A stretch of 45,525 nucleotides of DNA. Origin: a virus (Duplodnaviria > Caudoviricetes). Of this stretch, positions 1-45,525 are shown in pieces. Position 1 is the stretch's first letter, and every line of letters starts with the position of its first letter. Below the pieces are notes generated by a model, which saw only the letters and a list, made by a program, of their open reading frames with translations, did no database searches and was not told the DNA's origin. The DNA lies in the IMG/VR virus record IMGVR_UViG_3300033168_000203, positions 1 through 45,525 of that record; one strand, written 5' to 3'. A program made the position numbers and the translations under genes.

Positions 1-40
1 TTAATCAGCGGGTTCGGGGTTCAAGTCCCTGACGGCGCAC
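1..40 (+). mobile_element. att core: 3' half of a tRNA-Lys (prophage attachment junction)
   Basis: TTAATCAGCGGGTTCGGGGTTCAAGTCCCTGACGGCGCAC reads as the 3' side of an anticodon loop, a T-arm (CGGGG-TTCAAGT-CCCTG) and an acceptor strand. It resembles actinobacterial tRNA-Lys(CTT) as I recall it. The 5' half is outside the window. Confidence 0.85.
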
Positions 41-324
41 TCTCCCCCATTCGGCCCTGCCGGGTGGGGGCTTTCACCTGTCAACAGGAAGTGCATGTCG
101 ATACTGGTGACGTCGCAGATCGCCTGGAGTTCGTTGAGGTCGATGGGTGTCTGCCCGGTGGTACGCCGCGACACCGCGGCTTGGGTCATGCCGATCTTGC
201 GGGCCACTTCTGAGGCACTGATTCGGTGTTCTGCGAGTTTCCCCCGCAGGCGCCGCGCCACCGCCGCGTTCAGCGTCTCACCGCGCTGCCCGTCGATCAC
301 CGTTAATGCTGCTGAGGTAGTCAT
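1..324 (-). CDS. Immunity repressor (XRE HTH), probably the prophage (truncated) form
   Basis: HTH 'ISASEVARKIGMTQAAVSRRTTG'; divergent from Cro; C-terminus 'RDLNPEPAD*' is the antisense of the tRNA fragment. ATG at 324 lies 7 nt after a TATCCT -10 (leaderless). Confidence 0.9.
   Translation of the reverse strand: MTTSAALTVIDGQRGETLNAAVARRLRGKLAEHRISASEVARKIGMTQAAVSRRTTGQTPIDLNELQAICDVTSIDMHFLLTGESPHPAGPNGGECAVRDLNPEPAD
44..74 (+). terminator. Hairpin terminator downstream of the reconstituted tRNA
   Basis: CCCCCATTCGG-CCCTG-CCGGGTGGGGG followed by CTTT. Confidence 0.6.
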
Positions 325-331
325 ATGCACA

Positions 332-485
332 AGGATACACGCACAGCGGGTAATTACCTAGTCAGACGAACACTGCTCACTGTCCGTCGACGTGTTCGTC
401 ACCAAGCGCGTGAATCACATGCTTGTCATCTACACACTGAGCGTGTAGCGTAACGACCATGAGCGCAACCGCCACTCAGCGAGTA
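332..485. promoter_or_regulatory. Divergent rep/cro promoters with three 17-bp operators
   Basis: Rightward TTGTCA(423-428)-N17-TAGCGT(446-451) before ATG 459; leftward -10 TATCCT (332-337). Near-palindromes TACACGCACAGCGGGTA (336-352), TACACACTGAGCGTGTA (431-447), CCGCCACTCAGCGAGTA (469-485). Confidence 0.75.
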
Positions 486-680
486 GCCGGGATTGTGCGC
501 ACCGAGCTAGCCGATCATGGCATCACCCAAGCCGAAGTTGCCGCCGCACTTGGCGTCAGCCAGCAAGCGGTTTCTCGACGACTACGCGGCCAGGTGTCCT
601 TCAACGTCACCGAGCTGCACGTCGTCGCTTCCCTGATCGGTGTCGAGGCTGCCTCGTTGCTCAATCCCATCGCCGCCTGA
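459..680 (+). CDS. Cro-like HTH protein
   Basis: HTH 'ITQAEVAAALGVSQQAVSRRLRG'; divergent from repressor. Confidence 0.9.
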   Translation: MSATATQRVAGIVRTELADHGITQAEVAAALGVSQQAVSRRLRGQVSFNVTELHVVASLIGVEAASLLNPIAA

Positions 681-753
681 GACAAGAAACGCCCCGCCGG
701 GTGCAACCAGCGGGGCAACGCAACAACCACCCACGATCCGAGAGGTATCCCAG

Positions 754-1344
754 ATGTCGTTGCAAGATCAGAATACCACCACCACCCCTTCGTCAATCGC
801 AGTCGACCTCTTTGCCCTAAAGATCCTGGGCACCGTTGTCCGCGAGGGCACCGCGGACCGTAAAGCCGTTGCCACGGCGACCATGAAGAAGGGCGACAGC
901 ATCGCCGCCCGCGTCGACGTGGACGGCCTCGACGTGAAGCTGGGGAAGGTCACCATGACCGATCCCAAGCCTGTCGGACGGGTCACCGATCGGGCCGCCC
1001 TGGACGCGTGGCTGACTAAGCACGTTGAGGGCGCGGTGATCGAACGCACTGTGTTCGGCCCCGCCGATGAGGTCGCCGCTGTGCTCAATGATCATGCCCC
1101 CCACCTCCTTTCCTTCGTCGGCGAAGTAGCGGACTGGGCACGTTCGGCGGCGGTCACCAAGGCTGAGGCTGCGCACCGGGCTGGCAGTCCACCCCTCGCG
1201 CCGGGGATTGAGGTCATCGTCCCTGACGGCGTGGTGTCGGTGGGCAAAGAAACACCCGAAGCCCGAGACGCTGTGCTCACCCTCATCCGACAAGGTGTCA
1301 TTAACATCAACACGCCCCTCGCCGTCGAGGACGCTGCGAAATGA
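754..1344 (+). CDS. Hypothetical phage protein
   Basis: GAGAGG RBS before ATG 754; ATGA overlap with next gene. Confidence 0.75.
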   Translation: MSLQDQNTTTTPSSIAVDLFALKILGTVVREGTADRKAVATATMKKGDSIAARVDVDGLDVKLGKVTMTDPKPVGRVTDRAALDAWLTKHVEGAVIERTVFGPADEVAAVLNDHAPHLLSFVGEVADWARSAAVTKAEAAHRAGSPPLAPGIEVIVPDGVVSVGKETPEARDAVLTLIRQGVININTPLAVEDAAK

Positions 1345-2333
1345 GCGCCATCAAGTCCCGCAAGCCCACAGGGGCCGTGCCGTGGCCGCTCATCCTCATC
1401 GAAGGCGGCGAGAAGAGTGGGAAGTCCTGGCAACTCGCGGAGTTCTCCGCGTCCGAGAAGATCGGCCAGGCGTACTGGCTAGACCTGTCCGAGGGATCGC
1501 AGGACGAATACGCGGCCATCCCCGGTGCCGACTACCTCGTGGTGGAGCACGACGGCACCTGGGCGGACATCCTCGGCCAAGTCAGCGCAGTGAGCGTCGA
1601 GGCGACGCAAGCGGCGGACAACAGCGAGAAGCCCGTGGTCCTGCTCATCGACTCCATGACCGCAGAGTGGGACACCATCAAGAACTGGGTCGGCGGTAGA
1701 GCCCGGCAGTCCAAGTACGCCAAACGCATCCTGGCGTCCGATCCTGACGCTGAGATCAAGCCGGCGATGAACCTGTGGAACGACGCGAACGATCGTCACC
1801 ACCAGCTCATGCGGTTGCTCATGACGTTCCCCGGCATTGTGGTCATCACGGCCAGGGGTAAGGAAGTCGCAGCCCTGGATGACGGCGGTAAGCCCATACC
1901 CAACACCAAGGACTACCGGGTTGAGGGGCACAAGAACCTGGCGTACGACGCTACCGCGTGGGTCCGACTGTCCCGCGAGGAACCGCCGAAGGTGGTGGGG
2001 GTCCGCTCCGTCCATGCGGGTGTTCGCCCTGGCGTGGACAAGCCGGTTGCGGCCCCGTCGTTCTCCGTGGAGTGGCTGGTGTTCGAGGTGATGAAGTGCG
2101 ACCCCGACACCGCCCTTGTTCGCGATGTGGCCGTGCTGGACTCGTCCGCCGATGCACCCGTTCAGTCCGACGCCGACAAGGCCCGCACGGAGCTGCTGAC
2201 GTGGTGCGCAGAGCAGGACCCGAAGGTTGATGGGCACGATCTCAACGCGCAGCACATCGCCGCGCACGGTCGCGGACTGGGCGACGAGGAAGACCCCGCG
2301 CTGATCCGCGCCTACATGGAGGCGGCGGCATGA
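1341..2333 (+). CDS. AAA/RecA-like ATPase (Sak4-like recombination protein)
   Basis: Walker A 'GGEKSGKS', Walker B 'LLIDS'. Confidence 0.8.
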   Translation: MSAIKSRKPTGAVPWPLILIEGGEKSGKSWQLAEFSASEKIGQAYWLDLSEGSQDEYAAIPGADYLVVEHDGTWADILGQVSAVSVEATQAADNSEKPVVLLIDSMTAEWDTIKNWVGGRARQSKYAKRILASDPDAEIKPAMNLWNDANDRHHQLMRLLMTFPGIVVITARGKEVAALDDGGKPIPNTKDYRVEGHKNLAYDATAWVRLSREEPPKVVGVRSVHAGVRPGVDKPVAAPSFSVEWLVFEVMKCDPDTALVRDVAVLDSSADAPVQSDADKARTELLTWCAEQDPKVDGHDLNAQHIAAHGRGLGDEEDPALIRAYMEAAA

Positions 2334-2689
2334 CCGGGCCGCAGAATACGAACGAAGTTGCCATGCACCTAGCCTCCCTGGGCCGTGACCTCGCTGCCAC
2401 TGTCAAGACGTTGGACGGCGCCGAACGGGAAGCCGTCAACCGCAAAGAGGACTACACACTGGCCAACGCCCGCGCCTTCCTGGCCGCTGAGGGGTCGGTG
2501 GACTTCCGCAAGAACACCGCGCTTGTCCAGACCCACGGGGAACGCCTGGCAGCTGAGACCGCCGACGTGGTGGTGCGGGGCATACGTCGCCAGCTCGACG
2601 CGATCAAGGTGCGCATCGACATCGGCCGCTCTGTGGGCGCCGCGTTGCGCACGGAGATCAACCTCGCCGGGCATCAGGGGGAGTCATGA
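2330..2689 (+). CDS. Hypothetical helical phage protein
   Basis: Coupled by ATGA overlaps on both sides. Confidence 0.75.
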   Translation: MTGPQNTNEVAMHLASLGRDLAATVKTLDGAEREAVNRKEDYTLANARAFLAAEGSVDFRKNTALVQTHGERLAAETADVVVRGIRRQLDAIKVRIDIGRSVGAALRTEINLAGHQGES

Positions 2690-2943
2690 CCCGCGGCCCG
2701 TACCACACAGCCAAGCACGAACTGATCATGGAGGAGTTCGCCTTCCTGCGCCCTTGGGGTCTCACCCGCCAGCAGATCGCCGACAAGCTGGGTGTGGAAC
2801 GTGACTCCCTCGTCCAGCACTTGCGGCGGGCTGCTGTTGCTGGTGACCCGCGTTCGGATTGGGAACCCCGCGTCGATGTGTGCACCGGAACGGATCAGTC
2901 GATACGGAACCAGCGCGAGCGGGCCCGGGGGTGGGTGGCATGA
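2686..2943 (+). CDS. HTH DNA-binding protein
   Basis: 'GLTRQQIADKLGVERDSLVQHLRR'. Confidence 0.7.
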   Translation: MTRGPYHTAKHELIMEEFAFLRPWGLTRQQIADKLGVERDSLVQHLRRAAVAGDPRSDWEPRVDVCTGTDQSIRNQRERARGWVA

Positions 2944-3626
2944 GCACCTCCTACTACTCCGACGAGCACGTCACGTTGTACCACGGTGATTGCCTCACTG
3001 AGAACCGCGAATGGCTGAACGCGGACGTGCTCGTGACCGACCCCCCATACGGGGTGCGCATGACGATGCGCCACGGAGACGCGCGTATCAGACTGAATAG
3101 GGTTCCTCGAACTGCCAATGCTATCGCTGGCGACAAGACCACCGAAGCCCGCGATATGGTCGAGCAGGCTTGGGGTGACCGGCCTGCCGTGATGTTCGGA
3201 TCGTGGCGAGTCGTGCGCCCGTCACGGCTGCGTGCCGTCCTGATCTGGCATAAAGAGGGTGCTTTCTCGGGGCCGTGTAACGCTGCATTTTTTACCAACC
3301 ATGAGGAAATCTATATCCTCGGCGAAGGAGCTTGGCGCAAGTCGGCACCCCCCCTCCGGTCGGTCCTGACGAGCAGTGAGCACAGGTCGCACGCTGCCGC
3401 AGATGTCGGCCACCCAACGCCTAAGCCGCTTGGCATCATGGAAGCGTTGATCGACCGATGCCCGCCCGGTACTGTCGCTGACCCGTTCGCTGGCTCCGGC
3501 TCCACGTTAGTAGCAGCGAAGATGCTCGGCCGTACGGCGATCGGCGTGGAACTAGAGGAACGCTACTGCGAGATCATCGCCAAGCGTCTCGCCCAGGGCG
3601 CTCTGGACTTCGGTGGTGTCGCATGA
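2940..3626 (+). CDS. Orphan N6-adenine/N4-cytosine DNA methyltransferase (beta class)
   Basis: 'DPPY' precedes 'HPTPKP' and 'DPFAGSGSTL'. Confidence 0.92.
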   Translation: MSTSYYSDEHVTLYHGDCLTENREWLNADVLVTDPPYGVRMTMRHGDARIRLNRVPRTANAIAGDKTTEARDMVEQAWGDRPAVMFGSWRVVRPSRLRAVLIWHKEGAFSGPCNAAFFTNHEEIYILGEGAWRKSAPPLRSVLTSSEHRSHAAADVGHPTPKPLGIMEALIDRCPPGTVADPFAGSGSTLVAAKMLGRTAIGVELEERYCEIIAKRLAQGALDFGGVA

Positions 3627-4021
3627 CCATCCGCCGCTCACCGTTGAACCGCACCCGTGAGCACACCACCAAACGGCGAAAGCTGAACCGTGAGGGCGCC
3701 GCGAAGGAAGCCGTGGCCCGCGCCCTGGTGCACATGCGCTCAGATCGAATCTGCGAGGTCTGCGGGAACCAGCAGGCCCACAACGTCCACCACCGCAAGA
3801 ACCGGTCGCAGGGCGGCACCTGGGCGGCCAGCAACCTGATCGACGTGTGCGGCTCCGGCACCACTGGCTGCCACGGTCGGATCACCGAGGACCACGACGG
3901 CACCGCCAACCGCAACGGGTGGACGTGCAAGTCGTTCGAGGATCCCGCCGCCACGCCGTGCCTGACCCGGCACGGCCGCGTGCGCCTGCTCGATGACGGC
4001 GAGATCGGGGCCAGCGAATGA
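3623..4021 (+). CDS. HNH endonuclease
   Basis: 'CEVCG...HHRKNRSQGG...NLIDVCG...CHG'. Confidence 0.8.
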   Translation: MTIRRSPLNRTREHTTKRRKLNREGAAKEAVARALVHMRSDRICEVCGNQQAHNVHHRKNRSQGGTWAASNLIDVCGSGTTGCHGRITEDHDGTANRNGWTCKSFEDPAATPCLTRHGRVRLLDDGEIGASE

Positions 4022-4227
4022 ACGAGCTGCTAGACGAGTCCTACCGACTCTCCGACGATCTCATGGCCCTCTACCGAGAAGCTCACAAGCTGCTCGGCGA
4101 CGACCCGCATTACGTGCCGCCGGAGAACTACGAACGACTGCGCGACATCCTCGCCCAATCTGCGGTGATCGGGAAACGACAGGACGCCCTAGACGAGATG
4201 CGTGCCACTGCGGGGTGGGCGCGGTGA
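4018..4227 (+). CDS. Hypothetical protein
   Basis: Fills the gap with ATGA/GTGA overlaps. Confidence 0.65.
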   Translation: MNELLDESYRLSDDLMALYREAHKLLGDDPHYVPPENYERLRDILAQSAVIGKRQDALDEMRATAGWAR

Positions 4228-5231
4228 GCCTCCGCAGCATGACGTGGGCGCTCGAACACGCGCCGGTCACAGACCCGACGCAGGTGATAATCCTGATCGC
4301 ATTGGCCGACCGCGCAGCCGATGATGGCACCGGGGCGTGGCCGTCAGCGAACTGGATCGCCGACCGGGCTCGGTGCTCGACGCGAACAGTCCGGCGGCAC
4401 CTGGTGAGCATGGAGAACGCAGGGGCGATTCGTCGCGGAGACCAGCGTTCTGTTGCTCATCTGCGCATCGACAGACGTCCCGTTGTGTGGGACTTGGCGA
4501 TGGAAGTGCGCGCCGAGCATCAAGCTGTCGAGGACGTTTTACCTCTCGCGAATGACGCCGTTTCACGGGGTGACAAATTGTCAGGCCGCAGCACGAAGGA
4601 TCAAGAACCTGCAGGTCAGCAGGGTGACAAATTGTCAGGCCGCGCGGGGTGTCAGATTGTCCGGGGTGACACTGGGTGTACGAGCGGGGTGACAACTGTG
4701 TCCTACAAACCATCCCTTGAACCGTCCTTGTTAGTTAGACGCGCACGCGAGCCGGAGCAGGTCACCGCAAACCACTTCGACCACTGGTGGTCGGCATACC
4801 CCCGCAAGGCAGGCAAGGGCAGCGCCCGAACCGCCTACGCCAAGGCGTCCAAGATCGTCGGGCACTCGCTGCTGCTCGAAGCCGCAGTGCGATACCGCGC
4901 CGACCCGAACCGGCAGGACGCCTACACGGCGATGCCGACCACCTGGCTCAACCAAGAACGCTGGGACGATGACCCGATCCCCGGTAAGGACACGCCCAAA
5001 CCCTCGGGGCCAACACCAGATGCTGCTCGTGACTGGCTCAAGGCGCAGTGGACCGCTGGCACCGTCAAGGCCATCGAGGAACGCACAAAGCTCAGCTACA
5101 ACGTCCCGGACCTGCCTGACGCGATCACGACCGGGGAGCAGGCGCGAGAGTTCCACCTCAAACACCGCCGTGACTGGATCACCGAACACGCAGAGCAGAT
5201 CATCGCCACCATCGCGAAGGCAGTGGCTTGA
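4224..5231 (+). CDS. Replication initiator (RepA / lambda O-like, N-terminal winged HTH)
   Basis: 'LIALADRA..G..AWPS...IADRARCSTRTVRRHL'; C-terminal 'FDHWWSAYPRKAGK..A..AY...TWLNQERWDD'; directly upstream of DnaB. Confidence 0.85.
   Translation: MSLRSMTWALEHAPVTDPTQVIILIALADRAADDGTGAWPSANWIADRARCSTRTVRRHLVSMENAGAIRRGDQRSVAHLRIDRRPVVWDLAMEVRAEHQAVEDVLPLANDAVSRGDKLSGRSTKDQEPAGQQGDKLSGRAGCQIVRGDTGCTSGVTTVSYKPSLEPSLLVRRAREPEQVTANHFDHWWSAYPRKAGKGSARTAYAKASKIVGHSLLLEAAVRYRADPNRQDAYTAMPTTWLNQERWDDDPIPGKDTPKPSGPTPDAARDWLKAQWTAGTVKAIEERTKLSYNVPDLPDAITTGEQAREFHLKHRRDWITEHAEQIIATIAKAVA
4567..4703. repeat. Iteron cluster / probable phage origin inside the initiator gene
   Basis: GGGTGACAAATTGTCAGGCCGC twice (4568, 4622) plus GGGGTGTCAGATTGTC, GGGGTGACAC, GGGGTGACAAC. 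Confidence 0.75.
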
Positions 5232-6496
5232 GCGCCGCCGAGCAGTACCTTCACTCTGCGGCCGACGAGTTCACCTTGGCCTGCCTGCTCACTGCCCCGT
5301 CTGGGCGCCTGTTCCTGGCCGACGCACTCGAACGGGTCGCACCGGAGGACTTCTACGACCCGCACTACGGCGAACTGTGGCGGGCTGGGCGGATCATCAC
5401 GACGCGTGGTGATCGGATCTCCACCCGCGCTCTGCTGGCCGAGAAGGACACCCCGGCGGCACGGTCCCGCCTGGACGCCACAGGCGGACACCCAGTGCAG
5501 GCCGCCAAAGTTCCTGATGCCATCGCTGGCGTGTTGGAAAACGCTGGGCTGCGGCGGCTGGTGCAGGCCGGTGACCGCATTCAGCACGCGGCCACCACGG
5601 CGGCCGGGTACTCCGAGGCGTACGAGATGGCCGCACGCGAGATCGCGAGCCTTGACGGTGCCCGATCGGCGCCGGAGGTCATGTCCTGGGATCAGGTGTC
5701 CGATCAGTGGTGGGATTCCTACGGCACCGAGGACGACGGCGCACTTGTGCCGACCCCGTGGCAGACCGTCAACGACATGCTCGGCGGCGGGATGCGCTCA
5801 GGCCGCTCCTACGTCGTTGCGGGGCGTCCTGGGGCGGGTAAGTCCATCCTCGGGTTGAACGTGGCCGCGTCGGCCGCTGAGTCGGGTCACCCGGCGTTGC
5901 TGTTCTCAGTGGAGATGGGTTGGCGGGAGATCGCCGGCCGGGTCATGGCCGCGGGGGCGCGGAGCGAGTATTCCGAGTTCGTCAGAGAATCTCTGTCCAG
6001 CGACACCGACTTGCGAGCCAGGGAGTACTACAACTCGACCCGTGGCATGCCCCTGTCGCTGGTGGACAAGCCGAACGTCACCGTGGAGTACATCGCGGCC
6101 ACCGCCCGCACCCACAAGCGAACCAAGGGGCTATCGGTGCTGGTGGTGGACTATCTGCAACTGCTCGAAGCCTCCGACCGCTCGCGTACCCGTGAGCAGC
6201 AAGTGGCGCATCTGTCGCGGTCGCTGAAGCTGCTGTCCCGCGAGTTGGAGTGCGTGGTCGTTGTCGCCTGCCAACTGAACCGTGGCAGTGCGCGGGAGAA
6301 CCGCAAACCGACCTTGGCCGAGCTGCGCGAGTCGGGGGCCATCGAGCAGGACGCCGACGTGGTGCTGCTGCTGCATCACGAACTGGTCGATGACAAGCCG
6401 ACAGGGTTGGTGGACGTCATCGTCGCTAAGAATCGCACGGGCCGCACCGGCACCTTGACCCTGCCGTGGCGTGGGCATCAGGCGCGCATCGGCTAG
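5228..6496 (+). CDS. dnaB: DnaB-like replicative helicase
   Basis: 'AGRPGAGKS', 'FSVEM', 'VVDYLQLL', 'CQLNR', 'LRESGAIEQDAD', 'AKNRTG'. Confidence 0.96.
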   Translation: MSAAEQYLHSAADEFTLACLLTAPSGRLFLADALERVAPEDFYDPHYGELWRAGRIITTRGDRISTRALLAEKDTPAARSRLDATGGHPVQAAKVPDAIAGVLENAGLRRLVQAGDRIQHAATTAAGYSEAYEMAAREIASLDGARSAPEVMSWDQVSDQWWDSYGTEDDGALVPTPWQTVNDMLGGGMRSGRSYVVAGRPGAGKSILGLNVAASAAESGHPALLFSVEMGWREIAGRVMAAGARSEYSEFVRESLSSDTDLRAREYYNSTRGMPLSLVDKPNVTVEYIAATARTHKRTKGLSVLVVDYLQLLEASDRSRTREQQVAHLSRSLKLLSRELECVVVVACQLNRGSARENRKPTLAELRESGAIEQDADVVLLLHHELVDDKPTGLVDVIVAKNRTGRTGTLTLPWRGHQARIG

Positions 6497-6523
6497 TCGC
6501 AGACGACACGCGGTAGTCATCTA

Positions 6524-6576
6524 TTGCGTGACTATCCGTTCAGCGCGTAGAGTCTCTACCAGCGGGTGCAACCGCT
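6524..6576 (+). promoter_or_regulatory. Second early promoter with operator and GTGCAA stem-loop
   Basis: TTGCGT(6524)-N18-TAGAGT(6548); operator-like TATCCGTTCAGCGCGTA (6533-6549); hairpin AGCGG-GTGCAA-CCGCT (6561-6576). Confidence 0.65.
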
Positions 6577-6613
6577 ACCCCGGAGCACCACAACCCCCGA
6601 GAGGACACACACC

Positions 6614-7843
6614 GTGACCACTTCCCCCCGCCTCGTGTACACCCCGAGCCCCGCCTCGACGTTGGATTTGGACGCCCTGCACCTGGAGCACGGCTCGCAC
6701 CGAGACCCCGAAGCGGGTGTGTGTTTGCTTGAGGCTGTGGCACTGTTCGCCAGGGAGCAGCACACCGACCACCCGAAGTGTGTGTCCCCGCTGCTCGCCA
6801 ACGTCGGTATCCGCCTCAACGACCGAGCCACCGACACCCAACGCCAAGACCTGAAACGGTTCATCCCGCTCGTCGTGGGCACCGCCGGGGACGGCCAAGA
6901 CGACGCCCGCCGTTGGCTGGCCGTCGACCGCTCCGTCCGGTACTTGCTCCCGAAGTACCTCGACAAGCTCGACCGGCACGAGCAGGCCGCAACACTGCGG
7001 GCGCTGCCCCCGATCACTGACGCCGACACGTACCGCCCGCACGCCAAGCGGTTGCGCACCGTGGCCGACGAAATGTACGAGCTGCGGCGGAACCGCTACG
7101 AGACGATCCGGGCCGCGGTACGGGAGGCGCTGAAGGACCAGGCTGCCGCTGCCGTTGTCGATGCCGCTGCCGATGCCGATGCCGTTGTCGCTGCCGATGC
7201 CGCTGCCGATGCCGTTGTCGCTGCCGATGCCGATGTCGATGCTGTTGTCGCTGCCGTTGTCGCTGCCGTTGTCGATGTCGATGCTGTTGTCGCTGCCGAT
7301 GCCGTTGTCGATGCCGTTGTCGCTGCCGTTGTCGCTGTCGCTGCCGCTGTCGCTGTCGCTGCCGATGCCGTTGTCGCTGCCGATGCCGATGCCGCTGCCG
7401 TTGTCGCTGCCGTTGTCGCTGCCGTTGTCGCTGCCGTTGTCGATGTCGATGCCGCTGCCGATGCTGTTGTCGCTGCCGATGCCGATGTCGATGCTGTTGT
7501 CGCTGCCGTTGTCGCTGCCGTTGTCGATGTCGATGCCGCTGCCGATGCTGTTGTCGCTGTCGTTGTCGCTGCCGTTGTCGCTGTCGCTGCCGTTGTCGAT
7601 GCCGTTGTCGCTGCCGTTGTCGTTGTCGATGCTGTTGTCGCTGCCGATGTCGCTGCCGCTGTCGATGCTGTTGTCGCTGCCGATGCCGTTGTCGATGACC
7701 CGTGGAGCACCACCTATGACGCGGTGTGCGCCAAGGTCAAGCCGATCTATCAGGAGAAGTGCGCGGGGCTGATCGCGGAGTCCTGGGACGACGCCGTGGC
7801 GCTGTACGCAGACCTCATCGACCCTGCGAAGGTGTCGGCATGA
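6614..7843 (+). CDS. Phage protein with Cys/His N-terminal domain and a 185-residue Ala/Val/Asp tract
   Basis: GAGAGGA RBS before GTG 6614; 'GSH..PEAGVCLLEAVA......TDHPKCVSP.L......LND'; frame stays open through the repeat. Confidence 0.8.
   Translation: MTTSPRLVYTPSPASTLDLDALHLEHGSHRDPEAGVCLLEAVALFAREQHTDHPKCVSPLLANVGIRLNDRATDTQRQDLKRFIPLVVGTAGDGQDDARRWLAVDRSVRYLLPKYLDKLDRHEQAATLRALPPITDADTYRPHAKRLRTVADEMYELRRNRYETIRAAVREALKDQAAAAVVDAAADADAVVAADAAADAVVAADADVDAVVAAVVAAVVDVDAVVAADAVVDAVVAAVVAVAAAVAVAADAVVAADADAAAVVAAVVAAVVAAVVDVDAAADAVVAADADVDAVVAAVVAAVVDVDAAADAVVAVVVAAVVAVAAVVDAVVAAVVVVDAVVAADVAAAVDAVVAADAVVDDPWSTTYDAVCAKVKPIYQEKCAGLIAESWDDAVALYADLIDPAKVSA
7142..7696. repeat. Hexamer-unit coding microsatellite (GCTGCC/GTTGTC/GATGCC/GATGTC/GATGCT/GCTGTC)
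   Basis: 555 bp built only from GCT, GCC, GTT, GTC and GAT codons. Confidence 0.97.
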
Positions 7844-8217
7844 GCACCCTCACCGTGTTGGACTGGCCCGCTTTGTGGGGCACCCCGGACACCCGCTGGT
7901 ACCTGGACCGCACCCCCTGGGGCACCGCGCAGTGCGCCTGGCAGAACGACTGTTCCGACCCCGTTGTCGCCTACGTCGAGTACCGGGTTGTGGTGTTGCC
8001 CGGCGACTCCGATCATCCCGACGACATCGACTTTGACGAGTCGGGACTGTCGTGCGCCGCTCACCTTCCCGCGGTCATCGAGTACGCCACCGGGGAACCG
8101 TTGGTTGCTGGCACGGTGGTGGAGGTTGGGGTGGACCCAGCCTTGCTGCGTTTGACGGGTGTGGACCCGAGCGTGGTGGCCCGGTTCAACGACGGCGCGC
8201 TCGGGGTGCCGGCATGA
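7840..8217 (+). CDS. Hypothetical protein
   Basis: Coupled ATGA start (MSTLTVLDWP). Confidence 0.7.
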   Translation: MSTLTVLDWPALWGTPDTRWYLDRTPWGTAQCAWQNDCSDPVVAYVEYRVVVLPGDSDHPDDIDFDESGLSCAAHLPAVIEYATGEPLVAGTVVEVGVDPALLRLTGVDPSVVARFNDGALGVPA

Positions 8218-8483
8218 GTGACAACCCGTTCACCCTGATTGACGAATTGCCCGCTTCGTCGTACACCGACCGAGTTGACATTTTGTTGCGCCAGTTCGCC
8301 GACGCCTTGCGGGCCAACCCCGGTAAGTGGGGGGAGTGGCCGAAGCCGCAAGCCAGGGGCAGTGCACACTCGACTGGCTTCCAGATTAGGAAAGGTATTC
8401 ACGGATCTTTCCCTGGGGGCGAATTTGACGCCACGGCCCGTCAAGGCAAGTTGTACGTGCGGTACGTCGGCGGTGTCCAATGA
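8214..8483 (+). CDS. Hypothetical protein
   Basis: Coupled start (MSDNPFTL); ends 'KLYVRYVGG'. Confidence 0.7.
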   Translation: MSDNPFTLIDELPASSYTDRVDILLRQFADALRANPGKWGEWPKPQARGSAHSTGFQIRKGIHGSFPGGEFDATARQGKLYVRYVGGVQ

Positions 8484-8794
8484 ACGCCTACGACGATTTC
8501 GACGACGCCACCCTGGAGAACCTGGCCCGTGAGGCCCGCTCCGGTCGGACGTTCACCTCCGAGGAGCTGGCCTTCACCGTCCATGACGCGAAGGAGTTTC
8601 GCCGCCTGCTCAAAGCCGACGCCCAGCAACACCTCCCCCTGAACTGGCAAGCATGGGCCGATGTACCCGAACCCGAGATGTCCCCGCTGCACAAGGTGGC
8701 TGTGTGGGTGCTACTGGACACCGCCGCAGTGTTGGTGTCGTTGGTGGTGGGCCGGATCGTGTGGCAGGGCATCAGTGCGGTGGTGGGGTCGTGA
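8480..8794 (+). CDS. Hypothetical protein with C-terminal TM helix
   Basis: 'VAVWVLLDTAAVLVSLVVGRIVW'. Confidence 0.65.
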   Translation: MNAYDDFDDATLENLAREARSGRTFTSEELAFTVHDAKEFRRLLKADAQQHLPLNWQAWADVPEPEMSPLHKVAVWVLLDTAAVLVSLVVGRIVWQGISAVVGS

Positions 8795-8997
8795 TCGCCC
8801 GGCGAACACCGGCCATCTGGGCGACCAAACGCGAGCTGACTGGCTCCTACGTCCGCTGCGGGGAGGACGACACCATCGAGGTGTTCATACCCAAAGCGGG
8901 GATGAGCGGTGTGCTGGTGAACCTTGGCGGTAGGCGTGAAGCGCGCCTGATCGCTCAGCGTATCAACGAGTGTCTGGATGGGACGGTAAAGCCATGA
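8791..8997 (+). CDS. Hypothetical protein
   Basis: GTGA/ATGA coupling on both sides. Confidence 0.65.
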   Translation: MIARRTPAIWATKRELTGSYVRCGEDDTIEVFIPKAGMSGVLVNLGGRREARLIAQRINECLDGTVKP

Positions 8998-9191
8998 GCG
9001 CCGAACAGAACTTCGAATCCACCACCTTAGACTGCCTCGCTCGCATCGGGGACAGCGTTGTGAACGTTTCCGGCGTGAACCCGTCCGCCACGGCAGTCGA
9101 GTACATCGATTTCGTCCTTGACTGCGACGAGGCTCGTTCCCTTGCTGTTGCTCTACTCGCCGCCGCTGACGCCAGTGAGGTGCAGCAATGA
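8994..9191 (+). CDS. Small protein, paralogous C-terminus with next gene
   Basis: Ends 'EARSLAVALLAAADASE'. Confidence 0.65.
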   Translation: MSAEQNFESTTLDCLARIGDSVVNVSGVNPSATAVEYIDFVLDCDEARSLAVALLAAADASEVQQ

Positions 9192-9388
9192 CCGTTGTGC
9201 AGGTGTACCAGCACCGCATGTTCCCACCGGACACCTTTGAGGTAGCGGCGAATCCTGGATCTTGGCTGGTGACCGCGGAGTTTACGACCATCACCGGCAC
9301 CGATGACCTGCACCTTGGCCCCTCTGAGGCGCGTTCCCTCGCTGCTGCTCTCCTGGCCGCCGCCGACGCCAGCGAGGCGACACCATGA
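9188..9388 (+). CDS. Small protein, paralogous C-terminus with previous gene
   Basis: Ends 'EARSLAAALLAAADASE'. Confidence 0.65.
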   Translation: MTVVQVYQHRMFPPDTFEVAANPGSWLVTAEFTTITGTDDLHLGPSEARSLAAALLAAADASEATP

Positions 9389-9582
9389 GTACCAGCAGGT
9401 ACGACTGCAACCATCCGGGATGCGGCCGGGGTAGAGCTACTGGGCATGCTATTCACCGCACATCGCCGAAGGGGCAACTCTTCTACGGGAGTTGCGAAGA
9501 GCATCTGAATCGACCTGTTGACACCGAGGTGGCTGTCGTTACTGATCCCATCGAGGACCGAAACCAAGGCATGAAGCGATGA
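9385..9582 (+). CDS. Small Cys/His protein
   Basis: 'CNHPGC...CEEH'; coupled. Confidence 0.6.
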   Translation: MSTSRYDCNHPGCGRGRATGHAIHRTSPKGQLFYGSCEEHLNRPVDTEVAVVTDPIEDRNQGMKR

Positions 9583-9707
9583 CCGCCTACATCTTGGCCA
9601 TGCGGATGCGCCGGGGTTTGGACGGCACCCGCATCCCGTTCACCCGCGCTGTGCGGTTCGCTCGTGTGGGGTTGGCGGACGCCGCAACACTGACCGGTCC
9701 ACGATGA
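9579..9707 (+). CDS. Small hypothetical protein (42 aa, not in ORF track)
   Basis: MTAYILAMRMRRGLDG...; ATGA overlaps at both ends. Confidence 0.5.
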   Translation: MTAYILAMRMRRGLDGTRIPFTRAVRFARVGLADAATLTGPR

Positions 9708-10162
9708 GCCTCACCGACCGTCGCGCCCAGCAGATCCTCCGCCCCTACGGCGGGTGGATGCTCACTGACATCCTCATTGACCCCGAGGCCGGCATTTCCG
9801 CCGCGAAGGGCAGCTTCTACGGCGCGACGGGCTACATGGTCGGAGGCGCCCGGTGCTGGATGCAGACGAGAGCCAAGGGCATCGAACTGGGCCAGGAAGA
9901 CCCCCGCGAGCTGTTGCCGTGGACACAGGTGAAGCGCATCGCCGCCAGCATTCCTGCCGAGCTTCGCGAGCGGTTGGCCGAGCACCGGCTGCGCTGTCGC
10001 CTGCATGCCGCTGGTGAGACGGCGGATTGGGGCCGGTGGATGGCCGAACGGGCAGCACTGCTCGCCGATGAGGGACGCCTGCACGACGAGGCGCTACCCC
10101 TATCGATTGCCGATGCTGAGCCGACTGACCTGCTCGAACTGCTGGCAGTAGGTGTCGCATGA
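9704..10162 (+). CDS. Hypothetical phage protein
   Basis: Coupled ORF in the early operon. Confidence 0.7.
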   Translation: MSLTDRRAQQILRPYGGWMLTDILIDPEAGISAAKGSFYGATGYMVGGARCWMQTRAKGIELGQEDPRELLPWTQVKRIAASIPAELRERLAEHRLRCRLHAAGETADWGRWMAERAALLADEGRLHDEALPLSIADAEPTDLLELLAVGVA

Positions 10163-10353
10163 CCGCCGACGAGCTGGCCCTGCGACTGGCCACCCTGGTG
10201 CCGAACCCGACGCAGGTCACGGAAACGGTGTGGGGTCCACCTTTGCCGGCGGATTCGTGCACGGAGGCGGACACCGCCACAGCGTGGGCACGTTGGTGCC
10301 GCGACCACACTGGAGGCCTCGCCGACCCTCGCCCGGACGGTGCGCATGAGTGA
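10159..10353 (+). CDS. Hypothetical protein
   Basis: ATGA-coupled ORF. Confidence 0.5.
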   Translation: MTADELALRLATLVPNPTQVTETVWGPPLPADSCTEADTATAWARWCRDHTGGLADPRPDGAHE

Positions 10354-10987
10354 CGACTTGTCCCCTGCTGAGCAGGTCCGCGCCGCACGGTGGGCGAGAG
10401 AATGGCTCCATGAACGCCGGTTCAACGAAGCGCGGGTTGCCATGGATCAACACATCGACATTCTTGATCCACCTGAGACGGTGGAGTCCCTACGGGCCGA
10501 GCGGGACGAAGCGCTAGCGGACGTTGCGCGCTACAAGGAGCAGTTCCGGCTTGTGTGCGATGAGTCGAAGAGCCTTGCGGTCGCACTGGACGCCATGCGC
10601 GATGAGCAGGACGAGGCGTTGGCCGAGATGGAGGAGGTCGGATCTGCTTGGCGGCAAGAGCAGATCATGCACCAAAAAGCGTGGGCCACGATCTGCAACT
10701 TGCAAGCCGAGTTGGCCGCCACGCTCCGCGACAACGAGCGGTTCGAGGGGGAGCAGGAAGAGCTCGTCCAAGCGCTCAACAAACTCAGTGCCGCCAACTA
10801 CACGATCGCCCGTCTCCGTGCCACTCACGGTGACGCTGAGGCCGCAGGGGAACGGTGCGAGCAGCAGCCGAGGATGTGGTACGAGGGCGACTCCGAGCCC
10901 GAGGGCGTGCAGCAGTACGTGGCGGACGGTGAAGGCGACCTCGTGCTCGACTGGGCTGAGTCCCTGACGGGGATGGTGGCGACGTGA
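10346..10987 (+). CDS. Coiled-coil protein
   Basis: Heptad-rich 'LRAERDEALA...MRDEQDEALA'. Confidence 0.7.
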   Translation: MSDDLSPAEQVRAARWAREWLHERRFNEARVAMDQHIDILDPPETVESLRAERDEALADVARYKEQFRLVCDESKSLAVALDAMRDEQDEALAEMEEVGSAWRQEQIMHQKAWATICNLQAELAATLRDNERFEGEQEELVQALNKLSAANYTIARLRATHGDAEAAGERCEQQPRMWYEGDSEPEGVQQYVADGEGDLVLDWAESLTGMVAT

Positions 10988-11166
10988 GCGACGATCCGAA
11001 ACTCTCCTTGTGCGAGTACAGGGGCAGCACCGTCGTGATCATTAAGCACCGCGACCGGGATGTGCAGGTCGCGTTCAGCCCCAAAGGCAAGTCCATTCAG
11101 GTGTGGATCGACGGCGAGAAGGTTGAGCCGTTTCTCAACGGGATCAACGGCGCGGTGAAGCGGTGA
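10984..11166 (+). CDS. Hypothetical protein
   Basis: GTGA-coupled ORF. Confidence 0.6.
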   Translation: MSDDPKLSLCEYRGSTVVIIKHRDRDVQVAFSPKGKSIQVWIDGEKVEPFLNGINGAVKR

Positions 11167-11537
11167 GCACCCACACGATCCGCTTGGGATTCGCCACGCC
11201 GCCGCTCACAAGCAACGGTCAGAGGCGAGCCCACTGGACTGTGGTGCGCAAGGCCAAGGTGGAGGTCGAAACCGACGTGTACTGGCGTGCGAAGGCCGCT
11301 CAGATAGCCGTACAGGCCCCCGTGGAGGTGTTCCTCACCTGGTACGCCAAAGACGCCCGCATCCGCGACTCAGATAGCGCAGCGCCGATGCTGAAAGCGT
11401 GTTTAGACGCGCTGGTCCTGGCCGATGTGCTCCCCGGTGATGATCACCGGTACGTCACCCGGTCTGGGTGCTCGGTGGTTGTGGACCGCGCCGACCCCCG
11501 CATAGAACTGAGCATTCGAGAGGTGGAGGCAGTGTGA
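11163..11537 (+). CDS. rusA: RusA-like Holliday junction resolvase
   Basis: 'PPLTSN', 'RDSDS..P.LKA.LDAL......PGDD..YV'. Confidence 0.85.
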   Translation: MSTHTIRLGFATPPLTSNGQRRAHWTVVRKAKVEVETDVYWRAKAAQIAVQAPVEVFLTWYAKDARIRDSDSAAPMLKACLDALVLADVLPGDDHRYVTRSGCSVVVDRADPRIELSIREVEAV

Positions 11538-11737
11538 AGCGGGGCAGCACCGACGCGGAAACCTGCCACCTCAACGGGTGGACTGTGGGCACTGTGCTAG
11601 TTGGGGATGAGGGGTACGGGCCGACCACCATTCGGATCACGGCGATCGGTGATGAAGCCATCCTGGCCCGGGCCGGAAGCCGACGTGAATCCACGTGGAC
11701 TCTGACCTGCCGTGAGTGGGAGGTGGTGGCAGCGTGA
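11534..11737 (+). CDS. Hypothetical protein
   Basis: 'NGWTVGTVLVGDEGYGPTTIRITAIG'; coupled. Confidence 0.65.
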   Translation: MKRGSTDAETCHLNGWTVGTVLVGDEGYGPTTIRITAIGDEAILARAGSRRESTWTLTCREWEVVAA

Positions 11738-11892
11738 GGTTCGGAAGATTCCGCGTCCTCTTCGGCGACGAAACGTCCGTACGCATCCTCATCAACGAGA
11801 ACGCGAAGATGACGCCCGGGAAGATGGCCGCGCAGGCTGTGCACGCCGCACTGCTCGCAAGCGATCGTGCCGCTGTTGGACGGCTCGCCTGA
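11734..11892 (+). CDS. 52-aa peptidyl-tRNA hydrolase II (PTH2)-like fragment, not in ORF track
   Basis: 'VRILINENAKMTPGKMAAQAVHAALLA' resembles the PTH2 N-terminal M..GK.AAQ..HA motif; GTGA and TGATG overlaps. Confidence 0.55.
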   Translation: MRFGRFRVLFGDETSVRILINENAKMTPGKMAAQAVHAALLASDRAAVGRLA

Positions 11893-12113
11893 TGAGTGAC
11901 GCGGAACCATCGTTTAGTCCGGAGCTGGCAGCCAAACGTGGCCACAGCGTGAGGTGGGAGCGGGTACCACCACCGGAGCCGTGCACCTCCCCGGACGGGC
12001 ACTGGTTGGCGGACATCATGGAGTGGGGCAGCAGCGTCCCATTTCTGGTGCGCTGCTGCCGCTGCGGACGTATCGGTGAGGTTGTTGTGTTCGAGGACGA
12101 GGAGGCCCCGTGA
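11892..12113 (+). CDS. Small Zn-binding protein
   Basis: 'C..DGHW...RCCRCG'. Confidence 0.55.
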   Translation: MSDAEPSFSPELAAKRGHSVRWERVPPPEPCTSPDGHWLADIMEWGSSVPFLVRCCRCGRIGEVVVFEDEEAP

Positions 12114-12634
12114 CCGCCGCGCAGCGTGTCATTGACGACATCGACGCCCTGGTCGATGAGCAGATGGCGGGCGGTGAGGCGGAGACGGGGTATTCCCGCT
12201 GCCGCTGCGGTGGCATGTGGCACGGCTTGCGCAAGGGCGGCTGCCCTGGCTCCGATAGCGAAGGCCCGCTGGTGGCGACTGGATTCACGTTCGGGAGTTG
12301 GCAAGATGTGCGGCAGGACATGGAGCCACTCATTTCAGCGTTCCGCGGCATCACTGCTGAGGTAAGTCGGGCGTGGGAGTCAATAAGGCGCACGTTTTTT
12401 GGCCTCCCGGACCCGCAGGCGCCGTCTCGTTGCGCCCTGGCCGCCCGGCGCCGCATGCATTCCGACCAGTTGCGGGTGCAGCGTCGTGCTGTCCGGCGGG
12501 AACGTCGAGCACGGCAACGGGAGGCGAAGTACGACCATCCCCTGGAGGTGCACGACGACCATGTGATCCTCACGCTGACCCCTGATGTGTCCGGTTTTCG
12601 TCGGGAATTGCGGAGGGCGTATGACCCATCCTGA
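12110..12634 (+). CDS. Hypothetical protein with CRCG..HGL..CPGSD motif
   Basis: 'VIDDIDALVDEQM...CRCGGMWHGL...CPGSDSEGP'. Confidence 0.7.
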   Translation: MTAAQRVIDDIDALVDEQMAGGEAETGYSRCRCGGMWHGLRKGGCPGSDSEGPLVATGFTFGSWQDVRQDMEPLISAFRGITAEVSRAWESIRRTFFGLPDPQAPSRCALAARRRMHSDQLRVQRRAVRRERRARQREAKYDHPLEVHDDHVILTLTPDVSGFRRELRRAYDPS

Positions 12635-13286
12635 GCGCACCACCACCGACACCCGCGAACGGTTGTCCGGGGTCCGGGAACAACTCGATGATGCTGTGCA
12701 AGACCTCATTGGTGTTCGGCATGGGACGATCACCGTGGACACACCCACCGGCACCACGATTCGGGCTGTGTACCGGGACAGTGTGTACACGGAGATGGTC
12801 GCAGCTTTACCGGGTGGGCAGGGCACACAGTTGGGCAGCACCGCCCGTTCGATGCCCCCACTGTGGGTGGACGGGTTGATCTGGCTCAACGATGTGCACG
12901 CCACGATCGACGTGTGGGTGCATACCTACCAACTCCGGGCTGACCTCACCGTCACCGAACAACTGGACGCATTGACCGCCCTCACCTGGCGGCCCCAGGA
13001 TGTGCCCCTCGTCCAGGACCACGCCGACACCATTCGCCGTTGGGTGCGCAACGGCACCACCCTGATCGACGGCGAAGAGCAACGGAAGATGGAGCTATGC
13101 GCCCCCTGTCCTCAGTGTGAAACCCGGTTCACTTACCGCAAAGACTCCGGCGGCGATGTGGTTCGGCTGGCTGCCCTGTCGATGACCGTCAAGGGCTGCG
13201 TGTGCCTCGTATGCCACGCGGAGTGGGGTCCACAACTCTACGAACACTTGGCCGCGGTACTTGGCTGCGAGCCTGTGACCAGGTAA
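12621..13286 (+). CDS. Zn-finger protein, candidate late-gene activator
   Basis: 'APCPQC...CLVCHAEW...LA.VLG'; last early gene before a non-coding gap. The function is inferred from position. Confidence 0.6.
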   Translation: MTHPERTTTDTRERLSGVREQLDDAVQDLIGVRHGTITVDTPTGTTIRAVYRDSVYTEMVAALPGGQGTQLGSTARSMPPLWVDGLIWLNDVHATIDVWVHTYQLRADLTVTEQLDALTALTWRPQDVPLVQDHADTIRRWVRNGTTLIDGEEQRKMELCAPCPQCETRFTYRKDSGGDVVRLAALSMTVKGCVCLVCHAEWGPQLYEHLAAVLGCEPVTR

Positions 13287-13435
13287 TGCGTTCGAGGCAC
13301 AGCCAAGGTTCGGTACTGGTCGGCGAGGGGGGTCATCCTCGACGTGCAGGAAGAGTCGGATCGCTTCTACCAGCAGATCATTGGACTGCAACGTACCCGG
13401 CGTGGCGTGAAACCACACCGATGTAATTTCTGATG

Positions 13436-13690
13436 TATGGTGGGCCTACGGCAGCAGTGACTCTCCAGCCAGCCGTACTCTTTCGTCCCCGCCACTGTCC
13501 GGGGACCGCCCCCGCTGTTGCGGCACGTCTCCACTCTTCATTGCGGACGGTCAACCCAACTGTGGGGGCACCAAGCGCGGCAGGGATCGTTTAGGGGACG
13601 CCCTGATCCCTGCCGGGAACAACGTCACAGCCAACGAGGCTGTGGAAGTGGAGTCAGGAGCCCTCCGGACGGTGGGTGGCCCGGCTCCGC
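13436..13690 (+). ncRNA. Putative late promoter and structured non-coding leader
   Basis: TATGGT -10 at 13436; hairpins 13485-13506, 13578-13615 (11-bp perfect stem), 13626-13644, 13657-13688; no convincing ORF. Confidence 0.35.
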
Positions 13691-13694
13691 GCAT

Positions 13695-13763
13695 ATGGGC
13701 GCATCTGGGATGCGGGCGGTCTCCAAAGCCGGTTCGAGTCAGGTTCGATTCCTGGCGCCCGTG
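13695..13763 (+). tRNA. tRNA-Trp(CCA)-like gene with shrunken D-arm
   Basis: Acceptor ATGGGCG/CGCCCGT; anticodon arm CGGT-CTCCAAA-GCCG; T-arm TCAGG-TTCGATT-CCTGG; D-arm only CATC-TGG-GATG; no encoded CCA end. Confidence 0.65.
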
Positions 13764-13764
13764 C

Positions 13765-13938
13765 TCAACCCTTCGGCGTCCACCCTGACGGCATCTTCGC
13801 GGATGCGTAGGCGAGCATGACCCGGATCATCTCTGAGCGGTTCACGCCCCGCTGAGCGGCCAGTGCGTCGATGTGGTCGCGGCCTGCTTCACTGAGCTTG
13901 AGGGCGACGAGCGGTCGTCGTGGGCCTGTGCGGGGCAT
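13765..13938 (-). CDS. Ribbon-helix-helix (CopG-like) regulator
   Basis: 'LVALKLSEAGRDHIDALAAQRGVNRSEMIRVML'. Confidence 0.85.
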   Translation of the reverse strand: MPRTGPRRPLVALKLSEAGRDHIDALAAQRGVNRSEMIRVMLAYASAKMPSGWTPKG

Positions 13939-14162
13939 CAGGCGCTCTCCGAGTCCTCGCCTAGGCACTCTTCGCAGTATTCGTAGGCTTGCTCTGGGTG
14001 CTCGCTGCAAATCTTCGCGGCGTACGCGCTTTCGTCCCAAGCTTCCTGGTCCTCAGCTCGGGCAGTCTCGCGGTAGTCACTCAGTGCGCCTTCGGCCTGT
14101 CGCATCGTCCAGAAGTCGCCCTCGATGAGGCCCTCGTCGTTGAAGATTCCATATTCGTCCAT
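13938..14162 (-). CDS. Small acidic Cys/His protein
   Basis: 'CSEHPEQAYEYCEEC'; TGATG-coupled to the RHH gene. Confidence 0.7.
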   Translation of the reverse strand: MDEYGIFNDEGLIEGDFWTMRQAEGALSDYRETARAEDQEAWDESAYAAKICSEHPEQAYEYCEECLGEDSESA

Positions 14163-14165
14163 GGT

Positions 14166-14342
14166 CTATACCTGCACTTTCACGAGTTGGTCGTGCCTGT
14201 AGCGGCGCCGAGTGACGCGGCCTTGACGTGTGGCCACCTGCGCGTAGAACCAGTTGAGCTGGTGCGAGGTGTTCAGGACGATCGCCCCGTCAGCGAGGAT
14301 GTCGAGTTCCCCCAGTGCCGTGGCCTTCACCGTCGTCGTCAT
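14166..14342 (-). CDS. Small hypothetical protein (58 aa, not in ORF track)
   Basis: MTTTVKATALGELDILADG...LVKVQV; ATG 7 nt after a -10 box. Confidence 0.6.
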   Translation of the reverse strand: MTTTVKATALGELDILADGAIVLNTSHQLNWFYAQVATRQGRVTRRRYRHDQLVKVQV

Positions 14343-14349
14343 GTATATA

Positions 14350-14379
14350 ACACTACCCCGTACCTGCTCGTAGTGTCAA
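14350..14379 (-). promoter_or_regulatory. Strong leftward SigA-type promoter with inverted-repeat operator
   Basis: Minus strand TTGACA-N18-TAGTGT; inverted repeat ACACTAC(14350)/GTAGTGT(14370) overlaps both boxes. Confidence 0.75.
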
Positions 14380-14415
14380 ACACTTTCGTAACCTTCTCGA
14401 CCAAGGTCGCTGACC

Positions 14416-14685
14416 ATGCCCGATGCTGTCGAAGCCCTCGCCGTTGCGCTGCTGTTGCGCCGGGACGACACCTACGCCGTGCAACTGTTGGCCGAGTTGG
14501 AGGCGCAGGGCTGGACCCTGGTGCACCTCCCCACAGTGGAGCAAGCCGCCGATGCCATCTGCCACCAGCGGTTCGATCCGTCCGGCCGCCATCGTGAGGA
14601 TCGTGACGCAGCCGCTGTCCTCGACTTGATTCGCAACGTGCACCCGTGTTGGACGATCCGCGGTGAGGTATCCCATGACGCATGA
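14416..14685 (+). CDS. Hypothetical protein
   Basis: AAGG RBS; first gene of the rightward accessory block. Confidence 0.6.
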   Translation: MPDAVEALAVALLLRRDDTYAVQLLAELEAQGWTLVHLPTVEQAADAICHQRFDPSGRHREDRDAAAVLDLIRNVHPCWTIRGEVSHDA

Positions 14686-14824
14686 CCTGGTTGCCGCCCT
14701 GTGCTGGGGTGTCATCGGTTCGGTGATGGTCGTTGCTGCGGGGGTAACGGCGATGATCATTGTCGCTGAGCGGTCTACCACCATCGGTTGGCGCCATGAT
14801 CCGTGCGAGTACCTGGAGGACTGA
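14675..14824 (+). CDS. Small single-TM protein (49 aa, not in ORF track)
   Basis: MTHDLVAALCWGVIGSVMVVAAGVTAMIIVAER; GAGG RBS; TGATG coupling. Confidence 0.55.
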   Translation: MTHDLVAALCWGVIGSVMVVAAGVTAMIIVAERSTTIGWRHDPCEYLED

Positions 14825-15027
14825 TGGCCATCACGTCCGACACCATCACGTTGTACGCCCAGCCCTGCGGCGACGCCCGGCACGGCCTCTGGTGCTCGTC
14901 TTGTCTCAAGCCCGCCCGGATCGAGACCGACCTGTTGATTATGAGCATGGACGGGTTGAGCCCGCTCGGCGTGTTCAGCATGTGCACCGACTGCGGCCTA
15001 CCCGGCACGTTGCACCGCGGTGACTGA
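14824..15027 (+). CDS. Small Zn-ribbon protein
   Basis: 'WCSSC...CTDCG'; GGAGG RBS. Confidence 0.6.
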   Translation: MAITSDTITLYAQPCGDARHGLWCSSCLKPARIETDLLIMSMDGLSPLGVFSMCTDCGLPGTLHRGD

Positions 15028-15238
15028 CGTGATGGCCGTGTCGAGCAAGTTCCATGGGCATTGCATCTCCTGGGCCATGACCAATACCCGCTGCTCACGT
15101 GTCGAAGCCACACAGTTCGCGGAGTGGGCGATGTTGCAGGCCGCTGCTGGTCGGATCACCCCACGCACCGAGTTTATGGCGGCGTGGGACGGTTGGGGTG
15201 AGTGGTGCGCCGAGCTGCACAGGATGGTGACAGCATGA
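15020..15238 (+). CDS. Hypothetical protein
   Basis: Coupled ORF. Confidence 0.5.
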   Translation: MTDVMAVSSKFHGHCISWAMTNTRCSRVEATQFAEWAMLQAAAGRITPRTEFMAAWDGWGEWCAELHRMVTA

Positions 15239-15510
15239 CGACCCCGACGTTCACCTACGACCCCGACGAGGAAGATAACCGTTGGGGACCGGGCGTGGCG
15301 TGGACACATCCCTGCACTGGAGCCTGCGGTGGGGTGTCGATGCAGCACATCCCGGTGGACCGGCCGTCACGCTGGGACACTCTGGGACGTAGCGACGCGC
15401 CCGTGTGGACGTTGGTCTCGGCTGATCCGCTGACGATCAGCCCGTCCCTGCTGTGTGGGGCTTGCGGCACTCACGGCTTCATCACTGACGGCAAGTGGGT
15501 CACGGCATGA
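15235..15510 (+). CDS. DUF6527-like small metal-binding protein
   Basis: 'W......PLTISPSLLCGACGTHGFITDGKW'. Confidence 0.6.
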   Translation: MTTPTFTYDPDEEDNRWGPGVAWTHPCTGACGGVSMQHIPVDRPSRWDTLGRSDAPVWTLVSADPLTISPSLLCGACGTHGFITDGKWVTA

Positions 15511-15737
15511 GCCTGCAGGTCGTGGCCGGTGTGCAGTCCCGCGAGTTCCTCCTCGCCACCATCGACCAAAAGCTGGCGTGGACCCGGTACTCCCGTGAGG
15601 TGTCCCGCCAGGTCGCCGCCGAATCCCACGACGAACCTGTCGCCGAGCAGATGGCGTTGACCAGGGTGCAAGTGATGACGGACAGCCTGAACTTCCTGCT
15701 CGAAAGACGGATTCGAATCAGCAAGGGGGCACTGTGA
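15507..15737 (+). CDS. Hypothetical helical protein
   Basis: Coupled ORF. Confidence 0.6.
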   Translation: MSLQVVAGVQSREFLLATIDQKLAWTRYSREVSRQVAAESHDEPVAEQMALTRVQVMTDSLNFLLERRIRISKGAL

Positions 15738-16042
15738 CGATCATCGTGGGCCTCGCTGGCGGGGTGTTCCTGCTGTGGGCTGTGTGGTGGGTTTACCGCG
15801 GCACCCCCAAACACGGCAAGCACTACACCACTGTGGCGCCCACAGTGGCCGCACACCATCCCCTGCCGCCCGCTGACCTCGCGACGGCTATGCACGAGGT
15901 GAGGGCATCGGGGATGCACGGCTCGGACGCCATGGCCGTGCTGAAGTCGGCGGCTGCCGGGGCCGACACGGCACCCCCACCACCCACCCGGCACACCCAC
16001 CGCGACCCCACCACCGGCCGCTACACACGCAAGGAGCAATGA
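15734..16042 (+). CDS. N-terminally membrane-anchored protein
   Basis: 'IIVGLAGGVFLLWAVWWVY'; C-terminal 'RDPTTGRYT'. Confidence 0.65.
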   Translation: MTIIVGLAGGVFLLWAVWWVYRGTPKHGKHYTTVAPTVAAHHPLPPADLATAMHEVRASGMHGSDAMAVLKSAAAGADTAPPPPTRHTHRDPTTGRYTRKEQ

Positions 16043-16266
16043 TGGCTGAGCTTGCCAAGTCTGCGGTGCTCAACCTCCGTGATTATGGGATCACCATCGG
16101 CGGCAAAGACTTCCCGTGGTTCGTTGGCGACAACATCAGCGTGGAAACCGAGACCCAGGGAACTGACACTGGGACGGCCTTCCGTCGCCTGCGCCTCGAT
16201 GTGCTAATCGATGGCGACGTCACCATCGAAGGCGACCCCGCGCAGCACCCGGACTACCGCCGATGA
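16039..16266 (+). CDS. Hypothetical protein
   Basis: AAGGAG RBS; coupled. Confidence 0.65.
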   Translation: MMAELAKSAVLNLRDYGITIGGKDFPWFVGDNISVETETQGTDTGTAFRRLRLDVLIDGDVTIEGDPAQHPDYRR

Positions 16267-16643
16267 TCCGCAGAGTCGACTGGACCCGACACCCCCACGT
16301 CCGCACCGGCGAACAACTCACCACCGGTGAACGTGCCGCCGACCGCGCAGTGCGCGTCATGGGATCGTGGGCGTTCCTCGCCGGACAGACCGTGCTCATC
16401 GTCGGGTGGATCATCCTCAACCTCGTTGGCATCGTCGCCCACTGGGACGAATATCCATTCATCCTGCTGAACCTGGCGTTCTCCACCCAAGCCGCCTATG
16501 CCGCACCGTTGATCTTGTTGGCGGCGCGTCGGCAAAACCAGCGTGCCGATGAGATGCAACGCGACGACCTCACCGCTGACCAAGCATCACTGGCGTTGCT
16601 GCGCAAGATCGCCGCCCACCTGAACATCGACACGGCGGCATGA
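16263..16643 (+). CDS. DUF1003 family membrane protein
   Basis: 'GERAAD....MGSW.F......WI.LN......WD.YPFILLNL.FS.QAAYAAPLIL.A..RQ'. Confidence 0.85.
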   Translation: MIRRVDWTRHPHVRTGEQLTTGERAADRAVRVMGSWAFLAGQTVLIVGWIILNLVGIVAHWDEYPFILLNLAFSTQAAYAAPLILLAARRQNQRADEMQRDDLTADQASLALLRKIAAHLNIDTAA

Positions 16644-17104
16644 CCATGCACCCCGACCGCCTACTACTTCTGTTGCTGCTGAACGAAACCGTGCTCAACA
16701 CCCACAGATTGGACTCGATTATGACTTCCCAGGAGAACCTCAACACCGACGTCACCGCACTCACCGATGGAATCGCGGCCATCGAAGCCGAGGTAGCCTC
16801 ACTCAAAGCGCAGCCTGCGGCGGCGCAGCTCGACCTGTCTGGCCTCGATGCCGTAGTGAAGCGCGTTCGTGGCGATGTGCCAGCGGCACCGCCCCAGTCG
16901 CCTGCATCTGCGGCACCTGCGGCACCCGCACCTGCAGGCCAGGCCAGCGGACCCGCCACCGGGGACAGCATCCCCGCACCTGGCGCACCATCTGCCGCAG
17001 CACCGGCTGAAGCCGCACCACCAGCCGCCCCGGCCGACGCCGCCCCGGCAGCGACCACACCCAGCGGGCTGACTCCCCCGGCAACCGGCGCCACCCCAGC
17101 CTGA
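16640..17104 (+). CDS. Coiled-coil plus Pro/Ala-rich tail protein (alternative start 16721)
   Basis: 'LNTDVTALTDGIAAIEAEVASLK' followed by a low-complexity P/A tail. Confidence 0.7.
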   Translation: MTMHPDRLLLLLLLNETVLNTHRLDSIMTSQENLNTDVTALTDGIAAIEAEVASLKAQPAAAQLDLSGLDAVVKRVRGDVPAAPPQSPASAAPAAPAPAGQASGPATGDSIPAPGAPSAAAPAEAAPPAAPADAAPAATTPSGLTPPATGATPA

Positions 17105-17150
17105 GGCGTCCGATCCGAGTTCATCGACGACCACATGGGAGTGAACACAG

Positions 17151-17282
17151 ATGGGAAAGCCCAGCAAGGGAACTCCGGCCGACAAGCGGCTGAAGGCGAA
17201 CAAAACGTCCACCGCGAAGACAGCATCGGGTGCTGCACCCAAGTTCGGCTCACCCGCCTGGAAAGCCAAGTACGGCAAGTGA
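17151..17282 (+). CDS. 43-aa Lys-rich basic peptide (not in ORF track)
   Basis: MGKPSKGTPADKRLKANKTSTAKTASGAAPKFGSPAWKAKYGK; GGGAG RBS at 17137; stop overlaps the GTG of the next gene (GTGA). Confidence 0.7.
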   Translation: MGKPSKGTPADKRLKANKTSTAKTASGAAPKFGSPAWKAKYGK

Positions 17283-18010
17283 AGGAACTGGCCGAGTGGG
17301 TTCGCGAGGAAGTGGACCCGTTCCGCGAAGCCGACCCCGCTTGGTTGGCGTCTCACCACTTCCTCCGCGACCCGGTGCGCCCCACCTACGTGGACTCCAC
17401 GATGATGTTCGCCCCCGCGGACGGGGTGATCCTCTACCAAGTGGAGGTTGAGCCCACCGACCCAGTTTTAGACATCAAGGGCCGGGACTACACGGTTCGT
17501 GACGTGCTCGCCGACCCCCATTTCGAGGGTCGAGCACTGGTCATCGGCATCTTCCTCACGTTCTACGACGTGCACACGCAACGCATCCCCTACGGGGGCA
17601 CGTTGACGTGGCGTGAGGCGCCGACACTGACCACCATCAATAAACCGATGTTGGCCGCGGAACGGCACCTGCTGAACGCGCTGCGCGTCCCCGGCGCCGA
17701 ATATAATCAATATTTGCACAAGAACGAGCGGGTCGTGAGCCGCATCGCCGCCGCTGACCTGCAGTTATATTATTATGTGGTGCAGATCGCGGACTACGAC
17801 GTGGACTGCATAACCCAGTTCAACTTGGTGCAGAACGAGAGCGTCGGCCAAGGGGACCGTTTCGGCGCCATCCGCTACGGGTCGCAGGTGGAGCTGGTCG
17901 TGCCGATCACCGAGCACTTGGAGCTGTCCACCTGCTTCGAGGTGGGGCAACACGTGGAAGCTGGACAAGACCCCCTCGTGAAGGTCAAACGTCTCAGAGA
18001 GGCAGTTTAG
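17279..18010 (+). CDS. Phosphatidylserine decarboxylase-family pyruvoyl proenzyme, no membrane anchor
   Basis: 'FLRDP', 'APADG', 'IFLTFYDVH..R.P', and self-cleavage motif 'YGSQVELVVP' (Ser codon 17882). Confidence 0.88.
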   Translation: MKELAEWVREEVDPFREADPAWLASHHFLRDPVRPTYVDSTMMFAPADGVILYQVEVEPTDPVLDIKGRDYTVRDVLADPHFEGRALVIGIFLTFYDVHTQRIPYGGTLTWREAPTLTTINKPMLAAERHLLNALRVPGAEYNQYLHKNERVVSRIAAADLQLYYYVVQIADYDVDCITQFNLVQNESVGQGDRFGAIRYGSQVELVVPITEHLELSTCFEVGQHVEAGQDPLVKVKRLREAV

Positions 18011-18924
18011 TGCTCGCCACCGATCCGACGCAGCTCCCGCATCCCACGTTTCTGATGAACTACCCGTTCAGCTTCGCGATCGACGCACCCAACAATGTGT
18101 GGATGCGTGAGGCAAAGGGCGACGAGCTGACACTGGACCTTGAGAAGGCCGGCGCCCAGTGGGGCGACTTGTACGGAACCCTCGCTGCGGACTCGTTGGT
18201 ATATATATTGCCGACACCAACCGAAGCCCTTGGTTTGCAGGACTTGGTGTTCACCGCGAACCTCGGGGTGACCATGGAACACACGGGGCAGGTGGTGCTC
18301 AGCAACTTCACCGCCACCGAACGGGTCGGTGAGGCCGCGGTGGGCAAACCGTTTCTGCAGTCGATGAACCTTGACGTGCTGGAACCTGCCGCCAAGTTCG
18401 AGGGCGAAGCGGACCTCAAACACCTGCATGACAACGTGTACGTCGGTGGCTACGGGCAGCGCAGCAGCCGGGTCGCACTGGACTGGATCGCCGAGCAGAC
18501 CGACGCCCTCATCCTGCCTGTACAGCTACAGGATGAGTACCTGTACCACCTCGATTGCTCTGTCTTCCCGCTGACCGCCACGCAGACGATGGTGTGCTGC
18601 GACATGTTCGAGGACGACGAACTCGGGGCGTTGGATGAGGAAACCGAGGTCATCGACGTGTCCGAGGACGCGGCGTACTCGGGTATCTGCAACTCGGTGC
18701 GCGTGCACAACGTGATCGTGAACCACTCCAACATTCACGACTTGAAACGCGGCACCGAGGATTACCAGCTTGAGGTGAAGAAGAACCGCGAGCTGGAGGA
18801 CATCGCCGCGAAGATGGGGTTCGAGGTGTGTTACGTGAACATCAGCGAGCTGGCGAAGGGTGGGGCGATGTTGTCCTGCCTGGTGATGCACCTCAACCGC
18901 TGGTCGTACGGCGTGGACTACTGA
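18010..18924 (+). CDS. Amidinotransferase/DDAH superfamily enzyme, ArgZ/AgrE arginine dihydrolase-like
   Basis: 'FLM..P....N.WM', 'DLVFTAN', 'ER.GE', 'FEGEAD', 'GYG.RS', 'YHLDC', 'E..KGG..LSCL' (Cys-His-acid catalytic set). Confidence 0.9.
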   Translation: MLATDPTQLPHPTFLMNYPFSFAIDAPNNVWMREAKGDELTLDLEKAGAQWGDLYGTLAADSLVYILPTPTEALGLQDLVFTANLGVTMEHTGQVVLSNFTATERVGEAAVGKPFLQSMNLDVLEPAAKFEGEADLKHLHDNVYVGGYGQRSSRVALDWIAEQTDALILPVQLQDEYLYHLDCSVFPLTATQTMVCCDMFEDDELGALDEETEVIDVSEDAAYSGICNSVRVHNVIVNHSNIHDLKRGTEDYQLEVKKNRELEDIAAKMGFEVCYVNISELAKGGAMLSCLVMHLNRWSYGVDY

Positions 18925-18982
18925 ATATATATTTGTGTGGACCCATCGCGCCTGCCTGCAATATATAATAAGGATTGCGCGC

Positions 18983-19225
18983 TCATGCCCGACCTCGCGC
19001 GATGCGAACTGTGCTGATCGACAGGCCGGACTGCTCGGCCGCCTTGGCCAAGCCAATCCGGTCGGCGAGCGTGGCGATCGCGGTGTCTCGGAACTGGCGG
19101 GCTTCGCGTACCTTTGCTTCGCCGTTGGCGATGTAGGCCGTTGCTCCTTGTACTGCCGCGAGACCGGTGAGCTTCTTCAATGCGTCCAGGGTGGCTGGCG
19201 TGTCTGGTGTTGGTGTAGTTGCCAT
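18983..19225 (-). CDS. Small HTH protein
   Basis: 'RDTAIATL..RIGLAKAAEQSGLSISTVRI'. Confidence 0.7.
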   Translation of the reverse strand: MATTPTPDTPATLDALKKLTGLAAVQGATAYIANGEAKVREARQFRDTAIATLADRIGLAKAAEQSGLSISTVRIARGRA

Positions 19226-19272
19226 GCCACCATGTTACCACGTTGGCATGCTACGGGTGTCATGCTATCGGC

Positions 19273-19419
19273 ATGACACTGAACCAGTTCCGCCGGGCGC
19301 TCTACAAGACCCAACGGACCATCGGAGACGGGCAGGCCGCGAAGCGTGGCCCCAACGTTTACGCCAGGCGCATCGTCCGCAGGCGGGTCACTCGTGCGGC
19401 GTTTAGGCTGCTGCGATGA
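19273..19419 (+). CDS. 48-aa Arg-rich basic protein
   Basis: MTLNQFRRALYKTQRTIGDGQAAKRGPNVYARRIVRRRVTRAAFRLLR; divergent from the HTH gene. Confidence 0.65.
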   Translation: MTLNQFRRALYKTQRTIGDGQAAKRGPNVYARRIVRRRVTRAAFRLLR

Positions 19420-19619
19420 CACGCCAGCCGATTCCGGCTCTGGGTCTGGCGCAGGCGCTGGGATGGCTGTCGTACACCTGCCGGTGCGGGAATCTAGTGC
19501 CGCACGGTCTGCCATCGAAGTACTGCCCAGGATCGGACGTAGAAGGGCCGCTCTGGGCTGAGTACTTGGCGGTGGCTCACGACCACGTCCACTGGGCAAC
19601 TGTCACGCCGCCCTCTTAG
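19416..19619 (+). CDS. Small protein with CRCG..HGL..CPGSD motif
   Basis: 'CRCGNLVPHGLPSKYCPGSDVEGPL'. Confidence 0.55.
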   Translation: MTRQPIPALGLAQALGWLSYTCRCGNLVPHGLPSKYCPGSDVEGPLWAEYLAVAHDHVHWATVTPPS

Positions 19620-19628
19620 ACTGCTGCG

Positions 19629-19880
19629 ATGAAAGCAACCCGAGTGGACCAAGACGGATCGGTGCACTGCCCCAACTGCAACGGCACCTCGTTCGCCATG
19701 AAGCGGTCCGTCAAAGGCAAGATCACCGCCGGGATCGCCGCCCCGAAGCGGGTGCACTGCATGGGCTGCGGTGCCAACCTCAAACCAGGCAAGGGCAAGC
19801 CGGGCAAGCCAACGTTCGCGGAGATTGAGCAGCAGATCATCGCACGCAAAGCCGCCGAGGACACTCACGGCACCGACTGA
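19629..19880 (+). CDS. Zn-ribbon protein
   Basis: 'CPNCNG...CMGCG'; TAGACT -10 6 nt upstream (leaderless). Confidence 0.7.
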   Translation: MKATRVDQDGSVHCPNCNGTSFAMKRSVKGKITAGIAAPKRVHCMGCGANLKPGKGKPGKPTFAEIEQQIIARKAAEDTHGTD

Positions 19881-19881
19881 T

Positions 19882-20196
19882 ATGAGGTGGACTGTGAACC
19901 CACAACCAACCTCACGATGGGGCCGCGGCAGCACCCGTGCTTCACGCAAGCAACGCGCGGCAGTGCTGCGCCGCTACCCAACCTGCTACATCGCCGGCCC
20001 ACACTGCACCACCACCAGCACCGAGGACGACCACGTGACCCCACTGTCACAGGGCGGCACCGACCACATGGACAACCACCGCGGAGCATGCACCGTCTGT
20101 CACCGTGAGAAGTCACAACAGGAAGCAGCCACAGGCGCCACACGCTGGCACGCAGGCGCACGACACCCGGTTGAGCAGCATCCCGGTTTGAGCTGA
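19882..20196 (+). CDS. Terminase-associated HNH endonuclease
   Basis: 'C......C.....DDHVTPLSQGGTDHMDNHRGACTVCHREKS..EA'; 'HPGL' end; upstream of terminase. Confidence 0.88.
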   Translation: MRWTVNPQPTSRWGRGSTRASRKQRAAVLRRYPTCYIAGPHCTTTSTEDDHVTPLSQGGTDHMDNHRGACTVCHREKSQQEAATGATRWHAGARHPVEQHPGLS

Positions 20197-20480
20197 ACCG
20201 AGACGTTTAGCAATACAATATATATAATGGTTGAGCCGAACTGAGGCGTTTAGCAATAATATATATAATGGTTGGCGATTAGGTATTGCTGCAATATATG
20301 TAATAAATAGGGTCCTGACCGGCGAGCAATAGTTATTATATAATAACCGCACTTCCGGTTAGCAAATTGCTATTAATATATAGCAAGGGTACCCGCCTAG
20401 CAATTATTAATATATATCCCGACCGGGTGTTGCTATTATAACTATATTAACTGCCCGCCATTATAGTTATAATATATAAA
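20188..20480. repeat. AT-tract array (~8 units) with a ~42-bp tandem duplication
   Basis: 20188-20230 and 20231-20271 are near-identical; tracts mostly start with (T)AGCAA(T) or TTGCT and are separated by GC-rich spacers. Confidence 0.9.
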
Positions 20481-20556
20481 GGGGTAGGGGGGGCACCCCC
20501 ACCACCCACCCGGCGGACACCGCTCAGTTTGGCCGCTTCGCCCGTGCGAGCGGTTT
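20481..20556. other. Candidate cos/packaging region
   Basis: Between HNH and terminase small subunit, with G-run/C-run. CGCTCAGTTT (20521-20530) is only a guess for a 3' overhang. Confidence 0.4.
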
Positions 20557-20618
20557 CGTGGGCTTTTGCACCGTCCCCAGCCCGTCATGGGCACCCGTTC
20601 CCGCCATGGGAGGTAGTT

Positions 20619-20993
20619 GTGGCCACTACAGCAAGGATTCCCGCTCAGCTTGCCGATGAGGGCTTGCGGTTGTGGTCTGAGATCACCTCCAGCTACGACT
20701 TGCGCCCGGATGAGGTGCGGGTGTTGGCCGATGCTTGCCGTGAGGCGGACATCGTTGAGCGACTCGAAGTTGAGCTGCGCGATGAGCCGCTGATGGTGAA
20801 GGGTTCGCAGGGCCAGTTGGTGGCTTCGCCGTTGGTGTCGGAGGTGCGCCAGCATCGGACGGTGTTGTCGGCGTTGCTGAAGGCGTTGAAGTTGCCGGAC
20901 ACGAACGCGACGGCGAAGCAGAAGGATGAGCGGGTGTCGGAGCAGGCCCGGAAGGCGGCGCGGGCCCGGTGGGAACGCCCACGGGTCAGTTGA
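20619..20993 (+). CDS. terS: Terminase small subunit
   Basis: GGAGG RBS; 'G.RLW..I...Y.L...E...L..ACR.AD....L', 'GSQGQ..ASPL..EVRQ.R..L..LLK.L.LP'. Confidence 0.88.
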   Translation: MATTARIPAQLADEGLRLWSEITSSYDLRPDEVRVLADACREADIVERLEVELRDEPLMVKGSQGQLVASPLVSEVRQHRTVLSALLKALKLPDTNATAKQKDERVSEQARKAARARWERPRVS

Positions 20994-22663
20994 CGCCGCA
21001 TCTGCGGTACGCGGATGACGGTCTTCCGGAGGGTTGGCCGCAGGACGTTGGGATCCCCACGTTGGGGTTGGACGTGTTGGCGTGGTCGGAGACGGAGCTC
21101 GCTCAGCCCGATGGCGACCTTACGGGCGAGCCGTGGGCGTGGCGGGACTCGCAGGCCCGGTTCTTGTGCTGGTGGTACGCCATCGACGCCCAGGGCAGGT
21201 GGTTGTGGCGTCGAGGGCAGATCGTTCTGCCGAAGGGTGCCGGTAAGTCGCCGGTCGCGGCGGCGGTGTCGTGTTGTGAGTTGGCGGGGCCGGTGCATTT
21301 CGACGGTTGGACAGCCGCTGGCGACCCTGTTGGGCGCCCGCACCCGTCGCCGTGGGTGCAGTTGGCTGCGGTCAGCTCTGACCAGACCGAGAACACAATG
21401 GCTTTGGCGTTGTCCATGCTGCGGGAAGGCCGCGCCGCCGATTCGGTGCCTGGTTTGGACCTTGGGGTGACCCGGATACGCACCCGCAACGGGTTTCTGC
21501 AGCCGGTGACCGCTTCGGCCCCGTCGCGTGAGGGTCAGCGGTCCACGGCAGCAATTCTGGACGAGTCGCATTTGTGGAACCGGGCCAATGGTGGGGTTCG
21601 GTTGGCGGCGACGATCCGCCGGAACTTGGCGAAGATGGGCGGCAGGTCGATCGAGACCACGAACACGTGGGTTCCCGGTGTGGGCTCGGTCGCTCAGATG
21701 ACTTTCGAGTACGCCACCAAGGTTCGGGAAGCCCTCGATGACCCCACGAGGGTTGAGGCGCTCGGGAAAGAGGGTGGGGTGCTTCGTTGGCACCCTTCGG
21801 TGTCGGTGCCGAACCTCGCGGACGTTGTGTCACTGCGCTCCGGGTTGGAGGAGTTGTACAGGGACTCCCCGTGGGTGAGCATCAACCGGTTGATGGCTGA
21901 AATCACCGACCTCGGAACCGATCCGCAGGACGCCCGCCGGTACTACCTCAACGAGATCACCCACGCCTCCGATTCGTGGCTTTCCGCGCCGGAGTGGGCT
22001 GCCTGCGGGCCGCTCCGGGATGAACCGGACACCATCAAGGTGGTCGGTGACCGCGATCCGGTGGTGTTGGGTTTCGACGGGTCCCGGCATCGTGCGTTCG
22101 GGGTCACTGATGCCACCGCGCTGGTCGGGTGCCGCGTTTCGGACGGGCACGTCTTCCAGGTTCGGGTGTGGGAGCAGCCCGACAACACCGACGACTGGGA
22201 AGTGCCCACCACAGAGGTTGACGCTGAGGTGCATGGGGCATTCGCGAAGTACAACGTGGTGGGTTTCTACGCCGACCCCGCCAAGTGGGAGTCCTACATT
22301 GCCTCGTGGGAGGCGAAGTACGGTTCGCGGCTGAAGGTGAAGTCAACCCGCAACCATCCGATCGAGTGGTGGATGGTCGGCGGTCGTGCTTTGCAGACGG
22401 TGCGGGCGTTGGAGCAGTTCTACTCGGCTGTGGTGGACAACGAGATGAGCCACGACGGTTCCAGTGCTTTGACCCGCCACATCCTGAACGCGCGCCGCCG
22501 GGTGTCCACCGCCGGCACCCAAATCGCCAAGGCCAATCCTGACTCGCCACTGAAGATTGATGCTGCTGTGGCCGCGGTCCTCGCCTGGCAGGCCCGTTTG
22601 GACGCTTTGGCTGCCGGTGTTGGTGCGCAGAGCAGAAAAGTCATTCCATCGCGTATCCGTTGA
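20990..22663 (+). CDS. terL: Terminase large subunit
   Basis: 'PKGAGKS', 'AAVSSDQ', 'ILDESH', nuclease 'LGFDGS...DATAL', 'KIDAAVA'. Confidence 0.96.
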   Translation: MTPHLRYADDGLPEGWPQDVGIPTLGLDVLAWSETELAQPDGDLTGEPWAWRDSQARFLCWWYAIDAQGRWLWRRGQIVLPKGAGKSPVAAAVSCCELAGPVHFDGWTAAGDPVGRPHPSPWVQLAAVSSDQTENTMALALSMLREGRAADSVPGLDLGVTRIRTRNGFLQPVTASAPSREGQRSTAAILDESHLWNRANGGVRLAATIRRNLAKMGGRSIETTNTWVPGVGSVAQMTFEYATKVREALDDPTRVEALGKEGGVLRWHPSVSVPNLADVVSLRSGLEELYRDSPWVSINRLMAEITDLGTDPQDARRYYLNEITHASDSWLSAPEWAACGPLRDEPDTIKVVGDRDPVVLGFDGSRHRAFGVTDATALVGCRVSDGHVFQVRVWEQPDNTDDWEVPTTEVDAEVHGAFAKYNVVGFYADPAKWESYIASWEAKYGSRLKVKSTRNHPIEWWMVGGRALQTVRALEQFYSAVVDNEMSHDGSSALTRHILNARRRVSTAGTQIAKANPDSPLKIDAAVAAVLAWQARLDALAAGVGAQSRKVIPSRIR

Positions 22664-22680
22664 CCTGGAAGGGGGCTCAC

Positions 22681-24234
22681 GTGATCGATACGACGGTCCC
22701 CGGTACCCCCGGTTTTTGGATGAAGACGCTGTGGAACCAACTGCAGGCGGAGCAGCGCCGGTTCAAGTTGCTGGAGGACTATTACTCGGGTCGGCCGCCG
22801 TTGGCGTGGGGTTCGGAGGACTCGAAGGCCCGGTTTTACCGGTTTCAGCAGACTTCCCGAACTAACTTCGCGAAGCTGATCATCAAAGCGCCGTCGTCGC
22901 GGTGCGGCATCCGTTCGGTCGCCACAGCCGCGGATCACGACGAGAACGGTGATCAGGTGGCGTGGCAGTTGTTGCGCGCCAACGACGCCCAGGTGCATTT
23001 CTCCGATGTGACACGGACGGCGTTCAAGTTCGGTCGCTCGTTCATGTCGGTGGGTTCACCGGACCCGGAGGTTGATTCGGTGAATGCGGTGATCACCGCG
23101 GAGGACCCGCGGCAAGTGGTGTGTTCGATGGACCCGATGCGCCCTCGCCGGGTGGTGGCGGCGTTCAAGTTGTACCACGACGACCAGGCTCAACTCGACA
23201 TCGCGATCTTGTGGTTGCCGGGTGAGAAGTGGGTGGCGACGCGGGAGCGGAAGGTGTCCAGTCAGTCGCAGGTCCGTAATCGTGGACTGTTGGCGATGAT
23301 GGAACCGACCCCGGTGTCGTTCTCGGCCAGTTCGTTCGAGATGCGCCCGTTCGAGGGTGACCCTGTTGACGACGGTGACGACGACGGCGGTGTTCCGGAC
23401 GTTGACGACGGGATATTCTCGGAACGCTACGAGGTTCGGGACATTCCGGTGGTCCCGTTCAACTACGACGAGGGATCAGGTCGGTACGAGTTGCACACCG
23501 ACCTGTTGGACCGGATCAACCACCTGCACCTGCAGCTCATCGTCATCGCCACGTTGCAAGCGTTCCGGCAGCGGGCCATTGAGATTCAGAGCGCCGACGA
23601 CATGCCGGAGCGGGACGACGACGGCAACCTGATCGACTACAACGACATTTTCGCCGCCGACCCCGGCGCCCTGTGGAAGTTGCCCGCGGGCGCCACCATT
23701 TGGGAGTCCGGGCAGGTGGACTTGATGGGCATTTTGCAGGCCATCAAGGACGCGATCCTGCAGCTCGCGGCGGTCACGCAGACCCCGCTGTCGATGTTCA
23801 CCCCGGACGCGGCCACCCAGACCGCGGAGGGCGCGTCCCTTCAGCGTGAGGGGCTCGTCTCTGATGTGGATGAGTTCCTGCGCGGGGCTGACAGTTCCCT
23901 GGCGCGGGTGCTGTCGCTGGCGTTCAAGTTCATGGGCGATGAGACCCGCGCCGATGTGTCGCAGATCAGTGTGGACTGGTTGCCCACGGAGCGGTATTCA
24001 CTGTCGGAGCAGGGGTCCGCGGCGTCGCAGGCCTTGAGTTCGCTGACGTGGGAGCAGATTCAGCGGATCGTGTGGCAGCAAACTCCTTCACAGATTGATG
24101 CGGCCCAGGTGCAGCGGGTTGCTGATCTGGAGTTGGCGCAGAAGTACGGTCCACCGAAACCGGCCCCGTACGTGTCTTCCACGACTACGGGTTCACCGGC
24201 ACCTGCCGAGGATCCGGCTCTGCCAGCGGCGTAG
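22681..24234 (+). CDS. Portal protein (SPP1 gp6-like)
   Basis: 'L..YY.G', 'TNF..LI', 'LDRIN', 'AFRQR'; position after terL. Confidence 0.92.
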   Translation: MIDTTVPGTPGFWMKTLWNQLQAEQRRFKLLEDYYSGRPPLAWGSEDSKARFYRFQQTSRTNFAKLIIKAPSSRCGIRSVATAADHDENGDQVAWQLLRANDAQVHFSDVTRTAFKFGRSFMSVGSPDPEVDSVNAVITAEDPRQVVCSMDPMRPRRVVAAFKLYHDDQAQLDIAILWLPGEKWVATRERKVSSQSQVRNRGLLAMMEPTPVSFSASSFEMRPFEGDPVDDGDDDGGVPDVDDGIFSERYEVRDIPVVPFNYDEGSGRYELHTDLLDRINHLHLQLIVIATLQAFRQRAIEIQSADDMPERDDDGNLIDYNDIFAADPGALWKLPAGATIWESGQVDLMGILQAIKDAILQLAAVTQTPLSMFTPDAATQTAEGASLQREGLVSDVDEFLRGADSSLARVLSLAFKFMGDETRADVSQISVDWLPTERYSLSEQGSAASQALSSLTWEQIQRIVWQQTPSQIDAAQVQRVADLELAQKYGPPKPAPYVSSTTTGSPAPAEDPALPAA

Positions 24235-24325
24235 TCCGCCCAATACTGCCCACTGCATCGTCTGTGGGTTCGCCCGTCATGGGCACAGCACTCTCCATTA
24301 GCCCCGACAAGGGAGACCCGCCGTC

Positions 24326-24604
24326 ATGGCCAAAACCGCACTGCCCCAGCGCCGATCTGCGCTCATCCGAATGAACACCAGTGACATTGCTGGCCTACTC
24401 GACCTGCCCGACGATCTGACTGTCACGGCTGTGCAGGGCAGGTTTGACCCCCCGCAGGTGATTGTCAGAGTGGAAGGCCCGTCGCTGGGAGAGGTGTCCG
24501 AGGGTGCCGAATCGCCGTACATGGTCCCAGGCATGTGGGCGCGCGAAGAAGTCATGTTCGACGGCAAAACGTACACACGATTCGGATGGGAGCGAGACGC
24601 ATGA
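24326..24604 (+). CDS. Hypothetical protein between portal and scaffold
   Basis: GGGAG RBS; ATGA coupling to scaffold. Confidence 0.65.
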   Translation: MAKTALPQRRSALIRMNTSDIAGLLDLPDDLTVTAVQGRFDPPQVIVRVEGPSLGEVSEGAESPYMVPGMWAREEVMFDGKTYTRFGWERDA

Positions 24605-25344
24605 ACGCATACGGACTGTTGCCCATTCACCCGCGCACCGGCCTCCGCGCTCTCGGCATCGTCGGTGGTAATCCGGTGTGGCCGATCCTCGGCGGCGACG
24701 ACTCGGACGACGCGGCGGCGCAGGCCCAGGCTGCGGCCGACAAGGCTGCTGCTGATACTGCGGCAGCCGAGAAGGCCGCAGCGGACGCCAAGTCGGCCAG
24801 CGAGAAGCGGGGCTACCCTGCCGATACTTCGGTCAGCGATATGACCGTCGAGGAGCAGGTGGCGTATTGGAAAGCGCAGTCCCGCAAGCACGAGAACACT
24901 GTGCGCGCCCGCTCGGACTACGACGACCTGAAAACCAAAGCCAAGGAACGCGACGACCTGGTGGCAGCGAACGCCACCGAGCAGGAACGCGCCGTTGCCG
25001 CAGCCAAAGCCGAAGGGCGCTCCGAGGCGATGCGCGCCGCCGGGCCCCGACTTGTGGAAGCCCACTTCCTGGCTGCCGCCGCGGGTCGTCTCGATGAGGA
25101 ACGTGTGAGAGCGATCCTCGAACCCCTCAATGCCGATCACTTCCTCACCGATTCCGGGGACGTGGACACCGCCAAGGTGACCACATATGTCAACGGCATC
25201 GCTCCCGTCATGGGAACAGGTAAGCCGCCTGCTGTAGGCCCCTCTTCTCGGGGTCAAGGCCAGCGGAACAGCTCCGCAAGCCCCTCCGTGGCGTCAGGCC
25301 GGGACCGGTACGCGCAGCGGCATCCCCACCGCTCACCCGCCTAG
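24601..25344 (+). CDS. Capsid scaffolding protein
   Basis: 'GYPADT...MT.EEQ.AYWK..SRKHE'; helical and charged; upstream of decoration and capsid genes. Confidence 0.85.
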   Translation: MNAYGLLPIHPRTGLRALGIVGGNPVWPILGGDDSDDAAAQAQAAADKAAADTAAAEKAAADAKSASEKRGYPADTSVSDMTVEEQVAYWKAQSRKHENTVRARSDYDDLKTKAKERDDLVAANATEQERAVAAAKAEGRSEAMRAAGPRLVEAHFLAAAAGRLDEERVRAILEPLNADHFLTDSGDVDTAKVTTYVNGIAPVMGTGKPPAVGPSSRGQGQRNSSASPSVASGRDRYAQRHPHRSPA

Positions 25345-25365
25345 CCCACCTGAAAGGGGCACCTG

Positions 25366-25755
25366 ATGGACCTCTCCATTCAGCGTGTCGTGGAGGGCCG
25401 CGACGATCAGTCGTGGCTCGGCTCCGCACACGGCACTTCCTCGGCTCGAACGATCACATTGCAGATGTCGTCGTTCACCGCCTCCACCCACTACCCGAAC
25501 GGCTACTTCCCCAGCGGTCTCCCGTTGGGTAAGAACACCGCCACCGGCAACTACGGCCCCGTCACTGACGCCGCCACCGATGGCACACAGGCCCTCGCCG
25601 GGTTCTTGTTCACGGCCGTGCAGGTTCCTCGCAACTCGGCGAGCGGCACTGTCGGTGCAGCCTTGCTCGACCACGGCCGGGTGCGTCTCGCGCGTCTCCC
25701 GATCGCGCCCAGCGCAACCGCGCAGGGCACCAACAACCACATCATCTACGTCTGA
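25366..25755 (+). CDS. Head decoration protein
   Basis: 'DQSWLGSAHG...ITL....NGYFPSG.PLG....YGP....AGFL'. Confidence 0.8.
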   Translation: MDLSIQRVVEGRDDQSWLGSAHGTSSARTITLQMSSFTASTHYPNGYFPSGLPLGKNTATGNYGPVTDAATDGTQALAGFLFTAVQVPRNSASGTVGAALLDHGRVRLARLPIAPSATAQGTNNHIIYV

Positions 25756-25771
25756 AAGGCGGGACTAGCTC

Positions 25772-26821
25772 ATGCTTTTGAATGAGGATTACATCTACCC
25801 CGCCGAGCTGACAGGGTACGTGCGCAACGCGCTGGAGGACTACGCAGTCAACCAGTTCTCGCTGGCGCAGTGGTTGCCCAACAAGATGATTGACGACCTC
25901 GACTACCGGTTGCTGTCCGGTGGCACCGGCCTGGCCGACGCCGCGTCGTTCCGGTCGTTCGACGCTGAGTCGCCCATCGGCCGGCACCAGCAGCTCAGCG
26001 TGATGCGCGGCGAGCTGCCTCCAATGTCGGAGAAGCAGCGTTGCGGTGAGTACGACCGCCTGCGCATGCGGAAGGTCACCGACCAGAAAATCGTTGAACA
26101 GTTGTTCAACGACGCCGAGCGGGTCACCCGCAACATCGCGGCCCGCGTCGAACTGGCCCGTGGTGATGCGTTGGTCAACGGTTCAGTGACGATCGCGGAA
26201 AACGGTCTCGGCCAGTTCATCGACTTCGGCCGCAACCCCGCGCACACCGTCACCGCAGCCAACCTGTGGTCGTCTGCGACGTCGGACCCGTTGAACGACA
26301 TCATGTCATGGCGGGACACCTACCTCGCCACGAACGGGCTGAACCCCGCAGCGATGATCGTGTCCCGGCGCATCTGGAACAACCTGCTCCGCAACCAAAG
26401 CATCCGCAACCAGGTGTTCGGCGGGCAAGCGCTGTACGTGGGTGGTGGTCAGTCGTCCATCATCAACCAGGACCAGTTGAACAACGTGTTCGCCGCACAG
26501 GGTTTGCCGCAGGTCACTTTGTACCAGGCGCAGGTCAACGTGAACGGTGTTGCTCAGCGGGTGATCCCGGACAACAAGGTGGTGTTGCTCCCGGAGCCGG
26601 TGGCGATCGACGCCCCCGAGGACACCATGTTCGGTGCCACGTTCTGGGGCACCACAGCGGAAGCCTTGGACCCGCGGTGGGGACTCGAAGGGGATGAGGC
26701 CGGGATCGTGTCCGGTGTCTACTCCGAAGAGGACCCCATCAGTTTGTGGACGAAGGGCGCGGCCCTCGTACTACCGGGTCTCGCCAACCCCAATTTATCA
26801 TTCGTTGCCTCAGTCCTCTAG
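25772..26821 (+). CDS. Major capsid protein (lambda gpE-like family)
   Basis: 'R.FDAE.PIG', 'ELPP.S......EYD.LR', 'ARVELARG.AL..G', 'DFGR', 'LP.LANP'. Confidence 0.92.
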   Translation: MLLNEDYIYPAELTGYVRNALEDYAVNQFSLAQWLPNKMIDDLDYRLLSGGTGLADAASFRSFDAESPIGRHQQLSVMRGELPPMSEKQRCGEYDRLRMRKVTDQKIVEQLFNDAERVTRNIAARVELARGDALVNGSVTIAENGLGQFIDFGRNPAHTVTAANLWSSATSDPLNDIMSWRDTYLATNGLNPAAMIVSRRIWNNLLRNQSIRNQVFGGQALYVGGGQSSIINQDQLNNVFAAQGLPQVTLYQAQVNVNGVAQRVIPDNKVVLLPEPVAIDAPEDTMFGATFWGTTAEALDPRWGLEGDEAGIVSGVYSEEDPISLWTKGAALVLPGLANPNLSFVASVL

Positions 26822-27378
26822 TGGACGCAAACACCAAGTGCTGCACTAGGTGTCAAGAGGACAAGCCGACTGTGGAGTTCTCGCCAGACAAGCTCGGAAA
26901 GTTCGGGGTCAGGTCTACCTGCAGGCCCTGTCAAAGTCGAATCGTGCTGGAGGCGCGCCAGGTCTCTGCTAGAAAACGAGACCTGGCGCGCGCAGCTAAC
27001 AAGCGTTGGTACCTGCGGAACCGCGAGGAAATTCTCGTTCAGACGGCAGACCAGCGTGCGGCGTACCGCAAGGCAAACCCTGAACGGTCGCGTGCAGGTA
27101 CCGCGCGCTACAAGGCGCGCAAGAAGGGTGCCCCCGTCAACGACTTCACTACCAGCGAGTGGCTTGAAGTGCTGGCGGAGTTCAACCACTCCTGCGCGTA
27201 CTGCCTCCGGACCGACAGGCCGCTGCAACAGGAACATATGCAGCCGATCAGTCGCGGCGGGTCTCACACCCGGCTCAACGTCATCCCCGCTTGTCGGGAC
27301 TGCAATTTCCGCAAGCAAACCAAGACGCCGCTGGAGTTTCTGGCGGTGGGAGGAGGTACTGCGCTATGGCAAACCTGA
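26821..27378 (+). CDS. Free-standing HNH homing endonuclease
   Basis: N-terminal 'CTRC..DKP..EF...CRPC'; 'CAYC......EHMQPISRGGSHTRLNVIPACRDCN..K'. Confidence 0.88.
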   Translation: MDANTKCCTRCQEDKPTVEFSPDKLGKFGVRSTCRPCQSRIVLEARQVSARKRDLARAANKRWYLRNREEILVQTADQRAAYRKANPERSRAGTARYKARKKGAPVNDFTTSEWLEVLAEFNHSCAYCLRTDRPLQQEHMQPISRGGSHTRLNVIPACRDCNFRKQTKTPLEFLAVGGGTALWQT

Positions 27379-27575
27379 TCACCTACGTCCACGTCTACAA
27401 CGACAAGGGCGAGTCGGAAACCTTCGGCCCGGACGACAAGGACCCGGTGCCGCAGTGGGCCGCCGAGCAGATGGGCGCCCACTGCTTCGAGGACGGGAAG
27501 CACCCGTACCCGGACGGTGACTACCCCGACAAACCCGAGGTGAAGGAAACCGCACCCGACAAGCCGGCCAAGTAA
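27366..27575 (+). CDS. Small virion-associated protein
   Basis: GGAGG RBS; 'TYVHV.....FGPDD..VP.WAA..MG.H'. Confidence 0.7.
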   Translation: MANLITYVHVYNDKGESETFGPDDKDPVPQWAAEQMGAHCFEDGKHPYPDGDYPDKPEVKETAPDKPAK

Positions 27576-27599
27576 GCCGCATGGCTGAGAGGGGTCGTC

Positions 27600-28154
27600 G
27601 TGGTTGATGCTTTCGGTGCTGTACCGAACGACGTAGCCGACATTTGGCGACCACTCTCAGCGGATGAGCAGGGGCAAGTCTTCAACCTGCTGGTCAAGGC
27701 CGCTGCGATGCTGCAGCAGAAGTCCCCCTACATCAAGGCGCGGATGGCCCGGTTCGCGTTGGACCCCACCGATCTGGGGGGTTTGGACCCGGTGCTTGTG
27801 GCCACCGTCGTTGCGACCATGGTGAAACGCCTTTTGGTCAACGTTGATGGGGTGGTGCAGGAAACAGCGGGGACGGTGACAGCGATATGGGCGATCCGCG
27901 GGGAGATCGCTGTTCGCGGCGAGCTGCAAGTCACCCCTGGCGATTTGGAATCGTTGGCCCCGTACCGTTCGAAGCGGTCTCGTGTGGGTTCGATGAAGCT
28001 GCATCCGAGTTTGGCGCCGCGCCCGTTCGGCAACCTTGGTGCCGCCACCAGTTCGAACTCCTCCTACGACTCGTGGTTGCTGCGGATCGGTCAGGACGGT
28101 GCGGTTAGTTCGGAGTGGCCGATTACGTCGATCCCGTACGCGGGTGACTCGTGA
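27600..28154 (+). CDS. Head-to-tail adaptor
   Basis: 'DV...WRPLS..E.....LL..A..ML', 'V.TMVKR.L.N.DG..QET.G'. Confidence 0.8.
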   Translation: MVDAFGAVPNDVADIWRPLSADEQGQVFNLLVKAAAMLQQKSPYIKARMARFALDPTDLGGLDPVLVATVVATMVKRLLVNVDGVVQETAGTVTAIWAIRGEIAVRGELQVTPGDLESLAPYRSKRSRVGSMKLHPSLAPRPFGNLGAATSSNSSYDSWLLRIGQDGAVSSEWPITSIPYAGDS

Positions 28155-28489
28155 GGCTCGGTCACGAAACGGTGTACGGGATCACTATTACCGCGGGCGC
28201 CAAGGGCTCCAAGGGCATTCCGGTCGAGGTGAAGTCCCCGCAGCTCCCCATCACGGGGTGCTCGTTTCAGCCGCTCACCACCACTGAGCAGACCGGCGAC
28301 ATGGACCTGACACAGACCATGTGGCGGCTGCTGGCCCCACCGTCCCCGCAAGCCCTGACTTTGACGGCCACAAGCCAGGTGGTGGCTTACGGGGTCACAT
28401 ATCAGGTGTTCGGTGATCCGCAGGTTCAGCCGGATCGTCGCGGGAAACCGGACCACCTCGTCATCCTGCTCCGTAAGGCCACCGGCTAA
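28151..28489 (+). CDS. Head-to-tail stopper
   Basis: 'GCSFQP', 'G.TYQV.GDP', 'H.VI.L.K..G'. Confidence 0.78.
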   Translation: MRLGHETVYGITITAGAKGSKGIPVEVKSPQLPITGCSFQPLTTTEQTGDMDLTQTMWRLLAPPSPQALTLTATSQVVAYGVTYQVFGDPQVQPDRRGKPDHLVILLRKATG

Positions 28490-28528
28490 AGGCTCAGGAA
28501 GCGTAACTCCTATCAGAGAGGGTCGCTG

Positions 28529-28861
28529 ATGGCTGCCCAATTCATTCCCGACCCCCTCGGGATGGAGGTGTACCTGCAAACCGACCCGGAGCTGCACGCA
28601 CACCTCCTCGAAGAAGCCAACAAGGTTGCCGAACGCGCGAAGGCGACAGCCCCTGTGGGCGCGAAGGAACACACCCTCAAAGGCGGCTACGTGGACAAAC
28701 CCGGTGACTACCGGGACTCCATCGAAGCATCCGTGGTGCAAGGTAAACGGCGCATGAAGGGTCGTGTCACCGCGCACGACTACAAAGCCCACTGGATCGA
28801 GTACGGCAGCAAACACAACACCGCCCAGCACGTCCTGCACCGGGCCATTGGCGGGGAGTGA
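28529..28861 (+). CDS. HK97 gp10-like tail completion protein
   Basis: 'AK.TAPV...G.YRDSI...AHWIEYGS....A.H.L..A'. Confidence 0.8.
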   Translation: MAAQFIPDPLGMEVYLQTDPELHAHLLEEANKVAERAKATAPVGAKEHTLKGGYVDKPGDYRDSIEASVVQGKRRMKGRVTAHDYKAHWIEYGSKHNTAQHVLHRAIGGE

Positions 28862-29244
28862 TGGCGTTCGCCGATGTTGAGGCCGTGCTGGTCACTTTCC
28901 TGTCGTCTGTGCCCGGTGTCACCGATGTGTCGGTGGAAATGTCGAACCAGCCGAGCCTGCCGTTCGTCCGCGTCTCCCGTGTCACAGGTGGGGACGACTA
29001 CATCACCGACCGGCCAGTGATGTACGTCGAAACCTTCGCCGCGGACCGGCAGACGTCGAGTGATATTGCTCGGCGAATTGACCAGAAAATGCATCACCTG
29101 CGCCACACCGTGGTGGGTGGGGTGCTGATCGACCACTGCGAAACGATCAACGGCCCGTTCTGGTCCAACTACCAGGACGAAAACATGGAACGCCACATCG
29201 CGTCCTATGCCGTCCATTCCCGATTCAACGCTTCCCCCATCTGA
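28861..29244 (+). CDS. Tail terminator
   Basis: 'F.DVE..LV..L...LPFVRVSRV.GGD...D.P...VE.FA'. Confidence 0.8.
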   Translation: MAFADVEAVLVTFLSSVPGVTDVSVEMSNQPSLPFVRVSRVTGGDDYITDRPVMYVETFAADRQTSSDIARRIDQKMHHLRHTVVGGVLIDHCETINGPFWSNYQDENMERHIASYAVHSRFNASPI

Positions 29245-29260
29245 AAAGGAGCAACACATC

Positions 29261-30202
29261 ATGGCCGGAGCAACTTGGGACAGCCTGTTTGTCCCCAACC
29301 CGCAGCTCGTGTTCAAGGGTCTGTACGGCGACGTGATCGTCAAGGACTACTCCCTGCAGAACCCGTTCGCCAACTGGTCGCCGTTCGACTCGGCAACCGG
29401 GTTGCTGTCATCGGACCTACTCACTGCCCAGGGCTTCTTGGAGACGGGGCTGCTCGATGAGAACGGGGTGGTTTTCACCCCGAAGTACGCGGTGGCCGAC
29501 ACCGCGGCGTGGCAGACCCGTTCCACGGTCCGCAAGGACGTCACCCAGGACACCGCGGAGTCCACGTTCACCTGCATCGAGTCGCTGCGCCCGGTGGTGC
29601 AGGCCTTGCGTGAATCGGTGCCGTTCTCCCAGTTGCAGCAGGTCGGTGCCGCCGGGTACGGGCTGAAGAAGTCCCGCACCCCCAGGCTGGCGTTGCGTTC
29701 CATGCTGCACATCGCGGTGGACAACCAGCTCGGCGCCGACTGCTACCAGGTGACCCTGTACCCGCGCTGCGTGCTGACCAAGCCTGACGTGAAGGCGTAT
29801 CAGGCGAAGGCAGAGCAGGCGACGAAGCTCCTGTTCGAACCGTTGTATGACCAGGTGGCGGGGTTCGCGGAGTTCACGTGGACGGACGGCCCCGGTTGGC
29901 GTCTGCTGTCCGGGTTGATCGCTGTGGCCTCGGTGGTTGCCACCGCTGTCACCGGCGCGAAAGCGAACTTGACGTTCAACCCCCCCATCAACGGCACCGC
30001 ACCGTACACGTACTCGGTGGGGATCGTCCCTGCCGCATCTGGTGCCACCGTCGCGTTCGGTGGTACCGCCACGGCCCCGACCGCTGTGGTGTCCGGTCTG
30101 ACCGTGGGCACCTCCTACAGCTTCACGGTGACCGCCACCGACTCCACGGGCAGGGTGTCGCAGGCTTCCGCGGCGTCCAACTCGGTGACCGCGATCACCT
30201 GA
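29261..30202 (+). CDS. Major tail protein with C-terminal fibronectin III-like domain
   Basis: AAGGAG RBS; 'GLL.ENGV.F'; C-terminal 'VSGLTVGTSYSFTVTA....G.S..S..SNSVT'. Confidence 0.88.
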   Translation: MAGATWDSLFVPNPQLVFKGLYGDVIVKDYSLQNPFANWSPFDSATGLLSSDLLTAQGFLETGLLDENGVVFTPKYAVADTAAWQTRSTVRKDVTQDTAESTFTCIESLRPVVQALRESVPFSQLQQVGAAGYGLKKSRTPRLALRSMLHIAVDNQLGADCYQVTLYPRCVLTKPDVKAYQAKAEQATKLLFEPLYDQVAGFAEFTWTDGPGWRLLSGLIAVASVVATAVTGAKANLTFNPPINGTAPYTYSVGIVPAASGATVAFGGTATAPTAVVSGLTVGTSYSFTVTATDSTGRVSQASAASNSVTAIT

Positions 30203-30210
30203 CCCTGATC

Positions 30211-30248
30211 CTCGGCGGCGCGGTGTTGTCGGACGCCGCGCCGCCGAG
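30211..30248 (+). terminator. Strong hairpin after the major tail gene
   Basis: CTCGGCGGCGCGG...CCGCGCCGCCGAG 13-bp stem; weak U tract. Confidence 0.55.
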
Positions 30249-30301
30249 CCTTCACCCCCCCACTCCGACGCCCATCCGATAATCCGACGAAAGGCATCAC
30301 C

Positions 30302-30643
30302 ATGACCAAGTTTCTTCCTCCGCTCTCCGCGGAGATGGACATTGACGACATGCGGGCGCAGGCCATCGACAAGGTCGGTGGTCAAGCTGGTGTCACCCTC
30401 CGCACCACGGACGGGGGGAGGTTCTTGGTCCCGCACCCGCTCTGTAATTCCGATGAAGTGCAAGCCCTGCTGGACGAGCTGAACGAGAAGGGTGACAGCT
30501 CGTCCATCTCCCTGGCGCGGGCGGTGCTCGGCGAGGAAGAGCACCAGCAGTTCATTGCCTCCGGCGGCCGGTCCAACGATGTGGCGCTCGTCTACGGCCT
30601 CATGATGGACCGGGTGAAGAACGCCCCAAACTTGCCGAGGTAG
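30302..30643 (+). CDS. Tail assembly chaperone (G)
   Basis: Position; slippery C CCA AAC at 30625-30631. Confidence 0.88.
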   Translation: MTKFLPPLSAEMDIDDMRAQAIDKVGGQAGVTLRTTDGGRFLVPHPLCNSDEVQALLDELNEKGDSSSISLARAVLGEEEHQQFIASGGRSNDVALVYGLMMDRVKNAPNLPR

Positions 30644-31020
30644 TGGACCTGCTCGTCCGCTACTGCACGGAAATCGAATCGGACCTGTCTCGGTTTCATC
30701 ACCGCGACATCGGCGACTGGTACCTCGGCGAAATGTCCTCACGCGAGCTGCTGGTCGTTGTTCGCCACTTCCCGGAGGAGTCCGCCACCAAGGCGGCGAT
30801 GCGGGACGACCCGTGGACCACCATGCACCACCTGCTGGCGAACGTGCAGGACTTGTTCACCTACTACCGGGGTGACTTCGCTAACGCCAATGGTCAGACC
30901 GCGAACCCGGAACGCATGCAGCGACCGGGCGCGGACAAGCGGGAAGCAACCCGCCTGGAAGCGCAGAGATCGAAGCATCAGTCGTTGATGGCGTCCATCG
31001 GCGGAACAACACCACAGTGA
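30625..31020 (+). CDS. Tail assembly chaperone GT extension via -1 frameshift
   Basis: The -1 frame after CCCAAAC is open: LAEVVDLLVRYCTEIESDL..FH. Confidence 0.82.
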   Translation, partial: PKLAEVVDLLVRYCTEIESDLSRFHHRDIGDWYLGEMSSRELLVVVRHFPEESATKAAMRDDPWTTMHHLLANVQDLFTYYRGDFANANGQTANPERMQRPGADKREATRLEAQRSKHQSLMASIGGTTPQ

Positions 31021-31032
31021 GGAGTTGACCCC

Positions 31033-34000
31033 ATGTCAGTCGGCTCCGTGTTCGTTGAAATCATTCCCCGTGTCATGGGGATGAGCGCGGCCATGACCCG
31101 TGATGTGGTGGCCCCCGCTGAGCAGGGTGGTACGGAGGCGGGGCGGACGTTCTCCACGGCGTTCACCCGCTCCGTCACCTCGGGGACGTCGGCGACCACA
31201 GCGGCGGTTCAGTCGCAGGTTCGTGCAGCCCAAGCCGCGGTGGAACAGTCTTCGGTGGCTATCTCCGCGGCACGGGACAAGGAGCTGGCCGCAGCCGATC
31301 GGGTGCGGATCGCGGAGACGAAACTAGCGGAGGCTCGCACCAAATACGCCGCCGACTCCTCGGCAGTGGTGGCGGCTGAGGCGCGGGTAGAGGCAGCCAA
31401 GCGCGGCGAGGTCACCGCCTCTGAGCGTTTGGTGTTGGCCGAGTCCAACGAGGGCCGCGCCAAGACAGAGTTGATCGCCCGCAACGATGCCCTGGCGACG
31501 TCGAACGCCCGAGCCGGGGAGTCATCTGCGGCGGGCAGTTCCAAAGCGTTGGGTTTGGTCGGCAGCCTCGGTAAGTTGGCGGTCGGCACCACTGCGGTGT
31601 CGGCGATCCTCGGCGGCGACGCCCTGCATCAGGCCGGCAACTACCAGCAGTCCCTCACCAAGCTGGCGACAACTGCAGGTGAGTCCACCGGCAACTTGAA
31701 ACTGGTCGGCGACGGCCTGCTGAACATGGCGGGGGAGGTCGGGGTTTCGGCGCAGGACCTGGCCAAGGGCATGTACACCGTGGAGTCCGCGGGGTTCCAC
31801 GGTGCCGACGGGTTGCTGGTGATGAAGGCGGCCGCTGAGGGCTCGGTGCAGGAACAGGCCGACCTGGGGCACGTCACCGACGCGGTGACCACCGCCCTCC
31901 ACGACTACAACTTGCCCGCGACGGACGCCGCGAAGGTCACTTCACAGTTGGTGACGGCGGTGTCGCACGGTAAGACCACGTTCGATGAGCTGACCGGCGC
32001 CATGCACTCCGTGACCCCCGTCGCTGCCGCCGCTGGCATCTCCCTGGCCGATGCTGCGGGCACGTTGGCGTCGATGACCGCTTCCGGTATGAGCGCGGAT
32101 CAGGCGGCGCAGAACCTCGGTTCCACCATCAAGGGGCTCTCTGCGCCGACGCAGCCGGTGATCAAGGAAATGGCCGCTCTGGGCCTCAACTCGGTGGAAC
32201 TGTCGAAGAACCTCGGCAAAACCGGTGTTGCGGGGACCTTGCAAGAGGTCTCTGAGGCGATCTTGTCGAAAATGGGTCCCGCCGGGACCACATTGCTCTC
32301 CACACTGAACCAGTCGAAGCTGGCCGGTAACGACGCGACCAAGATGTATCAGGCGATGGCCCCGGAAGTCCGCAAAGTCGCCGACCAACTGGTGAACGGC
32401 ACCATCACCTCCCGACAGTTCACCACGGGCACTGGGCACCTTGATGCCGCCATGCAGGGGCAGGCGAAGTCGTGGCTGACCCAGTACAAGAACGCCACAG
32501 GGTTCTCCGCTGCCCTCAAATCCGGGGGCAACGACACACAGACCTACATGGAGGCGTTAAAGCGGGCTACGGGCACCACAGACGGCATGGCTGTGGCCCT
32601 GCAAGTTACCGGTGAGCATGCCGGGGCCGCGAACGCCGCCATCAAGGACATCGCCGGGGCCACCGCGCAGTCGGACGGAAACATCAAGGGCTGGGACGAG
32701 GTACTAAAAAACTTCAACCTACAGGTGGCCAAAGTCGTTGACAGCATCAGGTCATGGGTGATCGAACTCGGGCAGAAGCTACTGCCAGCGGCTACGGAGC
32801 TTTTGAAGTTCCTCATGGACGCCGGGCACTGGTTGGGTGAGCACTCGCGGATGATCGGTGAGGTCGCCAAGTGGGTTGGTATCGCCGTGGGCGCTTTTGT
32901 GGCATGGCGGGCGGCGATGATCGCAGGACAAGCGATCACGGTCGCATGGGGTGTCGTAATGGGCGTCTTCAACGGCACCATCACCGCGGGCACGGTCGCC
33001 ACCAAACTCGCTGCTGCTGGGCAGTGGTTGTGGAACGTGGCCCTCGATGCCAACCCGATCGGCATTGTTATCGTCGCGATCAGTGCACTCGTGGCCGGGG
33101 TCATCTACGCCTACACCCACTTCGAAGGCTTCCGCAACGTCGTCAACGACGTGTGGGAAGCCATGAAATTGGCATTCCGTTGGGTGGAAACCGCTGGGGT
33201 GAACACCTGGCACGCCCTGGTCGCCGCCTTCGACTGGACCAAGGACGCGTTCAACTCGGTCAAAGATGCGGGGGTCTCCCTGTGGCATGAGCTGCAGTCA
33301 GCGTGGAATGCACTGCTCGACGCAACCAAAACAGTCGTCGGCGCCATTGTCGGCTCCTGGCATTCCTTCACGGACACTTTGTCCGGTTACTGGACCGTTC
33401 TAAAGAATGCCACAACCATTACTGTCAGCCAGTTGGTTAATACCTGGCATTCTTTCACCTCTGCAATCTCCACTGCCTGGAATGAAGTAATCAAGCCCAC
33501 TTTCGAGTGGATCGGCAACGCTTTCGAGATGGTCGGTAGGATCATCTTCGCCGTTGTCGGGACCGTGGTCCTGGTGCAGTTCCGCGTGTTCATGGCGACT
33601 GTGCACGCACTTTGGGATGACGCGATCCATCCCGTCCTCAACTGGATAGGTGACTTGTTCCACTGGCTGCATGACGCCGTTATCAAGCCCGTGATCGGTT
33701 TCATCAATGACGCGATCAACGCGTGGGGCGCTGCCGTGCACTGGTTGTACGACAGCGTGGTCAAGCCTGTCATGGACGCTATCGGCGCAGCGTGGCACTG
33801 GGTTTACGACACGTCCGTCAAGATCGTGACCGACTTGATAAATGATGCGATCCGAGGCTGGGCAACAACAGTTACCTGGTTGCATGACAACGTGATCAAG
33901 CCCGTGTTCGATGCCATCGCGGGCGCGTTTCACTATCTGTACGACACCAGCGTCAAGGTTGTCACCGACCTGATCAACGACGCCATCCGAGGCTGGGCAA

Positions 34001-36060
34001 CAACAACCACCTGGATTCACGACAACGTGATTGTGCCCGTGTTCAACGCGATCTCGGACACCTTCCACTGGCTGCACGACACCTCAATCAGGGTAGTAGT
34101 TGATCTGATCAACGCCGCTCTTGCCGGATGGGGTGAGGCCACCCACTTCCTGCACGAGCAGGTCATAAAGCCCGTTTTCGACGGCATCTCCACGTCCTTC
34201 CACTGGCTGCACGACAACGTGGTTCTGCCAGTGATTGATCTCATCAAGGCCGTGATCGCAGACCTGGAGAATGCGCTGCATGTCCTGTACGACGACGTGG
34301 TCAAGCCAGTATTCGATGCGATCGGCAGCATTATCCGAGGCTCCTACGACAACGTCATCAAACCGGCGTTCGAGGCACTGAAGACCGGGGTCCACGACGT
34401 CGGGTCCACGTTCGACACCGTGGTCACCGCCATCGGCGTCATCTGGGACAAAATGAAAGCCCTTGTGGCGACGCCGATCAACTTCGTGATCGACACCGTC
34501 CTGAATAACGGTTTGTTCAAGGCGTGGGATGATGTGGCGGGTTTGGTTGGCCTGCCGAAGGCCCCGCACATGGACCTAGTGAAGTTCGCTGATGGTGGTG
34601 TCATGCCTGGGTACACACCGGGGCAGGACGTGCACCAGTTCGTGTCTCCCACTGGCGGGCGTTTGGAGTTGTCCGGCGGTGAGGCCATCATGCGTCCGGA
34701 ATGGACCCGAGCCATGGGGGGGCCGGGGGCTGTCGCGGAGATGAACCGCGCCGCCCGCTCCGGCACGCTGTCGGCGTTCGTCGATGGTGGGATCGCGAGC
34801 TTCGCCGATGGTGGGGTCACCTGGCCGGCAATGTTTGAAATCGTCCGTAAGCAGTTCCCGTGGGCAGTGGACACTAGCGACTACCGGCCCGGCGACCCTG
34901 GTATGCACGGTAAGGGCCAAGCTCTGGACGTCGGTGCCCCCGGTGACAACCCCGGGCAGTTGGCAGAGGTGGCGGCATGGATCGGTAGCAACTACTCCAA
35001 TTCCACTCAACTGATCCACAACCCCAATGGCAGCATCGCGGGCGGGCATGCTGTGCCGCCGTCGTACTGGGGTGAGCCCGTATGGTCGCAGCACGCCAAC
35101 CACGTGCACTGGGGCAACGACCGCGACCCACACTTGAACTCGGGCAACCTGCTGGGCACCATCGGCAGCAACATTTCCAGCGCCGCGGGGGCGGTGACCC
35201 ACTTCCTGCGGGATCAGGTGGGCAACCTGTTCGACCTGGCGATGAAGCCGGTCAGTGCCGCTATCGGCTCGTTCGGTTCGCCGCCACCCGCGATCAAAGG
35301 TCTACCGAAGGCCATGTTCGACAAGACTGAGAGCAAGATCCGCGACTTCATCACCGGCAAAGCCGATGCGAAGGACGCCGCTAGCAGTGGTGGAGGCTCG
35401 GCGTCCCTGGGTCCTCTCGGTGGTAACGCCGACGCCTACGCGCACGAAATCTTCCGGTCCGCCACCGAACACGGGTTCGGCAAGGATGGCGCGGTCATCG
35501 GCTTGGCTACCGCCTTGGTCGAGTCCAATCTCCGCATGTACGCCAACGCTGGCGTCCCAGAGTCACTGGCCTTCCCGCACGATGCCGTGGGTTCTGACCA
35601 CGACTCGGTTGGCCTGTTCCAACAACGCCAAGCAGGGTGGGGAACCCTGGCAGAACGGATGAATGCGCACGCTTCCGCGGATTTGTTCTTCAACAAGCTG
35701 GGCGATTTCGACTGGCGGTCGATGGCCCCTGGTGCTGCAGCGCAGAGGGTGCAGGTTTCGGCGTTCCCCGAAGCCTACAACGGCCGCATCGGTGATGCCC
35801 GTGCGATGGTCGCCGGATTCGATGATGGCGGCTGGATGAAACCCGGCGATGTGGGTGCGAACTTCTCCACGAAGCCGGAGCCGGTGTTTTCCTCCTCGCA
35901 GTGGGAGGTGTTGCGCGCCAACCTCAACACCGGTGGCGGGGGTTCGAAGGTCACTGCCGGCATGCACTTCGACGCCGGGTCGGTCGTCAACATCACCAAC
36001 GAGGCCGAAACCAACCGGTTGGCCCGTAACGAGGCTGCCCGGTTGGCGGCGGCGTTCTGA
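31033..36060 (+). CDS. Tape measure protein with C-terminal cell-wall hydrolase domains
   Basis: 1675 aa; TP901-type core; ~11-residue W/F periodic repeats; 'HGKGQALD...HANHVHW' and 'ALVES...DSVGLFQQR..WG'. Confidence 0.96.
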   Translation: MSVGSVFVEIIPRVMGMSAAMTRDVVAPAEQGGTEAGRTFSTAFTRSVTSGTSATTAAVQSQVRAAQAAVEQSSVAISAARDKELAAADRVRIAETKLAEARTKYAADSSAVVAAEARVEAAKRGEVTASERLVLAESNEGRAKTELIARNDALATSNARAGESSAAGSSKALGLVGSLGKLAVGTTAVSAILGGDALHQAGNYQQSLTKLATTAGESTGNLKLVGDGLLNMAGEVGVSAQDLAKGMYTVESAGFHGADGLLVMKAAAEGSVQEQADLGHVTDAVTTALHDYNLPATDAAKVTSQLVTAVSHGKTTFDELTGAMHSVTPVAAAAGISLADAAGTLASMTASGMSADQAAQNLGSTIKGLSAPTQPVIKEMAALGLNSVELSKNLGKTGVAGTLQEVSEAILSKMGPAGTTLLSTLNQSKLAGNDATKMYQAMAPEVRKVADQLVNGTITSRQFTTGTGHLDAAMQGQAKSWLTQYKNATGFSAALKSGGNDTQTYMEALKRATGTTDGMAVALQVTGEHAGAANAAIKDIAGATAQSDGNIKGWDEVLKNFNLQVAKVVDSIRSWVIELGQKLLPAATELLKFLMDAGHWLGEHSRMIGEVAKWVGIAVGAFVAWRAAMIAGQAITVAWGVVMGVFNGTITAGTVATKLAAAGQWLWNVALDANPIGIVIVAISALVAGVIYAYTHFEGFRNVVNDVWEAMKLAFRWVETAGVNTWHALVAAFDWTKDAFNSVKDAGVSLWHELQSAWNALLDATKTVVGAIVGSWHSFTDTLSGYWTVLKNATTITVSQLVNTWHSFTSAISTAWNEVIKPTFEWIGNAFEMVGRIIFAVVGTVVLVQFRVFMATVHALWDDAIHPVLNWIGDLFHWLHDAVIKPVIGFINDAINAWGAAVHWLYDSVVKPVMDAIGAAWHWVYDTSVKIVTDLINDAIRGWATTVTWLHDNVIKPVFDAIAGAFHYLYDTSVKVVTDLINDAIRGWATTTTWIHDNVIVPVFNAISDTFHWLHDTSIRVVVDLINAALAGWGEATHFLHEQVIKPVFDGISTSFHWLHDNVVLPVIDLIKAVIADLENALHVLYDDVVKPVFDAIGSIIRGSYDNVIKPAFEALKTGVHDVGSTFDTVVTAIGVIWDKMKALVATPINFVIDTVLNNGLFKAWDDVAGLVGLPKAPHMDLVKFADGGVMPGYTPGQDVHQFVSPTGGRLELSGGEAIMRPEWTRAMGGPGAVAEMNRAARSGTLSAFVDGGIASFADGGVTWPAMFEIVRKQFPWAVDTSDYRPGDPGMHGKGQALDVGAPGDNPGQLAEVAAWIGSNYSNSTQLIHNPNGSIAGGHAVPPSYWGEPVWSQHANHVHWGNDRDPHLNSGNLLGTIGSNISSAAGAVTHFLRDQVGNLFDLAMKPVSAAIGSFGSPPPAIKGLPKAMFDKTESKIRDFITGKADAKDAASSGGGSASLGPLGGNADAYAHEIFRSATEHGFGKDGAVIGLATALVESNLRMYANAGVPESLAFPHDAVGSDHDSVGLFQQRQAGWGTLAERMNAHASADLFFNKLGDFDWRSMAPGAAAQRVQVSAFPEAYNGRIGDARAMVAGFDDGGWMKPGDVGANFSTKPEPVFSSSQWEVLRANLNTGGGGSKVTAGMHFDAGSVVNITNEAETNRLARNEAARLAAAF

Positions 36061-36890
36061 TGCAAACCCAACTGTGGTGGGTGGGTGTGGACGGGTCGTC
36101 GTGGAACCTGCTGACCGGTGAGCAGGGGATGTTGGCTCAGCAGGGTGTGAAGGGTTTGAAGCTGCCCACGTTCAAAAACCTGGCGTCCGTCTCGGCGCGG
36201 CAGGACGGGCAGGTGCACCGCGGCACCCGGTGGGACCCACGGACGGTGGTGTTGCCGTACTTCGTGGGCGATGTGGGCGGTGTGAGCACGCAGGGATTCG
36301 TGCAGGGTGATTGGCGTGCCCTGGACCGGGCTGTTGAGCAGTCGATGTCCACGGAGAACGTTTCGTGGCTGACGGTGATCTCCGATATCGGCGGTTACCG
36401 GACGTTGCAGGTGCGGATGATGGGCGCTCCCACGGAACTGGACACCGTTGACCCCGGCGGGCAAGGGGCGCAGCATTACTCGGCTGACTTCATCGCGGAC
36501 ATGCCGTGGTATCAGGGCATCCCCATCAAGGCCAGCTTCACCGGTGCCGGCGCCTTGGGCACTGCGAGTGTGGGTAACCCCGGCGACCGGGACACCCCAC
36601 CGGTGTTCACCGTGTACGGGCCGGGCAGCTACACCCTGGGCTGTGACCCGGCGAGGTTGACCACCATCCCGACCTTGGTGTCGGGGCAGACCGCGGTGTA
36701 CGACACCAACCCCTCTCGCCCCACCCTGGTTGATGGCACTAGGGTGAATCTGTGGCCGCAGCTCACGTCCCGCCCGTTGCGGGCTGCGTTACCTCCTGGC
36801 CCGTCCCGGCCGTTGTACCTGACCTACGCGGGTGCTGGTACGCCGCAGGTTGATGTGAGCTTCACGCCGAGGTTTGCGGGTCCGTGGTGA
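36060..36890 (+). CDS. Distal tail (Dit)-like minor tail protein
   Basis: 'W.G.DGS.WNL', 'NPGD....P.F...GPG'; follows tape measure. Confidence 0.8.
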   Translation: MQTQLWWVGVDGSSWNLLTGEQGMLAQQGVKGLKLPTFKNLASVSARQDGQVHRGTRWDPRTVVLPYFVGDVGGVSTQGFVQGDWRALDRAVEQSMSTENVSWLTVISDIGGYRTLQVRMMGAPTELDTVDPGGQGAQHYSADFIADMPWYQGIPIKASFTGAGALGTASVGNPGDRDTPPVFTVYGPGSYTLGCDPARLTTIPTLVSGQTAVYDTNPSRPTLVDGTRVNLWPQLTSRPLRAALPPGPSRPLYLTYAGAGTPQVDVSFTPRFAGPW

Positions 36891-38194
36891 GCGTCGATCT
36901 GGTCAAGCACACTGAGGCGCGGATGACGGTGACCGTGTGCGACAACCAGATGCTCGGCCAGGGTGAGGTGGGGGACTACTCCGACTGTCAGGTGGAGTTC
37001 ATCCGCAACGCCGCCGGCACGGGCACCCTGGCTGTCCCGTACTCCAACCCGCTGGCCCAGTTGCTCCGCCCCCACCGCTCGGATGGCACCCGTCCCACGG
37101 TCCCGGTGATCGTGGATATTGAGGTCGGCCCACCAAACGCTGTGGGTGTGCGGCAAACCCTGCGCTGGCCCGGCCTGGTCATGTCCACCTCCATCAAAGG
37201 TGATGTGGACAACCCGATCATCACCGCGACCCTGGTGCATTACTGGGAAATTTTGAAGCACATGCAGGCGTGGCCAAACCCGGCCCTGGACGTGTTGGTG
37301 CAGGCCCCGGCGTTCGACTTTCAGATCGGCCCGGTGGCCTCGGTCCTCGCCCACTACATCCGGGCTAACGCCCAACGCCTGGGGATTCCGGTGGTGGTCA
37401 TCAACCCACCCTCCCCGGACCTGTCGCCGATCATCAACCTCGCATCGCGGATGACGACCATCTCCGACCTGGTCACCAAGGCCATGAAGGACGTGGCGTG
37501 GACAGTCACGTGCACCCTGTGGTTGCCAGGTGACCCGCCGATCCCCGGTTACGGCTCGATCACCAACCCCACCATTGTGTTCCAGACGGTTCCGATGGTT
37601 TCGAGGCCGGGGGTGTTTTTCTCCGACACCACCGGTGAATGCTTTGGTGCTGATGTGGTGGACACCGCACAAACCGCGCACACCGTGATCGGCGGCGGTA
37701 AGTCACCTGATGTGGTGAACCAACTGTTGGTGAACCTGCTCGGCGGGTTCATCGGCGGGCTGCTGGCGAACTACTTCCTAGCGTTCAACCTGTACGTCGA
37801 CACGGTGAAGAAAGCTGCTGCCGGGGTGTACGGGCTGCCTGAGGTGTTCGTGGCCGCCGGGACGCAGGCGTTCACGACGAACATTCTGCAAGCCGGCATT
37901 CAGGGCTTGTTCGACACGTCGGGGAAGACGCGGGCCACGTTCTCCGTGTTGGACAACCTGTCCGGGCGCACGTTCGGTGTCGATTACGGGCTGGGGGATC
38001 AGGTGGCCGCCGAGCTGTGGGGCGAGGTTCACACCGAACCTGTGCAGTCGGTGGTGTTCAAAGACGACCGGTCCACGGGTCTGACTTCCACCATTGCCTG
38101 CGGGTTGGGTGAGGCCACCGAGGTTCCCTTGTTGAAAGTGGTGCGCCGGATCCAAGACCTCGTCGCCAACGTGCAATCCCTGATCACCGCCTAG
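36884..38194 (+). CDS. Minor tail protein (baseplate hub, Gp37-like)
   Basis: 'F.RN..GTG', 'GGKSP..VN', 'FG.DY.LGD.V'. Confidence 0.8.
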   Translation: MVSVDLVKHTEARMTVTVCDNQMLGQGEVGDYSDCQVEFIRNAAGTGTLAVPYSNPLAQLLRPHRSDGTRPTVPVIVDIEVGPPNAVGVRQTLRWPGLVMSTSIKGDVDNPIITATLVHYWEILKHMQAWPNPALDVLVQAPAFDFQIGPVASVLAHYIRANAQRLGIPVVVINPPSPDLSPIINLASRMTTISDLVTKAMKDVAWTVTCTLWLPGDPPIPGYGSITNPTIVFQTVPMVSRPGVFFSDTTGECFGADVVDTAQTAHTVIGGGKSPDVVNQLLVNLLGGFIGGLLANYFLAFNLYVDTVKKAAAGVYGLPEVFVAAGTQAFTTNILQAGIQGLFDTSGKTRATFSVLDNLSGRTFGVDYGLGDQVAAELWGEVHTEPVQSVVFKDDRSTGLTSTIACGLGEATEVPLLKVVRRIQDLVANVQSLITA

Positions 38195-38202
38195 GAGACA
38201 CT

Positions 38203-39225
38203 GTGCCCACTGCCCCGGCCCCTATCGCCACCTACCTGGCCAACCTGACCCTGAACTTTTACAACCTCGCCGATGTGCGTGCCACTGGGGATGCGGTGAT
38301 TCAGGTCATCGGCGGCAACGGGTCCATTTCCATTCCTGTGGCGCAGGGTGTGCAGGGGTTCTCTGTGTACGGGGGGTCCACGGTTCCCACGGCGGCGTCC
38401 CCGGCGGCTGCGGCGCCCATGGATCAGTACATTTACGCCGGAACGGGTGCTACTGCCCCGTTGGTGGTCAACACCGGTGATGTTCTCCGCAAAGCGGGGG
38501 ATGGTACGTGGGTGGTCGTCGGCAACATTCGCGGCCCGCAGGGCATTCAGGGTATTCCGGGTTTGAAGGGGGACCCGGGGCCGGGTGGTGCCACCACCCT
38601 CAATGACCGGGGTGCGTGGGCTGCCACGACCGCCTACGCCTACAACGATGTGGTCACCGCGAGCGGGCAACGGTGGCTGAACAAGACCCCGCATACTTCC
38701 GGTGCGACGTTCTCGGGGGCGACGAACTGGGTTCCACTGACCTTGCCTGGTGCCGGTGTGGTGGCCCGCGCACGGCGGATCACGGCCGCGGCGCTCGCAT
38801 CCGGTACCACACTGGCTTCGTCGTCGGCGATTGCATCACTGGCCAATATTCCTGTTACCGCCGGGCGCCTCTACAGGGTGTACACCAGCAGCCTGTTGGT
38901 GTACAGCAACGGTGCCACCACAATGGCGGTGGCGCAGGCAGCCGTCACCTACACCACTGATGGCACCGCACCCTCTGCTAGTTCCGCTCTGCTGAAGCAG
39001 GACGACGTTCAGGTGGGGATCGGCGGCTCCCCCGCAACCCTCGCCATTTCAGTGTCGTACGCACCGACAGTTACCGGCCTGCTGGGCCTTCTGTTGAGCT
39101 ATTTCATGCCCGTCACAGGTGGTGGTACCAGCGTCGGCATATCCGGGACGGCGACGGCCCCGATCGAACTTGTTGTCGAGGACATCGGCGTCGACCCCGG
39201 CGCCACCGGGAACGTCTCGTACTGA
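38203..39225 (+). CDS. Minor tail/fibre protein with short collagen-like and carbohydrate-binding-like segments
   Basis: 'GPQGIQGIPGLKGDPGPG'; 'GAWAATTAYAYNDVVT..G..W'. Confidence 0.75.
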   Translation: MPTAPAPIATYLANLTLNFYNLADVRATGDAVIQVIGGNGSISIPVAQGVQGFSVYGGSTVPTAASPAAAAPMDQYIYAGTGATAPLVVNTGDVLRKAGDGTWVVVGNIRGPQGIQGIPGLKGDPGPGGATTLNDRGAWAATTAYAYNDVVTASGQRWLNKTPHTSGATFSGATNWVPLTLPGAGVVARARRITAAALASGTTLASSSAIASLANIPVTAGRLYRVYTSSLLVYSNGATTMAVAQAAVTYTTDGTAPSASSALLKQDDVQVGIGGSPATLAISVSYAPTVTGLLGLLLSYFMPVTGGGTSVGISGTATAPIELVVEDIGVDPGATGNVSY

Positions 39226-39250
39226 TCATCACAACCCCGATGGAGGCTTC

Positions 39251-40756
39251 GTGACCGAGTTCAACGACGGCAACCAGTGGCACTACGTCACGGACCCGGC
39301 GGCCTACGAGCGCGCCCGGCTGATGTACGAGTACCGGGTCGCCTCGGGCAGTACGGGGCAGATGCTCGTGGACACCCAATGGGTTCAGCAGCGCGCCGCG
39401 ATGCAACCGCTTCTCGACGGGATGCTCTATTACCAGAAGCCGTACAACAAGGAATCCCCTGAGGCGCAGGCGAACCTGTTCTGCGACCTGCTCGGCCACC
39501 TGGCGCCCAACGAGATGGTCATGCTCGACATCGAGGGCGACATCAACGTCCCCGACCCCGCCGACTTCATGCGCCGTTGGTGCGCCGTGGTCGAACCCCG
39601 GCTGAACACCCTGGCCTGGATCTACGTGCCTCAATCATTGTCCGGGGCGCTGACAAGGGCTGTGACTGGCAACCGCATCGTCAAGGCCCCGAAGTACTCC
39701 GGCACCGACCAGCGTGGTCCAGCGCCGTCCTGGCCTTACGACGTGCACCAGTACACCGACAAGGGCGCGTTCCCCGGCGGCAACGGTCCCGGCGACGCGA
39801 ACTTCACCGACCTGACGGTGGCGCAGATGCTCGACCGCTGCCGCCTCGCCCCACCGCAACCAGCACCAGGAGTGCCCATGCCACCACGCCGCGCCATGTG
39901 GTCCCCCAACTGCGACGACCGGCCCCGCAACGTCACCTGGCTGTGTTTCCACACACAGGAGGGTGGTGGTACCGCTGACAGCTTGGCCCGGTATCTGGAC
40001 AACCCGGCCAGCGGTGTTTCCTACAACACGGTGGGTGACGCCGCCGAGCTGATCGACGTGGTTCCCTTCGACCGCTCCCCGTGGGCGGCGCTCGGGGCCA
40101 ACGGGCGAGCCGACCACTTCTGCTTCGGCGGCTCGTTCTCGGCGTGGTCCCGTCAGCAGTGGTTGGACTGCGGGATGCTCGACAACGCCGCCGCCTGGCT
40201 CGCTGACCGTGCCACCGTCCGCGGCATTCCCATCGCCTATGTGGGCACCGATGGTGTGCGCAACAACCAGCCCGGTGTCATCGGCCATGTCGACTGGACC
40301 CGCGGTGCCAATGAGGGTTCCCACACCGACCCCGGCCCCAACTTCCCGTGGGACGAACTGACCGCCCGCGCCCAACGCTTCACCAACCCTGCACCTCAAG
40401 GAGTAGATGTGACCCCCGACGAATGCCGCCAAGCCATCCGCGATGTCCTCAACGAACAGGCACCCACGAGGGTGCCTGGTTCCACGGTGAACCTGGGACT
40501 CGGGGATTGCATCCGCAACGCCGACGCCGCCAGCTTCATCGCCCTGCACGCGGTGACCGACCCGATCACCTCCGGCGTGCCCGGCTCCACAGTGCAGATG
40601 CCGCCGCGCGATGTGTGGCGCAACGCCGACGCTGCCGGGTTCGAGGAAGTGGCGCAGATGTTGCCGCAGATCGTGGCCCGCCTCGACGCCATCGACGCCC
40701 GACTCAACGCCCCGGCAGGCTCGACGGCTGCCTCGACCCCCACGGTAGGTGCCTGA
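39251..40756 (+). CDS. Endolysin (Lysin A): GH25-like muramidase, amidase_2 and C-terminal repeats
   Basis: GGAGG RBS; 'MLDIE', 'HQYT'; 'HTQEG...VSY...HTDPGPNFPW'; two 'VPGSTV......RNADAA.F' repeats. Confidence 0.9.
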   Translation: MTEFNDGNQWHYVTDPAAYERARLMYEYRVASGSTGQMLVDTQWVQQRAAMQPLLDGMLYYQKPYNKESPEAQANLFCDLLGHLAPNEMVMLDIEGDINVPDPADFMRRWCAVVEPRLNTLAWIYVPQSLSGALTRAVTGNRIVKAPKYSGTDQRGPAPSWPYDVHQYTDKGAFPGGNGPGDANFTDLTVAQMLDRCRLAPPQPAPGVPMPPRRAMWSPNCDDRPRNVTWLCFHTQEGGGTADSLARYLDNPASGVSYNTVGDAAELIDVVPFDRSPWAALGANGRADHFCFGGSFSAWSRQQWLDCGMLDNAAAWLADRATVRGIPIAYVGTDGVRNNQPGVIGHVDWTRGANEGSHTDPGPNFPWDELTARAQRFTNPAPQGVDVTPDECRQAIRDVLNEQAPTRVPGSTVNLGLGDCIRNADAASFIALHAVTDPITSGVPGSTVQMPPRDVWRNADAAGFEEVAQMLPQIVARLDAIDARLNAPAGSTAASTPTVGA

Positions 40757-41319
40757 TGTCCAAGCTCGCGCAGTACAACAAGAGCATCGTCGCCGTCCTC
40801 GGCTTGATCCTGCTGGTCGGTTCCGACGTGGTCAACAACCTCAACAACCTCCTGCCCGCACAGTGGATCGTCGCCCTCAACGTCGCCCTCGGGCTCATGA
40901 CGGCGTTCCTGACCTTCTGGGTCAAAAATGAGCAGTTGGTGGAGGACATCGCCCACGACGTGCAATCACCGTCGCTGCCCGGTGGTATCGACGCTGTGTC
41001 GAAGATGACCGAGTTGGCCGCCGGCATTCGTGCTGATGTTGCTGACGTCAAGTCGAACCTGCACCGGCCGTACACCCTCGGTGGCCTGATCCCGTCGCCC
41101 GCTCCCCGCGAGCCTGCGCCGGTGTCGGTGGTTGTCAACACCCCCGCCGCTGCGACTGCCCCCGTGGCTGTCGAGCCTGCACCGGTACCGCAGCCCGAGC
41201 CCGCACCGACCGGCACCTACCCGGACGGCCCGTACCTGCCGCCCAAGCCCGCCTACACCGGCCCGATCCCGCCTGTCTCCGAGCCTGTGGGAGCGACCGC
41301 AGTCAGCGCTACACCGTGA
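40756..41319 (+). CDS. Holin with Pro-rich C-terminal tail
   Basis: 'KSIVAVLGLILLV' and 'WIVALNVALGLMTAFLTFWVKN'; directly after the lysin. Confidence 0.8.
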   Translation: MSKLAQYNKSIVAVLGLILLVGSDVVNNLNNLLPAQWIVALNVALGLMTAFLTFWVKNEQLVEDIAHDVQSPSLPGGIDAVSKMTELAAGIRADVADVKSNLHRPYTLGGLIPSPAPREPAPVSVVVNTPAAATAPVAVEPAPVPQPEPAPTGTYPDGPYLPPKPAYTGPIPPVSEPVGATAVSATP

Positions 41320-41819
41320 TCCGGATACAGCTACACTTCCCCGAGCATCCCCGGCTGTGGCTCAAAACCCCGTCGGCCCGCCTCGGGCGCCGCGGGGGGG
41401 TGCTGCTGATCTTGGGTGTCATCTGGTTTTTTATCGGCGTCTCCACCGTCACCGACCCCTACGCCGGGGGCAGCCATACCCTGGGACTGTTCCACCAAAT
41501 GTTGCCGTCGTGGTTGCGGGGCACCCTGTGGATTGGCACCGCCCTGCTCGCCCTGTCCTCCGCGTGGCGGGTCGCCGGACGCCGCGACGACTGGGGGTAC
41601 ATGGGTTTGATCTTGATGCCCACTGTCTGGGCAATGTCCTACCTGTGGGCGTGGCTGGTCAACCTGGTTCCTGGGCCGCCGGACGGTGATCCCGCGGGGT
41701 GGTTGGGGTTCGTCGTGTGGGGCACCGTCACGATCCTCGTGTACACCATCTCGGGGTGGCCGGAAACACCAAAGTTCGTTCCCCCCGAAACAGAGGCGGC
41801 AGCGCATGTCGGCGACTGA
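41316..41819 (+). CDS. Four-TM membrane protein (lysis cassette)
   Basis: Four hydrophobic segments; 'GRRG..LL.LG'. Confidence 0.75.
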   Translation: MIRIQLHFPEHPRLWLKTPSARLGRRGGVLLILGVIWFFIGVSTVTDPYAGGSHTLGLFHQMLPSWLRGTLWIGTALLALSSAWRVAGRRDDWGYMGLILMPTVWAMSYLWAWLVNLVPGPPDGDPAGWLGFVVWGTVTILVYTISGWPETPKFVPPETEAAAHVGD

Positions 41820-42243
41820 GGTCCTCGGGTCGGTCGGTGCCGTTGCAGCGGCAGCCATCGGCTATTTCACTGTCCGACACACCGGGCGACAGGCACGCGA
41901 CGCCAACCGGGTTACCCGCGACGAGGACCAGGCGGCCGTCGTCTCCCACGACGACGTACAGCGCCGTCGTGACGTGGTGGAGTCCTGGGAAACGTTCACC
42001 ACCACCCTGCAAAAGCAGGGGGAGGCGCAGGACAAGAAGATCGCTGCGCAGAGTGCAAGGATCGACGATCTGGTAGATAGGACCGCCGAGCTCGGCCGCA
42101 AAATGGACAGGACGGGGCGCACCCTGAACGCCGCCATCGCCTACATCGAACGACTGCTGGACTTCATCAGCGCGCAACTGCCGGACCACCCGGCGGTGCC
42201 CGTGATGCCCGCTGAGGTCCGCCAACAGATGCACGAGCACTAG
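41806..42243 (+). CDS. Single-TM coiled-coil protein (lysis cassette)
   Basis: N-terminal TM then heptads; GAGG RBS. Confidence 0.75.
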   Translation: MSATEVLGSVGAVAAAAIGYFTVRHTGRQARDANRVTRDEDQAAVVSHDDVQRRRDVVESWETFTTTLQKQGEAQDKKIAAQSARIDDLVDRTAELGRKMDRTGRTLNAAIAYIERLLDFISAQLPDHPAVPVMPAEVRQQMHEH

Positions 42244-42252
42244 GAGCACCCC

Positions 42253-42762
42253 ATGACCGCACCATTGCCCCCCGAAGTGCCTGTTCGCCGTGTGGTGGGC
42301 ACCGACATCAACGACAACGGCGTTGGTATCAACGGGGTGTTGACGTTCACCGCGCAACCGGCTGAGTTGATCGCCCGCACCGCCAAGACCTCAATTTTCA
42401 CGCAGCCGAAGGTGCTGAACGTGACGGGGGGTGCGTTCACTGTGGACCTCATCGCCTACGACGGGGCCACCGTGGACGCCGGTCTCGGTGGGAAGCCGTG
42501 GGCGTATCAGGTCATCCGTTCCTGGCAGCCGCGCAACCCGTTCTACATCGTCGTCCCCAAAGGCCCGCTGGGCACCACAGCGGACCCTGTGCTGGACATT
42601 TCCGGCCTCATCGTCCCGTCACCACCCGCGGGTGTGGCCATCGTTGTCGGGCCACCCGGACCCGCGTCCACAGTCCCCGGCCCTGCCTCCACCGTCCCCG
42701 GACCTCCCGGACCTGCGTCCGTCGCCTACGACACCGATGGTGTCCCCTACCTGCTCGTCTAG
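42253..42762 (+). CDS. Minor tail/baseplate-like protein
   Basis: AGGAG RBS; beta-rich domain; 'GPASTVP' repeats. Confidence 0.65.
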   Translation: MTAPLPPEVPVRRVVGTDINDNGVGINGVLTFTAQPAELIARTAKTSIFTQPKVLNVTGGAFTVDLIAYDGATVDAGLGGKPWAYQVIRSWQPRNPFYIVVPKGPLGTTADPVLDISGLIVPSPPAGVAIVVGPPGPASTVPGPASTVPGPPGPASVAYDTDGVPYLLV

Positions 42763-42771
42763 GAGTGCATC

Positions 42772-43695
42772 ATGGTCCAGGCACCGAATAAGCGGCTTGT
42801 CACCGAAGCGTCCACCGTGTTCGATGGACGGTACAAGGACACCACAAAAGCAACCGGTGTAAGCAACCCTGCTGTTATTCGCACTATCACCGACCCGAAT
42901 CGTATTGCCAGCAAGTGGCGTGAACTTGTCAACACGGGCATGTTCCAAACCACGAAACCTGATCCGACGTATTTCCTGGGGTGGAATGCTGACAAGGCTG
43001 CCGGTGGTGGTGATGTTGCCGAGCCCGCCATCTACATGGGGTTCGAGGCCGACTATTGGGACACGGCCACCAACCGCACCATGGAGTGGTATGTCGGGGT
43101 GATCCGCGCTGACGGCTCGGGCCCGCAGTTCCGCCCGTTTGCGTTCACCGCTGCCCGCGACAGCAACCTCGACCTGTCCGCGTCGGTCCTGGTGGACATC
43201 GGAAACAACGCGAACGGTAGTACTCGTTCTGCGTTCAATGTGGCGGGCAACGGTGTGGCGTTCTTCGCTGTCACCCCGAGTGGTGCCACCTTCGCCAGCG
43301 GCCAGGTGAACGTCCTCGGCGGGACGCCAACCTTCAATATTGGTGACGGCACCGCAGTGGCGGACGCGCAGTTCAATCTCAACGCGAAGGCCACGGCCGC
43401 GACATCCTTGAACTTTTTGTCGGCATCCAGCGGAAAGTGGCGGATATGGACCGGTGCGGGCAACGCTTTCCTCGCGACGTTCGACCTAACCAACAACAAG
43501 TACCACATGATTCATGACCCTGGGGCAACCCCTGATACCGCTACCACACGGTTTATGGCAACACCACAGTTCAACGGCACCCAACCGACCACTGCCGCCG
43601 CCGGGACCGCCGTCGCTCTGCCCGCCACCCCGCAGGGTTACTTCCAAATCAAGGACGCCGCTGGGGTGTCACGGAAGGTTCCCTACTATGTCTAG
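42772..43695 (+). CDS. Putative tail fibre / receptor-binding protein
   Basis: Beta-rich; C-terminal 'ALPATPQGY..I.....RKVPYY'. Confidence 0.65.
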   Translation: MVQAPNKRLVTEASTVFDGRYKDTTKATGVSNPAVIRTITDPNRIASKWRELVNTGMFQTTKPDPTYFLGWNADKAAGGGDVAEPAIYMGFEADYWDTATNRTMEWYVGVIRADGSGPQFRPFAFTAARDSNLDLSASVLVDIGNNANGSTRSAFNVAGNGVAFFAVTPSGATFASGQVNVLGGTPTFNIGDGTAVADAQFNLNAKATAATSLNFLSASSGKWRIWTGAGNAFLATFDLTNNKYHMIHDPGATPDTATTRFMATPQFNGTQPTTAAAGTAVALPATPQGYFQIKDAAGVSRKVPYYV

Positions 43696-43879
43696 CCCAC
43701 AACAGGTGACCATCGAGGATGCCTACCAAGAGGCGTGTCAAGCGTTGGGGGAGTCCACCGTGCAGCAACGGCTCATGGCGAAAGCTGCCAGCGCGCAGAT
43801 CGAGGCGCTCACCACCGAGCGCGACAGGCTGCTCAGCAAGGCCAGCACCAAAAGTTCCGCGGCCACCGCGAACGCCTGA
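43688..43879 (+). CDS. Small coiled-coil protein (possible fibre chaperone)
   Basis: Overlaps the end of the fibre gene; heptads. Confidence 0.55.
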   Translation: MSSPQQVTIEDAYQEACQALGESTVQQRLMAKAASAQIEALTTERDRLLSKASTKSSAATANA

Positions 43880-43907
43880 CCCCCCTCCCCTGCCCCTGCC
43901 CCTCGTC

Positions 43908-43953
43908 TGCCCACCCCGGCAGGCGGGGGCATCGTCGTCTGTGGGGGTGGGCA
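43908..43953. terminator. Hairpin between convergent transcription units
   Basis: TGCCCACCCC...GGGGTGGGCA with inner GCAGGCG/CGTCTGT. Confidence 0.55.
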
Positions 43954-44064
43954 ACCCCAACCCCGTGACCTACCGCCTACCCCGGCCCGTCCTCATCCTC
44001 GACCACCGGCTCGATCGGCTCCTCCACCGCCCGGTGCTCACCCGTCACCGGGTCTCGGGTCAGG

Positions 44065-44628
44065 TCAGCAGGCCCCGCCGACCTGATCAATGAGGTTGCG
44101 CAGCGGCCGAGTGGCAGGCGCGTCGACGTTGTACCCGGCGTTGTCGGCTGCCGCCGCGATCTGAGTGCAGTACCCCGGCCCAGTCGGTGATGTGGCGGCG
44201 AAGGAGTCGACCGTCAGTGTGCAAGAGGCGAAGTTCACGGCGCCGATGAGCAGCGCGTGCGGCGGAAGGTTGGGGGTTATCTCCCGCTCGATGAGGTCGG
44301 GCTTGTTGGTGGGGAGGGTACAGCCGGTGGTTGTCGGTGCTGGCGCTGCGGCCTGCTGTGTCGTCGGAGTCGGGGCCGCGGAGGTCGTCGTCGGAGCCGC
44401 TGCCGTTGAGGTTGCCGCCGCCGTGTCCGTCTTGCTGCCGCCGCTGTTGCTGGCGATGGAGATGATGATGATCAGCAGGATGACGCCCCCGACGATGAAC
44501 GGCCACTTCTTCCGCTTCTTCGGTGGCTTCGCAGGCGGGCCGCCCTGCGGCGGGTACTGCCCACCCGGTGGCTGCTGTCCGGGTGGCCCCCACTGCGGTC
44601 CCTGCGGCGGTCCAGGCTGATCAGTCAT
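44065..44628 (-). CDS. Membrane-anchored exported protein (candidate superinfection exclusion)
   Basis: P/G/Q-rich N-terminus, 'KKRKKWP' plus TM, T/A/P linker, Cys-containing C-terminal domain; downstream of integrase. Confidence 0.8.
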   Translation of the reverse strand: MTDQPGPPQGPQWGPPGQQPPGGQYPPQGGPPAKPPKKRKKWPFIVGGVILLIIIISIASNSGGSKTDTAAATSTAAAPTTTSAAPTPTTQQAAAPAPTTTGCTLPTNKPDLIEREITPNLPPHALLIGAVNFASCTLTVDSFAATSPTGPGYCTQIAAAADNAGYNVDAPATRPLRNLIDQVGGAC

Positions 44629-44694
44629 GGTCTCCCCTTGGGTTGTCGTTGGTAGTGCGCATCATGCACCCGGCACGCTTTGATCGGGTAACGA

Positions 44695-45525
44695 TCACGC
44701 CGCGATCCCGAGCGACGCGGCAGCGGCAGCACGGCGCATCGCCCCCTTCGGCACCAACGTATAAATCGTCGTGGTCTGAATGTTCGCATGTCCGAGCAGC
44801 TCCTGTACCGCCCTGATGTCGCGTTCCAGGTCGTAGGCGAAAGTGGCGAAGCGGTGGCGAAGCTTGTGTGCCGTCCACCCGTCATCTAGTGAGCGGGACA
44901 CGAGGACACCGCAGTGCGCCGGCGACAGGTGTCCCCCGATCTGACCGGGGAACAGATAGCCGGGTGGCATGCGGCGGATCACGCGGGCCAATGAGTCGGA
45001 CAGCGGCACCACCCGTTCCCGGCCGCCTTTGCCCAGCACTCGCAGCGACCATCCGGTCAGGTCGGGCTCGACGTCGGTAGTGTGGATCTTCGCCAGCTCC
45101 CCACGCCTGATGCCGGTCTCGGTGAGGATCACGATCATCAGCCGTGTCCTGGCGTCCGAGCGGGCCACTGCGTCGAGCACCACCTGATCCGGTGCGGGCC
45201 TCGGCAACGAACGCGGCACAGAGATGGTGGGCAACTCGTAGGCGACGTTCACCGGGGTGCGGCCGGTGGCGTGCATCCACGCGAAGAACTGCCGCAGCGA
45301 TGAACGGTACCCGCGGCGGGTTTGCGGTTTCCAATCTTTCCTGGCCATCCACACGATGAGGTGGTCGTAGGTGATGGTGCGCGGCGTGAGGTTCGGGTGG
45401 TCGTGTCCCAGTCTGCGCAGGTGGTAGGTCCTTAGGTAGCGGGTGGACTCGGCTCTTCCTGGTGCTCGCATCCACTGCTCCCACTGCTCGATCTCGGTCG
45501 CCCACGCGGTGGGCGTACTCAGCAT
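44695..45525 (-). CDS. int: Tyrosine integrase (short, no arm-binding domain)
   Basis: Catalytic R (TGIRRGE), K (GKG), HxLR (HKLRH), H (LGH), Y (TTIY); 276 aa; ends 'LGIAA'. Confidence 0.96.
   Translation of the reverse strand: MLSTPTAWATEIEQWEQWMRAPGRAESTRYLRTYHLRRLGHDHPNLTPRTITYDHLIVWMARKDWKPQTRRGYRSSLRQFFAWMHATGRTPVNVAYELPTISVPRSLPRPAPDQVVLDAVARSDARTRLMIVILTETGIRRGELAKIHTTDVEPDLTGWSLRVLGKGGRERVVPLSDSLARVIRRMPPGYLFPGQIGGHLSPAHCGVLVSRSLDDGWTAHKLRHRFATFAYDLERDIRAVQELLGHANIQTTTIYTLVPKGAMRRAAAAASLGIAA

Follow-up and report, generated by a model that had tools for sequence, protein, structure and literature searches.

What a phage gains from a decarboxylase of the phosphatidylserine decarboxylase (PSD) fold encoded in overlap with an ArgZ-like pentein is the question raised by this locus. 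The window, that is, the whole 45,525-nucleotide stretch of IMG/VR record IMGVR_UViG_3300033168_000203 that was analysed, is a provirus of actinobacterial type. A first-pass annotation had proposed a new phage system of three genes (a basic peptide and the two enzymes) that would lead from arginine to putrescine. The two enzymes are found here to form one widespread, co-inherited unit to which the peptide does not belong, and their product is likely a strongly charged amine derived from arginine.

Organization of the locus

The cassette comprises the following features:

17137..17141, + strand: GGGAG, a ribosome-binding-like motif 9 nt 5' of the peptide ATG, read from the sequence and kept in three kin
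17151..17282, + strand: gene for a 43-aa Lys-rich peptide, an ORF in the sequence
17279..18010, + strand: gene for a PSD-fold pyruvoyl decarboxylase, 243 aa from GTG (PF02666, phrog_12670)
18010..18924, + strand: gene for an ArgZ-like pentein, 304 aa (PF19420, NCBIfam Arg_dihydro, phrog_12759)

The overlaps on which translational coupling had been claimed are present in the sequence, namely GTGA (17279-17282) between the peptide and PSD genes and TAGTG (18008-18012) between the PSD and pentein genes. Among four kin proviruses, dN/dS values are 0.08-0.19 for PSD, 0.10-0.17 for the pentein and 0.07-0.21 for the peptide, and all three genes are under purifying selection. A longer PSD start at ATG 17135 (291 aa) was rejected, as homologues start at the GTG and the variation among kin fits the peptide frame, in which 7 of 11 variable sites are third codon positions. 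The cassette does lie upstream of the terminase, as annotated, but does not directly adjoin it: 1.6 kb, holding several small ORFs and an HNH gene, separate its end from the small terminase gene at 20529. A consensus scan of 16400-19400 yielded neither promoter nor terminator, and an Rfam search of 12 bacterial loci of the pair returned a single match, a tRNA, and no riboswitch. The DNA of the window was found in rock metagenomes, with no RNA dataset among those listed.

The peptide has a net charge of +10 and a single Arg. It has no match in GenBank phages and no Atlas match at 0.9. K-rich small ORFs stand upstream of the pair in 6 of 46 viral loci, three of them kin, and represent three unrelated sequences, while clustering of ORFs of at least 36 aa revealed no recurring small ORF beside bacterial pairs; a conserved precursor peptide of the RiPP kind is thus not seen across loci. 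The peptide gene is real yet local to the phage group of the window, and its product is probably just the leader of a translational chain. Its absence from almost all other PSD/pentein loci removes it from the proposed three-gene system. It was also rejected as an enzyme substrate, having neither a phage match nor a recurrent place upstream of other pairs.

Distribution and genomic neighbours of the pair

The two enzyme genes are adjacent in 73 of 80 bacterial (GTDB) loci, and in the other seven the pentein is encoded elsewhere in the same genome (one of these, L069, rests on the unpublished genome G006). They lie within 3 kb of each other in 40/40 viral (IMG/VR) loci, and a pentein-first scan of metagenomes found PSD adjoining in all 65 loci with room for it; these loci are not independent, several coming from one genome or phage group. 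Both genes also occur in Campylobacter and Bacteroides phages, and one Allokutzneria genome has three copies of the pair. A neighbourhood search in phages and bacteria had been named as a test that could refute the pairing, and it found co-occurrence nearly without exception; the same search shows that the pair occurs mostly in bacteria, which does not favour its description as a phage-specific system. Mirror trees of PSD and pentein correlate strongly (rho 0.90, 110 loci), which shows shared history and is not counted as co-evolution, because kin share history anyway. No PSD-pentein fusion was found among longer proteins, of which only 7999 candidates were scored, and the sole result was an intein-bearing PSD.

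An exporter gene immediately follows the pair in 53 of 56 metagenome loci (MATE in 45, ABC in 8), and the GTDB loci include MATE in 36/80 and an ABC match in 23/80; beside the viral pair, neither exporter was found in any of 51 loci. Agmatine-deiminase-family genes stand beside 8/80 bacterial and 14/51 viral loci. Rarer neighbours include the spermidine-synthase family (3/80 GTDB loci and locus L272), a PotD-like gene (six related loci), SAM decarboxylase (loci L051 and L095) and ArgB. An amidase-family gene adjoins one copy of the pair, and amidases can have N-carbamoylputrescine amidohydrolase activity (PMC12283126). Lipid genes are not a recurring feature of the neighbourhoods examined.

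The PSD-fold decarboxylase

The decarboxylase matches PF02666 with E 5.5e-27 (95 bits against a gathering score of 22). It contains DVH at 97-99 and YGS with Ser202 (codon 17882-17884), and shares the Asp-His-Ser self-cleavage set (Asp48, His99, Ser202) with bacterial and archaeal PSDs, including the E. coli enzyme (PDB 6L06, 7CNW). Across the family, this set is nearly invariant (D48 122/123, H99 123/123, G201-S202 123/123). Unlike those PSDs, however, it stands in another gene context, carries an acidic pocket loop, QIADYDVD (169-176), specific to the subfamily of the pair, and lacks a hydrophobic anchor: its highest 19-residue hydropathy is 1.06, and the value in its first 45 residues is -0.13. 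Over 124 sequences, the first 45 residues range from -0.86 to 0.79, a test that is blind to an amphipathic helix. All 14 NCBIfam PSD models score under their cut-offs, the best at 74 bits against 183. Residues and hydropathy thus confirm the annotated enzyme with GS and DVH motifs and no membrane anchor, and the under-cut-off scores, anchorless N-termini and acidic loop make a lipid role very unlikely, in favour of a repurposed fold.

Fold searches with this protein returned E. coli PSD as the top solved relative, together with PsiD (PDB 8X4Q; Foldseek E 3.3e-4) and Ao-ADC1 (PDB 9JER/9JF5; E 1.5e-3; against 9JF5, Z 9.1 and rmsd 5.2 over 162 aligned residues), both of which apply pyruvoyl chemistry on the PSD fold to a free amino acid. 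EIIA-Glc was rejected as a rival identity; it is level with PSD in VIA-align (Z 11.6 vs 10.6) because solved PSDs are split chains. Ao-ADC1 of Aspergillus oryzae is a PSD-fold arginine decarboxylase (PMC12904898). This fungal protein has 483 residues, a helical region at its N-terminus and a GGST motif, and is ~17% identical to the decarboxylase of the window. The family of the pair, by contrast, consists of proteins of 240 aa with [YFW]GSQ and the QIADYDV loop. Because of the low identity and the differences in size and motif, the two are probably separate repurposings.

The ArgZ-like pentein

The partner enzyme matches PF19420 (E 4.6e-11) and NCBIfam Arg_dihydro (E 2.2e-26), and PF04371 (agmatine deiminase) matches separate neighbour genes but not the pentein itself. 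Against the curated equivalog-domain model NF052232 it scores 92.7 bits, well below the required 450; further ArgZ-like phage proteins score 247-274 bits. Its predicted structure is a pentein fold with a Cys-His-Asp/Glu set, nearest to ArgZ/AgrE (TM 0.76-0.79) and followed by DDAH (0.69-0.70), amidinotransferases (0.62-0.69) and agmatine deiminases (0.52-0.57). Identity to the domain of ArgZ (Sll1336) and AgrE (Alr4995; PDB 6JUY-6JV1, 6LRF-6LRH) is 25-27%. Asn29, Asp78, Asn84, Arg105, Glu131, Arg151, His180 and Asp182 align with ArgZ Asn22, Asp65, Asn71, Arg90, Glu118, Arg139, His168 and Asp170, and the catalytic Cys (Cys290, codon 18877-18879) is near the C-terminus in both. The ArgZ-like identity proposed in the annotation is borne out by the predicted fold and by alignment of the motifs it listed, and an arginine-type substrate remains the appropriate reading of these residues.

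The aligned residues presumably keep their ArgZ roles, and Arg105 and Arg151 are the ones that, from alignment, we take to hold the substrate carboxylate. Arginines of penteins are described as holding the substrate carboxyl (PMC11659421), and ArgZ N71S traps an intermediate, according to the title of PDB 6JUZ. Asn84, the equivalent of Asn71, is present in 110/112 PSD-linked penteins, Arg105 in 112/112 and Arg151 in 108/112, including all 106 catalytically intact ones, so that the asparagine and arginine pair characteristic of ArgZ/AgrE is retained. In phage relatives without PSD, position 151 is Phe, and three near-complete genomes of these contain no PSD; no polyamine genes were found among the neighbours of the PSD-less phage penteins or of two ArgZ-like phage genes. 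Because both arginines are kept wherever PSD is linked, the order arginine, agmatine, putrescine through the pentein, one of the routes first suggested, is disfavoured.

Several features set this pentein apart from ArgZ/AgrE. It stands alone, without ornithine cyclodeaminase, and is always tied to the PSD-fold gene. It also has an HLNRxSY tail, an insert of ~20 residues (about 244-268), and three family-specific residues, Asn28 (105/106), Gln77 (102/106) and Glu/Asp133 (104/106; Glu133 in the window), where ArgZ has Ile21, Pro64 and Ala120. In six bacterial loci the pentein is catalytically dead, with an intact reading frame but no Cys (dN/dS 0.13-0.58), and the decarboxylase can therefore be useful without pentein catalysis; the catalytic Cys is present in the other 106 of 112 penteins.

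Occurrence in bleomycin-type clusters

The tails of bleomycins B2, B4 and B6 contain one, two and three agmatine units, respectively, joined through guanidine; other bleomycin tails are of putrescine or spermidine. In genomes G003 and G098, PSD is the first gene of a bleomycin-type NRPS/PKS cluster, whereas the pentein and an ABC exporter follow blmB ~58 kb away, so that the pair is split to the two ends of the cluster, unlike the overlapping genes of the window. The same two ends occur on separate contigs in G001 and G002. In G098, whose BlmB passes its curated cut-off, PSD and pentein are 48% and 52% identical to the proteins of the window. Among 401 Streptomyces genomes, either gene was found only in G002 (the chosen centre) and G098, which are two of the three with a BlmB-like gene. 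The tallysomycin-type genome G011 has no pair near tlmB; as two copies occur elsewhere in it, the contrast is not clean. A GenBank note names AF210249_12 as similar, and AF210249 is presumably the bleomycin cluster. In the bleomycin-type cluster of G098, PSD has the place of orf28, after a BlmT-like sulfate-transporter gene and before NRPS genes (PMC7017467). No paper was found on a function for orf28 or for the gene that separates blmB from the ABC exporter. The ABC pump in these clusters may serve the antibiotic.

Candidate pathways

The best explanation, advanced tentatively, is that the pair builds short guanidine-linked agmatine chains (oligo-agmatine) from arginine, a scheme in which we infer every substrate and product. 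The decarboxylase would self-cleave at Gly201-Ser202 to form its pyruvoyl group and convert arginine to agmatine. A second arginine would be held in the pentein by its carboxylate (Arg105, Arg151), and Cys290 would displace ammonia to give a covalent thiouronium, which the primary amine of agmatine, not water, would resolve to N-(guanidinobutyl)arginine. The decarboxylase pocket (Asp172/Asp174/Asp176) would then strip the carboxyl group and expose a new primary amine, so that each round would add C5H11N3 (113.095 Da). The two enzymes would act as a physical complex. Bacteria would export the product, and the phage would use it inside the cell as a DNA-binding polycation. On this proposal, plausible though still doubtful, an iterative two-enzyme synthase serving bacterial export in about ten phyla would account for the unexplained origin of the B4/B6 and phleomycin E/G tails, and phages would have acquired it on several occasions to make a DNA-condensing polycation.

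Co-inheritance with a near-obligate bacterial exporter suggests such a product. The cluster link points the same way, since a guanidine link needs ammonia loss and amine attack, which is pentein-type chemistry. The kept Arg105/Arg151 may suggest the proposed order of steps, the gained Asn28, Gln77 and Glu/Asp133 a changed pentein chemistry, and the agmatine-deiminase neighbours together with the Ao-ADC1 precedent agmatine in the pathway. Against oligo-agmatine, the whole ArgZ catalytic set is kept, Asn84 included, and a conserved active site generally goes with an unchanged reaction. The spermidine-synthase, PotD-like and SAM decarboxylase neighbours fit ordinary polyamines, and the six dead penteins count against it as well. 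Expression of the bleomycin cluster in S. flavoviridis gave tails supplied by the host and not by the cluster (PMC5983701).

Conversion of arginine to ornithine and then putrescine, the leading model of the annotation, is a strong rival and a possible answer, if a rather doubtful one. The pentein would work by itself as an arginine dihydrolase, and the PSD-fold enzyme would be a new ornithine decarboxylase of the pyruvoyl type that may accept arginine as well. Putrescine would serve the phage in replication or packaging, and B4/B6 would arise as by-products or from another source. The complete ArgZ active site and carboxylate clamp, the ArgZ/AgrE-like fold and the polyamine-type neighbours, ArgB among them, agree with it, and because putrescine and spermidine tails exist, so does the bleomycin link. 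Many enzymes of putrescine and spermidine metabolism occur in phages (PMC9992855), and Rv2323c, a relative, is required both to grow on arginine and to make proline from it (PMC4569260). This route leaves unexplained, however, why two unrelated exporter types form a near-obligate third bacterial gene, why agmatine deiminases occur inside the unit and both genes in bleomycin-type clusters, why the spread is rare, patchy and multi-copy like that of secondary metabolism (2/401 Streptomyces; three Allokutzneria copies), and why the three residue gains are conserved.

Agmatine itself could be the hub, which is unlikely. The PSD-fold enzyme would be an arginine decarboxylase whose product is exported, attached as in bleomycin B2 (a main bleomycin; PMC7017467) or converted to putrescine by AguA and/or the pentein, whose main role may be that of a scaffold or maturation partner. 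Ao-ADC1, the AguA and amidase-family neighbours and the six maintained Cys-less frames agree with such a hub, but the Cys and both carboxylate-binding arginines kept in 106/112 penteins would be needless for agmatine or N-carbamoylputrescine. Classical amidinotransfer from arginine to a decarboxylase-made amine (agmatine giving diguanidinobutane, for instance, or head groups of the ethanolamine type) is very unlikely. Database labels read 'amidinotransferase', exporters fit a guanidino product, and the fold-search listing places the polyamine amidinotransferase HsvA in the same superfamily; yet amidinotransferases fall far under ArgZ (E 3e-10 or weaker vs 1e-18), with AGAT, SxtG and HsvA at rank 39 or lower, and the pentein has Asn at position 84, where we take amidinotransferases to have Asp. 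Least probable is that the decarboxylase is a genuine phosphatidylserine enzyme whose partner is unrelated, or that the basic peptide next to it is modified, in spite of the PF02666 match, the E. coli PSD relationship, the GenBank annotation and the translational coupling of the peptide. The low NCBIfam scores, anchorless N-terminus, acidic loop and want of recurring lipid genes speak against a lipid or lipid head-group role, and the single Arg of the peptide and its absence from nearly all loci against its modification.

Relation to known viral polyamine systems

Polyamine enzymes described in phages and other viruses, likewise a metabolism of arginine-derived polycations, include PLP and pyruvoyl ODC/ADC, arginase, AdoMetDC and the chlorovirus ADC-AIH-NCPAH-HSS route (PMC9992855). 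Neither fold of the pair is among them, and the main text of that paper contains none of 'phosphatidylserine', 'dihydrolase' and 'amidinotransferase'. A literature search, thin on subscription journals and limited to main texts, returned no paper on the PSD/pentein pair or on B4/B6 biosynthesis. Under either leading reading, two repurposed folds would make up an arginine pathway not described so far. With putrescine as the product, polyamine biology would gain a new decarboxylase class and a new route. Oligo-agmatine, if that is the product, would add a new type of natural polycation, a biological analogue of synthetic polyguanidine biocides, made by a new pentein reaction with an amine in place of water; two orphan bleomycin-cluster genes would receive functions, and the origin of the B4/B6 tails, a long-standing gap, would become testable.

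New observations of the present analysis are the bacteria-only exporter, the genes flanking bleomycin-type clusters, the three gained polar pentein residues and the six dead bacterial penteins. On either leading reading, the labels 'phosphatidylserine decarboxylase' and 'amidinotransferase/DDAH' are wrong for the pair in hundreds of genomes, among them all fletcherviruses matched and gut Bacteroides phages.

Organization of the cassette in the provirus

The pair of genes encoding a PSD-fold decarboxylase (PSD) and an ArgZ-like pentein is classed here as a known theme, the synthesis of arginine-derived polycations from known folds, in a new form. A literature search for the pair found no paper, and the abstract and main text of PMC9992855 mention neither enzyme family. 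The provirus record (45.5 kb, 56% complete), whose DNA was found in rock metagenomes, encodes portal, capsid, tape-measure and integrase proteins, together with a terminase closest to those of Streptomyces phages SF1 and VWB (47-48%). The cassette sits in a small-gene region 1.6 kb ahead of the small terminase gene:

17151-17282, + strand: basic peptide
17279-18010, + strand: PSD-fold decarboxylase
18010-18924, + strand: ArgZ-like pentein

These three reading frames and both overlaps, as described in the first-pass annotation, can be read directly from the sequence. The PSD start is placed at GTG 17279 because homologs begin there and because variation in the upstream 129 nt, compared in three kin proviruses, follows the codons of the peptide: 7 of the 11 sites that differ are third positions in its frame. 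Purifying selection acts on each of the three genes (dN/dS 0.07-0.21 among four kin), and PSD and pentein each match PHROG families, with no function assigned there. The peptide, previously counted as a member of the system, is not a general part of the loci, and that claim was not borne out.

Upstream of the cassette lie genes for a DUF1003 membrane protein (16640-17104) and a 154-aa protein that combines a short coiled coil with an Ala/Pro-rich tail (16263-16643). Positions 16264-18932 form a single block that is 93% identical in kin, followed by a variable stretch (18933-19845); a small HTH-like gene (18983-19225, - strand) lies past the cassette, and an AT-rich segment (20000-20499, GC 0.49) precedes the small terminase gene.

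Distribution of the pair

Co-occurrence elsewhere, on which the first-pass annotation had staked its proposal, was observed in bacteria, viruses and metagenomes. The PSD profile had 129 matches in GTDB, of which the best 80 were examined; they span about ten phyla by record titles and in places include several loci per genome. In 73 of these 80 the pentein lies within 500 nt of PSD, downstream every time; in the remaining 7 it is elsewhere in the genome (one, L069, rests on the unpublished genome G006). The pentein lies at most 3 kb from PSD in 40/40 IMG/VR loci, many of them kin, with gene order reversed in 36. A metagenome search that started from the pentein, taking the best 80 of 530 and excluding 7 kin, gave 65 of 73 loci with room to see PSD, and PSD adjoins the pentein in all 65. 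Among GenBank phages, PSD matches 39 records from Campylobacter phages and 6 from Bacteroides phages; for the pentein the numbers are 40 and 6. The two genes lie far apart in the Campylobacter records and side by side in the Bacteroides ones. Since the window copy has the bacterial gene order and actinobacterial nearest neighbors in an unrooted tree, it was probably acquired from a host, independently of the T4-like copies.

The PSD-fold decarboxylase

The window PSD matches PF02666 (E 5.5e-27), and it scores below the cut-off of all 14 NCBIfam PSD models. Among 123 distinct homologs (80 bacterial, 43 viral), His99 and the self-cleavage motif Gly201-Ser202 are invariant, Asp48 is present in 122, and a hydrophobic N-terminus in none, upholding the earlier reading of an enzyme that keeps its self-cleavage motif and lacks a membrane anchor. 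Lipid PSDs have a non-acidic loop at the place of QIADYDVD in this family, whose position 172 is Asp/Glu in 123/123 and position 174 in 118/123. The predicted model (pLDDT 81) matches E. coli PSD, PsiD and Ao-ADC1, the last being a pyruvoyl arginine decarboxylase of PSD fold without PSD activity (PMC12904898). The window PSD is read here as a decarboxylase of a cationic amino acid. One family member, P0244, carries a LAGLIDADG intein at the motif beside the catalytic His.

The ArgZ-like pentein

By sequence and fold, the nearest solved relatives of the window pentein are the arginine dihydrolases ArgZ and AgrE, followed by DDAH, amidinotransferases and agmatine deiminases. The proposed ArgZ-like catalytic set is indeed present: Cys290 in 106/112 penteins, Asn84 in 110, Arg105 in 112 and Arg151 in 108. 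By alignment, Arg105 and Arg151 presumably have the carboxyl-binding role. Compared with ArgZ and two phage ArgZ-like proteins, the 106 intact copies have gained Asn28 (105), Gln77 (102) and an acid at position 133 (104), and the family has an insert of about 20 residues. Pentein arginines hold the substrate carboxyl (PMC11659421). In a sister group of phage penteins (L164-L176, L178), Phe replaces Arg151, and no PF02666 protein was found in the five records searched (three at least 90% complete); the clamp arginine and the decarboxylase were thus lost together, which suggests that the pentein works before decarboxylation, on a substrate that still bears its carboxyl group. The Phe151 proteins possibly receive a substrate already decarboxylated. 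Stand-alone proteins of Ralstonia phage RsoM2USA and Xanthomonas phage phiXF1 (L179, L180) are far closer to ArgZ (247-274 bits), and a search for PSD there gave no match.

Six of 69 bacterial penteins lack Cys and other active-site residues:

Catalytically dead penteins
L031, L050, L033, L060, L062, L063: gene after the PSD match; two Streptoalloteichus and four Allokutzneria loci

Their full frames beside an intact decarboxylase point to a non-catalytic tie between the proteins, such as a putative scaffold or maturation partner. Slow decay could also explain them; dN/dS is 0.13-0.58 versus 0.11-0.37 for live actinobacterial pairs. An EamA transporter lies upstream in L031 and L050, and a fatty-acid desaturase and DUF885 surround the Allokutzneria copies.

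Bleomycin-type clusters

In three Streptomyces loci, reached via a GenBank note, PSD precedes NRPS genes. In genome G003, a bleomycin-type NRPS/PKS cluster that includes BlmA- and BlmB-like genes occupies the 58 kb separating PSD from pentein. Among 401 sampled Streptomyces genomes (5-6 candidates scored per genome), three have a BlmB-like gene, and either enzyme occurs in only two, both among those three: G002, the chosen center, and G098, an independent case. In G098, BlmB scores above cut-off with the pentein immediately next; PSD lies 58.6 kb upstream and follows a BlmT-like gene, which is the position that orf28 has in the bleomycin cluster (PMC7017467).

Cassette genes bracketing bleomycin-type clusters
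G098, contig C1: 69746-70708 and 129346-130074
G003, contig C10: 87651-88628, and locus L091

With PSD at the head (orf28 position) and pentein and ABC exporter right after blmB in both genomes, it looks as though the cassette had taken in a bleomycin cluster. The pair also occurs without such a cluster around it, in two further Streptomyces loci (L054, L077). The tail of bleomycin B2 is agmatine, and those of B4 and B6 are two and three guanidine-joined agmatine units, the series growing by C5H11N3 per step; a literature search found no paper giving these structures. The terminal amine varies among bleomycins. A cluster moved to S. flavoviridis received its tails from the host (PMC5983701). 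This result, and a tallysomycin-type genome in which the pair is absent near tlmB and present twice elsewhere, count against a simple link between cluster and pair.

Neighboring genes and proposed pathway

In cells, an exporter commonly follows the unit: of the 56 metagenome loci long enough to show it (from the best 80 of 530), 45 have a MATE and 8 an ABC gene there. Within 3.5 kb of the best 80 of 129 GTDB loci, MATE was found in 36 and an ABC match in 23 (one upstream on the other strand); a strict same-strand test gave 45/66. None adjoins the 51 viral loci. Agmatine-deiminase-family genes adjoin 8/80 bacterial and 14/51 viral loci, often between PSD and pentein; all those tested score below the AguA cut-off, and enzymes of this family can have a different guanidino polyamine as their specific substrate (PMC13625781).

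Three facts need explaining jointly: a carboxylate-seeking pentein, signs of agmatine in the pathway, and a product pumped out by cells. Because it fits all three, a cycle in which decarboxylation alternates with a guanidine-forming condensation, arginine being the donor and an amine the acceptor, is tentatively favored; it would yield the bleomycin B4 and B6 tails. If such oligo-agmatine (guanidine-linked agmatine chains) is the product, the pathway would be of a new kind. Conversion of arginine through ornithine to putrescine, a possible and only slightly less probable route, agrees with the unchanged catalytic set and with spermidine-synthase-family neighbors (with ArgB at three alphaproteobacterial loci), but accounts for neither the exporters nor the agmatine deiminases. 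Agmatine as a hub, with a chiefly structural pentein, is unlikely; amidinotransfer is decidedly improbable, and lipid or peptide chemistry is the least probable of all.

In phages, which have no exporter, the product would remain inside the cell. Its simplest candidate use is DNA condensation, an idea helped by 19 T4-like loci in which the pair follows the capsid gene.

Other neighbors include a PotD-like gene at six related loci and SAM decarboxylase at two. An actinobacterial biosynthetic cluster adjoins the pair in L017 (860-9676), L028 (959-9676) and L051 (8019-16711), with GNAT, an acyl-CoA ligase fused to aldehyde dehydrogenase, a TPP enzyme and a ketosynthase-like gene; L051 additionally has PLP and SAM decarboxylases. 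In phage locus L095 (11-7702), the pair adjoins genes of 7-deazaguanine-type DNA modification, the locus comprising two near-identical penteins, radical SAM, agmatine deiminase, GTP cyclohydrolase I, PSD, dCTP deaminase and SAM decarboxylase. Candidatus Glomeribacter, a fungal endosymbiont (L038), has kept PSD, pentein and ABC-exporter match.
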